From positions 310,001 to 374,000 of the forward strand of contig CP120455.1 in the NCBI GenBank assembly GCA_034226945.1: a stretch of DNA of 64,000 bases, in the 5' to 3' direction. Position 1 is the first letter of the stretch. Each line of letters opens with the position of its first letter. This DNA comes from Picochlorum sp. SENEW3 (lineage: Eukaryota). Position numbers and translations under genes: made by a program. Below, one piece after another: positions 1-64,000 of the stretch. Under the pieces are notes generated by a model that did not search any database, was not told the origin of the DNA, and was given only the letters and a program-made list of their open reading frames with translations.

Positions 1-2
1 GA

Positions 3-1602
3 ATGCCGTCATATGAACCTTTTGTGCCGGCCTGGATCAAATATCAAGATGTGGTATTGTGTTTCCATGCCACATGTGGTAGGGGAAAGGGTGATGATGC
101 ATCGATCTTTGCTGTACGGATAGTATATCATCTGTATGACTCGACGTTTGAGGTTTTATATGATGATGGGGATTGGAAAGGGAGGGTGTTTATAAAGCGT
201 TACACGAATCAGTCTGATGTGGAGCAGTCCTGTGTCAAGGGTAGCTTTGATCCCTTCAAAATTCAGATTGGTGATTGCGTAGAGATATGTGGGCGCCCAT
301 TTACTATCAGAGATGCCGATCAACGGACGAGAGAATTCCGGGGAGATCATGGCTGTCCAATTGGGGCACCACTGCAATCTGTTAAGGATTTGGCCCAGGA
401 GAAGGACCCCACGTTGGTCCGACAGCCATGCGGTGAAAAGATTACATCCTACCTCACATGCACGAGACAGATATCTCATAGAGTTCCTCTTGATTGGAAA
501 GGCGTTGTTCTTAGATTCTGGGCCACTTGCGAGGAGGAGGAGGTGGAGGAAGGCAGATATCTGATTCAGTACTATCCTGAAGACTCGTCCATTGAGCTTC
601 GAAAATTTGTGGATCCTGGCCGATCAAAGACCTGTCGGTACTTATCTCGTACGACATTGGTTGATCCGGTCGCATCCATGATGCATGACAGTGATACAAT
701 GGTGGGCGGACCACTGCAACTGCAGGATGTCCTGGTGGGGCGGAGAGTGACAATTTGTGGCAAGCAATATTTTGTTTTCAAGACGGACGAGCCATCACTG
801 CAGTGGCTGAGAGAGAACGTTCCCAATTTGGCAGAGGATATGCATGAAGCAATCTCCATGAATGATGACCATGCTGTGGGTGATACTCGCCAGGGCAAGC
901 AACAGAAGAAGAGCTGCCAGCAGCAGGAGGAGGAGGACAATGACAATCAAGATCAGATCTCGCGCCCAGCACCACCAGGTGTCAACGAGATGCAGTTTCT
1001 GGCTCAATTCAGTACAGAAAAAGCTTCCAAGCGAGTATCACGGATTGACAAAGAGAGAAAATTTGTCATCACAGTGCATTGTGCTGATGAGACAATCTCC
1101 ATTCGGGAGATGCATCGACCAAATTCAGGAACTCTTGCTGGAAAATTCCTGGAAAGGCAAAAAGCATTTAGCACCTATACAGATAGATCGGTATGTTATT
1201 GTTGGATATGTTCCATCTTTGCTATTGCATTGTCTTCACACGTGGGTTACGATGCAATGATTGCAGAATCCAGTGAGACCTTTTGATTTCCACATTGGGG
1301 TGCATATTCAAATTTATGGCCACTGGTTTGAAGTACTTGATGCAGACGTCGCCACAATGCAATACATCGCAATAAACCCCGAGTACTTTGCGTCTATCGA
1401 TGGGTCGAAAGCTCTCGTCGATGTTGGGAACACTCTCGCATCTACCAACGTTGATGCACTGTGTCACCATCCTCCAAGGAAGCATGATCTAGATCCAATT
1501 TGGAATGGACACAGTGCACTTCTCCAAAGTCTCAAACAATCTCTTCCCCAGTATTCCATGCAACAGTTGATCAATGCTTGTATATTGTTGACTCATGAAT
1601 GA
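3..1602 (+). CDS. EFHC1/RIB72-like protein with three DM10 domains (5' end possibly incomplete, 3' end uncertain)
   Basis: DM10-like repeats: PAWIKYQDVVLCFHA, VLRFWA...YLIQYYPEDSSIELR, MQFLAQF...FVITVHCADETISIRE..PNSG..AGKFLER. Phase-0 intron 1191-1266 (GTATGT..TTGCAG) joins to NPVRPFDFHIGVHIQIYGHWFEVLDAD, completing the third repeat. Confidence 0.8.
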
Positions 1603-1716
1603 TGCATTTGTGGACTCGTCCCTTGACATGATTTTTCATGCAAACAGGTGAAAAACAAATTCACATTGCAATCAAATTACAAAATCAAACCTAAACCATC
1701 ATGGAGATCATTCATT

Positions 1717-2709
1717 TCAAGTTCTGTTCTGTAATGCTTCGCGAAGCTTTGTATTTTCAGCCTTCTCAATCTCGCACTTTTCCTTGAGTGATGCAATCTC
1801 CTCCATAAGACTCTTCTTCTTACTCTCGAGTGCCTGCATCTTTGCCTTTAGGTTCTCAATTGCACTCTTCTGCCTCATTTTACTTTTTGCTGCACTCAGT
1901 CTATTGGCTAGAATCCGCCGAGCCTTTTTAGGGTCGATATTTGGGTCCATCCGAGGGTCCATGGCTGGCTGCCTTCCACCTTTTCCTTTTCTCAGATGTG
2001 GTGCAGTCAGGAAATGAGAATGTGGCACATCATATTTCTGCGCCAAACTGCTCAAATCATTTGTTGAGTATGACTTTGGAGGCAAACGAGGCCTTGCGAC
2101 GTCTTCAGTCTGAGCCACATCCTGCTGTGCACCTTGTCCTTGTTGGTGAAGACTAAAGTTTGGCATGGATGCCACCTTGTGCACACCAGCATTTTCCCGT
2201 TTACTCGTACCCGAGGTATATCGAACACCGAAATCATCCTTCTGAAAATTATGTTGCGGAATAACGTTATGCGCCATCGCGAACTGCTCTTGAGAGAACT
2301 CCACATGCCCCTGCAGGGGTCGCTCATCCATATGATGCATCATCCCACCCAATTCTGAGTGCTCTGGAATCGGAGGAAATCCTCCTGAATACTCCCTTTC
2401 TTTTAAAAAATCTCCATTACTCTGATTGTTCATGCCTAGTAGAGCTATATCAGTGTCAAAATTTGGGCCAAGTCCATCCAATAGATCACCACCATCGTCA
2501 TCAAGAAAAAATGTTGAAGGATCCTTGGGGCTAATTATGAGTCCATCCCCATCACATGCATCCAGAATTGTATGCGTTGAATGATGATCTGTACTCCTAA
2601 ATGCATCTACAGGCACCGGAATCGATTCAGACGGTCTGAACATCTCATCCTTGCCACTCGTGTACAATTCTGCTCCCCCAAGAGAAGCATCCTCCCTCTG
2701 CTCTCCCAT
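1717..2709 (-). CDS. bZIP transcription factor (group I/VIP1-like basic region)
   Basis: DPKKARRILANRLSAAKSKMRQK followed by Leu heptads. First in-frame ATG is at 2709; the ORF-track start at 2748 is GTG. Confidence 0.85.
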   Translation of the reverse strand: MGEQREDASLGGAELYTSGKDEMFRPSESIPVPVDAFRSTDHHSTHTILDACDGDGLIISPKDPSTFFLDDDGGDLLDGLGPNFDTDIALLGMNNQSNGDFLKEREYSGGFPPIPEHSELGGMMHHMDERPLQGHVEFSQEQFAMAHNVIPQHNFQKDDFGVRYTSGTSKRENAGVHKVASMPNFSLHQQGQGAQQDVAQTEDVARPRLPPKSYSTNDLSSLAQKYDVPHSHFLTAPHLRKGKGGRQPAMDPRMDPNIDPKKARRILANRLSAAKSKMRQKSAIENLKAKMQALESKKKSLMEEIASLKEKCEIEKAENTKLREALQNRT

Positions 2710-3408
2710 GATTGTCCCACTGTACTCTGAAGAAATATCAAATGCCACTGTCGCTTAAACAGTTATACACATCTACGCAAAAAAACCATCTGCGCCTGCA
2801 TCCTACACACACGCACAAACAACCGTTGAGCATTCATGTCAACCTGATCAGAGGGCAACCCTTGCGTCAGTCTTGGGATAGGCTGGGTCTGACCAACACA
2901 GCGATTCGCCTCAATACACACAATATAACACATTCATTGGACAGATACATGTCTTTGTACATCTAGGAAATCATAAAAACCCTAACAAGACCCAAGTATG
3001 TGTAGAAAAGATGCAACCGAACGTCCTGAGCGACATGTCCTTGTACCACATCACACATGTCACAACTCGACGCACGAACAATCCTGCAACACACTTTACG
3101 CACCTCAACAACTAGTATATCCTAAAATATGCACAATGCACTGCACGAGGTACTATACATCTGCAGAAGGCACGTATTCCATCGTGATTACCCACTTTGA
3201 AATGGATTTTGCGGGGTCAGGGAACCATGTCCGATCAATTCAAGTTTGGATGGGACTGAAAACCAAACCCTTGTGGTGATATTCCCTGCTCACAAAACCA
3301 AGCTTAGGTAGCACAGAAAGGCGATATTCTCCATTACATTTGTATAAAATCACATTGTTATACCATGGTGTAGTGCCATTGTGCTCTTTTTGAAACCTAA
3401 CAACCACC

Positions 3409-4872
3409 ATGTTGAATTCTCTCTCATCTGGAAAAGGGTTATTTTCTCTCAATCCTGGTCAGAATGTAGGTCCATTTGTGATCGATATGTCTCTTAATGA
3501 TGCTGTACAAGCTATTGAATCGCGAGAAGATGGAGACGAGGCGTTTGGCTTGGTAAAGGTCTCTTCAAGTGGAGAGGGAACGCCAGTGTTGCTGGATTTG
3601 GTTGACATTGGCATTCTCTTGTGGTTTGATGCCTTCTCACAGCGATTGAGATGCATTGAGATTGCTGATGCGTCTCGTATACCGGGTAGACTGGTCTGTC
3701 GGGGAGTTGTATTTGAAAAGAATACCAGGCCAGTGACCTATGGGACCTTGTACAATGCGTATGGGTGTACCACGGATCAGGAGATTGATGAAAAGAAGCG
3801 TGTGAAGCCATTGGTATATCCTGGATTATTAGGGCTGTTTAAAATTGATGACGAATGCTCATCTGTGTCGGAATACGAGGCAACGTCCATTTTTGTGTTG
3901 CCACAGGATGCTGCTCCTGTGTCTTCTCGGGAGCATGTGTTTGAGTCGTCTATACTGGGACGACAAAGTGAACAAGAGCATAGTGCTATGTGGATTGTTG
4001 TGTTGGGAAAGGGTATGTGGAGGGAGGATGGCTCGTCAAATGGTAGAGTGGCGGGTTGCTGCATACGATTTGGTGTTGATACACCCCAGGACATTCTTCA
4101 CATTCTTGGGCTTCCAGAGGATGTTCACAAGAAGAGAATGAAAACAGTGTCGAATGGAGATGAATACGTTTTCAATTATTATAAACAGGGGCTTGATGTT
4201 GTATTTGATGGGCAGCGACACGTCGTCAAGACGTGCGTGTTGCACACAAATACCACCAGGCATGCAGAGTTTGGTCGGTATGATCCTGCACTGTTTTCTC
4301 TTGTCCCATCAGACATGTACACACTCGAATCCGATGGATGCTCGAATAGTGGATCTTCAGAAGATGGGGTAGAGTCGAGTAAATTGAACCAGGCGATTCA
4401 GGCAATCAAGTCGAATCACATGAGAGAACTGCTTGCAGATGCTGAGTACACAGAGGCAAGCTCTGGGAGTCAGTCAGCATGGGTCAGTGCGGCAAGTTCT
4501 CCAGGGATGAGTACCCCCAACTTTGGTCCAATTGCCCAACAACATGAGGCAAAAGCAAAACAGCACAAGCGAAAAACAAATAAGAAAAAGACAAAGCAGC
4601 AACAGCAACAACAGCAAGAAGAAAAGAATGTTACCTTTGGTGTGTCAAATTTCTACACAATTGATAGGTTTGAAGACATGTTTGGAGACTGTCTCCAAGG
4701 CAAGCCATCAATTATATATTGGAACCTTGACACATCGCGAACATCAACAAAAACGGCGACGGCCTTGGCAAAATCCTTCCTGTACAAATTCCCAGACCAA
4801 GGCCTGGATGTAGAATACGCCTCAGATGGCACGCTTGCAGCAGTGTATCTCTCAGCAACAGCACACTCGTAA
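3409..4872 (+). CDS. UPF0183 / PHAF1 (C16orf70)-like protein
   Basis: PGQNVGPFVIDMSLNDA; LWFDAFSQRLRCIEI; TPQDILHILGLP; YVFNYYKQGLDVVFDG..HVVKTCVLHTN...HAEFGRY. Confidence 0.85.
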   Translation: MLNSLSSGKGLFSLNPGQNVGPFVIDMSLNDAVQAIESREDGDEAFGLVKVSSSGEGTPVLLDLVDIGILLWFDAFSQRLRCIEIADASRIPGRLVCRGVVFEKNTRPVTYGTLYNAYGCTTDQEIDEKKRVKPLVYPGLLGLFKIDDECSSVSEYEATSIFVLPQDAAPVSSREHVFESSILGRQSEQEHSAMWIVVLGKGMWREDGSSNGRVAGCCIRFGVDTPQDILHILGLPEDVHKKRMKTVSNGDEYVFNYYKQGLDVVFDGQRHVVKTCVLHTNTTRHAEFGRYDPALFSLVPSDMYTLESDGCSNSGSSEDGVESSKLNQAIQAIKSNHMRELLADAEYTEASSGSQSAWVSAASSPGMSTPNFGPIAQQHEAKAKQHKRKTNKKKTKQQQQQQQEEKNVTFGVSNFYTIDRFEDMFGDCLQGKPSIIYWNLDTSRTSTKTATALAKSFLYKFPDQGLDVEYASDGTLAAVYLSATAHS

Positions 4873-4909
4873 TGGGTGTATTACAGACTATTATTATAAT
4901 TGTGAACAA

Positions 4910-4978
4910 AAGATTGCTTTCATGCCTCAGTTGTGTAAAATCATACACATGCTTGATGATGGCAGTCATAAAATCTCA
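4910..4978 (-). promoter_or_regulatory. SECIS element (type II) in the SELT 3' UTR
   Basis: Minus strand reads GAGAUU-UU-AUGAC-UGCCAUCA-UC-AA-GCA-UGUGUA-UGAUUU-UACACA-AC-UGAGGCA-UGAA-AGC-AAUCUU: helix I, AUGA/GA core, helix II, unpaired AA and apical mini-stem. UGUAA follows at 4885-4881. Confidence 0.85.
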
Positions 4979-4990
4979 GTCACATGTCCA

Positions 4991-5536
4991 TTACTGGGAT
5001 TTGCCCATAATTTGCTCAATCCCCCTCAAAATCTCCTCCATATTACTAGGCATGCGTCCTGTCGCAAGTTTACTGAACACCAACGAATTGTCAAAATAAA
5101 TTTCAAACGCGCCCGTCGAGGTCAGGGCATTATTCACTGTATTACCAATGAACCATGCCCCCATTAGTATCATCATCTTCTTCTCCTTCACCTCTGGAGG
5201 AATGGTGATGTTCAGAGCATTACCCAACTGATCCATCAGCAACGCCGCACCCATCACTCCCATCTGAATCATCGTCACAATTTTAGACAGGAATGCATTC
5301 GTCGGAGTCGGGGGGTAATTCTCCATGACAAAGTCTATATTTTCAGGTCCTAGGTGCTGCCTCAGATACTGTTGAACCTGCATCGCAGCACCTCTGTAGG
5401 ATCAACTTTTACAGAATTGTAACAAAATCCGTGATTTATCGAGTCCAGAGGAGGAATCTGTCGCCGCGTTTACAGAAGGCATCACGCTTGCATGAAATAA
5501 AAGCAAAACAGATAGGATATAATAGATACACTTCAT
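4991..5536 (-). CDS. SELT: Selenoprotein T (Rdx family), Sec at codon 45
   Basis: ATG 5536 gives MKCIYYILSVLLLFHASVMPSVNA (signal peptide)...LLQFCKS-TGA(5404-5402)-SYRGAAMQVQQYL, in frame with the SelT body (ENYPP, LTSTGAFEIYFD, FSKLATGRMP). 181 aa. Confidence 0.93.
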
Positions 5537-5832
5537 CGGTGTACTTTTGAATAATAACTTTTTATTAAATTATCATTCTGACCTAGAGACATGGGCATGA
5601 TTCCATAACTGACGTAAACCCGAACCTGGGATGTTTTGAATTCCGATCGAGCGAATTAAAAAACAGCAAACAGTAGAAATCCTGACTTGGCACATTTCGT
5701 GGCACCTTGTCCTTGTTTGATTTCCTAGCTGTCCAAGATTGGCCATACCATTTCAAAATTAAACTCATTCTTCAATTTTACAACCATATTGGACCTCGTC
5801 GTCTCATTCATGCGACGAGGCGAGTCACAGAC

Positions 5833-6742
5833 ATGGTTCACAAGCTGAATAGTGTCTTCCTCACACCACCTCCTGGGCCATCAATGGCTGAGCAGTTGTC
5901 AGGAAGTACTCCGCAGACATCGGCAGTGATTGTACTGAATTGGAAGCTCCCTAAGATATCAACGACGGTGTTGGAGCAAGGTATGTATGTTATTTGTATA
6001 GAGAGAGTTGAGGAACAACATTCTGTGCACGTCAGACTAGATAAACAATGGAATCCTGTGTGTAGCGTCGATATGCGTGTGTGCTGATGGTGGAGCGAAT
6101 CGCTTGTATGATGAAATTCCAAAGTTGCTGCCAAATGAGGACGCGGCCGCTGTGAGGAAAAGGTTCATGCCGCATGTGATTGCAGGGGATTTGGATAGTG
6201 TCCGGGATGATGTGAGAGAGTATTATGGCAGCTTGGGAGTCCCTGTTGTGGATCTTTCACACGATCAAGACTCGACCGATCTCATGAAGAGTATAGATTT
6301 CCTGACAAATTCGGGCGCCTGGAAAGAGCATGATGCATTGTCTCGTGTAAAAGAGTCATTGGGGGGTGGTGCCCACCCAGAATACAATGTCATTGTCGCT
6401 TTAGGCGCTCATGGTGGTCGACTAGATCATATACTAGGTAACCTATCGATACTTCACATGTATAGAGATATTCCTCTTGTCCTGTGTGGAGATGGCAATG
6501 TGACACGGCTTGTCAGGCGAGGCCAGACAGAGATTACACCATCGCCCATGGAAGGGCCCATGTGCGGCTTGGTCCCACTTGGAGGCCAAGCTACTGCGAG
6601 CAGTACAGGATTAAAATGGAACTTGAAGGATACAAAGATGCAGATAGGTGGCCTCGTGAGCACGTGTAATAGGATCCAGGATGCCACTGTGTGGATTGAA
6701 TCCGACGCTGATTTAGTGTGGACAACTGAACTCACTGAATGA
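5833..6742 (+). CDS. TPK1: Thiamine pyrophosphokinase
   Basis: VIVLNWKLP; intron 5981-6065; VCADGGANRLYD, GDLDSV, DQDSTDLMK, GAHGGRLDH, GLKWNL, GGLVSTCN. Confidence 0.95.
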
Positions 6743-6818
6743 ATACGCCTCGGCGGAGAAACAAAAATTATGAAATGATTCTATCGGTTTATTTTACAAA
6801 TATCTGTATGCTACATTA

Positions 6819-7805
6819 TCAAAATGAATCTTTCGCTCTGCGAATCACACCAAATGCCTCTGCATTGCTCGCAGATTCTGGTATGTTCAAAGATGCTCTA
6901 ATCTCCTTGGAATCCGGCCTCAGGAACGGATTCGTCTCCAGCTCCACACCCATCACCGACGGTATCGTGGGAATTCCTTTGGAACGAGCTTCTTCGACCT
7001 CTTTAAATCGCCTCTGCAATGCTGCATTGTTTGGCTCAACATGCATGGCAAACTTGGCATTGCTCAGCGTGTATTCATGAGCACAATACACACGGGTATC
7101 AGCATCGAGCGGTACAAGTTTCGACAACGATGCCCACATTTGCTCTGGAGTCCCCTCAAATAATCGACCACACCCCATGGAGAATAATGTATCGCCAGGA
7201 AATAATGCATGAACTTCTGGGAGATGGAACGTGATGTGACCTTGCGTATGCCCAGGTGTATCATAACACACAATGCGAACATTCCCCAGCATGTACTCAT
7301 CCCCATCTCCAAGAGCCACATCAATGCCAGGTATTCGATCCTCATCTGCCTTTGGACCAACAATACACACATTGAATGTGTCCTTGAGAATCTCATTCGC
7401 CCCTGTATGATCCCAGTGATGATGAGTATTCAATATATGAGACAGAGTCCACCCCTTGTCCTTCAACGCAGCCACAACAGGGGCTTCTTCCGCAGGATCA
7501 ACAACAGCCGTCTTCCCAGTCGCATGATCATGAATAATCCATGAGTAGTTATCCTTGAGACAGGGAACTCGTTCAACTGAGACGTCTCCTACACCAGATC
7601 CCATTGTTGCCGCACAATATGAATGATACGGAGAATGAAATGCGCTACAATTAGTTGTATTCTTGATACGAGAAGAAGCGCACAAGGAGGAACTGGAATA
7701 CGTGGGCAGTTCTGATACAACAACACAGTGACGCTGCCACGTCGATATCCTCTGAACCGAGTTCAATGTCCGATATATACGAGTGGTCGATGATAATGCT
7801 CTCAT
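6819..7805 (-). CDS. GLX2: Hydroxyacylglutathione hydrolase (glyoxalase II), organelle-targeted
   Basis: THHHWDHTG metallo-beta-lactamase motif, TPGHT, FPGDTLF, GCGRLFEG, YCAHEYT, TNPFLR; Ser/Arg-rich N-terminus from ATG 7805. Confidence 0.93.
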   Translation of the reverse strand: MRALSSTTRIYRTLNSVQRISTWQRHCVVVSELPTYSSSSLCASSRIKNTTNCSAFHSPYHSYCAATMGSGVGDVSVERVPCLKDNYSWIIHDHATGKTAVVDPAEEAPVVAALKDKGWTLSHILNTHHHWDHTGANEILKDTFNVCIVGPKADEDRIPGIDVALGDGDEYMLGNVRIVCYDTPGHTQGHITFHLPEVHALFPGDTLFSMGCGRLFEGTPEQMWASLSKLVPLDADTRVYCAHEYTLSNAKFAMHVEPNNAALQRRFKEVEEARSKGIPTIPSVMGVELETNPFLRPDSKEIRASLNIPESASNAEAFGVIRRAKDSF

Positions 7806-7995
7806 ACTATAATTCTTGTGAGGCAAACAGGAGGCTACAGGGAAGGTTGCTTTTCTGATGCCAGTCTTAAATACCCTAATAAAATAATTAGGGTATTTTG
7901 GTCTCAAGCCTCATGGAGGAGGCCATGATGGTTTTCGAAGACTTGAAAGCCAGAGACCCAGCTCCAATCGGCATTTTCAATACCTAATTGTCACT

Positions 7996-9399
7996 ATGAA
8001 CAATACCAGGAGAGGAGCAGAGACGCGACAGCGTGTTCTCGCGAATCACATTTGTTCCGACGCCACGCGTCTTCATGAATCTTCAGCTTTTATCGCAAAC
8101 CCTACCTCTGTCGGGGATTCAGCTGCATATACACGACATCCAGTGAATTTAGATGATGTCGTTATTGTCAGCGCATGCCGTACGCCTTTGTGTCGTGCCA
8201 AGCGTGGGGGACTCAGGGACACGCCAGCGGATGATCTTGTTGCTACGGTTCTGAAGGAGACGCTGAAGAGGACTGGAGTGGAGCCAGATGCAGTTGGTGA
8301 TATTGTCATGGGTTCTGTTCTTGGTCCGTCGAGTCAGCGGGCGAACGAGTGCCGCATGGCGATGTTTTATGCTGGGTTCCCAGAGAGTGTGCCAGTGCAT
8401 ACTGTAAACAGGCAGTGCTCATCTGGGCTTCAAGCTATCGCGTCGGTGGCTGCGGCTATAAAATCTGGATATTATACTATTGGGATTGCTGGGGGTGTGG
8501 AGACGATGAGTACGAATCCAATGACATGGGAGGGAGGGGTGAATCCAAAAGTGGCAGAGAATCAGTGTGCTGCCGACTGCTTGTTGCCCATGGGAATGAC
8601 GTCTGAGAATGTTGCGGAGAGATTTGGTGTGGATAAGAATGTCCAAGATGCTTTTGCGGTCGCCTCTCATAAGAAGGCTGCAGCAGCGAGAGCTGCAGGC
8701 AAGTTTAAGGATGAAATTGTTCCTGTGGCAACAGTGCTCAAGGATCCAAAGACTGGGGAGGAGAAGCGTGTGGTTATTACAGAAGATGATGGTATTCGGC
8801 CTGGAACATCCATGGCGACCTTGAAGAAGCTGCCAACGGTGTTTAAGAAGAATGGGTCGACAACAGCAGGGAATGCATCTCAGGTGACAGATGGAGCGTC
8901 TGCTGTGATGCTCATGACTCGCAGAGAAGCTTATGCAGAGGGGCTTCCGGTGTTGCTTGTATTCCGTAGTTTTTCTGCAGTAGGGGTTCCTCCAGCCATC
9001 ATGGGGATAGGACCTGCTGCTGCAATCCCTGAAGCAGTGCGTGCTGCTGGTCTGACCTTGGATGATATTGATGTGTATGAGATCAATGAAGCGTTTGCGT
9101 CACAAGCCAAATATTCGGTTGATCACTTGGGGATTGATGAAGACAAGGTTAATCCAAATGGCGGTGCTATTGCTCTAGGACACCCTCTCGGATGTACAGG
9201 GTCCCGACAGACCGCCACACTGGCGTATGAGATGCTGCGTCGAGGCAACCGAGCAAGGTTTGGAGTGGTGTCAATGTGCATTGGAAGTGGAATGGGTGCC
9301 GCGGCTGTGTTTGAATCAGGAAGCAATGCCGAGATGAATACAAACATGAGAACAGACCCTCGGCTTTCTGTCGGTCTTTCCAAAGACGCTGTTGTGTAA
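7996..9399 (+). CDS. KAT2: Peroxisomal 3-ketoacyl-CoA thiolase
   Basis: PTS2-like RQRVLANHI; NRQCSSGLQA, EINEAFASQ, GHPLGCTG, SMCIGSGMG. Confidence 0.95.
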   Translation: MNNTRRGAETRQRVLANHICSDATRLHESSAFIANPTSVGDSAAYTRHPVNLDDVVIVSACRTPLCRAKRGGLRDTPADDLVATVLKETLKRTGVEPDAVGDIVMGSVLGPSSQRANECRMAMFYAGFPESVPVHTVNRQCSSGLQAIASVAAAIKSGYYTIGIAGGVETMSTNPMTWEGGVNPKVAENQCAADCLLPMGMTSENVAERFGVDKNVQDAFAVASHKKAAAARAAGKFKDEIVPVATVLKDPKTGEEKRVVITEDDGIRPGTSMATLKKLPTVFKKNGSTTAGNASQVTDGASAVMLMTRREAYAEGLPVLLVFRSFSAVGVPPAIMGIGPAAAIPEAVRAAGLTLDDIDVYEINEAFASQAKYSVDHLGIDEDKVNPNGGAIALGHPLGCTGSRQTATLAYEMLRRGNRARFGVVSMCIGSGMGAAAVFESGSNAEMNTNMRTDPRLSVGLSKDAVV

Positions 9400-9420
9400 A
9401 TCAATTCCGTTTACAAATAT

Positions 9421-9759
9421 TCATGATGAAATCAAGTGCTCTATTGTGGCTTTCAGATCGCCTTTACATTCTTTTAACGCCCGCTCTGCCTGCCTCTGGT
9501 GCATGTCAAACTGATTTTTGATGATCCTGACATGGTCTTCTTCTACCTTGACAGATGCCAACTCTCTCTCTATTTTCAAAGCTTCTTGCTTTGCCGCTTG
9601 CTGCTGTGCAGCCAATTTACTCATAGCTTGTTGAATTTTAGACGTGTCTGCGCCTTGAAGCTCTCTCTGTTCCACATTATCAGTGACTTTGTCCAACTGG
9701 GCATGTTCCTGTTCTTTCATATGTTGCCCTCGACCGGCATCTTCTCTCGTATCCGCCAT
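9421..9759 (-). CDS. HYPK: Huntingtin-interacting protein K-like (NAC-type UBA)
   Basis: LDKVTDNVEQREL...ERELASVKVEEDHVRII...AERALKECKGDLKATIEHLI. Confidence 0.85.
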   Translation of the reverse strand: MADTREDAGRGQHMKEQEHAQLDKVTDNVEQRELQGADTSKIQQAMSKLAAQQQAAKQEALKIERELASVKVEEDHVRIIKNQFDMHQRQAERALKECKGDLKATIEHLISS

Positions 9760-10018
9760 ATTTTTGGTAATTTTTTGACCATGTCTGAGATTGATGCAAT
9801 TCAAACTCAATTCTAATCAAGAAATGCACGCTTGAATATCGTGGGATGATTGTGTAACGCGACCTATCCAAGGCGTGTGTTGATGGGAAGAAGTGATGGA
9901 AACTTTCGCTGCCCTGAGCCATCGCCGCACATGGAGGTGAGATACTACGACAAGAAGATTGGACTGTGGACAAGGCCGAGTTCAATACTATTTGATACAT
10001 AGATATAAGAGATCCACG

Positions 10019-10724
10019 ATGCAGACATCAACAGGACTGAGAACGACTTTCAGCACGGTACGTCGACTGCTGTAACGAGTGCTTCTATATGCCCGAGAAT
10101 AGCGCAGATGCAGCATTCTCACATTTCTACGATATTCGTATGTAAAATGTACCAAGAATAGTTGACCAGCGTCATCTAATTCGTGCTATGCAGAAGCCAA
10201 GCAAGGCTGTGGCCTCCCCTTCTCGTCGCGGGCTTCGCGTCGTTGCCCAGCGCGCAGTGACCAAAAAGGTGCAGGTGGTGCTTACAAAGCAGGTCCCTAG
10301 CCTCGGTAATGAGGGTGAGCTCAAATCTGTGCCAACGGGATACTACAGAAACTACCTCAAGCCACAAGGATATGCCGCTCTGGCGACTGAAAACATCTTA
10401 GAGGAGATTCAGAGGCAAAAGGCAGTTGAAGAGCGTGCTCGTATGGAAGAGAAGGCAAAGGCACAGGCTATGGCTACAGCATTATCCACAATTGGCAAGT
10501 TTGTCATCAAGAAGAAGGTGGGAGAGGGTGATCAAATCTTTGGCTCTGTCAGCGCAGCTGATGTTGTTGAAGCCATCAAAATGCAGACAGGCAGAGAGGT
10601 AGAGAAGCGCAGCGTCACGCTTCCAGAAATCAAGACTCTAGGAACATATGATGCAACTGTCAAGCTCCACGCAGAGGTTGTCGGAAGCTTCAAGGTGGTT
10701 GTGCAGAAGGACACAAGTGCATGA
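10019..10724 (+). CDS. PRPL9: Plastid ribosomal protein L9
   Basis: Exon 1 MQTSTGLRTTFST, intron 10058-10193; transit peptide; LGNEGELKSVPTGYYRNYLKPQG, IFGSVS, IKTLGTY. Confidence 0.93.
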
Positions 10725-10770
10725 TTTCATACATTTCTGATTTCTAGTGTTGTAACGTTACAGTATATGG

Positions 10771-11802
10771 TTAGAAATAATCTTCTATCACTCGAATACA
10801 TTCACTGATACTTGCATTTCTCATCATAGCATTTGCAAGTTTATCCTGCACTTTTTGGTGCCTTCGAAGCAGTGTAACAACATTGAGCACCGCCCATCGT
10901 ACTTGATCATCCGCCTTGGCCTGTGTGAATCCGAGGGCCCGCATCAAGTTATCCAACTGCATGATATCGGAAAGACCTCCTTCTGCTCTGCCGTATCGAA
11001 GCCACTCTGTAGCTACCCCGGCTAGAGCAACACAGGCATACACATCCAATGAGGAGGAGGACAACTTGCCCTGTGCAATTTCTTCCTGAAATTCAGAATC
11101 ACAAAAAGTTGTTCCTGCCTGGAAATTCAGTCTCCTGTTTTCCATAAATGCCTCCCAGCTAGAAAGTGTGTATCCTTTGGGTAACAGCCCTAACAAATAC
11201 GCAATCAATAAATGCCCAGCCTCGTGCTTGGCAACCCTCTCATGATATGTTGAATTGAGGACTCTAGCCGCACTATCAACCACGAGGGCCTCTAACCCAC
11301 CCGCATTGGCCACCTGATCTGCTGTCAGTATTAGTCCTAGGAATATAATAGTCTGAACGAGGTAAAATGTATCCACCGCGTGGGTCACAAACCCAGCCAG
11401 CAAACCAGCTGCAGCAGACAGTTGCAATTTTGTCCTCACGTCATCCAGTGTCGTGTCTTCTGGTGCCAAGAAATCTTTGGTATTAATTTTGTTCAGTCTA
11501 AGTTCTTCTATTGTGTAGGACCGCTTTGGCACTTGTCGGCCCTGCCCAAATGCCTTGAGGTCACCAGATTCAACAAGTTCCCTCACCAGTGATACTGCCT
11601 CCTTCTCTCTAGAGGCTGTCTTACTGCCATGAGACTGATGCAAAAGCCCATCCAGCTTATCCAAAGAGGGTGATATAGCATTAAGAGGGACTAGATGCCG
11701 TCGAATCGTCACATGTCGAGGGAATGAACGCGGCAATACTCCATGTAGTGACGGTCTTGGACAGCCAGTCGTAAGTCTCTTGCTAGGAGATATCGCAGTC
11801 AT
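10771..11802 (-). CDS. Plastid M41-like zinc metalloprotease domain protein (VIR3-like)
   Basis: Transit peptide, two hydrophobic segments, HEAGH, ALAGVATE..YG.AEGG..D; no AAA domain. Confidence 0.85.
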   Translation of the reverse strand: MTAISPSKRLTTGCPRPSLHGVLPRSFPRHVTIRRHLVPLNAISPSLDKLDGLLHQSHGSKTASREKEAVSLVRELVESGDLKAFGQGRQVPKRSYTIEELRLNKINTKDFLAPEDTTLDDVRTKLQLSAAAGLLAGFVTHAVDTFYLVQTIIFLGLILTADQVANAGGLEALVVDSAARVLNSTYHERVAKHEAGHLLIAYLLGLLPKGYTLSSWEAFMENRRLNFQAGTTFCDSEFQEEIAQGKLSSSSLDVYACVALAGVATEWLRYGRAEGGLSDIMQLDNLMRALGFTQAKADDQVRWAVLNVVTLLRRHQKVQDKLANAMMRNASISECIRVIEDYF

Positions 11803-12163
11803 TGTTGCGCTAGTTACGATACACCCTTCTAATGATCAACGAAATATCCGTCTTCAAACATTGCCGTCGACAAGAAAGAAAAGAGACAAAAAATTCAATT
11901 GTGAATGATGATCGAGATGAGCAGTTTTTGGTCCAATTTTTGGAAACTATCTGTAAAACATCTACCGGTCAAAGAACAGTCTGGATGGGAACATGCTAGC
12001 TTCACTTTCTTATTTTTTGAACATGGATTGCCGATGTATTCCATTTGTGATGGGCTCTCCAGCACAATTATTGGTACACGTAATGCTATACGATCTAGAT
12101 ATTTGGACGGGGATTTGGTAATTTGTCTTGTTGGTTGGGTACTATCTTCTCTCAAGTGGCACA

Positions 12164-13503
12164 ATGGGCATCCTTGAGAAGGTTAAAGAGATCGAGCTCG
12201 AGGTGAGCATGCATTGTGTTTTATCACATATTTATGTTGAACATGTATTACAATGCCACATGGACCTGTAGATGAGCCGGACTCAGAAGAACAAGGCAAC
12301 TGAGTACCACTTGGGTCAGCTGAAGGCAAAGTTGGCAAAGCTACGAACTCAATTGCAGGATCCAGCAAAGGTATGTGTGTCTTATGGTGTTGATAATGTG
12401 CCAATGTAATGGATGAATCGTCACATATACCACAGGGAGGGGCTTCTGGAGGAGGGGAAGGTTTTGAAGTCACCAAGTTTGGAGATGGACGCTGTGCATT
12501 AATTGGATTTCCCTCTGTGGGTAAATCGACGCTCTTGACCAAGCTAACTGGGACAAACTCCGAGACTGCTGCGTACGAGTTCACAACGTTGACCTGTATT
12601 CCTGGAGTGATTCACTACAATGATGCAAAGATACAGCTCTTGGATCTTCCTGGGATTATTGAAGGGGCCTCAGAGGGCAAGGGTAGAGGAAGGCAGGTGA
12701 TTGCTGTATGCAAGTCTGCAGATTTGCTTCTCATGGTATTAGACGCTAGTAAACCTCATTATCACAGGGAGATTCTGACAAGAGAGTTGGAGTCTGTTGG
12801 GATGAGGCTGAATAGAGATCCTCCGAATATTACATTCAGAAAGAAAAAGACTGGAGGTTTAACGATTACATCGCTTGTTCCTCAAAGTACAGTTGATGAT
12901 AAAATGGTACAGAGGATTTTGGCAGAGTACAAGGTTCATAATGCTGATGTCATCCTCAAGGAAGATGTCTCAGTGGATGATTTGATTGATGTGATTGAAG
13001 GTAATAGGCGCTACATAAAATGCCTTTACGTCTATAATAAAGTTGATGTTTGTACTATGGAGGAAGTGGACGAGATTGCACGGAGGCCCAATTCTATTCC
13101 GGTGTCCTGCTACCAGGACCTAAACATGGATGGTCTGTTGGAGAGAGTTTGGGATATGATGGGTCTTGTGCGAGTGTACACCAAAAAGACGGGGAAAAAA
13201 CCAGACTTTGATGATCCAATAGTGTTGAGTGAGGACAGAGGTGGGACAACTTTGAAACATTTCTGTAGATACATTCATAAGAATATGCTGGAAGAGTTCA
13301 ATTATGCCCTTGTCTGGGGAACGAGTTCCAAGCATATGCCACAGCGATGTGGATTAGCACATCATTTAGAGGACGAAGATGTCGTTCAAATAGTCAAGAA
13401 GAAGGTTATTGGTGGGTCTGAAGCTCGAGGAAGATTTAGACAAGGTGGAAACGAATATGTCCGGACTGTTGACCGCGTGAAGAAGAAGCCATTGAAAACT
13501 TGA
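12164..13503 (+). CDS. DRG2: Developmentally regulated GTP-binding protein 2
   Basis: MGILEKVKEIELE / RTQKNKATEYHLG; introns 12203-12271 and 12371-12435; GFPSVGKS, DLPGIIEG, NKVD; C-terminal TGS domain. Confidence 0.95.
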
Positions 13504-13532
13504 GGATAGTCTTCACACTGTGTGATAATAAT

Positions 13533-15371
13533 TTATGTATGTACGCTTATAACGTTCGAAATTCTACCTTCAAGGCTCGGCGAGACGCCATACTTTTTGT
13601 TCACCTCATCATAGTGGCAAAGCGTCTCCAGTTGTGTTCCTCGTAGCACAGAGCATGTATTTGAACAGTCATCAATACTTCCATTCTTCTCCAGACAATC
13701 ATTCAAAGTTTGAATACGTGACAGAAGCGCATATATTAATGTCACAAGCCGTGGAGCCGTCTCTGGATCTAACACAACTTTTGCCTTTTTCAATGTAGTG
13801 AATCCATCCTTGCCACTGCGAAGGTAGGCCTTTGTTGCGATTGTGTACTTGGTATCCAGCACAATTGACTTCCCACCGACACAGACACTGTCTGCTATGA
13901 CTCGCTCACCCGACTCTTTCGATGGATCAAAAGAATACGAAATCCCAGAAACCTGTAGGAATCTTCCCTCCTTTGCTGGCCACGAACTCACTGAAATTTC
14001 AAGTGCATCAATAATGTCCTTGCCAGTCATCTCAACCACAACCAATTCGTCCGTGAATGGCAGCATTGTAATCAAATCCTTCACAGCCAGTTGACCAGCT
14101 GGATGTATCCTATCAGACCGAATGGTGCCCGAGTTGAGCAGTGCTCCATCGATTGGCAACCCCATTCCCAATCTCATCACATCAGCGAGCAAATTACCTA
14201 GACTCGTCTCTGTATTCCTAACACTGTCAAAACGCGCATCCAAATCCACGAGCGTCCAGCCCAGAGGACTCAATATTTTTTCACCCATCACATCATTATA
14301 CTTTCTCACAATACAGGCAACCTCTTCATCCTCTGGAGTTGATGATGTAACATACATTCGTTTCCATGACACAAGAACATCCTCTCTTGAACGTGCACAA
14401 CAGTCCACCTCCGAATCAGTCTCATTTGTCGTTGATTCAACCCTGTCTGTACAAGGAACATTACCATTCCCAGCCCTTTTAGTTACTTTTAAAACCGAAA
14501 ATTCACGAAAATCCGTCCCACTCTTCAAAAGCAATGTCCCATGTGGTGGAACAAAATCTGCATGAGGGCTATGATCATGCCCACCCAAGATGAGGTGGAT
14601 ATCCTGTACATGAGACGCTAAAATTTCATCATTTGGGGCCCTCATATGCGTCAATGCTATAATCATATCACAACCATTCGCCAGCAATTGGTTGCACAGC
14701 TCTCGTCCCTTGGCAACAAAATCTATATACACCACATCCTGCTCCATATCAATACTTGGAATAGTCGCGAGCCATTCTCTCTCCACAAGACCGATGATTC
14801 CTAATTTCATACCATTATACTCCAACTCAACAAACTCCTCTGCCCCAGCAAGTGGCTTTTTGGTCCTGCTGTCCAGAACATTGGAAATAATCCAGGGAAA
14901 TTCAAATTCCGCCATCCTCTTCTCCAGTTCTTGAATCCCAAAGTCAAAATCATGATTTCCTAATGCAGCCACATCCACTCCAATAGTATTCATGATTGGA
15001 ACCATGTGCTCACCTTTTGTAAATGCAGATAATGTGCTGGGGTTGAGACAGTCTCCTGAGAATAAAATGAGAGGTCGACACTCCCCTTGGCATTGATCCT
15101 TTACGAGCTTTGCAAAGCGAGCTGCACCACCCACAGGCTCAGATTCTGATGGAAAGATGTCATAGACATCATTAAAGTGAATAATAGTCAGGTCAGGCTC
15201 AACTCCAGTGTCCTTCCTTGACGCACATGTTCTCCGTCCCTGATACCCACCAGTCCCTTTGCACCGTAATAAATGGATCAAATCCCATTTATATACGACT
15301 GAAAACGCACGAGGCCCTCCAATCGAAGGGAGAGAAGCGCGATGATAGGGCTGACGCACTGTCAAAACCAT
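13533..15371 (-). CDS. 5'-nucleotidase (calcineurin-like phosphoesterase plus 5'-nucleotidase C domain)
   Basis: HFNDVY, SGD, GNHDFD, LTH, GGHDH; R..ETSLGNLLAD, NSGTIR, GRFLQVSG, GKDGF. Confidence 0.92.
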   Translation of the reverse strand: MVLTVRQPYHRASLPSIGGPRAFSVVYKWDLIHLLRCKGTGGYQGRRTCASRKDTGVEPDLTIIHFNDVYDIFPSESEPVGGAARFAKLVKDQCQGECRPLILFSGDCLNPSTLSAFTKGEHMVPIMNTIGVDVAALGNHDFDFGIQELEKRMAEFEFPWIISNVLDSRTKKPLAGAEEFVELEYNGMKLGIIGLVEREWLATIPSIDMEQDVVYIDFVAKGRELCNQLLANGCDMIIALTHMRAPNDEILASHVQDIHLILGGHDHSPHADFVPPHGTLLLKSGTDFREFSVLKVTKRAGNGNVPCTDRVESTTNETDSEVDCCARSREDVLVSWKRMYVTSSTPEDEEVACIVRKYNDVMGEKILSPLGWTLVDLDARFDSVRNTETSLGNLLADVMRLGMGLPIDGALLNSGTIRSDRIHPAGQLAVKDLITMLPFTDELVVVEMTGKDIIDALEISVSSWPAKEGRFLQVSGISYSFDPSKESGERVIADSVCVGGKSIVLDTKYTIATKAYLRSGKDGFTTLKKAKVVLDPETAPRLVTLIYALLSRIQTLNDCLEKNGSIDDCSNTCSVLRGTQLETLCHYDEVNKKYGVSPSLEGRISNVISVHT

Positions 15372-15591
15372 ATATCACACCAAAAGGACAGTTACAAACC
15401 CACTATATCCTGAAACATTAAATTTATATATATATTGAATTCTTAGGCTATTTGGGAAGGAGGATCGCTGGGGTAAATCTCTTTGGATGAGGGATCCTTT
15501 TCAAACAAGACATCTGATCATGGACATGGGTACCCTGTTCATTTGAACAGCAGTTGATTCGCATCTAGACCCATTAAGTATACAAAATACC

Positions 15592-16581
15592 ATGTCATTA
15601 ACCTCTCATAGTCGCCTTCATGGCTCACTCGTGCGGAACATTGCCCGCATTGGTCAATCTTTCTTCTCATCATCTTCTTCTTCAAGTCCTGGGCTTCACT
15701 ACGAGGAGCTGGTCTTTGAAAGGGCCGAACAAAATGAATCTGAGAGTGTATCAGTCGTTCTTCATGGGCTGTTAGGGACTGGTCGTAATCTTCGCACGTT
15801 TGTCAACATGCTGTTCAATGGGTTGGTCTCTGACGAGACCTGCTCTACAAAACATCGCGTGTTGCTGATGGATTTGCGCCATCATGGGAAATCAAATCAG
15901 ATATATGATCCTTCAGGTCCTGATACGATTGAAAATGCGGCACAAGATGTGATTCACACGGTAGAAAAGGCAAACCCAGGAATAGGTGTGGAGAGGATTA
16001 TAGGGCATTCTCTGGGCGGAAAAGTGTCCCTCGAAGTGGCTCGGCAGCTTGACACACCATGTCAGGTGTGGACACTAGATTCGTTTCCATTTTCGTTCGA
16101 TGAATCATCCAAACGGAATGCTCTAGGTGTTTTAAAGGTGTTGGAAACAATTGCTGGGATTGTCCAGCCACTAGAAAGCAGAGCAGAACTGTACGAGATA
16201 TTAGAAAATCACGGTTTTAGTAAGGGATTGCAGCAGTGGCTAGGAAGCAATTTGGTAGGCAATGACGATGAGGGGTATGTATGGAACTTCCACGTCCCTG
16301 GGGTATTTAATATGTATGAATCATATGGCAAGACTGATTACAGCGACTTTTTAGCAAAGCCACCTGATCAGTGTCGTCTTGAAATCATCCGTGCACTGGA
16401 AAGTAAAGGATGGGACGAAGAATCAATAGAGAAGCTGCATCACCTGAGCTCAAACAGTCGAGGCATGACGCGTGTGCATGAGCTGGAGAATGCAGGGCAC
16501 TGGTTGCACGCAGAAAATCCGAGTGGTCTCGCGGAGCTGATGCTCCCACATATGAAGCATTCATGTGATTCTTACAATTGA
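15592..16581 (+). CDS. Alpha/beta hydrolase, ABHD11-like, probably mitochondrial
   Basis: LHGLLGTGRN, DLRHHGKS, GHSLGG, AGHWLHAENP. Confidence 0.9.
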   Translation: MSLTSHSRLHGSLVRNIARIGQSFFSSSSSSSPGLHYEELVFERAEQNESESVSVVLHGLLGTGRNLRTFVNMLFNGLVSDETCSTKHRVLLMDLRHHGKSNQIYDPSGPDTIENAAQDVIHTVEKANPGIGVERIIGHSLGGKVSLEVARQLDTPCQVWTLDSFPFSFDESSKRNALGVLKVLETIAGIVQPLESRAELYEILENHGFSKGLQQWLGSNLVGNDDEGYVWNFHVPGVFNMYESYGKTDYSDFLAKPPDQCRLEIIRALESKGWDEESIEKLHHLSSNSRGMTRVHELENAGHWLHAENPSGLAELMLPHMKHSCDSYN

Positions 16582-16600
16582 AAATAAAGCATCAACTTTG

Positions 16601-17710
16601 CTACTGTACCCAGTCTTTCGGCTGCCCGGAAAGCAATTCCAGGAGTTGCTCCTCTCGAGATCCCTCCTCTGGCACAACATTATACTTCCATGCAATCAGA
16701 GGTGGAGCAGAGACCATAATGCTTTCTATCCTCCCTCCCTCTAAACCAAACCTTACACCTCGGTCATATAACAGATTGAATTCCAAGTAACGACCTCGTC
16801 GCACCAGCTGCCAATCCCTCTCTCGATCTGATATTGGCAAATTCCGCCTTCTCTCTACAATAGGCATCCATGATGGAAGAATACCATACCCAACCCGCCT
16901 CACAAACTCCTCTACATTCTCAAAGGAACTCGATTCTTGATCCAAATCGTCAAAAAACAATCCACCTATCCCTCGATGCTCCTTCCTGGCAGGAATGTAG
17001 AAATACTCGTCACACCATGTCTTGTACTGCGAGTACAGAGAATCATCGTATTCATCACACAAACTCTTCCAATAGCCATGAAATTCTTTGAAATCATCTT
17101 CGTGTACATAAAAAGGGGTCAAGTCACATCCCCCTCCAAACCACCGCTGCCCACCAACCTCAAACACTCGAACATCAGCTCTCAGGGTTGGAATTGCTGG
17201 ATGTGCAGAATGAAACACCAACGACATGGCAGCTGCAGAGTACTCTTGTCCACCCCGAGGATCAATACAATCTCTTCCTCTACTACTCATCGATTGAGCT
17301 CTCGTTTCAGAGAGCACCCCCCGGATAATACTCACATTACTGGCAGCCTTTTCAACCACCTGCCCACCTTCCAACACCGCAGTCACACCATACCCAGATG
17401 ACGAAGGAGATCGTTCCCACGAGTCCTTCTTGAATGTCTTCCCCGACCCATCCATTGCCTCGGCCGTCTTGATAATATCCTGCTGCAGTTCAAGAACATA
17501 CTCTTCAAAACTTCCTGGGACTCCTCTGTGATTAGTGGCGTGTACACGCCATTGCAAAGGCCTTGGCCCACACCTACTGCCTCTATCTGATACGACTGAT
17601 GACGTTCTCTGGCACTGTCGAGAAGGCATCGACGCTCTCGAGGACAATCCACGCCTTTCATGACAACTGACAATTGACTCTACCGCTGAATATCCCATGC
17701 TCTGTACCAT
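16601..17710 (-). CDS. CPX: Oxygen-dependent coproporphyrinogen III oxidase, plastid
   Basis: WFGGGCDLTP, YKTWCDEYFYIPARKEHRGIGGLFFDDL, RRGRYLEFNLLYDRGVRFGL, RIESIMVS. Confidence 0.95.
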   Translation of the reverse strand: MVQSMGYSAVESIVSCHERRGLSSRASMPSRQCQRTSSVVSDRGSRCGPRPLQWRVHATNHRGVPGSFEEYVLELQQDIIKTAEAMDGSGKTFKKDSWERSPSSSGYGVTAVLEGGQVVEKAASNVSIIRGVLSETRAQSMSSRGRDCIDPRGGQEYSAAAMSLVFHSAHPAIPTLRADVRVFEVGGQRWFGGGCDLTPFYVHEDDFKEFHGYWKSLCDEYDDSLYSQYKTWCDEYFYIPARKEHRGIGGLFFDDLDQESSSFENVEEFVRRVGYGILPSWMPIVERRRNLPISDRERDWQLVRRGRYLEFNLLYDRGVRFGLEGGRIESIMVSAPPLIAWKYNVVPEEGSREEQLLELLSGQPKDWVQ

Positions 17711-17944
17711 GGCCCCTCTCTATCACCGAATCCGAGATTTCTGCTGATTTTGAGTAAAAATCCAAGTCAATCGTTGCAAAATACACCCGAATGATTCCCG
17801 GATCAGCCACAACGTTCACCATTCTGACTTTCTTTTCTCTCCTGGATTCTCCTCTGAAATCTTTGTCGTACCGATCGACCACCGCATCGTGTCGTTTTTT
17901 TCTTATTGATTATTTTTACCGGATAAAAATCTTTTCAGAACACG

Positions 17945-18352
17945 ATGTTTGCTCTCAAGGGTGCTCCAGCTGCAACACATTCAGCTCGTCTCCGACACGT
18001 CCAATCTCTCGGCCCACAGACCTCCGTACAGCCCCTACGATCTGTACAAGGAAACCAACATCAATCTATTGATCGCGAGGATGGGATTGATCGACGTGGG
18101 CTGCTGAGGACCACGGGAGTTGTTGTATCTGTTGTAGGTATGGCTTTGTTGGATCCAAAAGCCTCGTATGCTCTGGGAAAATCGACCAAAGAGCTTGCAA
18201 AGGCTGCACGAGAGCGTCGAGAGAAGTTGAAGGAGACTGCTCGTTTGGTAAAGGAGAAGGGTGCTGCCAAAGATGCCTTTGAGGCTTCAGATTACCAGGT
18301 GTCAGAGGAATCCAAGACACCCAATGCTGTGAATAGAAGTAAAAAGGATTGA
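17945..18352 (+). CDS. Small putative thylakoid lumen protein with twin-arginine signal, function unknown
   Basis: Transit-like N-terminus, then IDRRGLLR, a hydrophobic stretch and ASYA cleavage-like site, then a charged helical mature part of about 59 aa. Confidence 0.6.
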   Translation: MFALKGAPAATHSARLRHVQSLGPQTSVQPLRSVQGNQHQSIDREDGIDRRGLLRTTGVVVSVVGMALLDPKASYALGKSTKELAKAARERREKLKETARLVKEKGAAKDAFEASDYQVSEESKTPNAVNRSKKD

Positions 18353-18584
18353 TATGGAAAAGAGTATTGAATGCATATTGTATGAGAAGTAAAGCTGATT
18401 GATTGTCATCTTTTGTTCGATTGATGCTGACATTGTAAGACCGAGTTGATCTTTTCTTCTTATTCCATGTGTTTACATATAAGCAATTCTCATGGTATGG
18501 AATTCATCGCTGAGAAGGCGTGTTTGTATGTCTGCTGATCCCTCTGTGTCATTCTGAATAAAATTATTTATCTATAAAAAGACA

Positions 18585-20378
18585 ATGCGGGGTGTTCGAC
18601 GGGCGATGGCAGCACTCTGCGTGCTGAGCCAAACACCAACAACAATACAAGTGGACCCAACACTGGAAAAGAACTCGGAAGCAAAGGATAGCAAGGCCGC
18701 AGTGCTACATTGTATAAAAAATAGCGATGAAGATGAATCTGTTGAGAATGGCAAAGGTGCAGTTGGATGGCAGGTGGGTCGCTTGGCCATGGACATGGCC
18801 AGGAATGCTGTTCTGACGACTGCTTCGTGTAAGGCGAGAGACAATGGGGATGATAAAGAAAACCATGTGACCAAAATGTACGTAGAAAAGGTTGCAAAGG
18901 ATATTTGGAGCGAGATGGATGAGTATATTCATAGAAGGGCAAGTCAACTTGGGAGTGAGACTCTGTTCAACTCCAAGGTGGATTTGCCTATCGTTTCTGT
19001 GACGGGGACTAGATTCAAGGTGTCATTTTATATTCCGAGTGTGTTGGATGTGACGGGTATACGTCGAGGGGTGCGTGAGGCTGTGCGTGGTAGTTCTCAG
19101 CGTTCTATATCATTGTCAGAAGAGCAAACAACTGGGCCTTCTGGGAGGGCGAGTACTGTGAGGATTCAATCTTCGTCCAGTGGGAAGATGGTTATCAGTA
19201 TTCTAGAGCCATTTTCAAAGGATGAGTATGCGACAGTGGAGTTTGAAGGTGATCTTCAGCAGAGCAGTGTGAATATCATGTCAGAGGCAATGAGGTCAGT
19301 CTTGAGGACAGGAGGGGGCTGGCGGGGAAATTCATTTGATCGCATACCTGGTGGAGGAAGAATGTGGCAGATGGAAGATGAGATGGGTTCGTTGGAGGAT
19401 ATGATTCGAATGTTTTTGGAAAAGGGGATGATGGATGTGCCATTCTTCCAGCAGGATGAAGAGATGCGGCGTGGAGCGCCGCCATATCAGCGTCATCATA
19501 ATGAAACAGAAAGCAGCCAGGATGGGGTGGTGGAGCGACTTCGATCCATGGGATGCCAGGTATTCTTCCCAGAAGCTCACAGTCAGGAGAACAATGGTCA
19601 TACGGATTGGGGACAGCTCGCTGGGTATGAATTGCAGAAGAAGGCCATCGAGGAGAATTTATTGTTGCCTCTGAAGAAACCTGATGTGTATGATGAGGTT
19701 GCGAGAAAGACTCGGGAACACTATTCCAGCAATCGCCCACGGGCTGTTCTGTTCACTGGTCCCCCTGGGTGTGGTAAAACGAGCAGTGCACGGATCATTG
19801 CGAAGCAAGCGAGTGTTCCATTGGTATATATTCCTCTCGAGGCGTTGGCGTCAAAATGGTATGGAGAGAGTGAGAAGAAATTATCAGAAGCTTTGAAATT
19901 AACGGATGAATTAGATGAGGGCGCTGTATTGTTTCTAGATGAGTTGGATTCTCTTGCCACGAGCCGAGGGTCAGATATGCATGAGGCAACAAGAAGAACT
20001 CTAGGTGTCTTGTTGAGGCATTTGGATGGTTTCGATCTGTCCAAAAGAACAGTAATCATCGGTGCAACTAATAGGCCTGAAGATTTGGACGCCGCTCTGC
20101 AGAGTAGATTTTCCACCACAATACATTTTGGGCTACCGTCGGAGGAATGTAGAAGAGGTATTCTGAAGCAATATGCAAAGCAGTTGAAAGAGGGAGAGAT
20201 CAAACAGCTTGCAGCAATCACACAAGGGCTGAGTGGAAGAGATTTGAGGGATATCTGTGAAGTCGCCGAGAGGCAGTGGGCAACAATGATTATTCATGGT
20301 GATGCACCTTCTGAATCATTACCACCCCTCGACGTATACCTGACCAGCGTCAAAGCACGCAAGGAGAGCTTCATGTGA
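18585..20378 (+). CDS. AAA+ ATPase (single module)
   Basis: Walker A GPPGCGKT, Walker B LFLDE, IGATNRPEDLDAALQSRF, GLSGRDL. Confidence 0.9.
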   Translation: MRGVRRAMAALCVLSQTPTTIQVDPTLEKNSEAKDSKAAVLHCIKNSDEDESVENGKGAVGWQVGRLAMDMARNAVLTTASCKARDNGDDKENHVTKMYVEKVAKDIWSEMDEYIHRRASQLGSETLFNSKVDLPIVSVTGTRFKVSFYIPSVLDVTGIRRGVREAVRGSSQRSISLSEEQTTGPSGRASTVRIQSSSSGKMVISILEPFSKDEYATVEFEGDLQQSSVNIMSEAMRSVLRTGGGWRGNSFDRIPGGGRMWQMEDEMGSLEDMIRMFLEKGMMDVPFFQQDEEMRRGAPPYQRHHNETESSQDGVVERLRSMGCQVFFPEAHSQENNGHTDWGQLAGYELQKKAIEENLLLPLKKPDVYDEVARKTREHYSSNRPRAVLFTGPPGCGKTSSARIIAKQASVPLVYIPLEALASKWYGESEKKLSEALKLTDELDEGAVLFLDELDSLATSRGSDMHEATRRTLGVLLRHLDGFDLSKRTVIIGATNRPEDLDAALQSRFSTTIHFGLPSEECRRGILKQYAKQLKEGEIKQLAAITQGLSGRDLRDICEVAERQWATMIIHGDAPSESLPPLDVYLTSVKARKESFM

Positions 20379-20714
20379 GGTGCATTCCTCCAACTCGGGT
20401 GGGGGCGCCCATTTCAAAGGTGGCGCCTTCATATAACGGTTGCCCAACAGCGCATCATTGCCCACATAGGATTGCCACCCACGTGCGATACAATAGACCA
20501 AATACATTGAATCAAATACTCAAAGATATTTTGTAAGATAATTTATGAGCACCTATAGAGGAATAGAGTCGGTAAGATGAGCTCTTCCCCCTCTATCCCG
20601 CGGCTTGTTGCTCAGGGTTCACTGCACTCGCCCGATCTCATCCAGACAGATACGACCTGGAACCTAATTGTACGATATACTTTATATATTTATTTGTTAT
20701 AAAGTTGAGGCTTT

Positions 20715-22276
20715 ATGGATGTCTGCGCATTCTTGAGAGAGTTCGGGGACCAACTACCTCGCACCGTCTGTGCAATGCAGAGTCCTGACTCAGCAGTGGT
20801 GGAGAAAGAATCCCACGGGGAGGCCATAAAAAATTGTTTTGATGATCTTGAAAAGGAAATCAAGGTGCGATCGGATCCCATGTCGACACAGAGCGAAGAA
20901 ACCCTCTACACGTACCCACAATCATGACTGACGCGCTATCACCTGTCTTTGCAGTCGTCGACTGGACATGGGTCAGCAAAGCCTCCAATCTACAAGAAAA
21001 ATAATACAATTGAAAAGAAACCCTCTTTGGGGCAGATGCCTTCCCCTGGAGCCCATCCCCTCGACGTCCAGCAGGGTGGGCAACCGTCGAGACAGACAAG
21101 TCTCGGTGCTGACTTTGGACTGTTACGAACAAAGACATCAAGTGGGTCACAAAACGTGTTTAACGAGGTATTAGATCAGGTATGTGTAAGGGTCGTGAGT
21201 GTTCACAGATTGGAAAGGAATCAGGAGGTTGTGTGTCTCTGCAGTTGACAAGCCAGGAAGAAATCCTACCTCGCCAGGCATCTTTATATACACTTCCATC
21301 AATGACATTTTTGGAAAGTTTACTGGATGAAATGGACAGTAGAAATACGAGTCAAGGTATTTTACCACCCGAGCCTCCGTTGTATTGGCCAGTGGAATGT
21401 TTTGATTTGCCAGAATTAGACTTGCCTGCCAATGGTGTGGAATCATTGGAGCAGCTAGGCCTCCAGTCTCCTCAGATGCCTCGACCGAAAGAAGCATACA
21501 GTTGCCCAGCGATACATAATAACTCTTCAAATGACAGCATCAAATGTGACAGAGATGTCGATGGTGGCCAACCCCCGTCCAGTCCATTCATGGGAATACC
21601 ATATGCTCCAACTGCTGGAAGTGCAGCTCCAAGTCCACAAAAGCCTTCGCAAAGCCAGATGAGACAGCAAAGCTCATCATTTGAAGACGACGAGGAAGAA
21701 TATTTAGAGTATTTGAAGACATCAATGCAGACGAGCAAAAGTGGAAGGTGCAGAAAGGTGGCAAATTTTGTTGCTGGACAAAAGAGGAAATCACATGCGA
21801 TCAGCCAGTTTTCTGCACCTGCCGAGTATGGAAACAGAAAGAGTTTGTCTGGTGTTTCACATCAGACAAAGACACTTCAAGTAGAGGCAGAGGTTGCATC
21901 TGCACATCTGAAGAAGACTCAGAAGGGTACGTGCACTGTTTCTTGTTGTCGTATGTGATTGTTGCCCATTACCTTGGTATCAATATCATATCAGAATAAC
22001 ACCCTAATGCTGTGTTGTGTATGACCTGCAGTCCGAAAAGGAAAAGCTACCGTGTGCTTGAACTGTGGATCTACTGAGACTCCTCAATGGCGCTGTGGCC
22101 CTCTTGGCCCAAGAACCTTGTGCAACGCATGTGGTGTGCGATACAAGAAGGGACTGCCTCTAACCTGTTGGCCATTGAGAAATGGCATGATTTTACCCCC
22201 TGGAGCAGAATTACCTCCAAATATTATTGTGCCAGAAGGTATGACCATTGTTACACAGCCAGCTCGACAATATTAA
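20715..22276 (+). CDS. GATA zinc-finger transcription factor (4 exons)
   Basis: Introns 20865-20954, 21180-21244 and 21927-22031 keep the frame; [27 protein letters not shown] (C-x2-C-x18-C-x2-C). Confidence 0.85.
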
Positions 22277-22318
22277 AATAGTATTTGATGCATTTTTGCC
22301 ACCATAGAGATTTATTGA

Positions 22319-24231
22319 TCATAAAAAGCCAGTTCTTTGGGCACCCCAAATAAAGATGAAGCCCAATATTCTGCAACCGATTGTAATGCATAACAATATA
22401 ACCAAGTTGACACCAGAACTGAGTCCATTATCAATGGAGCTGGGAAGCAATTCACTCCCTGGAACAGTTTCCCCAAGCGTGCAGATATTTCCAGTCTCGC
22501 AGACAAAATCTGTCGAGTCAAACTGACTGATTCCAATTGCCGCAAATGCGTACGTGAGATATGACATTTTCCCAACCCAGCGGAAGTACACGGGAACATC
22601 TGATACCAAAAACCCGGAGAAGGACAAGAGAATGAGGAGGACAAATGTCAGAGCAAGTGTTGCATACGTGGAATTCTTCGTCACAGCAGCACACATGACA
22701 CCAATCGACTCTGATGTGATTTGGAACAAGGCATAGGCCGCCAAGTATATGAAGACGTTGCTCACTGTGATCGTATAGCCGACCATAAAGTATGCGATGA
22801 GTCCAAAAAATAACGTTTGCAAACATTGCAACGGAATGCCAACGATTGCCTTGGCAAGATACCAACTCCACACACGATACATGGCCTGGCCACACTCTCG
22901 TCTCAAAAGCACCCTCTCTCTGTCCCACACAGTCACAGCTGTATACGAAGGAGTAAACGAAAGAACTGCCATTCCAAACCAAATCGATGCCAATCTATCC
23001 TGTACTCCTGTTTCTATACTATTATTCAATTGCAGATACATGAGACCGATGAAAATCCCCATGAATGCATACTGTGCCGTCTCACTGACAACCATGGCAG
23101 GATTTCGAAAGTACATTCTCAGATTACGTTCAGATAAAATTTTTGCTTGATACCATCCTGGGGCATTCGGGCCCTCAGTGGGAGTCACCTGGTCATCAGA
23201 TGAATCACCTGCTACAAGTGACTTTTTGGTGTCCTGCACTTCCACATCCTTTGCCAACTCGGATTCCTTCTCTTGTTGCGCTGCTAGGAGCTCAATATTT
23301 GATGTATCTTGAAGTTCATGAATGAAATAATCAGTAGGGTTCATAAATTGTGGGCAGGTCAAACCAGCTCTACTGAAAAACCCGACAGCATCAGACCATG
23401 CTCCACCAAACACAAGCATTCCATCAGCCAACAGCATAAAATCTACGAATTTGGCCGTAATCAGAGAATTCGGCTGATGAATCGTCAAAGTAACCGTCCT
23501 CCCTCTTGAACACAAATCATCCAGAAGCTCAATCAGTGACACGGCCATTTCTGAATCCAGCCCAGAGGTGGGCTCATCCAAAAATATCGCCACAGGATCC
23601 TTCACCAGTTCGATACCGATAGATACACGTCGCTTTTGGCCACCAGATATCCCCTTAATCCCAACCAACTCATCTCCAATCAACGTATTGCGACACGTCG
23701 TCAACCCCAGCTCGTTCAAAATGTGATCCACCTTGGCAATCTTTTCCTTCTTGGTAATTGACATGGGCAACTTTAACAACGCACTCGTCATCACAGCCTC
23801 TCGAACTGTAGCACTAGATAATAAAACATCATTCTGTAACACGTAACAACTCCTCCGACGGAAATCTGATGCATTCCTTGGGGCCCCATTCACAAGGATA
23901 TCACCTTCAATTTTCCCTCCAGACATGAAATTACACGCCAGAATATCCAGCAACTACACATCACCATTGGATGATTTTATGATGCAATTGCATCCCCATG
24001 CAACGCATGGCAACCACATACCGTCGTCTTTCCAGCACCACTGCTTCCCATGATGGCTTGTAACCTCCCAGGCACACATGCCCCAGAAATGCCTTTGAGA
24101 ATGTACTTTCGTTTCGCACTCTTATCCGGTCCCTTCTCTTGCACACTGTATTTAATGTCATTGAAATTAATTGTAAAGCTCCCGTGGACATCGAGAGTTT
24201 TCGGAGAGCCATCTCCGTTGGCGATTGCCAT
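22319..24231 (-). CDS. ABCG half-size transporter (White-like)
   Basis: GSSGAGKT, intron 23954-24021, ISGGQKRR, IFLDEPTSGLD, TIHQP, C-terminal TMD. Confidence 0.95.
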
Positions 24232-24370
24232 GGCTGGCAATGAAATGCGCTACAAATGTCTCTATTCTGGCCACCAGATTTTACAACTCTCTATGAAAAT
24301 CTTATTTTTAATTCGATTGACTCCCGAATGGCCAATTTTCCTTGACATGTTCAATGAATGACTGATGACA

Positions 24371-25474
24371 CTAGTACTCCTCCTCCATCATTGGCTCCTC
24401 CTCCTCTTCCACCTCAGAAGCAGCGGTAAAGGCAGTCAACACACTGAGTTTTTTATCAACCTCGGCCTGCTTGGATGGAGACATACCACCATCAATCAGT
24501 TTATTGAGTCGGCTGATTTCCTTTTCAACATATGCAGCACCCTTGTCAGCAACCTTTTGCATATACTTGATATACAACTCTCCATTACTCTTGATGCTTC
24601 CACTCAGTCCTTCCACAAACTTTTTGGCATCATCAATCAGCGCACCAACGTCACTTGCTTCTGCTTGGATCAGCTTTCGAGCAATATCGGTGAGCTCTTC
24701 AATTCGAGCATACGCTGCATCCTTTTTCAATTCACTCTTGATGAAATCCATCATGCCAACAGAGGTCCTTGCACCATTGTATCTACAACAGATTTTAAAA
24801 TAAATACAGGTATCATTTATTGAGAATGGTGTCTCCTACTATTACTCTGTATTAAAAAAAAAAACAGTCACGTACGGTCTTGCATCCACCTCTGATTTTC
24901 CTCGTGGAAGCCACATGATTGTTGGAAATCCTTGCACACCATACATGGACCCCAGCTCGTGGTATTTATCGGCATTCACCTATAATACATGCATATATAT
25001 GATTCATCTTAAAAAAAACAACTATCGACGCACACACTCCACCTCTGTCCTGTTATGCCTTTGTACAACCTACCTTGGCAATGACAACCTGGTCAGCAAG
25101 AGAAGGCTCTTGCAAGTATGCCCCACCCAATGTCGCCATCTCTGGCACCAAACTCTTGCAGTGTCCACACCTGTATTCGATCGCACATAGAGATGATGAT
25201 ATCATTCCATCGCATACATAGTTATTCAGTAGTCTTCACGTACCATGGTGCATAAAACTCCACAAGTGCAGCCTTTCTGCCGTTGAGCACAGTCTTGAAA
25301 TTATCAATCGCTGCAAGCAGGAAAGATGAAACATTTATTGACATGTAAAATTGCTATATACATACCCATCAACGTACTCAAATCAAGAACTCCAGGAATA
25401 GATTCTCCTGGATCATTGCAGCGGACAGTGCCGATCAGAGCAACGGCAAGGACCAATCCAATGAACGATTTCAT
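24371..25474 (-). CDS. Protein disulfide isomerase: one thioredoxin domain plus ERp29-type C-terminal helical domain (about 5 exons)
   Basis: Signal peptide MKSFIGLVLAVALIG; spliced EFYAPW/CGHCKSL, YGVQGFPTI, YNGART; YIKYMQKVADKGAAYVEKEISRL. Confidence 0.85.
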
Positions 25475-25506
25475 GGTTTTTATATTTTTATTTAAATTAA
25501 AATGTA

Positions 25507-26745
25507 CTAGGATTGCTGCTGCTGAGATATGATGTCAATCAGATCCTGCCGAGAGACGAGTCCTGATGATTGGATGGCCATTTCCTGGACATCGTAGCCT
25601 CGTCGAACAATCACCTTTTTAGTTCCATTGCTCTCCTCTGCCTTTGCCAGATAGATTTCTACATTCTGTGAGGATGCTCTGCTTTGCAGTCGAGGTCCTA
25701 GAGTGACATTTTGAACTCCCTGGACTGTTTCTAACAGAGATTTCAGTTTGACAGCATCCTCCAAATCCCCAAGAAGTGGTCTCATGTCTGAAGACGCATC
25801 AAAGGTTGTTCGAGACTCTTCTTCAGTCAATCCATTTGCATTCTTTGCAGTAGTAGTATCTAGGAGACTATCGAGAGTCTCAAGCAATGGGTTGGGCGTT
25901 GTTCTCTTGAATGACAGGAAGATGTGCTTCTTTGGGATATCTACATGGATGACTTTCGCCTTTCGTGTGTCTCCTAGAGAAAGACGGGGCCTTTCTGCAT
26001 CCCACGATACTTCAGTTGTATACACCAGACCTAGAAGAGAGACTTGGGTGTTGGAAACCTGGTCGTGTATGGCAAAGTCAACAAAGACACCAAAGTCCCT
26101 CACATTTCTGACATGTGCATCCACAATATTCCCCACCTGCTGGGATACTTGCTTGAGAATAGACTCTGTCAGCGGCGCTGTTTGATTCTGTCTCTTCACT
26201 CTCTCTGTAAAGATGACACGGCCGGCCTCTTCATCAACTGACATGACAGTCACATGAAGTATACTTCCAGTCAACACATGCATGCCAGCTTTGCGGACTT
26301 TGGCATCCTCTGTAGAACCTCCAATCACTCGCTGAGCTTGTTTTTGTGCATCTGATACCTTGAATTTATGTTCCTTGCTCAACTGATTGAACGGAACAAA
26401 CCCTGTCACGCCCTTGGCTTGGACAAGAACACCACTCGCATTCACCTGCCACACTGTGGCCTCTACAATTCGCTGCTCTCTTTCGAATACTTTTGCTCTG
26501 GATACGTTTGCTTGCTTCTTCATCTGTTTTGCATCTGATTCTTTCGTCTTTGACTCCAATGGCTCTGGCTCTTCAGCAACCTGTGCCGCCTCTGGATTCA
26601 AAAGAGTGTCAAATGCATCATATGTTGGTGGCTCAACAGGTTCCTCTTGTTCAACAATAGGTTCCTTTTCTTCAACTACAATAGGCTTTGATGAGCGTTC
26701 CTGCATCAAGATATGAGCATGGTCAACGACCTCGGAAATCTCCAT
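25507..26745 (-). CDS. S1 RNA-binding domain protein (ribosomal S1/SRRP1-like); start uncertain
   Basis: GVLVQAKGVTGFVPFNQL; VRNVRDFGVFVD..GLVYTTEVSWD; LSFKR...NPLLETLDSL. Confidence 0.75.
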   Translation of the reverse strand: MEISEVVDHAHILMQERSSKPIVVEEKEPIVEQEEPVEPPTYDAFDTLLNPEAAQVAEEPEPLESKTKESDAKQMKKQANVSRAKVFEREQRIVEATVWQVNASGVLVQAKGVTGFVPFNQLSKEHKFKVSDAQKQAQRVIGGSTEDAKVRKAGMHVLTGSILHVTVMSVDEEAGRVIFTERVKRQNQTAPLTESILKQVSQQVGNIVDAHVRNVRDFGVFVDFAIHDQVSNTQVSLLGLVYTTEVSWDAERPRLSLGDTRKAKVIHVDIPKKHIFLSFKRTTPNPLLETLDSLLDTTTAKNANGLTEEESRTTFDASSDMRPLLGDLEDAVKLKSLLETVQGVQNVTLGPRLQSRASSQNVEIYLAKAEESNGTKKVIVRRGYDVQEMAIQSSGLVSRQDLIDIISQQQQS

Positions 26746-26929
26746 GAGAAGAAGAAGACAAAGTCATCATCATCATCCTCCCTCCCACAAGAGATGAAAA
26801 AAAAACGCGTCCAAATGAAATCATATGTCACCCCTCCCAACCACACATCCCATCACATTCAAATATTTATTAATTGTAGAGGTCCAATTATATTGGTTAT
26901 ACATTGGATAGCACGGGGACGTTGCGGTC

Positions 26930-27830
26930 ATGGATCAACACAGAACTGCTCCATCCCGTGGATTCCTCTCATGTTTTGGCTGCTGCGTCAGAGATGATAC
27001 TAGCTTTAATGAACATGTCCTTCAGCCTCTGAATTTGTTCAATCCTAGTAGTATTCAGGTCTCAGTGGACCAACTGGTAGCAAAAAGTAGAGACGCTCGA
27101 GCGGAGACGTACCGGCTCATTGGCACACTACACGACTTTTCTCTCGATGAAGACTCTTCAGAGGTGCAGTCGACTGCTGCGAAATGGCCCTCTGCTCGAC
27201 AGAGTTTCCGCGTGATCCATAGAGCCAAGAGCAAGACACTGGTGCTGGTGAGTGATGGTCTGAGTGATCCCTTCCATGACCTCCAAGAAGATGCAAATGT
27301 CAATGGCTACGGCCTAGAATTTTATATAGAGACTCCAGTATCTGATATTGGGCTTGATGTTGCTGAGATCAAAACGTCGTGGCAGTATCAGCTGCTGTTT
27401 ACTGTCTGTTCCATGGCAGCTGGTCATGGAGGCATCAGACAGATTATTGACCATATGAGTCTCTTATCCACCGAGGCAGAGGGCGTTGCTGATTCAATAC
27501 CTTCCGAATTAAAGCAGGATATCGTGAATTCTCAATCACGAGTGGGCGCTCTGCTCGGTCTGGACGATGACCGACACGATCGTACGTTGCCATCCTCATT
27601 GTCATGTTGTGAAAGTCATGTAATCCTCATTGTTGTGTCGTGCAGAGATTCCCAAAACGATTGATAATATGCCACTGACGGATGTCAAACTCATCAATAT
27701 TAAGCTGATAAAACTCCCAGAACTGGCCTTGATTACCGACATGGGGGCTGAAGGTAGGAAGAAACTTGCAAGCCTCTTTACTGGCGACAGCAAACTAGTA
27801 TCATCTCTCCACAGGGATGCCGTTGTATAG
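26930..27830 (+). CDS. Suppressor-of-fused (SUFU)-like domain protein, bacterial type
   Basis: LVSDGLSDPF...NGYGLEFYIET...WQYQLL; intron 27582-27645 joins to VKLINIKLIKLPELALI..GAEGRKKLA...SSLHRDAVV. Confidence 0.7.
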
Positions 27831-27901
27831 TAATATAATAGTAATAATAATAAAACGTGAAACACCAACCCACCCAGAAACCCCTGTATGTGGGTACATA
27901 T

Positions 27902-28528
27902 TCATATATAAACCATGCATAGGATGATGGATGGATCACGCACCTGGACACCTACAGCAGCTGCATGCTCTGGCACAGCCTCCAAGACGAGACTCTCAAA
28001 TGCAGCCTCAATCTCCTCATCCTCCTCATTCATAATAGAATCGAAAGATAACTGCCTCATCGCCGCTGATTTCTCAGTATCTCCACTAAGCAGCGTCTCA
28101 AACATTTGATATGACATTTCCTCCTCATGGCTCCACTTTTCCAAATACAGCTCTGCTCGTTTATCCTTCTTCACAGAACTAGAAATCTCTTCCAACCGCT
28201 TCGAGCTCTCTTCAGCACTCTCACCAATCAAACGACCAAAATGTAAATATTCAGCTGCCGATCCTCCTGATTGCTTGCTCTTTTCAGGAGTAGTGTTGTT
28301 GCTCTGAATTCCTAGTTGAGACCTCCCTGACCCATACTCCTGCATGATATCATCATACTTGCGTTTCAAAAGATCTATAGATGTGATTTCGATATGAATA
28401 TATCGTACCCTCTTGCCCTTTTTGCCTCGAACAATGAGATTTCGTCCTTTTCTGCTGCCATGAGTTGAAATGCCTCGAACGGCCCACAAAACACCGACAG
28501 ATGTCTGCTGTCGATAGAATACCTCCAT
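27902..28528 (-). CDS. Hypothetical protein, possibly organelle-targeted; 3' end uncertain
   Basis: 208-aa ORF with basic N-terminus and acidic helical body; candidate introns 28340-28408 and 27884-27943. Confidence 0.55.
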   Translation of the reverse strand: MEVFYRQQTSVGVLWAVRGISTHGSRKGRNLIVRGKKGKRVRYIHIEITSIDLLKRKYDDIMQEYGSGRSQLGIQSNNTTPEKSKQSGGSAAEYLHFGRLIGESAEESSKRLEEISSSVKKDKRAELYLEKWSHEEEMSYQMFETLLSGDTEKSAAMRQLSFDSIMNEEDEEIEAAFESLVLEAVPEHAAAVGVQVRDPSIILCMVYI

Positions 28529-28873
28529 TAAATTTTGAACTAATAATAATGCGTATGAAATGGCGATGGTACATGAATGTGAGGAAATCCCGACACATCT
28601 GCCGCCCTGTGGTTCAGATTATAACCCGAAACATCCAATGCGTGGCAGCATGCCATTCGAGGCGTCATAATAATAGGACAAGCACCCTCCGAGTAGAGCT
28701 GATAACAAGTATTCCAATCAATTATTATTAAGAATGTCTTCTTAATTCAAGTGTAGGACACCATCTACTGACTGAAGGCTCTTTGTTGTTGTTCAAACAA
28801 ACAACAAAGTTAAGAGAAGAAAAAAAGAGGTTGTGTTGTTTTCTTCTTTGCATACACGATTGCCTCTCTTGCA

Positions 28874-29425
28874 ATGGACCGAGGGCAGCAGCGATTGAAT
28901 CAGAAAGTAGCAGAGATCAATGCAAAATTCCCTGGCGTTAGAACGATGACGCCTGCTGAAGTAAAACAACTAGAACGGCAGGGGCAAAGAATTGTTTTTG
29001 TAGACTGCCGAACAGCCCCTGAAATGGCCGTGTCAAGAATCCATCCAGATGCGATATCAGAAGACGAATGTATCCGTCGAATTGATAGTATAAAAAACTC
29101 GGAACCTCCTGCCTTGGTGGTGGGATATTGCACTATTGGGTACAGATCTGCCAAGTTTGTTCAAAAGATGAAGAGGTCAACTGGTCTTGGTGATGCTGAT
29201 ATTGTCAATCTCAGCGGCAGTATTTTGCAATGGATGCAAGACTCGTATGACTTGTGGGATGCAACAGGATCAAGAACAGATCGGGTTCATGTGTGGGGCA
29301 AAGAGTACTGTCAGTACGTTCCGGAACAAGGACCGAACGAATACAAATCAGAATATTTCAAGAACCCCATCCTTGCAACCGTCTTCCCGCAGGTTGGCCT
29401 GTTCACACGAAACTCTCACGAGTGA
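28874..29425 (+). CDS. Single-domain rhodanese-like protein
   Basis: VDCRTAPEMAVSRI, active-site loop YCTIGYRS, NLSGSILQW, VHVWG. Confidence 0.85.
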   Translation: MDRGQQRLNQKVAEINAKFPGVRTMTPAEVKQLERQGQRIVFVDCRTAPEMAVSRIHPDAISEDECIRRIDSIKNSEPPALVVGYCTIGYRSAKFVQKMKRSTGLGDADIVNLSGSILQWMQDSYDLWDATGSRTDRVHVWGKEYCQYVPEQGPNEYKSEYFKNPILATVFPQVGLFTRNSHE

Positions 29426-29476
29426 GCCCATTAATTTATTTTATGTAAATGTAGTATCCTTTGTAATCCACAGTAC

Positions 29477-29859
29477 ATGGACTTTATCAAGAACATTTTT
29501 GGTTTTGGCTCGGACAAAAACGCTTCTTCTTCTTCTTCTTCTTTTGCTTCGAACAAGACTGAGGTTTGTTGCTGCGATTCCCCATGACATGAATGTTCAC
29601 CAATCAATATGTATTCATTTACATGCTGTAGGAACGACGGAATGAACAGCGAGTAGAACCTCGGCGAGCGTATGCCCAACCTCTTCTGCAGGATTGTCCC
29701 CAAGCGGGTAATACGCATAAAGATCAGGGGTTGGAATGGTGTAGCAAGTCTCTCAAGAGAGATGAAGATGATGATTATGCTCATGGGTTTTTGGATGAAA
29801 ATGCTTGTTTTGTAGAGAGTCAAAGGCTGAAGAAGTCTAGCACGACAGCACAAGAATAA
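29477..29859 (+). CDS. Small two-exon TUSC2/FUS1-like protein (104 aa)
   Basis: Exon 29477-29563 (MDFIKNIFGFGS..), phase-0 intron 29564-29631, exon 29632-29859 with QGLEWCSKSLKRDEDDDYAHGFLDE. Confidence 0.65.
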
Positions 29860-29890
29860 AATCAGAAAAAAAAAATGTGCCACCAGATAT

Positions 29891-31546
29891 TTATGTATTA
29901 TTTTGAGAGCATTTCCCGACATAGACTGTGACAGCCTTGTCAACATTGTTGATTGTAGCCAACTCAATATGGCATGTGTTTCTATACATGTCTGGGATGG
30001 AGTCACAGGATGCCACCTCAATGCCAATCTGCTCACGGTGTGAGTTTCTGGGAAGCCAGAATACAGCACTGGTGCACCCCATGCGTCCGAAACATGTATC
30101 CAAGAGTCTCCGGAACGATACCTCTGGAGCTCCACCCATCTCTTGAACGTCAAATCGCGGCTGACTGGAATACGTTGGACCACCCCATGGAGGGGAGAGA
30201 AGAACGACATCCACATTGTCCAAACATGGCCCCAGTGTCATAAAGTCCCCACACATGATGTCAATCTCATGCTCGACACCATACACTCGTGCATTGTTTC
30301 TAATAATATCTGCCCTTTCGGGACATAATTCTATAGCTATAACCCGACAACCAGCCAACGCGAGTTGAATGGCATTCCCACCAACACCACCAAATGCATC
30401 CACAACAAGACACCCTGCCCCATGCACACGAACAATACTGGTGGCATGATGCCACGCTATAATCTCCGGTGTGGCAGAATACCACCCTTCTTCATCCAAT
30501 ATAATACCATGATCGAATAACGAAAACAAGCTATACCGCTGTAGCCAGTACTTGTGCAACACCTGCATGCTGCCATACTGCACCAATCTTCTCCTATTTC
30601 TTCTTCTTCCCTGGCTGCCACCCGTTTGTTGTATCTTGTTTGCATCATCATCACTCGCAAAGCGAATATGCGTGGATGCCGTTGGAGCATCAGGGATGCC
30701 ATCATCATGAATACCTGACGTCTCTGGGCGTGGCACAAACCTCTTATTCTTACTAGAATACAAGGAATTCTTCTCCCTGTCCTTGTTTAATACTGGGCAA
30801 GGAGGAGGATCAAACACCTCCGCCATGGGCATCATATCGTCCTCTCTCTCATCTATATTCTTCTCATCAACAAGAGGACCAATCTCCTGCAGCAAATGGC
30901 CACCTGGCATGGCATCATATACACCATCCTTGGGAACGCTCCACTGACTCACACCCAATGCTGTATTATAGTAATAATAAAACCCTGTAGACTCGTCAAA
31001 CGCTTGTACCCACACATCTTTCACAGCATCATCCGTGGTAATATCATATATCTTTTTCTTCTTCTTCGCCTTCTTGTTGGTAGACATCCCACCACCCTCT
31101 GGCTGCTGTTTACCAAATGCACATGGCAGTCCCAACCGTGCCATCTCAGCTTCCAATCCCTCCTCACTATCATTATTCTCAGAGGATACTGATGATGATG
31201 CAGATGTATGTATGGTGTCTTGAGAAGCATTATGATACCGTATAGTACTAGTAGAATCACAATCCACTCGAACCTCGAACAACACCATTCGGGGTAACCG
31301 TGTCAAACTCCCACCACCTTCCCTCCTGTCGCCTCCTCGACTGTGCAACCTCCTCTGTCCTCCACGATACACGGTACCATCAGATTTCCCCCTACACAGT
31401 CATGAGGATATTTAAAAAATGTGTATAAAACATTGCATCCAGAGCAAGGCACCATGTACGCCAACCCACCATGTAAGCCCAATATCGTCAAAAGCAACTT
31501 GAGAGTACAAGACACGCAGGACACTGTCTTCTTCTTCTTTACACAT
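29891..31546 (-). CDS. TGS1: Trimethylguanosine synthase with WW domain
   Basis: Exon 1 from ATG 31546, intron 31392-31469; MARLGLPCAFG, WW domain (WVQAFD..YYYYN..SQW), KYWLQRYSLFS, DAFGGVGGNAIQ, SPPWGG. Confidence 0.9.
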
Positions 31547-31816
31547 TGTCCCTCTCTGTCTCTTTGTCTCTCTCCAAATGTGTCAATACATTGTGTGTGT
31601 GTCCTTTACATGTGATCTAGCATATAAAGAATTGACCAATCAAAATGTTGCTTTTGAAGGGTACTGCATAGTATGCAGCACTCTAGAGCACAGATCTGTG
31701 CTCGTGGCGCCACCCATGTGGGTGCCCAGTGTCCGGATTCGAAAAAATAATGGCAACCTCTTCGCTGGATATAGCCCTCGCATACTATTTTAAACTTTAT
31801 TAATATCATTAACGGG

Positions 31817-33174
31817 ATGTTTGATTCCATAAAGAATGACGTTTCATCTCTGTACGTTGCGACACGGTATTTTTGTTTTGTATCGTTTACTGCCCCCTTT
31901 TCTTGAAACACACAAGGTTGACGACGCTGTACTTCTTATGCGACAATTTAAATGTACATTATAGGATACTGAAGTGCAATTTCTGTTGCAATCGGATAAA
32001 AACGAAGAAACCTGGTCTTCAAAGCGACCTGCTGCTGGGTCAACGGGATGTCGAAATTGCCATGATGAATAGCGATTATGTGCTGGCGAAATCCCGTATT
32101 GATTCGATAATTGCACGGAGAGATAGATTGAGAGCGTACGATCTGCTGCATGCGCATCTGAGGAGTCTGTCTGAGCAACTGAAAACGGCAAAGAAGAAGA
32201 AGGATGTGTCTGTCGGGGTCTACGAGGCTGTGTGCACGGTGTTGTATTCTGTTCCACTCGTGTCGAATGATTTGATAGAAATGGAGGAGATTGGGTCGCT
32301 GTTACGGGATATTTGTGGGAAAGAGATTGATCAGCAGGTCGAGGAGAAGAAGTATATTCGAAAGCTGGTCAAGGGGGAGTATGGTAAGTTGCATCTGGTT
32401 GATCAGAATATGGTGCATGTTTTGAATCAGAGGGTCATACAGCCGACAGAACGGTATCAGGCGATTCGTGGGTTGTGTCAAGCAAAAGGGATTGGTTTCG
32501 ATGAGGAGAGGTTGAAGAAACATGTTGGGCTGTTTGACAGCAGTCCTGCCCAGCAGCAGCAGCAGACACCCCAGGGTGGAGCTCGCCCCCCTCATCATCA
32601 TCATCATGGAACCCCGGGGAGCGGTGGGTATAGTGGAGGAACAACAGATGTGTCGTATGCGACGCCGAGCGGAGCAACAATGGATGTGGATGTGGATGTG
32701 GATGAGTTTTTGTATGGAAAGAAATCATCATCATCATCATCCTCAAAGAACAACAAGAAGAAGAAGAACAGCAGCAACAAGAAGAACAAGAGCCTCGGGG
32801 ACGGGGACGAGGTATGGGAAACTGTGTTTGATCGCAGAGTATCATCTCATCAGGGATCGTTAAGTATTGGGGAGGGTACGCCTCCTGTTATTTCCCGGCA
32901 TGGAGAATGGCAGATTCGCAATGCACCCTCATCAGATGGCAGTTCTCGGGGGAGTGGATTGCCTCCGCCAATGTCAGCACCAGGATGGGATGCACCCAGC
33001 CCCCCTATGGATGGACAGATGTCTTTTGGAAGGAGATTTGACAATGCGATCGAGTTTAATCGCAGGACGAGTACAGGAACCATGTCCACCACGACCACGA
33101 GTGATCATCAGGTGGTGGACCGAGAGCAGTGTATGAACCCATTGGAAAGTGCCTGCCATGTTCATGACAATTGA
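31817..33174 (+). CDS. IST1-like ESCRT-III-associated protein
   Basis: Exon MFDSIKNDVSSL, intron 31852-31964; AKSRIDSII...AYDLL...EAVCTVLYSVP...LIEMEEI...GKE matches the Ist1 domain pattern; low-complexity tail. Confidence 0.7.
32550..32790. repeat. Low-complexity triplet/hexamer tracts (CAG, CAT, GATGTG, AAG/AAC) in the IST1 linker
   Basis: Encode poly-Q, poly-H, DVDVDVD, poly-S and poly-K/N. Confidence 0.8.
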
Positions 33175-33238
33175 CATAGCATTGCATAATTTACATGATA
33201 TAAATATGTTTGATTTTGTAATACGACTGGAAGGCGGA

Positions 33239-34514
33239 ATGCAGAAAAGTTTCTTTCAGGAACCAGCAAGGCTGGTGACGAGGACGGCGCCACGAGCATG
33301 TGTGAAGATATCTAGCATGTGCTCGGCACGGTGGGTTATACTATACATACATGTGCATAATGTAGTTGATTGATGTACGGTTTTTGTCGTGATATAGGTT
33401 TTTGGCGGCGAGGCTCCGGGAACCGTTGCCACCGTTTCGGCAGCAAACCCAAAGCCGTAGGCCAAGGTTGGGGCATGTTCGGTCCATATCTGAGACTGTT
33501 GGATCTCAACACGGACATGTTGCATTGGATGATTTGGAGATGAGGCCTGTATTGGATGAGACTGGTATGACTCCTCCAGGTCGTACTGCGGAGGAGGCTG
33601 GTCCAGCGGTATTTGCCATGTATGACAAGAATGCGCAGCTCCAATACATTGGGTTTTCTAGTAATCTGGCCAAATCGATTGAAAAGCTCTTTTATAGGAG
33701 GCCGGAGCAGTCGCATTATTACAGAGCGCATCTGTTGGATGAGGTTGATCAGCAATTGATGATGGAGGTGAGGAATGCCTGGTTTGATTCTTTGGAAGGA
33801 GGGCCTCCCCTTGGGAATGTGAATTTGGTAGAGAAAGAGGCGTGGCAGATTCCAGTTCAGGTGACAGGGAATAGTGAAGGTGGAACGGCTGTTGCAGCGC
33901 AAGAGCATGCGGCTGTGTTGATGACCCAGATTAAGAATAGGGGATGTCGTACAGAATTTGTGCCCGACCCTGTGCTGTTGCAAAAGGGGATTATTGAGTT
34001 TGTTACGTTGACTGACGAGGAGAAGGAGCGGATTCGTATTGCAAAGGAGGAGATGGCTGAGCGAATTAAAGTGTGTCATTTTGAGAATGATGACGGTGAG
34101 ATGGAGGAGTTTGAGCTCATGTTTGACTCGGAGTTTAAAACGAACGGCGGATACTTCTTCGATGTGATACTTAATCATGAATCCAGAGAATCATCACATA
34201 GGGTTATTGTAGGGGAAACATATTTCAAACATGGGATATTTGAGCCAAAGGATCTCCTGGAGAAGGTGTTTGGTTTCATTTTGAAAAGAAGGTTTCCTCG
34301 GCAGACTGAGGGTATTCTGAGTTCCACGCAGTTTTCTCCGAATTATTTCAGCGTGGCAGAGCTGCATCAAAACTATCCTGATTTTGAGGAGCAAATCCCA
34401 TGGCAGGTCGATGGTGACTCGTTCTGGCACTTTAGGCGCGTTATATCTTATGGTCCCAGTCATGAAGACAGTGATGGAGAAAAGCTTGCCAAGCAACTGA
34501 TTGTGGATTCATGA
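33239..34514 (+). CDS. Plastid GIY-YIG domain protein (GRXS16 N-terminal/cyanobacterial type) with an additional C-terminal domain
   Basis: Exon 1 33239-33330 is transit-like; intron 33331-33397; PAVFAMYD...LQYIGFS...RPE...AW...PPLGN. Confidence 0.75.
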
Positions 34515-34568
34515 TGGCTTCTATTGCGATGAATGGGTCTTTTTGTTTACAATTTTATCAACAACATC

Positions 34569-37500
34569 TTAAACATTATGCGACAGTGCACCAGCGGTCA
34601 TTGTTCTCCTCCTGACAGCTTTTTTCTTTCGTAGTATCATCCTTCGTTTAATTGATGTAAATGCTCGCCCAAGGCCAACAGCCACAGGCTCTAAGGTCAT
34701 GCCCTTGGGGCACACGTACAGTGCAAGTAATGTCAATAAGCGCAGGATCAGACCCTCGCAGAAGACGATTATCAAATTCCGCTCGAGGTATCCACTGCAG
34801 TACACATTGATGTCAAGTTCTACCAACTCAGTCTCTGGCATGCTGGGCGTGACTGTCGCTGCCTGCTGCCATGGGTCATCCCAGGTAGGTGCTTCAGAGG
34901 CAATAATGACATCTCCTTTGAGGTTCTTGTTGATGGATGGAATGCCCGAGTCATCGAGGCCGCAGTAGCCAGCTACATTCATGAGAGCCTTTGTCAAGGG
35001 CCACATGTATTCAGGATAGTTCTGATATGTAGCAATTGTCACGGCTTCAATCGCCCACCTATTATACGATAGAGCAGTGAGTGCTTTGGTAGTTGTTCCT
35101 AACTCTTTGTAATTGGGGCTGACACCATTGATGAATCCACCAGTGATGAGTACAAATGCAACAGCTGCAACGAGGGCATTTGATTGCCGAGCCACAATCA
35201 CACTGATCAGGGTACCTGCTGACGTTGTCCACCAAACCACGAGAACTCCAATCAAATAATACATGCCGAATGTAATAGATGGGAGTGTCATGGATGTGTA
35301 GATGGCGAAGAAGATGAGAGGCTGGATGGAAATATCAATCAGGTTGATGAATGAGTTGGACAGGAAATATGGTAACACTCGCAGTCCTGAATCCTTCTCT
35401 CTCCAGAAGACAATCTTATCCTTGCCAAAGGTGGTTAATGATGTGGTGCATGATAGAATACCAACCGTCAGCAGGACAAGAGCCGAGTTCCCCCTCACGT
35501 CATTTGGACCACCACCTGTTCCATGGATAGCCCCACATGTGACTGCAGCTAGTACCAAAAGTATGATGTCCATGAATTTTGCAAGCCAACTTCTGGTCCA
35601 TTTGGTTCCTTCTCTCATCAAAAGGATGAAAAATTGAGTGAAAGTTCCCGGTGTATCGCGGAGCTTTGTTTTCCTCTTGAAAAGTCTCAGAATTCCCTTG
35701 GGCTCATTGCTTGGGTGAGAAATGTGTAATTGAGACTCGACAGACTTGAGTTTTGAATTTCCATTCGTATCAGGCTGGATCTCACCCTCAGATGAGGTCT
35801 TCAGATCGATTGATTCCACTGTACCAAGATCGTTCATCGCATCTGAAGCGTCCGATCCTTGGTTCTCAAGGGCTCCAGATTCTCTTTGACTATCAATCCT
35901 GTCCATGGAAGCAATGGCCATTTCCTTCAAAGTCTTTGGATTCTCCATTGGTCCCTCTGCTGTCATACCTTCCGGCATATGAGATGCTAGCTCTGAAAGG
36001 GCGTTGCCCAATGTGTATTGCTCAATAGAGTATACACGGTACAAACTATCCAGTCTCCTTGCTCCAGGGCGTTGAATGTGTGGCTCCTCTGCAGGAGGTC
36101 TGCCTCCATGTCTCACATACTGAAGAATTCTATCCTTTGATATCAGTCCAGTATCCTGATGGGCAAGTTCGTCGTAAATGGTCTTGACATCATCTTTTGT
36201 TGGCTCAACACCAAGATCAGTGAGCACCTTTTCCAACTCTGACTCATTAATAAAGCCATCCCCGTCGGCGTCATTGTCATCAATGGACTCTTCCAGAATC
36301 AATATCTGCTCCGAATCGATTGCTTCAGGTCCACGCTCTGCAGTCACATCCCCTTGCATCATCTTCCTCAATGCTGGTGTATCTTTCGCAGCAACCCAGC
36401 GTTCCCCAAAGGTGTTCCACAATGGGACCAGCTCCTCTGGCTGGAATGAATTGTGTCCTTCTCTCGGAATAATGCCACTCAGTACATCCAATGCAAAATC
36501 AGCCGGATTTTCATTCCGAGGCAACGAGAAACCTAGTTCCTCCAGGTAGTTCAACGCCAGCTGAGAGGGACCAAGGTAGGCAAGCATGCCTCCTTTGCAG
36601 AGGAGCATCACATCATCAAACAGCGAAAAGATACTATATCTTGGCTGATGAATGACAGTAATGATATTCATTCCAAGACTAGCCATTCTTTTGAGCCCTT
36701 GTAATATATCAGACGCAGCTGTAGCGTCTAGCCCAGAGGTGGGTTCATCCATGAACAGTACACTTGGCTTGGCAACCAGCTCCCAACCGATATTGACTCT
36801 CTTTCTCTGTCCTCCAGACACTCCTCTCTTCTCTGCGTTTCCAACCACCTGGTGCTGGACATGTCGCAATTGAAGCACATTGATGACATCCTCAACAATC
36901 AACATCTGATCCTTCAAAGACTTTGATTTTGAGAGCCTCAGTCTCGCACTGTAGACTAAATTCTCCCTCACAGTCAAATCCTCGTGGACAATATCCTCCT
37001 GAGGAACGAGACCAACAATACCTTGCAAATCTCCTGGCTTGATCTCTCTCCCATTGGCCTTGATTGTCCCGTGAACTTTGCCCATCTCACTTGCTTTACC
37101 CATGATGACATTCAAAAACGTTGATTTCCCTGCTCCAGAGGGCCCCATGATGGCAGCTATTCTTGAATGATGGAACGAACCAGTCACTCCACTCAGAATA
37201 TTCTTTCCTCCCCGGAGGGTCAATCCCATGTTTGAAAATTCAAACGTAATCTTTGGTCTGATGGCCCTGAATGCCCTAAATGACTTGGTCTTTGTGTGAT
37301 TTGATGCCAACAATGGATTCAAAAGTTTCCAGAGCCTTTCCCGTGCAGCCTGTGTTCTTCCAAGTCGTCTCTGATTCACCAATATGATGGTCACCATCAG
37401 CCAATACGCCAGCCACAAGGCAGCAAGAATCACCGCCAAGCAGATGAATCCAAACCATGACAATGTTGCCTTTTCAGATCCTTCTGGACAGGATGCCATC

Positions 37501-38344
37501 GCGGGACATTTCGAAGGCTCAATACTACCTTGCTTGCAGAAATACCCTCCAGGGCAAATATACACTTCTGTAGGAGTGGGGCAGTAGAATCCACTTGGAC
37601 ACGGTGTCTGGGGAGTCGTTGCATTCCCTACACACTGATTCCCACCCAATATTGAACCTCGCATATACACACTCTGGTAAATCGTCGTCGGCTTCACCGG
37701 CATAACCGTATCCGGATACGCATTCACCAGCATGGTCATATTGCATGTCAGAGGCTCCACTGTTCCTGCTGGACAATAAAACCCAGCTGGACAGGGATAC
37801 ACCTCCCTTGGACTTGGACAGAATGACCCAGCAGGGCAATCTAATTTACTCAATCCTCTGCAAATACATCGTCATATGTGGTCAGAAAATGTATGACATC
37901 ACCCACATGATGTACAAAACCAACGCACGTATCCACATTAACATTTGATGCCAGTGCTGGAAGGGAGCTTCCTTTCGGACACAACTGCCCATAGGTGCAC
38001 GGGTGACACTTGAAATCAGGAAACTCTCCACTACTCTTGGGATCAGCTGGCTGATTTTGAGCAGCTTGCAGCAGTCGCGCTGACCATGGCTCGGCACACA
38101 CATACCCAGCTGGGCACAGCCCCATCCCTAATGCTGGAACAGGATTACACAAGCATCCTGGCCCAACCACATCAGCCTGATTATAATTCGCAGGGCACGT
38201 TCTCAACGTCCCCTGATCAATCTGCTCCTGCTGCTGGATCAAATCGCGTGCCAACTCGTCCAGTGCTGGCTGTGCCACCACACTACAAGAAAAGGCCAAC
38301 CACAACCATAACGCTACTCGCAACATCACCGAGCACGTATCCAT
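34569..38344 (-). CDS. ABCG24/28-like half transporter with Cys-rich extracellular N-terminus and an EF-hand insert
   Basis: Signal peptide; CPAGFYCP repeats; intron 37858-37928; TM helix; GPSGAGKS, VSGGQRKR, MDEPTSGLD; DADGDGFINESE; TMD. Start is 38344 or 38326. Confidence 0.92.
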
Positions 38345-38782
38345 TTGAATTAAAAATATCAAATACAACTATAAAATCTGAAAGGGCACTCGAATAGACT
38401 GGGGAAAAACACCACAGGTACGGAGAGGCTTGCCTCCCCAACGGCCAGACAATAAATGCTGATACACGTGCTCGTGTGCTCTCCTCCGCTTCTACTTGAT
38501 AATTTCATATAAAATTCACTTAAAGTATCCCATGAGTTGCGCTGTAAAAGTAATCAAGTGACCATCGACACTGATTGGGTTGGTTGGTTGGTCAACCCAT
38601 CCGGCCTCGGACGATCAAACCACATCGATTTCGCTATCCGGTCATGGAAACATCCCAATCGGACGATTACAAGTGCCGGTATGGCCGGTCAACAGTGGCG
38701 CCAGATTCCATTCGACCGGATATTATATAACACACACATGCACAAGGCAGCTTCATGCAGATCAATCAACGATGCGTTGACA

Positions 38783-40309
38783 ATGACTGGAGATGTCATT
38801 GTTGTTCAAGCAGGAGATTCTGGGACATACACAGGTGCCCATTTCTGGAACATTCAAGTGCGTTCATGTAATTTTCAAGCAGTTTTTGATCTCTGCGTTG
38901 ATGATTTGATGCTTCTATATATTCAGAATGAAATAGTATCATTATATGAGGGAAATAAAGCTGGAGAAGAACAGCCATGTTCGACACGCGTTGGGTACTA
39001 CTCTTCTCAATCGCTCTTCTACGAGACGGCAGAGAGAGGGTTTCACCCTCGAGCCATCTGGATCGATGCCAAAGGATCTATACGACGAATACAAAAATCT
39101 TTCGAGGTACAAGATGGCGATGAGGGAGTGGAGTGGGAAGGGGACGTGGACAGGTATTGCCAGTCTGGTTCTGAGGGTGGCAGTGGCGATGGAGTATTCG
39201 AGTATTTCGGGGATTATCTCACGCCAAAGATTGATACGAAGACGATGAATATAGTTGATGGTGTGTGGAGGAATCCGAGGAGGTCTGATCACAGGATGTG
39301 GAGCAATGTGGATGGTGAATGTCTTGTTCGCCAACCTGATGTGGAGGAGATTGAAGACAGTATTCGACGAGTGGCGGAACGATCTAATTCTCTGGCCGGA
39401 TTCATGTTCTTTATTGATGATACAAGCCTTTGGGGGCATATGACGTCACAGATCCTGGAGAATATGCAGCATGATTATGCGGGCAAATCAAAGGTTGTTT
39501 TTGCAACACGGGAGCGTGAGGAGGCTTGTGATGAGACCAGGTTGACGCTACTGGAGGGGCTCGCGACATCGTGTATATCCCCTTTGGTTGATATGTATGT
39601 TCCCATGGTGGATCCAGTGATACAGCATCCAATCGTTGCGGCGAGGTCTCATCCACGGCATTCTCTGTTTCAAAATTCTCTGCTGAAAGCTATTGGCATT
39701 CATGCAGCCACGGCACCCTGTCACCGCGCCGATGATACTCGAATAGATATTCATTCTTTGATTGGTCTCGTGACAGGCAGGTATAATAGTCCTTTTGCGT
39801 CGATGGATATGATATTTCCAGCAAAACGTGTCAGGAAGGACGATTCTTCAACCAGCAGCAGCAGCAGCAGGACAACATTATTTTCAAGTGATACGCGAGT
39901 CTCGTTCAACCAAGATCACATCTTGGGGTCTGATGCTGACCATGGAAGGTTTGCAGAAAGCATCTCTATTCTATATCATGAGGCTGAAATCTCTCGTGAT
40001 GCTGTACTTGCTCGCATCCAGAATGACACCGTCAGAAGGGTGCAATCAGTGTCATGGTCTGACACGGGCATACCACATCTTCCATATATGATTCCTTTTG
40101 CAGAAAATACCGACTCTCTTGGTGCTATATGTAGACTGTGTGGTACCACATCATTCCAGAAGGTTCTCGAATCTCTTAGTGCATCGTTTAAAAAGGCTGC
40201 AGCGTCGTCCATGGGGTCGAGGCTTGTGGCCTCATGGGGTGTCTCTCATGAACACGTGATTGAGGCATATAATGACCTCCAGTCGCTCGCGGGGACATAT
40301 ACATCGTGA
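38783..40309 (+). CDS. MSTO1: Misato/DML1 tubulin-FtsZ-like protein
   Basis: MTGDVIVVQAG...GAHFWNIQ, PRAIWIDAKGS, EDSIRRVAERSNSLAGF; candidate intron 38858-38926. Confidence 0.85.
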   Translation: MTGDVIVVQAGDSGTYTGAHFWNIQVRSCNFQAVFDLCVDDLMLLYIQNEIVSLYEGNKAGEEQPCSTRVGYYSSQSLFYETAERGFHPRAIWIDAKGSIRRIQKSFEVQDGDEGVEWEGDVDRYCQSGSEGGSGDGVFEYFGDYLTPKIDTKTMNIVDGVWRNPRRSDHRMWSNVDGECLVRQPDVEEIEDSIRRVAERSNSLAGFMFFIDDTSLWGHMTSQILENMQHDYAGKSKVVFATREREEACDETRLTLLEGLATSCISPLVDMYVPMVDPVIQHPIVAARSHPRHSLFQNSLLKAIGIHAATAPCHRADDTRIDIHSLIGLVTGRYNSPFASMDMIFPAKRVRKDDSSTSSSSSRTTLFSSDTRVSFNQDHILGSDADHGRFAESISILYHEAEISRDAVLARIQNDTVRRVQSVSWSDTGIPHLPYMIPFAENTDSLGAICRLCGTTSFQKVLESLSASFKKAAASSMGSRLVASWGVSHEHVIEAYNDLQSLAGTYTS

Positions 40310-40384
40310 TTATTTTATTATTTTGTCAATATTGATAGGTACACATGTGCTGGGATGAGTTCATAGAGCCTCGTTCGTACTATC

Positions 40385-40783
40385 ATGGCCTCTCGTGACG
40401 ACAAAATCGTACTTTTACAGCATGAAATAGAGGGATTGCGGGTTCAAATGGCCTCGAAAGAAGTATGTTACATGCCATGTGTTGAGTAGTATGGAGCCAA
40501 GATGATGGTGTCGTCATGTTTTTTTTGACAGGAGGTTTTAGGAAGGTGTCTGGAAGAGCTTGATAGTTGTCAGGCCATTATTCAGAAGCAGGAGGAGGAT
40601 ATGAAAGACAAGGATCGAACGATCGAGTCGTTAAAGACTCGGCTGGCTGATCAGAGTCATTCTGCGAAGGAAAAGAACAAGACATCTTCTCATGGATATG
40701 TTCCAGGACGGTCCAACAGCAATAAGGCAGAATTGGCCCCTTCTTGCAAAATTACAATGGCCGCAAAGGCGTCACATACATAA
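40385..40783 (+). CDS. Small two-exon coiled-coil protein, unknown
   Basis: MASRDDKIVLLQHEIEGLRVQMASKE; phase-0 intron 40463-40531; EVLGRCLEELDSCQAIIQKQEEDMKDKDRTIESLKTRL. Confidence 0.6.
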
Positions 40784-40827
40784 ATAATAATACTGAGTAT
40801 TGTACTGAAAAACACTGCACATTGTAT

Positions 40828-42291
40828 CTACCTCTCAATGCCTCTGGCAAAGACTGGCAGTGATGCATGCATTGGAGTTGCTGTGAGTTTATGGCAGACT
40901 TGCAATTCGCCATCCAAATTCCATGTCAATGGCACATCGGCTTGTGCGCTGGTTACCTGTACCTTTGACACTCTGACCATTTGAACATGATCGCCGACGT
41001 GCTCAGAGAGGCCATGGGTGGACATGGCTAGGAGAAATCGAAAAAATAACCATGGTGAGCACTTTTTCACCATGACCAAGACACCCTCTCCGTTGCACAA
41101 ATGCCCATACTTGTACATGCCATGGGTCGATTTATCACTGACGCATGCCTGGTTCATGATCATAACGCTCAAAAATTCATCTTCAATCTCTGCCGACCAC
41201 TCGCTTCTATTTTCTATTCCCTGTGACATGTCTGTGCTCGTAGGCTGGCTGCAGACTGAACACTCTGCATGGCATTGAACTGCTCGTTCATCATCTCCAT
41301 TAAATATTTTTTCGCTGTGACTATATCTAATCTTGCACTTGTATGGTGTATTTTGTATCAATTTCAATGCACCCACGATATCATATCGGAATGGCCCAAA
41401 GAATCTCAACATGGAGCTTGAGGAAATGACATCAGCCATAAAACCTGTTGCTGCTATACAAAAGCATGTCATAGTATTCTTCGTACTCAGCTCGGCATCC
41501 CTCCCAGAGTATACTTCTACCTGTAACGTATCCACCTTTTTATAATCTCCAAGTATAATATGCATTGCTGCTGTGAATAAACTGCGCGTTCCGTGCAACG
41601 TGGATGACACAGCATCGGTTGAACCTAAAGGCAAATGTCCCAGTCGACAGGGTACATGGGACTCTCCACAGACTCGATTCACGGTATTCATCATCTCAAA
41701 AAATACACCGTCTCCACCAACCGCCACGATACCGTCATATTCACATCTCGACCCCACGGCAACGCAATGTCTCATCTTTTTATAAAACTCATGCTCGTCA
41801 TCACTGGATGCACATGTCTGAACCATATCACAGGACACGCCAGCCAACTCGAACAAAGGTTTGATAATACTGTTATATTTTGATAATGTCTGCCCTGAAC
41901 CGGACACAGGATTCACTAAAAATAAAATGCTCTTTGGGCGACGAGGACTGGACATGCCCTGCTCAACTCGAGACACAAACTCCTCCTGCTGACTCTTGTG
42001 TTGAAAACGAACGCATACTCGACGCGGCCGCCATTCACTCTTCTTCCAAGCTTTCTTCTTAAACGTATAGATGTAGACACCATACCCTGCTGGAATATCG
42101 ATGGCTCTCTTCACTGCAATAAGATTTTGACAAGGGAAACAACTCCAACCATGCCCTTCCTTTCTGTTCCCTTTGATACGATACTCAAAACCATTTTCAC
42201 TGCACACACGGACTTCTGATGGATAATTGTCTACAAATACTCCATGCTCTAGGCCAAAAGAGACACCGGCGAGACCTTCTTCTAGGTCCAT
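40828..42291 (-). CDS. CERK: Ceramide kinase-like (DAGK catalytic family)
   Basis: LVNPVSG, VAVGGDG, LGHLPLGSTDAV, CHAECSVC (CxxxCxxC), WNLDGE. Confidence 0.85.
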   Translation of the reverse strand: MDLEEGLAGVSFGLEHGVFVDNYPSEVRVCSENGFEYRIKGNRKEGHGWSCFPCQNLIAVKRAIDIPAGYGVYIYTFKKKAWKKSEWRPRRVCVRFQHKSQQEEFVSRVEQGMSSPRRPKSILFLVNPVSGSGQTLSKYNSIIKPLFELAGVSCDMVQTCASSDDEHEFYKKMRHCVAVGSRCEYDGIVAVGGDGVFFEMMNTVNRVCGESHVPCRLGHLPLGSTDAVSSTLHGTRSLFTAAMHIILGDYKKVDTLQVEVYSGRDAELSTKNTMTCFCIAATGFMADVISSSSMLRFFGPFRYDIVGALKLIQNTPYKCKIRYSHSEKIFNGDDERAVQCHAECSVCSQPTSTDMSQGIENRSEWSAEIEDEFLSVMIMNQACVSDKSTHGMYKYGHLCNGEGVLVMVKKCSPWLFFRFLLAMSTHGLSEHVGDHVQMVRVSKVQVTSAQADVPLTWNLDGELQVCHKLTATPMHASLPVFARGIER

Positions 42292-42606
42292 GTCTCTACG
42301 TAAGAGGACAGTTGGCAAACGCGTATCTATTTCGCAGATGCATCATCAAGCCGTGATATCCATCCACATGATGTATTTTTTATGTGAAATTGAACTCTTT
42401 TCCGATCTAGATCATATGAGATGAGTCACGCAATGATGATGGCCTCTGGGCATGTAGGGTGGTACCCACCAAATCCGTTCGTTCCAATGGCACCCAATCG
42501 ATTGAATGCCCTGCTGATCAGGGCAATTCTGTTCATAAAAATAATGTTAAAAATCTATTTACTATGGACATACTTGGATGAGGACCTATTTCTGTCGAAA
42601 TAGACC

Positions 42607-45060
42607 ATGGGTGAGTGTTTGCAGAGACATGTTGACTGGTGTATTTTCTACTGTTATTACCATATGTGCTGTATTGCAGGTGACCTGGGGTCCGAGAGCG
42701 GTAAAAATGTATCAAAATTGTTGAATAGGGTTTTGAAGAGGCAGAAAAAGTCTCGCAAGCTTTCCTCTCGTGGTGAGGAGGGCTCGTCTGTGGTGGCCAC
42801 GCAGCCTGGAGGGGATCTTCAATGTGGGGCTCCAGCGGTGATTGATAGGGATAATGACGCTCAGGAGGAGGGAACTCGTGATCCTGAATGGGAAGATGTG
42901 TCTGGTGACGAACAAGATCCTGACCATGCTTCTCTTGTTGTGGCCCTTGAGAAACCTGAGACAACAGAAGACAAGCAGCAACGAAAAGCAAAACGACCGG
43001 CCTTCACGCAAGAGGATAGGATGTTCTGCCAATTAATTCATCGCTCTCATGCTTTATGTCTTCTAGCTCGAGGGTTTTGCCATGATTCTGTGGTAAGGGA
43101 TGATGTATTGCAAAGTGCTGTCGTGTCCCTTGTGCCACAGGAGTCACTCGTTGACATTCATCAAAGACAAGGTGACCCGCTTTCGATATCGATGCTAGAA
43201 TCTTTGGTGAAAATATTTCATGACAGGTTCAAGATACGAGAGCCAATAGATGGATGGAATGTTGATTCATTAAAGATGAACTATGGGTCAGAGGATACTG
43301 TCAAGCATCTGTTGCAACACATACAAGATGCTGTCTGTACGGCTGAAGAGTGCTCTGTTATGTTTCCTTCCTTGATCGATGCTCTGGGATATCCAGTACG
43401 GACGGTGAGACACCTGGATCCGTCTCCACTAAAGCCAGGTGATGTGATCAAGAGGATGAAACAGGAGGCACGTCAGGCGTTTCTTCATGCAGCGAAAGAT
43501 GTACCGAAGAGTCCGAATGAAACGAAAAAAGATACCAGTAAAGTGGCAAAAGATGATTCTGATGCTCCTACCCAAGGTACTGTGAAGAAGAGTGATTTGG
43601 AATATGAAAGGGAAATTGCTCTGGCTCTTGAGGCAACATCATGGGTAGCACCGGAAGATGGGGCAGGAACGAGCGGAACTCAGCCAAGTAATAATAATAA
43701 CAAAAGAAAACGGTGGAAGAAGAAGGGACAGTCTGCTGGTGCAGCTGTCAGTAAATCACCAGGGGGAGTTGGTCAGTTCTGGGTAGAGGTGTTCTGTGGG
43801 GACGCCAAGGACGGCCAATGGGTTCACTGTGATCCTGCCGCAGGATGGGTGAATCGCCCTCAAGACGTTGAGCGCATGACAAATAGAGCGGGTGCATTAG
43901 TATATGTGGTGGCATTTAGTGGAGGGGGTGCAAAGGATGTGACCAGAAGATATTCATCCAGTTTCGTCTCTTCTCAAAAGCAGAGAGACGCTGTCTGGTG
44001 GAAGCAAACGATGTCTTTGTTGAGATTGAAAGAAAAAGAGACCCTTGGAAAAAGGTTGAATGGATTGGGGAAAGGTGACACCACAATTCAACCATGGGTT
44101 GACCTGATCAATGAGAGAGAGGACAAAGAGCTTGATCAGAAAGCAATAAAAGAGTTGAAAGCATTACCAACAACAATAGAAGGATTCAAAAACCATGTAG
44201 AGTATGTTCTAAAGAGACACGTGGGAAAATATCAAATACTTGTTCCCAAAGCAGAGGCTGCTGGAATGCACAAGGGAGAGCCATATTATTTTAGGAAGGA
44301 TTTGGTAGATATTCACACTGCCGATCGCTGGAAACGTCTCGGGCGAGAAGTCAAGCGCGAAGAATTGGACCGACCATGCAAAAAGATTAAAAAAAGAGGC
44401 GCTCCCAAGGTGGAAGATCTCCGCTCTCCTGAGAATGTGGGAGGCATTGATATTATTGATGAGGGTGGGGGGCAGCTCATGTCAAGCTACTATGCCGAAT
44501 GGCAGACAGTCCCATGGTCTCCACCCCCAGCCGTGGACGGAAAGGTACCTAAAAATGAACGCGGAAATATAGAAGCGCCTCCATTCGCCACTGAACTTCC
44601 CAAGGGCACAGTTCATGTCCAACTCCCACAGATTGCCAAGATTTGCAAAAAGATTGGTATAGACTTTGCCCCTGCCTTGACAGGGTTCGATATCAGGGGC
44701 GGTCGATCGGTCCCACGTATAGATGGCGTCGTCATTTGCCAAGAGTTTGAAGAAATTCTCCGGGATGCATACGCAGAGGACATGAGGCATCAGGCCCACC
44801 TTGCCAAAATTCAAAGGCTCAAGGATGGCGAGGCAGCCTGGAAAGATCTCTTAAAGGCACTGCTGACTCATTACAAAGTGAAGAAGTCGTATGCAAATGA
44901 TGATCCATCAGCACATCTACTGCAGCATGCGTCACTAAAAAAAGACCCATCGGCAAAGCAACATGCTGGAAGCCCCTCTGATGCCAGCAGTCCAAAGGAG
45001 CAGCAACAGGACGAGTCTCTCATGATGAGCCCAGACCAGGTCGAGATGGAGGAGATTTGA
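42607..45060 (+). CDS. RAD4: DNA repair protein RAD4/XPC
   Basis: HRSHALCLLARG, FWVEVF..WVHCD, AKDVTRRY, LPTTIEGFKNH.EYVL, VPKNERGNIE, APALTGFD; candidate intron 42611-42679. Confidence 0.93.
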   Translation: MGECLQRHVDWCIFYCYYHMCCIAGDLGSESGKNVSKLLNRVLKRQKKSRKLSSRGEEGSSVVATQPGGDLQCGAPAVIDRDNDAQEEGTRDPEWEDVSGDEQDPDHASLVVALEKPETTEDKQQRKAKRPAFTQEDRMFCQLIHRSHALCLLARGFCHDSVVRDDVLQSAVVSLVPQESLVDIHQRQGDPLSISMLESLVKIFHDRFKIREPIDGWNVDSLKMNYGSEDTVKHLLQHIQDAVCTAEECSVMFPSLIDALGYPVRTVRHLDPSPLKPGDVIKRMKQEARQAFLHAAKDVPKSPNETKKDTSKVAKDDSDAPTQGTVKKSDLEYEREIALALEATSWVAPEDGAGTSGTQPSNNNNKRKRWKKKGQSAGAAVSKSPGGVGQFWVEVFCGDAKDGQWVHCDPAAGWVNRPQDVERMTNRAGALVYVVAFSGGGAKDVTRRYSSSFVSSQKQRDAVWWKQTMSLLRLKEKETLGKRLNGLGKGDTTIQPWVDLINEREDKELDQKAIKELKALPTTIEGFKNHVEYVLKRHVGKYQILVPKAEAAGMHKGEPYYFRKDLVDIHTADRWKRLGREVKREELDRPCKKIKKRGAPKVEDLRSPENVGGIDIIDEGGGQLMSSYYAEWQTVPWSPPPAVDGKVPKNERGNIEAPPFATELPKGTVHVQLPQIAKICKKIGIDFAPALTGFDIRGGRSVPRIDGVVICQEFEEILRDAYAEDMRHQAHLAKIQRLKDGEAAWKDLLKALLTHYKVKKSYANDDPSAHLLQHASLKKDPSAKQHAGSPSDASSPKEQQQDESLMMSPDQVEMEEI

Positions 45061-45093
45061 TTACTACTGTAATCTAAACTGAGAATCAGCATA

Positions 45094-45624
45094 ATGGGCG
45101 CTTGCCTGAGTTGTTGTGGTCAAGGCACAGGGCCAGACGGAGAGGCTTATCGGGCTGGGTCAAGGTACTGATGAATGACGGTTTATGTATCCCCTTGATG
45201 CACACTTTACTATTGTAAAGAAACATGTTAAGCAGTAGTGCATTTTCTGACGTGTGGACCAACTGGACCGATTCGTAGGTTGAGGGACACAGAGGCCGAC
45301 CGGCAGGCCCGAGCTGCAGCTGCGCAAGCGGTACGTTGACTAAAATCATCAAGATACTGCGTAGAACTGACTTGATGGTGTTCGAAGCTCTCTTCGAAAG
45401 GGTTTTATGCACTCTGCCAAAGGCCCTACGAGCGGTCTCGGCAAGCACGTTGCCTCACTCTCTTTGATTCTGCTTCTGTACAGGCGGCTCAGAGACAAGC
45501 TACGTATGAAACTAGTGCAGTGGGGAAGGCCGTAGCGAAATCAGTGAGAGCAGCCAAGCCTGATCAACGCTACAAGGACAGAGCAGGGGCAGGTGGTCCA
45601 ACATCCCAGGATTGGATCAATTGA
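45094..45624 (+). CDS. Small VCP/p97-interacting protein (SVIP)-like, 3 exons, 87 aa
   Basis: Exons 45094-45164, 45279-45330 and 45484-45624: MGACLSCCG...RQARAAAAQAAAQRQATYETSAVGKA...QDWIN. Confidence 0.7.
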
Positions 45625-45734
45625 GATTGAGTCTACTCCATTTCTGAGGCTTCTGCCTACGTATATGCTTTTTGAGATGCATTGTCGATGATTGGATGCA
45701 ATAAATGCCGCGCGTGCCGGAAATAAGGTGGACC

Positions 45735-45777
45735 TTCCAGAAGGTTCCATTCTGGCTTGCAAGGTTCTAGAACGTTC
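45735..45777. promoter_or_regulatory. Two perfect heat-shock elements (TTCnnGAAnnTTC)
   Basis: TTCCAGAAGGTTC at 45735-45747 and TTCTAGAACGTTC at 45765-45777, about 160-200 nt upstream of ATG 45938. Confidence 0.75.
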
Positions 45778-45937
45778 ATCATCTATTCATGCGCATAAAA
45801 CTGATTCTCTGACACCGGAGGAGCATTAAAAATTTGTTAAATATTTACATATACAATTATAATTTCGTGTGACGTACACATAAGGAATATCTTCAGGAAG
45901 AAGAAATACTAGCCCATACAAAGAAAGACATAGCAGT

Positions 45938-46891
45938 ATGTTTGCTTCTCACCCAATGCCGTTTGGTCACATGTCCCTGTCAGCCTTTTACCCAGGGACA
46001 GCACACGGTTCTATATGGGACGATGACGACGTATTCGACCTCATGTATAGCCACATGGGTGGCGCTATGGGAACGCAAATTGGCTCGTGCAGGGGTCCCG
46101 CATGTTCTAGAAGCAGGGCACAGCAGCGCCAGGAGGCACTCCGAATGAGAGCTGAAAAGGCCCGCAGAGAAGAGCAGCGCCGAATTCAACAGCAAAAGAG
46201 GATTGAGGAGGAGCGTCGTAGAGTTTTGGAGCAGAGACGGAAAAGAATTGCATCTAAAAATGCCAAAATCCTTGTCCTGGAAGATGATCCAGAGGATCAT
46301 ATTACTATTGGAGTCATCCTGAATAGAGCCGTGTCTCCTGAGAATCTTTCCATCGAGCCAAAGAAGAATACACTCAAAATTTCTCAGTACAAGCGTACGC
46401 CAATGTATCAGTATGGTCGAGATATCTGGGGGATGCCAGTTGCCCATCAAGGGTACAGGAAAGACAAGGTTTGGTCAGAAATGCTGGCGATTGATCCCTC
46501 CGTGAATGTCTTGGAATATTGCGCCCAATTACAAGACAATGTGCTGGTAATCACGATGCCATATCATTCAAAGAAAGCAAATTCCAAATCTGAGAATGCG
46601 CGTCGAGTTCCAATTGAGAGTGATGATGATATGCATCCAGCTGATGATGACATGCAACGCATTCCTATTGAGGATGATGAAGAGCAACCCACTATTTCTG
46701 AAAACGAAGTAGTGCCTCATGATACATCTCGTGATATGGAAGAACCAAAAGTCAAAGACAATGAGACGATCAGTAGTGTTCATGATGTGGATGAGGAAGG
46801 CATGGATGGTCCCCAGGAAACCCAGTCTCCAAAAAGCATTCAGGACATCTGGGAAGACATGGATGGTTCAATAGAAGATTGTGAGTACTGA
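45938..46891 (+). CDS. Divergent HSP20/alpha-crystallin-domain protein
   Basis: ENLSIEPKKNTLKIS...LAIDPSVNV...AQLQDNVLVITMP; charged helix before and acidic tail after; HSEs upstream. Confidence 0.6.
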   Translation: MFASHPMPFGHMSLSAFYPGTAHGSIWDDDDVFDLMYSHMGGAMGTQIGSCRGPACSRSRAQQRQEALRMRAEKARREEQRRIQQQKRIEEERRRVLEQRRKRIASKNAKILVLEDDPEDHITIGVILNRAVSPENLSIEPKKNTLKISQYKRTPMYQYGRDIWGMPVAHQGYRKDKVWSEMLAIDPSVNVLEYCAQLQDNVLVITMPYHSKKANSKSENARRVPIESDDDMHPADDDMQRIPIEDDEEQPTISENEVVPHDTSRDMEEPKVKDNETISSVHDVDEEGMDGPQETQSPKSIQDIWEDMDGSIEDCEY

Positions 46892-46974
46892 AAATTCTTT
46901 CTTACAAATGATCACGTGCGTTTTTTCTGAACTTATGTAAACTCTGGAATCGTGAATGACATCACAAGGTCATT

Positions 46975-47904
46975 TTAAGCCAATAAGGTATCAATCATAT
47001 GAATCATGTAATTGCAACCAACGTATTTTTCCGCTGCAATAATTGTTGCCACAGTATCTGGTCCTACAGATACTCTATACACGCCATCAGCAGTGTCATA
47101 GGTAAATGCTAGTGTTTCACCACTCTGGCTTTGCATGGTCTCTGTTAGGTCCAGAGCATCCTCATCCAAAATCATATCTGGGATAATGCCGGTGAAGAAA
47201 ATCTTTGCAAGAACAGCCGGCTTCTCAAACAGTTCTTCTACAGTGAGACCCAGACTCTCTGCACCAGCCTCCCAGGCTGCATCAACTGGGACAAAAAAGG
47301 TGTAAATGATGTCATTTCTCTCCAACACATCAGTCAAATTCAAAGCCAGAGCAGCCTTGTAAGCAGTTGTAAGATTCAAGTCATTTTTCAAGTCTTTCAA
47401 AACTGTCGAAGAGCATTTAATGGGGAGCTTGGGTTGAGCCTCGACTTCTGGCACGGGGGCCAGAGTTGCCGTCGTCTCTTCAGGCATGACCAGTTCTGGC
47501 AAGACCTCAACATCTCCATCATCTTCCTCAATCATTGTCACCTGATCGAGGAGTTGCTCTCGATAAATCTCCTCCTGTTTTTTCTTCTCTTCAGGGGACA
47601 TTGTTTCGCGCTCTGCCTCCGTGAGCGGATCCTCTGTCTCCTCCACCTCGGAAGCTGTTTCTTCCACAGCTGACAAAACCTCCTCTGCTGTTGTGATTGG
47701 CTCTGGCTCTTGCTTGCATCCCCCACATGTCTCAAGACAATATCCTTGAGCAATAAGGTCCTTACAATCACCGCGATCCTTGCGGTATGAGCAGCTCGGG
47801 GAAAAGAATCCAAAGCCTGGGCGCACATCAGTGCAGCCCTCTTGGGCAACTACAACTCCTGCCAGGCAGGCAAATACCAAAACCTTGACGAATCCGAACT
47901 TCAT
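46975..47904 (-). CDS. Secreted fasciclin (FAS1) domain protein with N-terminal six-Cys module
   Basis: Signal peptide; CTDVRP..C..C..YCLETCGGC; YTFFVPVDAAW (H1) and IHMIDTLL (H2). Confidence 0.8.
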   Translation of the reverse strand: MKFGFVKVLVFACLAGVVVAQEGCTDVRPGFGFFSPSCSYRKDRGDCKDLIAQGYCLETCGGCKQEPEPITTAEEVLSAVEETASEVEETEDPLTEAERETMSPEEKKKQEEIYREQLLDQVTMIEEDDGDVEVLPELVMPEETTATLAPVPEVEAQPKLPIKCSSTVLKDLKNDLNLTTAYKAALALNLTDVLERNDIIYTFFVPVDAAWEAGAESLGLTVEELFEKPAVLAKIFFTGIIPDMILDEDALDLTETMQSQSGETLAFTYDTADGVYRVSVGPDTVATIIAAEKYVGCNYMIHMIDTLLA

Positions 47905-48145
47905 GGCGGTTCTAATAGCACACGAAATTGTAAAATAACTGAGCTGTACTGGCATCGGTAGTGCTCATGTAGTCCCCTGCAGCATAACCTGGGAAGTGGC
48001 CCAGACCAGGTACATGACATTCATGTCTGGGTGCAGTTTGGACAATCCGAGACGTCCTTGTTGTGATTTTTTTCAAATCACATGGGAAGCTTTGAATGCC
48101 TTCGATATTCAATATTCCAGATATTTTAGTACATTAAAGCATTAA

Positions 48146-49265
48146 ATGGATGCATTCGGGGACCCTTTGCCTGCGTCTGACGACTACGAGTACTTTGAAG
48201 AAGTGGGACATGGGCGGTTCTCAGAGGTTGGTGGTTGGAATTAATGCAGACGCAGTGCGCTAGTCATTAAGTACATGACAATATGATTTATTATTGTATT
48301 TTGTAGATATATAGAGCTAAAGATCGCCAATCGGGGTGCGAGGTGGCCATGAAATATCTAACTTTGAGTCAACAGAGAGATGGACTTCCTGTACCAGTTC
48401 AGAGGGAGGTAGCAGCTCTACAAGCGCTACAAGGTCACCCAAATATATTAAAATACCATGGTTTATATCAGAATGTGCGTATTGAAACGATGTGCTTGAT
48501 CAAATGCCTTGCTCCTGCCCAGTCTTGTTTGAGAACAACCAAACACCATTGTTTCATGTGTGTGTCTCTCTGCCGCAGGATTTCGGGGTATCCATCGTGT
48601 TAGAATACCTGCCAACTAGCCTCAGTACGATTTTGAAACAGGAAAAACCAAGCGACTCTTGGGTTGTCAACGTAGTCTCCCAAGTATTAAAAGGGCTTGA
48701 AGCATGCCACCAGAACAGCATTGTGCACAGGGACTTGTCGCCCAATAACATTCTCATCGATGAAAGTTGTGTCGTCAAATTAGCAGATTTCGGCATTAGT
48801 ATATCCCAGAATGAGAAAGATAAGAGTGTTCATAGGAGCAATACACCTGGAATGGGAACGCTTTGGTACATGGCTCCAGAGATTTTGCTTGGGTCAACAC
48901 TGTACACGACAGCAGTGGACATCTGGAGTGTCGGTTGTATCATCGTAGAGATGGTGCTCGGACATTCGCCTTTCAAAGGTAGAAGTGATTTGCACCAGCT
49001 TTGTAGCATTATTGATGTTCTAGGTACACCGGATGAATCGTCATGGCCGGGTCTGAGCGAACAGCTTCCAGACTGGGGCAAGCTGGAATTCAAACATGTG
49101 GATGCCAAGGACTGGGATGACGTCTTCGACATGGACCAGATACAGAACCCCTCTTCGAAAGAGTTACTATCTCTAGCTAAAAAGATGATTGTTTTCAATC
49201 CAAACAATAGAATTTCAGCAACAGAAGCTTTGAAATCGAATATATTTCATTCAACAAATATTTAA
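48146..49265 (+). CDS. CDK-related kinase (CDK20/CDKF-like)
   Basis: Introns 48227-48306 and 48475-48578; GHGRFS, VAMK, PVPVQRE, HRDLSPNN, DFG, GTLWYMAPE, LPDWGK. Confidence 0.85.
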
Positions 49266-49268
49266 TAT

Positions 49269-50831
49269 TTAATGTCCTCCAAATTCAACTGCTGCAAATG
49301 CATCTTGAAGCTGTGTCATTGAAGCCCTTGCGCTTTCTTTATCTTGAACCTGTCGTTTCGTAGAATCAGCCACCTCAAAACTCTTATATGTATACCCTAC
49401 AAAGTTGGGATCAGCAACTGGGCGACTGCTCCTGCTGCTGGCAGGGTACTTACCACCTTGCATCAAATCATCCTCGTATTGCTCAAAGTTTTGAGTGTCA
49501 AGCTCATGCTCTACAGCCGGTCTATAGGGTGCTGTTGACTCGTACAATAAATCCCAATGTATACCTCTGAAGAATGGGTGATTTTTAATCTCCTCAATCC
49601 CATTTGTCCCAAGCCTGTCATTCACATCACACAACAGCCTCTGAATAAAGTCCTTTGCCGCAGGACTCAATGTCGCATCTGCCTCTGGAGTAAACCGAAG
49701 ATATGTCCTCCAGTTCACAATCTTCCTACAGGTCGTCATTGGATCGTCGCTATAAAATGGCGGAAAACCAACCATCATCTCAAATGCAATGGCCCCCAAA
49801 CTCCACCAATCACATTCCATGCCATACCCTTTCTTCATCAACACCTCTGGTGCAATATAATCCGGAGTACCCACTGTCGAAAATGCCAACTTTCTTCTAT
49901 TCTGCCTCCAGTGCAACAGCTGCTCCTCCTGAGACGACGCCGACGGGGACGGAAGGCTCCTCAATGTGGCTTCATCCTCTGCAGAAAACTTTGGCAGCAG
50001 CTGCACATCAACAGGCTTACATAGCCCAAAATCAGACAATTTCATCCTTCCTGACGCATCCAGCAAAAGATTATCCGGCTTTATATCCCTATGAATGTAT
50101 CCAGCTCGATGAATAGCCTCCAGCGCAAGCACTGTCTGAGCCAAATAAAACCTACTCATATCCTCCGTCAATATTTCCAAACGAATCAAAAGAGTCATCA
50201 AATCTCCTCCTGGTAAATATTCCATCACCAGATACAAATGCTCTTCATCCTGGAACGAATACATCAACTTGACTATCGCATAATGACTCACCTCTGCCAG
50301 CACATTTCTCTCAGCCTTGACATGATCCACCTGCCCTCGCCTCACCATCTCGCTCTTCTTCAGCTTCTTAACTGCCACAAGAGATCCAGTCGTCTTATCC
50401 CGACAAATCCTTACCTCTCCAAACGCACCTTTCCCAATCAGCTTGAGAGGCTCAAAATCAGCCATGCTCAGCCTCTGTCTCTGCAACCTTGTGTAATTAC
50501 TCTCCCTCTCCTCATGCTCCTCAATCACCGCTTTCTTTTCCTCAGGAGACAACGCTTCCGAACGAAGCGCTTGCTCAAGTTTCTGGCGCCTGAACAATAT
50601 CAAAACCACGCAAGATCAATCAATCAATCAATACTGATCTCGTAGAATCCTTGGACGACAGACCGCCTAAACCCACCTGTCCAGTCGCTCCCTAAAGTTC
50701 TGACTTTGAGACTTGTACAAGTGCTCAATATACATCTTGGCCGTCTTGGCACGCTCCAAAACCTCTTCAGAAAAGAACTGCTGTCCGACACTCGTCCCAG
50801 CTGTGGGACGCCCACCTTCTCTATCCACCAT
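49269..50831 (-). CDS. NDR/STK38-family AGC kinase
   Basis: Exon 1 AKMYIEHLY; intron 50590-50676; [38 protein letters not shown]. Confidence 0.95.
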
Positions 50832-51079
50832 ACTGCTGTGATGTATACTTTTGAATGATGAAAATGTGTGTAACCGCGAGATACCACAACCTAGTCTGAC
50901 AAGTATCTCTTCTTTCGGAAATAAAAATGTGTTTTAATCTCTCTAATCAAGACAACTGCCATGTTGCATGGGGTGTTGCTGAATACAATCCGGACCGGAT
51001 CTGTCTCATGACAGTTCAAACTATACTAAAACAAGATAGATGGCTGATTCATACGCCCCTGGGACATCAACGAACGCAC

Positions 51080-51919
51080 ATGTCTTCATTCGGCAGACTC
51101 CGTGACAAGGTCGCCATTGTCACAGCCTCGACAGCAGGCATTGGCCTGGGTATTGCGACGCGATTAGCCTCAGAAGGATCCAAAGTAGTAATTAGTAGCC
51201 GTAAACAAGAATCAGTCGACCAGATAGTTCGGGATTTGAAGTCAAAGAATTTTGAATGCGCAGGGCTTGCATGTCATGTTGGGGACCAATCTCAAATTCG
51301 CCGATTGGTCGATTTTACCGTCTCGCGGTATGGAAAGATTGACATTCTTGTCAGCAATGCTGCTGTGAATCCATCCGCTGGGTCCATTCTGGAGTGTGAT
51401 GACGCCGTTATAGACAAAATCTTTGACATTAATGGTACGCATGAATCTGAATAATAGACTGTTGTACTGCACCTCATAAATTGCACTCTTGAATACTATG
51501 ATGATGCAGTGAAATCAGCCATCCATTTGGTCCAGATGGTGGAGCCCCATATGAATACAAATGGCTCCATCATTTTCATCACCTCATACACAGCATTCAA
51601 TCCAGCTCCGCCTATTGGCATGTATGCAGTGTCCAAGACTGCATTGCTGGGGTTGACGAAAGCACTGGCAGAAGAGTTGGGTCCAGAGCGTCAGATTAGA
51701 GTGAATGCAGTTGCTCCTGGGGTGGTTCCGACCAAATTCGCAGCTGCCTTGGTTGCCACAGAATCCATGAGGCAGCACACAGTGGACAAGACACTGTTGC
51801 GTAAACTTGGCACTCCAGAGAATATTGCAGCTGTTGTTGCCATGTTGGCATCAGATGATGGATCGTACATCACTGGTGAGACGATTGTGGTCGCGGGTGG
51901 CATGCAGAGTAGGTTGTGA
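51080..51919 (+). CDS. Peroxisomal short-chain dehydrogenase (DHRS4/IBR1-like)
   Basis: TASTAGIG, VSNAAVNP, intron 51435-51509, YAVSK, C-terminal PTS1 SRL. Confidence 0.92.
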
Positions 51920-52151
51920 CCATCAAAACCCTTCTTCTTCTTCTTTGCTCAAGAGTGTTATAGTACTAGGGTACTTTGCAGGCCACCTAGGGTTTGATGT
52001 TCCGACAGCAAGGTTCTTGTATCGCGTTAGATATTCTCTCGTATTCTACCGACAATAGAGTAAAATTCAATAGGATCATCTTATCCTCGTTTGATTAAAC
52101 AAAAATAAGGAGAGCATCGCTCAAATACGACGCTGCTGGTCTGGCTGTATC

Positions 52152-52754
52152 ATGACGAGGGGGCTTGTCAACGTGTCTTTCGACGCCGATATCGCGTCGG
52201 ACTGGTCTCACGCGTTGGATTCAGAGCATGTTGCTGTGATTGAAATTACTGATACGACGGGAGAAAGAGTCATCTCGTTATACAAGAGTGAGGTGTGCCG
52301 CCTCCACGAGCTGCAACACAAGGTCACAGAACAAGTCAAGATTGAGGAGCAGCATTTATACACGTGTGCTGCGGCAAGTTCCATTGTTCTCATCAGAGCA
52401 AAGATATGCCCAGTGTCTGATTTTACATCACCAGTATCAGAGGTGACGTTTCCTCTATCGTCCTTGTTCGATGACGGAAAGGCATCCAAGTCTTCTGATA
52501 TCACCCTGTCCTCATCTGGCGGGGTTGCTCCGCAGGAGAGCAGTCATGCTGGGACCTGCCAGGTCACCATGCGATATTTCCCGGCAAGATCGAAAGGAAA
52601 AGTACGTGATACGCTAGGAATAGAACAGATTGATGACTCGTGCTATCCTGATCGATCAGGAGCACGATCTCCAAAATTTTATGAGAATAAACACCAGCCT
52701 GCTGTCTTTCACAGGCGTGGGCATGGTCCCAGAAAGGTCAATGCCTTGTATTGA
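52152..52754 (+). CDS. Hypothetical protein, possibly C2-like; may splice to an exon near 52843-53081
   Basis: 200-aa ATG ORF with a beta-strand pattern (VSEVTFPLSSL...GTCQVTMRY). Confidence 0.45.
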   Translation: MTRGLVNVSFDADIASDWSHALDSEHVAVIEITDTTGERVISLYKSEVCRLHELQHKVTEQVKIEEQHLYTCAAASSIVLIRAKICPVSDFTSPVSEVTFPLSSLFDDGKASKSSDITLSSSGGVAPQESSHAGTCQVTMRYFPARSKGKVRDTLGIEQIDDSCYPDRSGARSPKFYENKHQPAVFHRRGHGPRKVNALY

Positions 52755-53135
52755 TTTGTATTTTTTCGCTTCCTTGTCTTCCTGATGCCATCGTGTCTTG
52801 ATTCGTTTTCCATTCGTCAATGTCAACAACATAGAGTTTCTAGAATTCGTGCAATCATCATTCGTACCGAATGTGGTGTGAGTATCTATGCCAAGCAGCA
52901 AGAATCCCAACAACAACAACCCGTCACAGAGTGGAAGCGATCGCGAGTCGCGGGAGCCAAGGGATCAATCTCATCCATGTGGCCTGGCCCGATCTTCTTC
53001 CAAATACCTAAGAATCTGATACCACTGTATTTCAAATACGTATTAATTACAGAGGATTCTTCATCTATCGCTGATTTCTGATACATTCGGTCGCTCATTT
53101 CGACACAGGGATTTGATACAACGATATTCAATATT

Positions 53136-54031
53136 ATGGATGGTTCAAGCAGTAAGCGACAAAAGGTTGGTTATAATGAAGTATAAATACGTATGGTATG
53201 CGGGTGAAGGTGAAAGGAAGCATGCAGGTGGCATTCTTCTTTCACATTGGTTTTGAAACGATTGTCATCGCGTAAACTATTCATATGCAGGTCGGAGAGA
53301 CAGAAGACCCTTCGGTATCTGGATATAAATCTGCTGGTCGAAGTTCGAAGCAGTCGGGGAACACGTTGGAAGAAAAATTGAGTCAGTTTTGGAGCGAAAT
53401 GATGGAGGATGTCCAGGAGGGAGGGACGGATTTGACAGAGTTCAAGACGCAGCAGCTACCTCTTGCTCGGATTAAAAAGGTATGCGTGGGTAAGAGGTAT
53501 GGTTGAATATATACATGGGCGGATTTCATGGTGTTGTGTGTGCAGATTATGAAGTCTGATGAGGATGTGCGGATGATTAGTGCGGAGGCTCCAGTGTTGT
53601 TTGCCAAAGCATGTGAGTTCTTTATACTGGAAATGACTCTGAGGGCGTGGCATGTTGCTGAGGAGCAGAAGAGAAAGACGCTGACTCGTCAGGATATAAG
53701 TACTGCTGTGAATAGGACGGAAGTGTGGGATTTTTTGGCTGATACGGTTCCTGGGGAGGAGGGTGCACAGATGCCTCCGGCCATGGGTGGGCAGAGGCCC
53801 ATGGGCGTTCAGATGGATTCGTATCAGCCTCAGTATATGGCAATGCCTGGGGGAGGTGCACCTCCAGGTGGCATGTTTGCGGGGATGCAGCCCATGCCGA
53901 TGATGTATCAGGGGATTCCCCCACACATGTTTATGCAGAATCCTCAGCAGCAACAGCAGCAGCAAGACGGTGATTCTGGAAATGGAAATACCACTGCAAC
54001 GAATGGAGAGGGTCAAGAGGAAGGGAGCTGA
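53136..54031 (+). CDS. NF-YC: Nuclear factor Y subunit C
   Basis: Introns 53166-53290 and 53480-53545; [39 protein letters not shown]. Confidence 0.95.
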
Positions 54032-54054
54032 GAAAAAAAAATCAAGGTATCGCT

Positions 54055-55587
54055 TTACAGTTTTGACAATGCAGCATCAGTGTGAAGTGTCTCCCAGACG
54101 TGTTTCACTCCCTGGGCAATGAATGCTTTTCTGATCGAGTTGATGCTGCTATTACCTGATAGTACTGCTTTATATGCTCTGTGAATAAGTATCGATGGGA
54201 TGCAAAAGTTGAAGGTTGGGTATATGATTGAATATGTGGACCCATGCACAATCCTTGTGTTTGATACCACCATCCCAAGGATGTGTGATGTATCATCATC
54301 AAGGACAATGGCGCCACTTGCACCACTGATAACTTTAGCATCTGTTGTAAATATCGCTTCTTTATCATGCGCATCGCGGAGGACGGATGTGACGTGGCCG
54401 CGTGTCACAATGGGCTGGCCGTGGGTCTGCGATGCACACCAGAGTGGAAAACCTATAATTGATATCCGCTTGCCAATGACGGGGGTACATGTACTACTGA
54501 GTTCTAATGAGGATGCAATATTTGTGGTATTTAACTCCGGCACACGGATGAATGCCATATCAAGGATGCCCTCAAATGAGTAGAGTATATGGCCAGGGTG
54601 CAAGATGCCTGTACTGCTGCAACGAACCATCACGTTTGCCTCATGTGGGAGAGCGTGCGCATTCGTCACCACGACTCGCCTTTCCATATCTATGATATAC
54701 CCACTAGCCCAACACCCGTCCCCAGTATGAATGCTCACCGCGTGTGCCATGGGTTTGTCATAGGCAGATTGATGTCGAGTGGCTGATGGAATTTGCTGCA
54801 TGCCCATCATGGCTTGCATCACATGGCGAATGAATCGAATCGGCCATCCTATGTGAAACACAGCGCCAACACGATCTGAGGTGATCGGATAGCCGAGTAT
54901 CCCGCATATGGCGCCAGTATCTTTCATGATCAATGGCGCTCCTTCAAACCCAGGGACAACCTGTGCATCAAGAATGTACAAACATGGTCCATCAGTATAT
55001 ACGATGCTCCTGTTGGATTCTTCTTTCATTGGAGCACTCATGCACGCTGCGATCATTCCATTGAATCTGGCGTGCAGAAACTTGGTTCCCAAGAATTGAG
55101 GGAATGGACTGCCATGCAGACTAATGTATGTACCAATGTCTCCATCAACCTGCTCGACACGCGTAGGCTGTTTGCCACGATGGCTGCTGCGCAAACATTG
55201 CACTAGGACAATTGAACTCGCGATTCGAGCACTCTCCCTGGTCGACCCAAGATGACCAATCTCTAGGGGACCTGCTGTAGCATGCATCTCGTCAGGACAC
55301 AAAACATCTTCCAAGTCTATGGAGGAATATTTCCACAGAGGCAATATCTGGAGGACAGATGCAGAAATCCATCTGGATGGTTTTGATTCAAATGCGCATT
55401 CAATGCCGTCATGTTGATGAACGGAGGATGGATCAAAACGGATCGTCTCCTCCTTGTGGCATGGTTGTTCAAAAAAGAGCCCAAAGGGAACTGCAACCAA
55501 ACCTGCGTCCTCAAGTATCACCCCAGAGCATGCTCGGAATACTTTTGAAGACTTTCTCCGTATCCGAACGACAACAGCCTCCATCAA
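54055..55587 (-). CDS. DEG15: Glyoxysomal/peroxisomal processing protease (DEG15/TYSND1-like)
   Basis: HGSPF, PGFEGA, WASG, VTNAH, ILDMAF, SGASG; PTS1 SKL. Confidence 0.85.
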   Translation of the reverse strand: MMEAVVVRIRRKSSKVFRACSGVILEDAGLVAVPFGLFFEQPCHKEETIRFDPSSVHQHDGIECAFESKPSRWISASVLQILPLWKYSSIDLEDVLCPDEMHATAGPLEIGHLGSTRESARIASSIVLVQCLRSSHRGKQPTRVEQVDGDIGTYISLHGSPFPQFLGTKFLHARFNGMIAACMSAPMKEESNRSIVYTDGPCLYILDAQVVPGFEGAPLIMKDTGAICGILGYPITSDRVGAVFHIGWPIRFIRHVMQAMMGMQQIPSATRHQSAYDKPMAHAVSIHTGDGCWASGYIIDMERRVVVTNAHALPHEANVMVRCSSTGILHPGHILYSFEGILDMAFIRVPELNTTNIASSLELSSTCTPVIGKRISIIGFPLWCASQTHGQPIVTRGHVTSVLRDAHDKEAIFTTDAKVISGASGAIVLDDDTSHILGMVVSNTRIVHGSTYSIIYPTFNFCIPSILIHRAYKAVLSGNSSINSIRKAFIAQGVKHVWETLHTDAALSKL

Positions 55588-55702
55588 TCAGCTACATGTT
55601 TGAGATGATTTTAATTTCTACACTGGACGACCAGACCATTTGGACGCCTGGCAGCCAGTATGAGGGCCAAACCCAAGAGATTCAGAATTTTTAAATATAA
55701 AT

Positions 55703-57316
55703 TCAAATATTTTTTGATTTATTTGTCGGCAGAATGCCATCTGCGGTCAAAAGAGGCATGACAGCCTCAAGAAAGTCATGCTGAAATCTCTCATCTGAGA
55801 ACCTTGACGAGCGCCTACGTGCTGCTCCAGACATGGCCAACCGTGCATGTGTATCCATTCGAAGAACCTCTGTCAGAGCACGACTGTACTGCTCCACAGA
55901 GTCACAGAGATACCCCGTCTCCTGCATCTCACCATCAACAGGCTCTGGTTTCACAATATCAGTTTGTGGGCCACCAGAAGCATGTGCTATTGGAATGGCG
56001 CCTGCTGCCATGTATTCGACAACACTTATACCGAAATGTTCATCCCTCATACTGTGGGTTCCCGCGATTGCATTTCCTAGCATGGTTCGAAGATCAGAGA
56101 AGGGAACATTGATGCAAAACTCCACACAAGAATCATCCAATCCTAGCTCTTTAGCCTTGTACTTCAACATGTCGACTCGTTCATAATCTTTATCACCTCT
56201 GCAACCGCCTGCTAAGATCAATTTCGTTTGCATGACGAGCTCTGCCAACTCTGCATCCTGCATATGGCGTGCTGCATTTCGTGCATGTGCCAATGCCTGC
56301 AACTGAATCTCATGGTTCTTCTCCGGGCGGAATTGAGCGATCGATAACACTGTTATAGTCTTGAGGCGTTTATCCAAATCTAGTTTCCGCAAATCTTCGG
56401 TATCACAAGGAGGATATACGAGAGCAATGCTTTCTGTCCCACCATGCATCCACCAAATATCTTCTATGTGGGATTTCGTCCACGAGGAATTTACCATACA
56501 GATATTTGCAAATCCTCCGCACAATCCATATATGAAGGCAAAGATGTGATAATATACAAGCTTCAAATATGAAAAGATCCCACTGGATGCAAGGCTACTA
56601 GAATTGTTAAATGCAGCTTCTCTATTCTTGACCCGTAACAACATGTCCGATGAAATCGTGGGATAGTGTACGTATGCTATCACATGTGCACCCAGCATCC
56701 TGATGAGAGGATATGGAAATGCCCACCCTGTGGTGTCAATCCAGACCTGAGGCACCAGTCCATCAAGTGCTTCCACGGCCACAATGACTGAGGCAATGGC
56801 TTGACACACCATGGTCAACCGAGGATACCTAGACGGATCAAGAAAATGACGCTTTCTCAATGGTACCACGGAAAAGTTGGGAAGAATATCCAGATTGAAT
56901 CTAGACTTTGCAGCATGCACCAGATCCGTCACAGTACTGGATGCACTGCAGTAAATGTAGACATCTGCCTCTGGATGACAGGTTTGAATACTGTGCACAG
57001 CAGCCCTGAATGCATCATTATTATATAGTTAGCCTTGTTCACGAGGATGCCGGCAGGCAATCTAATGACACGTACCAAAGCACTCGTTCCCCACCACCTC
57101 CACATTCTGCAAAGGGATGAAAAAATGCAATAGAGCCCTGGAAAAGGACATGACATCTTGATGTTAGAAAATTCTATTGGATAGGTATCTACACATGTGT
57201 ATCCTCACCTTTTTCGGAGGCGAAAAACGACGCCTGCTGGCAAGAATTAGACCAAGAACCACCACAAGGAACAACAGAGGAACGGTTAGCAACCACCACA
57301 AAGCGCTGAACTGCAT
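55703..57316 (-). CDS. ALG11: Alpha-1,2-mannosyltransferase (spliced)
   Basis: N-terminal TM; FFHP, GGGERVLW, AYVHYPTISSDM, VNSSWT, YPPCD, AQFRPEKNH, EHFGISVVE. Confidence 0.93.
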
Positions 57317-57876
57317 CACAGGCTCACCCATTAAGTTGTATAAAGACCTTTCCAATGGAACATTAAAGGGCTCGACAGATCCTATCCGCGGCCAGACGCA
57401 ACAGATCGACACTCAATTGAGCAAAAGTAATTCACACAACGTTCAGCTGTTCGGCGGAGTTTTACGTACCTGTAGAATATTCATGACATCATACTACTTG
57501 AAAAGGAAGGGTGAAATTAATTAAACCATTGGAATGTGAGTGCAGAGAGTGGAGCAAATATGCTCGTTGCAGTTTGACCGAAAGATCTTTTATGAAAGAT
57601 CTTTCAGACTCTCTCTCATGGCTAGGGGCACTCTGGTGAGCCTGTGCTCTTGACTGTGTTGTTTCCACCGTGGATGTAAGCACACATCGTATTTGAGTTC
57701 TTCTTTCTGAGCAATAAGCAGTGTGGATAGACGTAGTTTCGCGTTACATGCAAATGCCTTGTAATGATGATTGCCCAAATGGGGCTGAAGAAAAACAAAC
57801 TTCCTGTAGTAGTACTGTTGTGGTATGCCCCATTGGCACACGCATGCATCTAAGATAGACATGTGTATTGAATGAA

Positions 57877-60800
57877 TCATTGCATATATTTGAGTCCATA
57901 GGTATTAATCTCAATTCCCCCATGGGTTTCATCTTCCTGAAACAATGTCACGACATTGGTGTCTGTCAGGTGGGGGAATTTCTTGTCACTGAGAACCATG
58001 GACTGACCAGTTGTAAGCAATCTAAATATGCCGAGAGACAAAAGCTCAAAATCTTTTGCGGATTCTGCTTTGAAATTTAATTTTATGGTCTCGAATCTGG
58101 GTAATGGGTAGCCCCATGTCAAGCTTTGATGGGCCTTGGCCAGCCAGCAGGCAACGATAACGTGGACAGCATCAGGGCTGATGGAGGTGAGGCCAAGGGA
58201 ATCTCCCCATTCATTGAGCCCGCTTTCTTCCAGCCGATTCACCGAATATATAGGCTTTGGAAGTTGATAGAATCTGAAAACTCCGATGTCGTGCAAGTCG
58301 CTGCACATCTCAATGGCCAAGTCATGGTGTTTGTTTTTGATCACCATCTTGATGATATTGACGAGGCGTGCAATGAACTCCTGGTCATCACGATCTCCCA
58401 ATCCTCCTTGTCTAACATTGGAAATGCTTTCCTTGACTTCTAAAGTTATATCCTTGCTCAACCACACATTGGTCAATTCGAGAAACATGTCCTCTTGGGA
58501 TGGCATCTGAGAAGCCTTGCCTGAGCTGCTCAGGCTAATGGTTCGGGAAACAGGAGTTGGCTGATGCTCCGATGGATGCTCTTCCTCAGAGTAGTGGACG
58601 ACAGCAGTATCTGAACTTTCCATCTCTGTGTAGAATAGAGATCCTCTGGCATTGGTGGACTCCTCAGATTTACTATTCATGGCAGAGGTTCCAATGACCT
58701 GTGCTGCAAGCATGGGGTCAATGTGTACTCCATGGTGCTGGATGGAGTCAAGAATTTTGCTGAATGTATTGGAATTCTCTGCATTCGATGCATTCCTCAA
58801 CAGTCTTGAATACATATTTTCCACAGTGGCAGGCCTCGAGTGGCCAGCTCTGGAGACGGCTTCGCACAGAGTTAAGGCCAAGTGCCACTCCTGTTCCTCC
58901 AGGCATCTGTCAAGACCCTGAAGAAGAACGGCTTCGTTTAATTCCACTGAATTCATCACTAGAGATACTATTGCATGGATTGATCTCCCGGTTTCTCCGG
59001 TCTGCAAGCTCGCAAGTAAAACATGATTCATAGTCTGACTGTCGGGGGCCAGCTGGCTTTTCGTCATGGTCTCATAGAATGCAAGCGCATGCATGTTATC
59101 GCCAGCCTGTTGGCTGATTTGGATCAGATAGCAGTATGTGTCTTTGTCGGGTCGTAAATAATCTGCTCGAGAAATCTGATGATAGAGTGTAATCGCGTGA
59201 GAAAGCATCCTTTCTTTCTCATCCTGGGACTCCTCATGGGCAATATTCCGGGATATGGTCCGCAAAATCACGTTTGCCGGAGACAATGAGCTGTTCATCC
59301 TCTCCCATTTTGTATCTCTTCTGCTCAAAAGAGTTTCAAGTAGCTTGCATGCTGGAGACCACTTATTCTGGCGACAGAGAAAGTCGATCAAAGAGCAACA
59401 AATACCAACTGATGGGAGGCTTTGGGCCTCTGCCATCAGATCTAAAAGTCGCACCACCCAGTTTGTATCATTGTACCGCACCAAAGCTGCAAATATTGTC
59501 TCTGAGCTTTCAGAGATGGATTTGGGGTCTGTTTTCAAGCCCTCCTGGAATGTCTCCAGCCCCTCAATCAGCATGTCACATCGCACACAGGCAGTTACCA
59601 GTAATGCAGAACAACTTGACTTGAACCTGTTGTACTGATTAATCCATTCAATTGCTTCATGTAAAAGAGAGGAGTTTTGACCGTCCTTTGCAGCAGTGAT
59701 GCAGCATTGAAACGTCACCAGGTTTGGGGTTATTTCTCTCCGTCTCATGTCACGAAAGACCATCTCCAGGTGCTTCACTTGGAATGCATTAGCGCAAGCC
59801 TTCAGCGTCGTATTATAGGAGACAACATCAGGTTGCATACTCTCATCTTCATTCCAAAGAGATTGCAAATAATCGACAGCCCTTCTCCATTGTGTTGGCC
59901 TTGCTCTGGCATAGGCTGCCAGCAGAGAGTTGCAGCACACCCTATTGGGTGTAATTCCTGATGCATGAGAAAAGTCGATATTCCGAGAAGAATCGGACCA
60001 TCCATTCCCCACTGTTGTCGTCTGAGCCACCTGGGGGAAGCATGATATCGATCGCCGCAGACTCGTGTTTCCATTCTGGACGTCATCTGTGGACAAATGA
60101 GAGAAATCCAACATCAAGTCTTGGGTCATACGACTGTCCACAGAGGACAGAGAATCTCTCCTGCTTGCACCATCTTCACTTGAAACAGTGAATGAATGCT
60201 CTGAATTATGAGAAGGACCCTCAATGTTTGTGTTATTTGCTAAAGATCCCTCTATTCCCGAGAGTGGAGCTGCAAAATTCCCATCCGCCACTGGGCTGCA
60301 AATGAACCCAAGGGACCGAAAGTCATCTTCCGCAACACTCGCGTCTTCATTCACCGGTGGCAGATTTGATGATGGCATTCCACTATTATGACGGACAACA
60401 GCCTTTAATACTGAGTTTGGTGACGTAAAATCTGGCAATGCTGACGAAGAACTACCTGTCGGTGCAGACCACATGTCCTGGACACTAGTTGCATGTGAAT
60501 TTCCTCCTCCTTTCATGTGATAAAAAAGTGCCTCGGCCATTTCCCATTGACCACTCTTCTCTAAAGCATTGATCAAAGAGCAGCACGTCACCACATCCGC
60601 CTTAATACCAGACTTTTTCATGTGATCAAAAACCTTCAAAGCTCCTTCCCATTGCTTCCCCTTTCCCAGGGAACTAATCGTCGCACTATACGTAATCGCG
60701 TCCCTTGATATCTTCATCTGATCCATCTTATCAAAATACTCCAGTGCCTTCTGCCATTGACCCCCTCTGTCACAGGCCGAAATCGCAGCATTCGCAAGGG

Positions 60801-61131
60801 CAGTATCAGGTTCACACATGCCCATATTGATGGACGTCTCAAACAGCTCCAAAGCTTTTTTCCAAAACCCTTCCTTGCCGAGACGACTCATTATTTTTGT
60901 CAAACCAGGAAGTCGAGGTCGAAATGTGGACCTCATCAGTATTTCAGCCACCTCACCATCCCTCGCCTCCAGCAATGCTGCGGTCAATTCTCTCATATCA
61001 TGTGTCCCACGCTTCTCCCCGCTCTGCCTCGCTCGCCGCCCTTGCTGTCGCCTGCCACTATCATTATTTGGGGTTTGAGAACCCCTGTAACCCCTTCCTC
61101 GCCCGTTGGTCTTTGCATATTCACCGACCAT
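57877..61131 (-). CDS. Pentatricopeptide-repeat protein with possible degenerate Smr-like C-terminus
   Basis: Repeats NAAISACDRGGQWQKAL, TYSATISSLGKGKQWEGAL, PDVVSYNTTLKAC; first ATG at 61131. Confidence 0.85.
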   Translation of the reverse strand: MVGEYAKTNGRGRGYRGSQTPNNDSGRRQQGRRARQSGEKRGTHDMRELTAALLEARDGEVAEILMRSTFRPRLPGLTKIMSRLGKEGFWKKALELFETSINMGMCEPDTALANAAISACDRGGQWQKALEYFDKMDQMKISRDAITYSATISSLGKGKQWEGALKVFDHMKKSGIKADVVTCCSLINALEKSGQWEMAEALFYHMKGGGNSHATSVQDMWSAPTGSSSSALPDFTSPNSVLKAVVRHNSGMPSSNLPPVNEDASVAEDDFRSLGFICSPVADGNFAAPLSGIEGSLANNTNIEGPSHNSEHSFTVSSEDGASRRDSLSSVDSRMTQDLMLDFSHLSTDDVQNGNTSLRRSISCFPQVAQTTTVGNGWSDSSRNIDFSHASGITPNRVCCNSLLAAYARARPTQWRRAVDYLQSLWNEDESMQPDVVSYNTTLKACANAFQVKHLEMVFRDMRRREITPNLVTFQCCITAAKDGQNSSLLHEAIEWINQYNRFKSSCSALLVTACVRCDMLIEGLETFQEGLKTDPKSISESSETIFAALVRYNDTNWVVRLLDLMAEAQSLPSVGICCSLIDFLCRQNKWSPACKLLETLLSRRDTKWERMNSSLSPANVILRTISRNIAHEESQDEKERMLSHAITLYHQISRADYLRPDKDTYCYLIQISQQAGDNMHALAFYETMTKSQLAPDSQTMNHVLLASLQTGETGRSIHAIVSLVMNSVELNEAVLLQGLDRCLEEQEWHLALTLCEAVSRAGHSRPATVENMYSRLLRNASNAENSNTFSKILDSIQHHGVHIDPMLAAQVIGTSAMNSKSEESTNARGSLFYTEMESSDTAVVHYSEEEHPSEHQPTPVSRTISLSSSGKASQMPSQEDMFLELTNVWLSKDITLEVKESISNVRQGGLGDRDDQEFIARLVNIIKMVIKNKHHDLAIEMCSDLHDIGVFRFYQLPKPIYSVNRLEESGLNEWGDSLGLTSISPDAVHVIVACWLAKAHQSLTWGYPLPRFETIKLNFKAESAKDFELLSLGIFRLLTTGQSMVLSDKKFPHLTDTNVVTLFQEDETHGGIEINTYGLKYMQ

Positions 61132-61938
61132 CCTTGTGTGTTTCTTCGCTCTTCTTCTTTTGGGTACCACAAATCACGTTGCACTCTTTGATATACATGT
61201 ACGGAACAAATTCTCACAGTATCTGAGTATACATTATACTCGTTCCAAAACCTCAATAATGATCACATGCACGGGATAGATATCATTCACGATCTGCAGC
61301 TGGCAGTACCACTCTCGTGACTCTTGTCCAGCGACTGGGTATCTATCCACACAAGCACTCGTGCGGCTGCACAAAAACTATATATGTCGTCATAAAACAT
61401 ATTCATGTTCCAATTCCACCAGTACGATGCTCAGAAACACGAGCGTTCCCCACGCCTCCCGACCTCTGCCCTGCTGGTGGCTCTCGTGTCGCCCAAATGA
61501 CCCTCGCAGCGGCTATCTACTAAAAACCATATTCCTTCCCTTCAAATCCACCATTTGAATTGTCAACTCACCTGTAGGATTAAAAATATTCCCACGTGCC
61601 ACAAAAGCAACCCAGACAAGCAGGAGGACCCAGCGGTTGCTCTTTTGCGTGCTTTTCAACAAAGATCGTACACGCAGAATATATAGCCTGTGTGCGTCCA
61701 CGTTCTTTTTATACTGACTACCGGATGTAGTATCATGCGTTCTAGTATCGGAATGGTAGATTGGGGTCGTCCTAGGTGATATTTCCGAGGGTGGCCGGGA
61801 TGTCCTGTGGGACCAATGCCCCATCCGGACCCACAGTGAATGCCATGAATCCACATGTGGGGAGTGCATGAAGCCTCATGTCAGATCGCCTTCGTCAGAC
61901 GTATCATCATTGTCTCATACATACAAAATAAATCATAT

Positions 61939-62712
61939 TTACACCTCATCGACAACGCGAATGCCATTCTTATCGATGATTTTAATAATGTATTTAGGGG
62001 GTGCAACAACCAATCGTGACTTGACCTCCTCAATCCCTACAGCAACATCATATCCTCTACATCATACGAAACACAAAAAGAGAAGAAAAGACGCAAGAAT
62101 CACGTACCTTTACGCATCATATTCAATGCATCTGCCTCGGTCAAATCTTTCCTCCAAAGCTTGTCAAACAGAGACAGAACAAAGTACGATCCATACCCAC
62201 TTCCACAAATATTCTGCTCGTGCATGGTTGCCAGATAATCACACCAATACAGAGAAGGACCACAGTGCTCATCATACCCCCCAATCAATAAGTTTGTCTG
62301 ATACGGGGACTTTCTGAGAGCTGTGGCCAACTCATTCCTTGTAAAATTAGCCACTGCCTTTGTGCTCAAATCCACACCGTTTCTAAACGCGTATAATCTA
62401 ACATTTGCTGTGATGAACTCTGTAAAATTGACACGATCACCGGCCTCTCCACTGATGGCAAAGAGCTTGTGTGAATCAATTGGGACAAGTTTGTCCTCAT
62501 CCTGCTTCATTGTGACAATGCTTTGAACAGCCGAGGTGTCACTGCATAGCATGACGAAATCCGGTCCTCGAATACCTACAGGCATATCACAGTCATGATG
62601 AAAAAGAAGGCGTGAGGCAGAAGAAGAAGGAAAGAAAAAAGAACCTGCTGGGTTCTTTTTTGCCACTGGACCATCCGGTTGGTTTTCCAAACACACCTGC
62701 CAAGAAATCCAT
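61939..62712 (-). CDS. PBD1: 20S proteasome subunit beta type-2 (beta4)
   Basis: MDFLAG/IRGPDFVMLCSD; introns 62576-62696 and 62037-62107; GEAGDRVNF, PYQTNLLIGGYD, IIDKNGIR. Confidence 0.93.
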
Positions 62713-63246
62713 ACTCTATTATTAATATTGTTTTATACTCGTGTTTATATCCTATCCTATCGCTTTCCTGGTCCAAGAAGAAAGCGATCGACAAATCAAA
62801 CAATCAGTCAGTCAGTCGCGTTGGCACCGACGGTCGGAAAGAAGGACTACTATTTTGTTTGCTCAATGGTTTCGTTATTAGATTTATATATCGACGCATC
62901 AGTGCTCGTGCTGTTGACTCGTATCGTCGGTTGCCTTCCCGATGTTTTTAATGTCTTGTTTAGGGACCATTGTCTCCTTAAAAAGGACAAAACGGAGCAT
63001 ATGCTCTCTTCTCCTCTGCATTGGTACAAGACACGTTGAAGGTCTTCTGTATCCGGTCATTCAATTGAAACAAATTAAGTTGACGACTATGTCGTTCTGA
63101 CAAGGAACCATACGAATGAAACACGGGCCTTGTTTTTTCTAGCCTCACATGGAAACGTTTGCCTTTCCTGTCGAGACGCTGTTATATTACGACGACAATT
63201 GCCACTACTTTCAGAATTAATAACAAACAGTAATACGTGAGGACTG

Positions 63247-64000
63247 ATGGCGGAAGCGTCTCCGAGTGGGGTTGTGACACCACGGACTCAACGACCAATG
63301 AATAGCAATACGGGACCCCACCTCATGCCTGACGGGCGACCATTTGGCGCCTTTGTGGTGGAGTCTCGTACTCCTGAGAAGCGCGCTCGAACAAAGCATC
63401 AACGTGCTAGGAAGAAGATACCGCAACATGGATGGACGGTGGCATCCAGTGCTGGGGCTTGGCTATCCTGTTTGGATGAGACTGAGGTGAATTCACTGAA
63501 TAAATTAGGGCAGAGGAAGCAGAGGCGCTACGTCAATGACTTTTTACTGAGAGAAATGACGGCCGAGTTGACAGCAGACGGTATTGATGCGTTGTTCAAG
63601 CCCGTTCCGTTTGGTAATGTACATGCCCCAAAGTCTGCTTTTTACCAGGTCTCTCAGGACGATGACGTTCATGTCCTGTGGCAGATGTTTCTTTCTGTGA
63701 ATGCTGACACGCAGGAGAGAATACTTAAGAAATGGGAAAAGCATGTGAGGGAGCTTCGAGAGGAGATGCATCATCATGGCACTGCTCAAGATGATGGCCA
63801 AGAACAACAACCATATCCAAGTCTGGAGGAGAGGAAGAAGGCCGTGGCGCAGGATTATGCACGCCGATGGCGGAAGAATGTATCATTGAGCGGCAAATCT
63901 GCGTTGAAAAAGACGCATCGACAGACTTTGTATGATATAGAATCATATATGTTGCCATGTCTCTCGGGAGAGGTATCTTTTGCGGATGTGCATGCTGAGG
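63247..64000 (+). CDS. R3H-associated N-terminal domain protein (R3HDM4-like), truncated by the window end
   Basis: Open frame from ATG 63247: LGQRKQRRYVNDFLL...WQMF...QERIL; absent from the ORF track because no stop falls in the window. Confidence 0.7.
   Translation, partial: MAEASPSGVVTPRTQRPMNSNTGPHLMPDGRPFGAFVVESRTPEKRARTKHQRARKKIPQHGWTVASSAGAWLSCLDETEVNSLNKLGQRKQRRYVNDFLLREMTAELTADGIDALFKPVPFGNVHAPKSAFYQVSQDDDVHVLWQMFLSVNADTQERILKKWEKHVRELREEMHHHGTAQDDGQEQQPYPSLEERKKAVAQDYARRWRKNVSLSGKSALKKTHRQTLYDIESYMLPCLSGEVSFADVHAE

Follow-up and report, generated by a model that had tools for sequence, protein, structure and literature searches.

A probable selenocysteine-containing selenoprotein T in Picochlorum sp. 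SENEW3 and candidate stripped-down SECIS elements in its lineage

The gene at positions 4991 to 5536 (minus strand) of the 64,000-nucleotide stretch analyzed here (contig CP120455.1 of Picochlorum sp. SENEW3, positions 310,001 to 374,000; hereafter, the window) almost certainly encodes a genuine selenocysteine (Sec)-containing selenoprotein T (SelT), whose UGA codon 45 would be decoded as Sec by means of a SECIS element. The gene itself is ordinary for algae and its family was known in Picochlorum before, since Sec-containing SelT is common in algae (over half of the 36 algal genomes covered by PMC7539508 have it) and a Picochlorum genome study lists SELENOT (PMC11092101). The new lead is the apparent, and unusual, stripping down of the SECIS-like hairpins that accompany selenoprotein genes in this lineage.

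RESULTS

The SelT gene and its product

The SelT frame, on the minus strand, runs from an ATG at 5536-5534 to a TAA at 4993-4991 and comprises 181 residues; its sole internal stop is the TGA of codon 45, in the context LQFCKS-U-SYRG. An earlier, sequence-only reading of this DNA had extended a 130-aa open reading frame (ORF) upstream through this single TGA to the ATG, without an intron, and its coordinates and frame proved exact; the 130-aa ORF, which begins at 5383 (Met52), is the portion of the SelT frame 3′ of the TGA. The read-through frame is not a product of chance, because it exceeds the cut-offs of both TIGR02174, the SelT/SelW/SelH model (58.6 bits versus 34.2; E = 5.5e-16; residues 39 to 167), and Pfam Rdx (PF10262; 51.3 bits versus 22.6; E = 1.4e-13; residues 37 to 166), and both matches start upstream of the TGA, placing the protein in the SELENOT/Rdx family. 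SelT is single copy in the genome (G000), where protein and profile searches return it as the sole Pfam Rdx match, and it lies between two housekeeping genes unrelated to it: a PHAF1-family gene that converges on it and ends at 4872, and a gene for thiamin pyrophosphokinase. No relative turned up when viral contigs were scanned.

An AlphaFold model built from a 27-row alignment (pLDDT, 88.9; pTM, 0.71) sets C42-x-x-U45 between a strand (residues 35 to 41) and a helix (residues 48 to 62). When this model was searched with Foldseek, the top 10 targets were SelW-related proteins or structural-genomics targets of Rdx size (probability, 1.00), with TM scores by target of up to 0.85 and rmsd of 1.5 to 2.8 Å in the top rows; no match had an E value of ≤0.001, the best being 1.2e-3. 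The predicted fold is of the SelW-like thioredoxin type, in agreement with membership in the family. Residues 1 to 20 are hydrophobic (KD 11-mer values of up to 2.5), and in the three closest homologous loci (L038 to L040), an in-frame Met and a hydrophobic stretch likewise lie upstream of the TGA. We infer that the N terminus is a signal peptide or anchor, and cleavage after V-N-A would be a guess. The helical insertion within the fold (Table 1) is likely to be membrane associated. Such an N-terminal hydrophobic segment and hydrophobic helical insertion are typical of SelT, and both are absent in SelW and SelH.

Table 1. Features of the SelT gene and of the 3′ elements of Sec genes; positions without a locus name are those of the window
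Feature	Position	Strand	Basis or remark
SelT (SELENOT) coding sequence, 181 aa, intronless, single in-frame TGA	4991..5536	-	Frame, family matches, contigs
C42-K-S-U45 redox motif; TGA at 5404-5402	5402..5413	-	Translation, homologue alignment, model
Putative N-terminal signal peptide or anchor, residues 1-24	5465..5536	-	Hydropathy; model helix 2-16; L038-L040
Helical, moderately hydrophobic insertion in the Rdx/thioredoxin-like fold, residues 78-139	5120..5305	-	Hydropathy, model, Foldseek
Type II SECIS candidate, starts 22 nt past stop	4901..4989	-	Canonical-shape scan, folding, variants, sister loci
SECIS helix I	4989-4970 with 4918-4901	-	-9.1 kcal/mol
SECIS core	ATGAC 4969-4965 with TGAA 4922-4919	-	L038-L040 retain the core and the basal pairs
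SECIS helix II, 7 bp, interrupted, over 10 nt		-	Predicted fold
SECIS apical AA	4954-4953	-	11 nt above core
SECIS apical mini-stem, 6 bp	4949-4932	-	Predicted fold
TGTAA just 3′ of the SECIS	4881..4885	-	Sole such site on the minus strand between 4990 and 4800
3′ ATGAC-core elements of the Sec-GPX genes	L017:2050-2078, L019:2129-2153	+	16- to 20-nt hairpins above core
3′ ATGAC cores of SelK and SelU	L113, L108		Without canonical SECIS shape

Sec machinery and other Sec genes

All of the components for which a search had been advised (tRNA-Sec, PSTK, SPS, eEFSec, and SBP2), as well as SecS, are encoded in the genome. tRNA-Sec, with anticodon TCA, is present in two identical copies on different contigs (G000:C11:921403-921489 and G000:C12:25864-25950), which may lie in a duplicated segment, since their flanks agree at 1586 of 3087 positions. 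SecS (E = 7e-120) and the SelD/SPS domain (E = 2e-79, within a 747-aa frame) pass their cut-offs. PSTK and eEFSec both score below the NCBIfam cut-offs; the best PDB match of the former is PSTK (E = 4e-20), and the best solved relative of the latter, the product of an intron-containing gene, is human eEFSec (E = 2e-35, versus 1e-12 for EF-Tu). Two divergent SBP2-like L7Ae genes (L031, G000:C6:158221-161487; L033, G000:C4:280788-284039) encode proteins whose best match is human SBP2 (E = 1e-18 and 2e-11). The top TIGR00475 match was rejected as eEFSec, being mitochondrial EF-Tu (eEFSec corresponds to the sixth and eighth rows), and a second PSTK-like match (L009) is, by eye, probably KTI12.

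At the SPS locus (L010; G000:C4:401952-405881, minus strand), the SelD/SPS domain ends the 747-aa frame and follows a region that, by eye, is pyridine-nucleotide-oxidoreductase-like. Fusions of SelD/SPS to a pyridine-nucleotide oxidoreductase occur in other algae.

Four further genes have a TGA at the Sec position of their family (two of the four GPX genes, SelU, and SelK), so that five Sec genes were found in all. SelF, SelO, MDP, and an FeS oxidoreductase are Cys forms in this genome, no Sec codon occurs in the matched part of the 3 MsrA-like loci or of the 30 of 34 thioredoxin loci examined, and none of the 4 Pyr_redox_dim and 10 Pyr_redox_2 matches proved to be a thioredoxin reductase of the Sec type.

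A SECIS candidate behind SelT

The element downstream of SelT (Table 1), of which the sequence-only reading made no mention, has the AUGA/GA core, closed by helix I, of a canonical type II SECIS. An AA lies 11 nt above the core, at a place where none of the three sister loci (L038 to L040) has it; helix II is predicted to have 7 pairs, short of the 11 to 16 bp given for canonical elements in PMC2647825. A canonical-shape scanner, whose thresholds were chosen in the knowledge of this candidate, returned 4 hits in the 128 kb of the two strands of the window, one of them the candidate itself. Run on 42 of the 49 TGA-bearing homologous loci, the same scanner hit 21 (about 4 of them doubtful), and it hit none of three Cys loci. 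Sequencing runs X3 and X7, apparently representing one haplotype, differ from the window at 4933, where a G-C pair of the mini-stem becomes G-U, and at 4956 and 4931, where U-A becomes A-U if the two positions are paired, a pairing assigned by hand that the minimum-energy fold leaves open. Free folding of the 111 nt from 4990 to 4880 was no better than that of shuffled sequences (z = +0.42). Rfam reported no SECIS between 4600 and 5600 of the window, a silence that is uninformative because it reported none in 14 loci either, among them 8 related ones that carry textbook elements.

Between the stop of SelT and that of the PHAF1-family gene, which converges on it, there are only 118 nt (4873-4990), so that the SECIS takes up most of the shared gap and the two 3′ untranslated regions (UTRs) may overlap. 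The TGTAA just beyond the element is, we assume, a possible chlorophyte polyadenylation signal.

The meaning of the in-frame TGA

Assembled contigs (not raw reads) were compared from 4 of 19 listed runs, drawn from four studies. In all four runs, positions 5402-5404 are covered, always as TGA, and no joint was reported; a single contig of run X7 spans 4926-5549 ungapped, and one of run X13, from an oligo-dT RNA library that possibly includes DNA, spans 4960-5458, also ungapped and with the TGA unchanged. Contig ends at 5549 and 5562 are no proof of the start, since contigs give neither transcript ends nor levels. Coding variants in the other runs are synonymous in six of eight cases (two of three upstream of the TGA). 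That an intron removes the TGA, or that the TGA is an assembly error for TGC or TGT, might be argued from the introns in other genes of the genome, such as eEFSec, and from the comparison being one of contigs, which drop rare forms. The unspliced TGA in every run nevertheless leaves this explanation exceedingly improbable and already largely refuted, as does an enumeration of the 56 possible frame-keeping GT/GC-AG introns across the TGA, none of which retains the motif or leaves CxxC. None of the three outcomes that the sequence-only reading had named as fatal to it (a TGA spliced out of the RNA, a TGC or TGT in the reads, or a genome without Sec machinery) was encountered, within what assembled contigs can show.

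Homologues bear on the two other ways of reading the codon. A metagenome scan yielded 69 homologous loci (near-duplicates among them being L054 to L057 and L058 and L059), of which 52 aligned over residues 42 to 47 at an E value of ≤1e-10 and 17 did not cover this region. Codon 45 is TGA in 47 of the 52, TGT in 4, and CTG in 1, bearing out the expectation that Sec or Cys falls at this codon in orthologues; Cys at position 42 accompanies TGA in 46 loci and TGT in 3. Among protein homologues (155 of 157 aligned, 2 of over 300 aa being dropped), 99 start after position 45, and at position 45, the 42 that carry Cys at position 42 include 24 with C and 13 with W, the W being probably a TGA translated with another code table. 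The nearest protein cluster has 10 members, every one of them 130 to 135 aa long, among them one named Picochlorum sp. BPE23/P. renovo (P0160; 99% identity to the window SelT over 127 columns), and the claim that standard annotation truncates the gene therefore holds. These short forms in public gene sets, and the in-frame ATG 7 codons past the TGA, would suit a TGA that is a true stop, leaving as the working gene the 130-aa ORF from Met52, or else a pseudogene. We consider this very unlikely: the same TGA, with a conserved Cys three codons before it, recurs in the 46 loci of distant eukaryotes, the product from Met52 would, according to the model, be without strand 1 and the entire redox motif, and a second SelT copy is absent from the genome. 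There is an equally slight chance that readthrough of UGA 45 inserts Cys or Trp rather than Sec, or that UGA is reassigned genome-wide, as might be supposed from a SECIS that is weak by canonical measures and from the 13 database homologues with W. Against this, in-frame TGA occurs in the family matches of the genome at Sec positions only (GPX, 2 of 4; thioredoxin, 0 of 34; MsrA, 0 of 3; Pyr_redox_2, 0 of 10), TGA terminates ordinary genes such as GPXb, and the genome has a tRNA-Sec and an eEFSec dedicated to Sec. A general reassignment of UGA does not fit, since the other families checked are Cys forms or have no Sec codon. The reading that we prefer is decoding of UGA 45 as Sec.

Candidate stripped-down SECIS elements in the lineage

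L038 to L040 are the closest loci and group with the window SelT (97/83). Each has TATGAC-TG, 37 to 55 nt past the stop, paired with CA-CGA, and a strong helix I; position 3 of helix II across the four elements is C-G, G-C, T-A, and, in one, an A.A mismatch. Above the core, the stems of the three sister loci measure 32, 87, and 37 nt, and in all three the canonical position of the AA is occupied by other bases. In the genome itself, neither of the Sec-GPX genes, nor SelU or SelK, gave a hit when a looser canonical scan was run over 1 kb.

We compared eight Sec genes, namely, all five found in the genome and the three sister-clade SelT loci, with 91 control 3′ regions. ATGAC occurs within 150 nt of the stop in 8 of 8 Sec genes and 18 of 91 controls (Fisher P = 9e-6; for the genome alone, 5 of 5, P = 6e-4). 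The longer TATGAC[GT]G is present in seven of the eight and in none of the 91 controls, but its definition was post hoc, and SelK, its one prospective case, is without it. The apical AA is missing in seven of the eight elements; in these seven, the stems range from 16 to 87 nt with 2 to 9 basal pairs. The best closures give a 20-nt stem for GPXa (only -1.7 kcal/mol), 16 nt for GPXb, and 56 nt for SelK; for SelU, no closure was found and no 3′ core could be assigned. When a core, a minimum of 5 basal pairs, and a helix I are all required, five of the eight pass, compared with 1 of 91 controls for an ATGAC core and 17 of 91 for any RTGA core. In SelK, whose Sec lies near the C terminus, the core is 140 nt out, and the TGA stop of GPXb lies about 50 nt before its core, spacings that are compatible with the minimum of 51 to 111 nt given in PMC3753652.

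A genome-wide search with the relaxed core yielded chance levels (31 versus 23 and 17 versus 45 for the reversed pattern) and no new selenoprotein. Among 47 relaxed sites ranked, the three known elements came 3rd, 12th, and 13th, and the noncoding sites L175 and L179, which have no same-strand gene upstream, score equally well or better; the loose ATGAC motif also occurs by chance.

Just past the stops of SelU and SelK (L108 and L113), a long pyrimidine run precedes a purine run that is complementary to it. In SelK, this segment could be a GT-AG intron beside the Sec codon.

We are fairly sure that the ATGAC cores are real SECIS cores. Whether the elements work without the apical AA and with such stem lengths is a good deal more doubtful, and we would put it at somewhat under an even chance. 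With the same reserve, we suggest that in the Picochlorum-like lineage, the SECIS may have been relaxed to a kink-turn core (TATGAC with YGA), helix I, and a few basal pairs, the apical adenosines, regarded in mammals as essential, having been dropped and the apex varying from a 5-bp hairpin (GPX genes, 16 to 20 nt) to 87 nt. The two divergent SBP2-like proteins (L031 and L033) may be what reads such relaxed elements.

DISCUSSION

Judged from sequence, UGA 45 would be recoded as Sec in the cell as follows. The intronless SelT mRNA would be translated from the ATG at 5536; the SECIS hairpin, 432 nt downstream of UGA 45, would be bound by SBP2, whereupon eEFSec would deliver Sec-tRNA(UCA); and with Sec inserted, translation would continue to the UAA at 4993. 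The hydrophobic N terminus would take SelT into the endoplasmic reticulum (ER), the helical insertion would hold it at the membrane, and C42-x-x-U45, at the turn between strand 1 and helix 1, would form a thiol/selenol oxidoreductase site. Mammalian SELENOT, whose CVSU motif lies in a thioredoxin fold, inserts into the ER membrane and associates with OST (PMC9344019); by analogy, the algal protein may share its location, activity, and partners, and its role would probably lie in ER protein folding or N-glycosylation. The window gene has in common with the SELENOT/Rdx family a thioredoxin-like fold with CxxU at its first strand/helix turn, a hydrophobic N terminus, a helical hydrophobic insertion, an STGAFE..FSKL motif, and, in the 3′ UTR, a candidate type II SECIS. 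It differs in reading CKSU where the mammalian protein has CVSU (PMC9344019), in being compact and intronless, and in having its SECIS 22 nt past the stop with a helix II of about 7 pairs.

SelT has been described in Ostreococcus (PMC2375036), and land plants are without Sec machinery (PMC6627142). For Picochlorum, a genome study reported tRNA-Sec(TCA), two GPX proteins, and, as possible selenoproteins, SELENOK, SELENOT, and SELENOU by blastP (PMC11092101), and the same five families hold Sec codons in our analysis. That study listed 11 selenoproteins from blastP of the predicted proteome, whereas five Sec genes were found here; of its additional families that we checked, three (SelO, MDP, and the FeS oxidoreductase) are of the Cys type and MsrA has no TGA in the matched part. 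The main text of that study contains no occurrence of the term SECIS. In the literature searched, most subscription journals lying outside its coverage, the terms SECIS and Picochlorum never occur in one paper, and no account of elements of this relaxed kind was found.

The SECIS of SelT is of type II in all species examined, and within the core only UGA/GA is invariable (PMC2647825); the apical AAR motif was described in 2009 as essential, with no known partner (PMC2761289). The window element shares with these canonical elements the AUGA...GA core, helix I below it, and a G-C pair at position 2 of helix II (PMC2647825 and PMC2761289), and it shares a long apical mini-stem with the SECIS of Ostreococcus, whose core is GUGA (PMC2375036). 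In contrast, the elements of the four other Sec genes of the genome and of L038 to L040 are without an apical AA at 11 to 13 nt, and instead of a helix II of 11 to 16 bp, these seven have 16 to 87 nt above the core and 2 to 9 basal pairs. A parallel can be drawn with the SECIS of Lokiarchaeota, which likewise combine a eukaryote-like AUGA/GA core with a shortened stem and a position near the stop codon; the lokiSECIS, however, has a fixed 9-bp stem and keeps its apical adenines (PMC4989117), whereas the algal elements are variable in length and mostly lack them.

For SelT, the consequence is a corrected gene model, since the 130-aa fragment in public sets lacks the active site, and selenium use, as reported before, is confirmed for a group of microalgae used in biotechnology. 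If the relaxed elements are what they appear to be, they would constitute a minimal natural eukaryotic SECIS that canonical searches are likely to miss. Should five selenoprotein mRNAs indeed operate mostly without AAR and with very short or very long stems, they would offer a compact natural system in which to probe that motif and the spacing set by helix II. A relaxed SECIS of this kind could also explain why some predicted selenoproteins in algal surveys were reported without a SECIS (PMC6627142).
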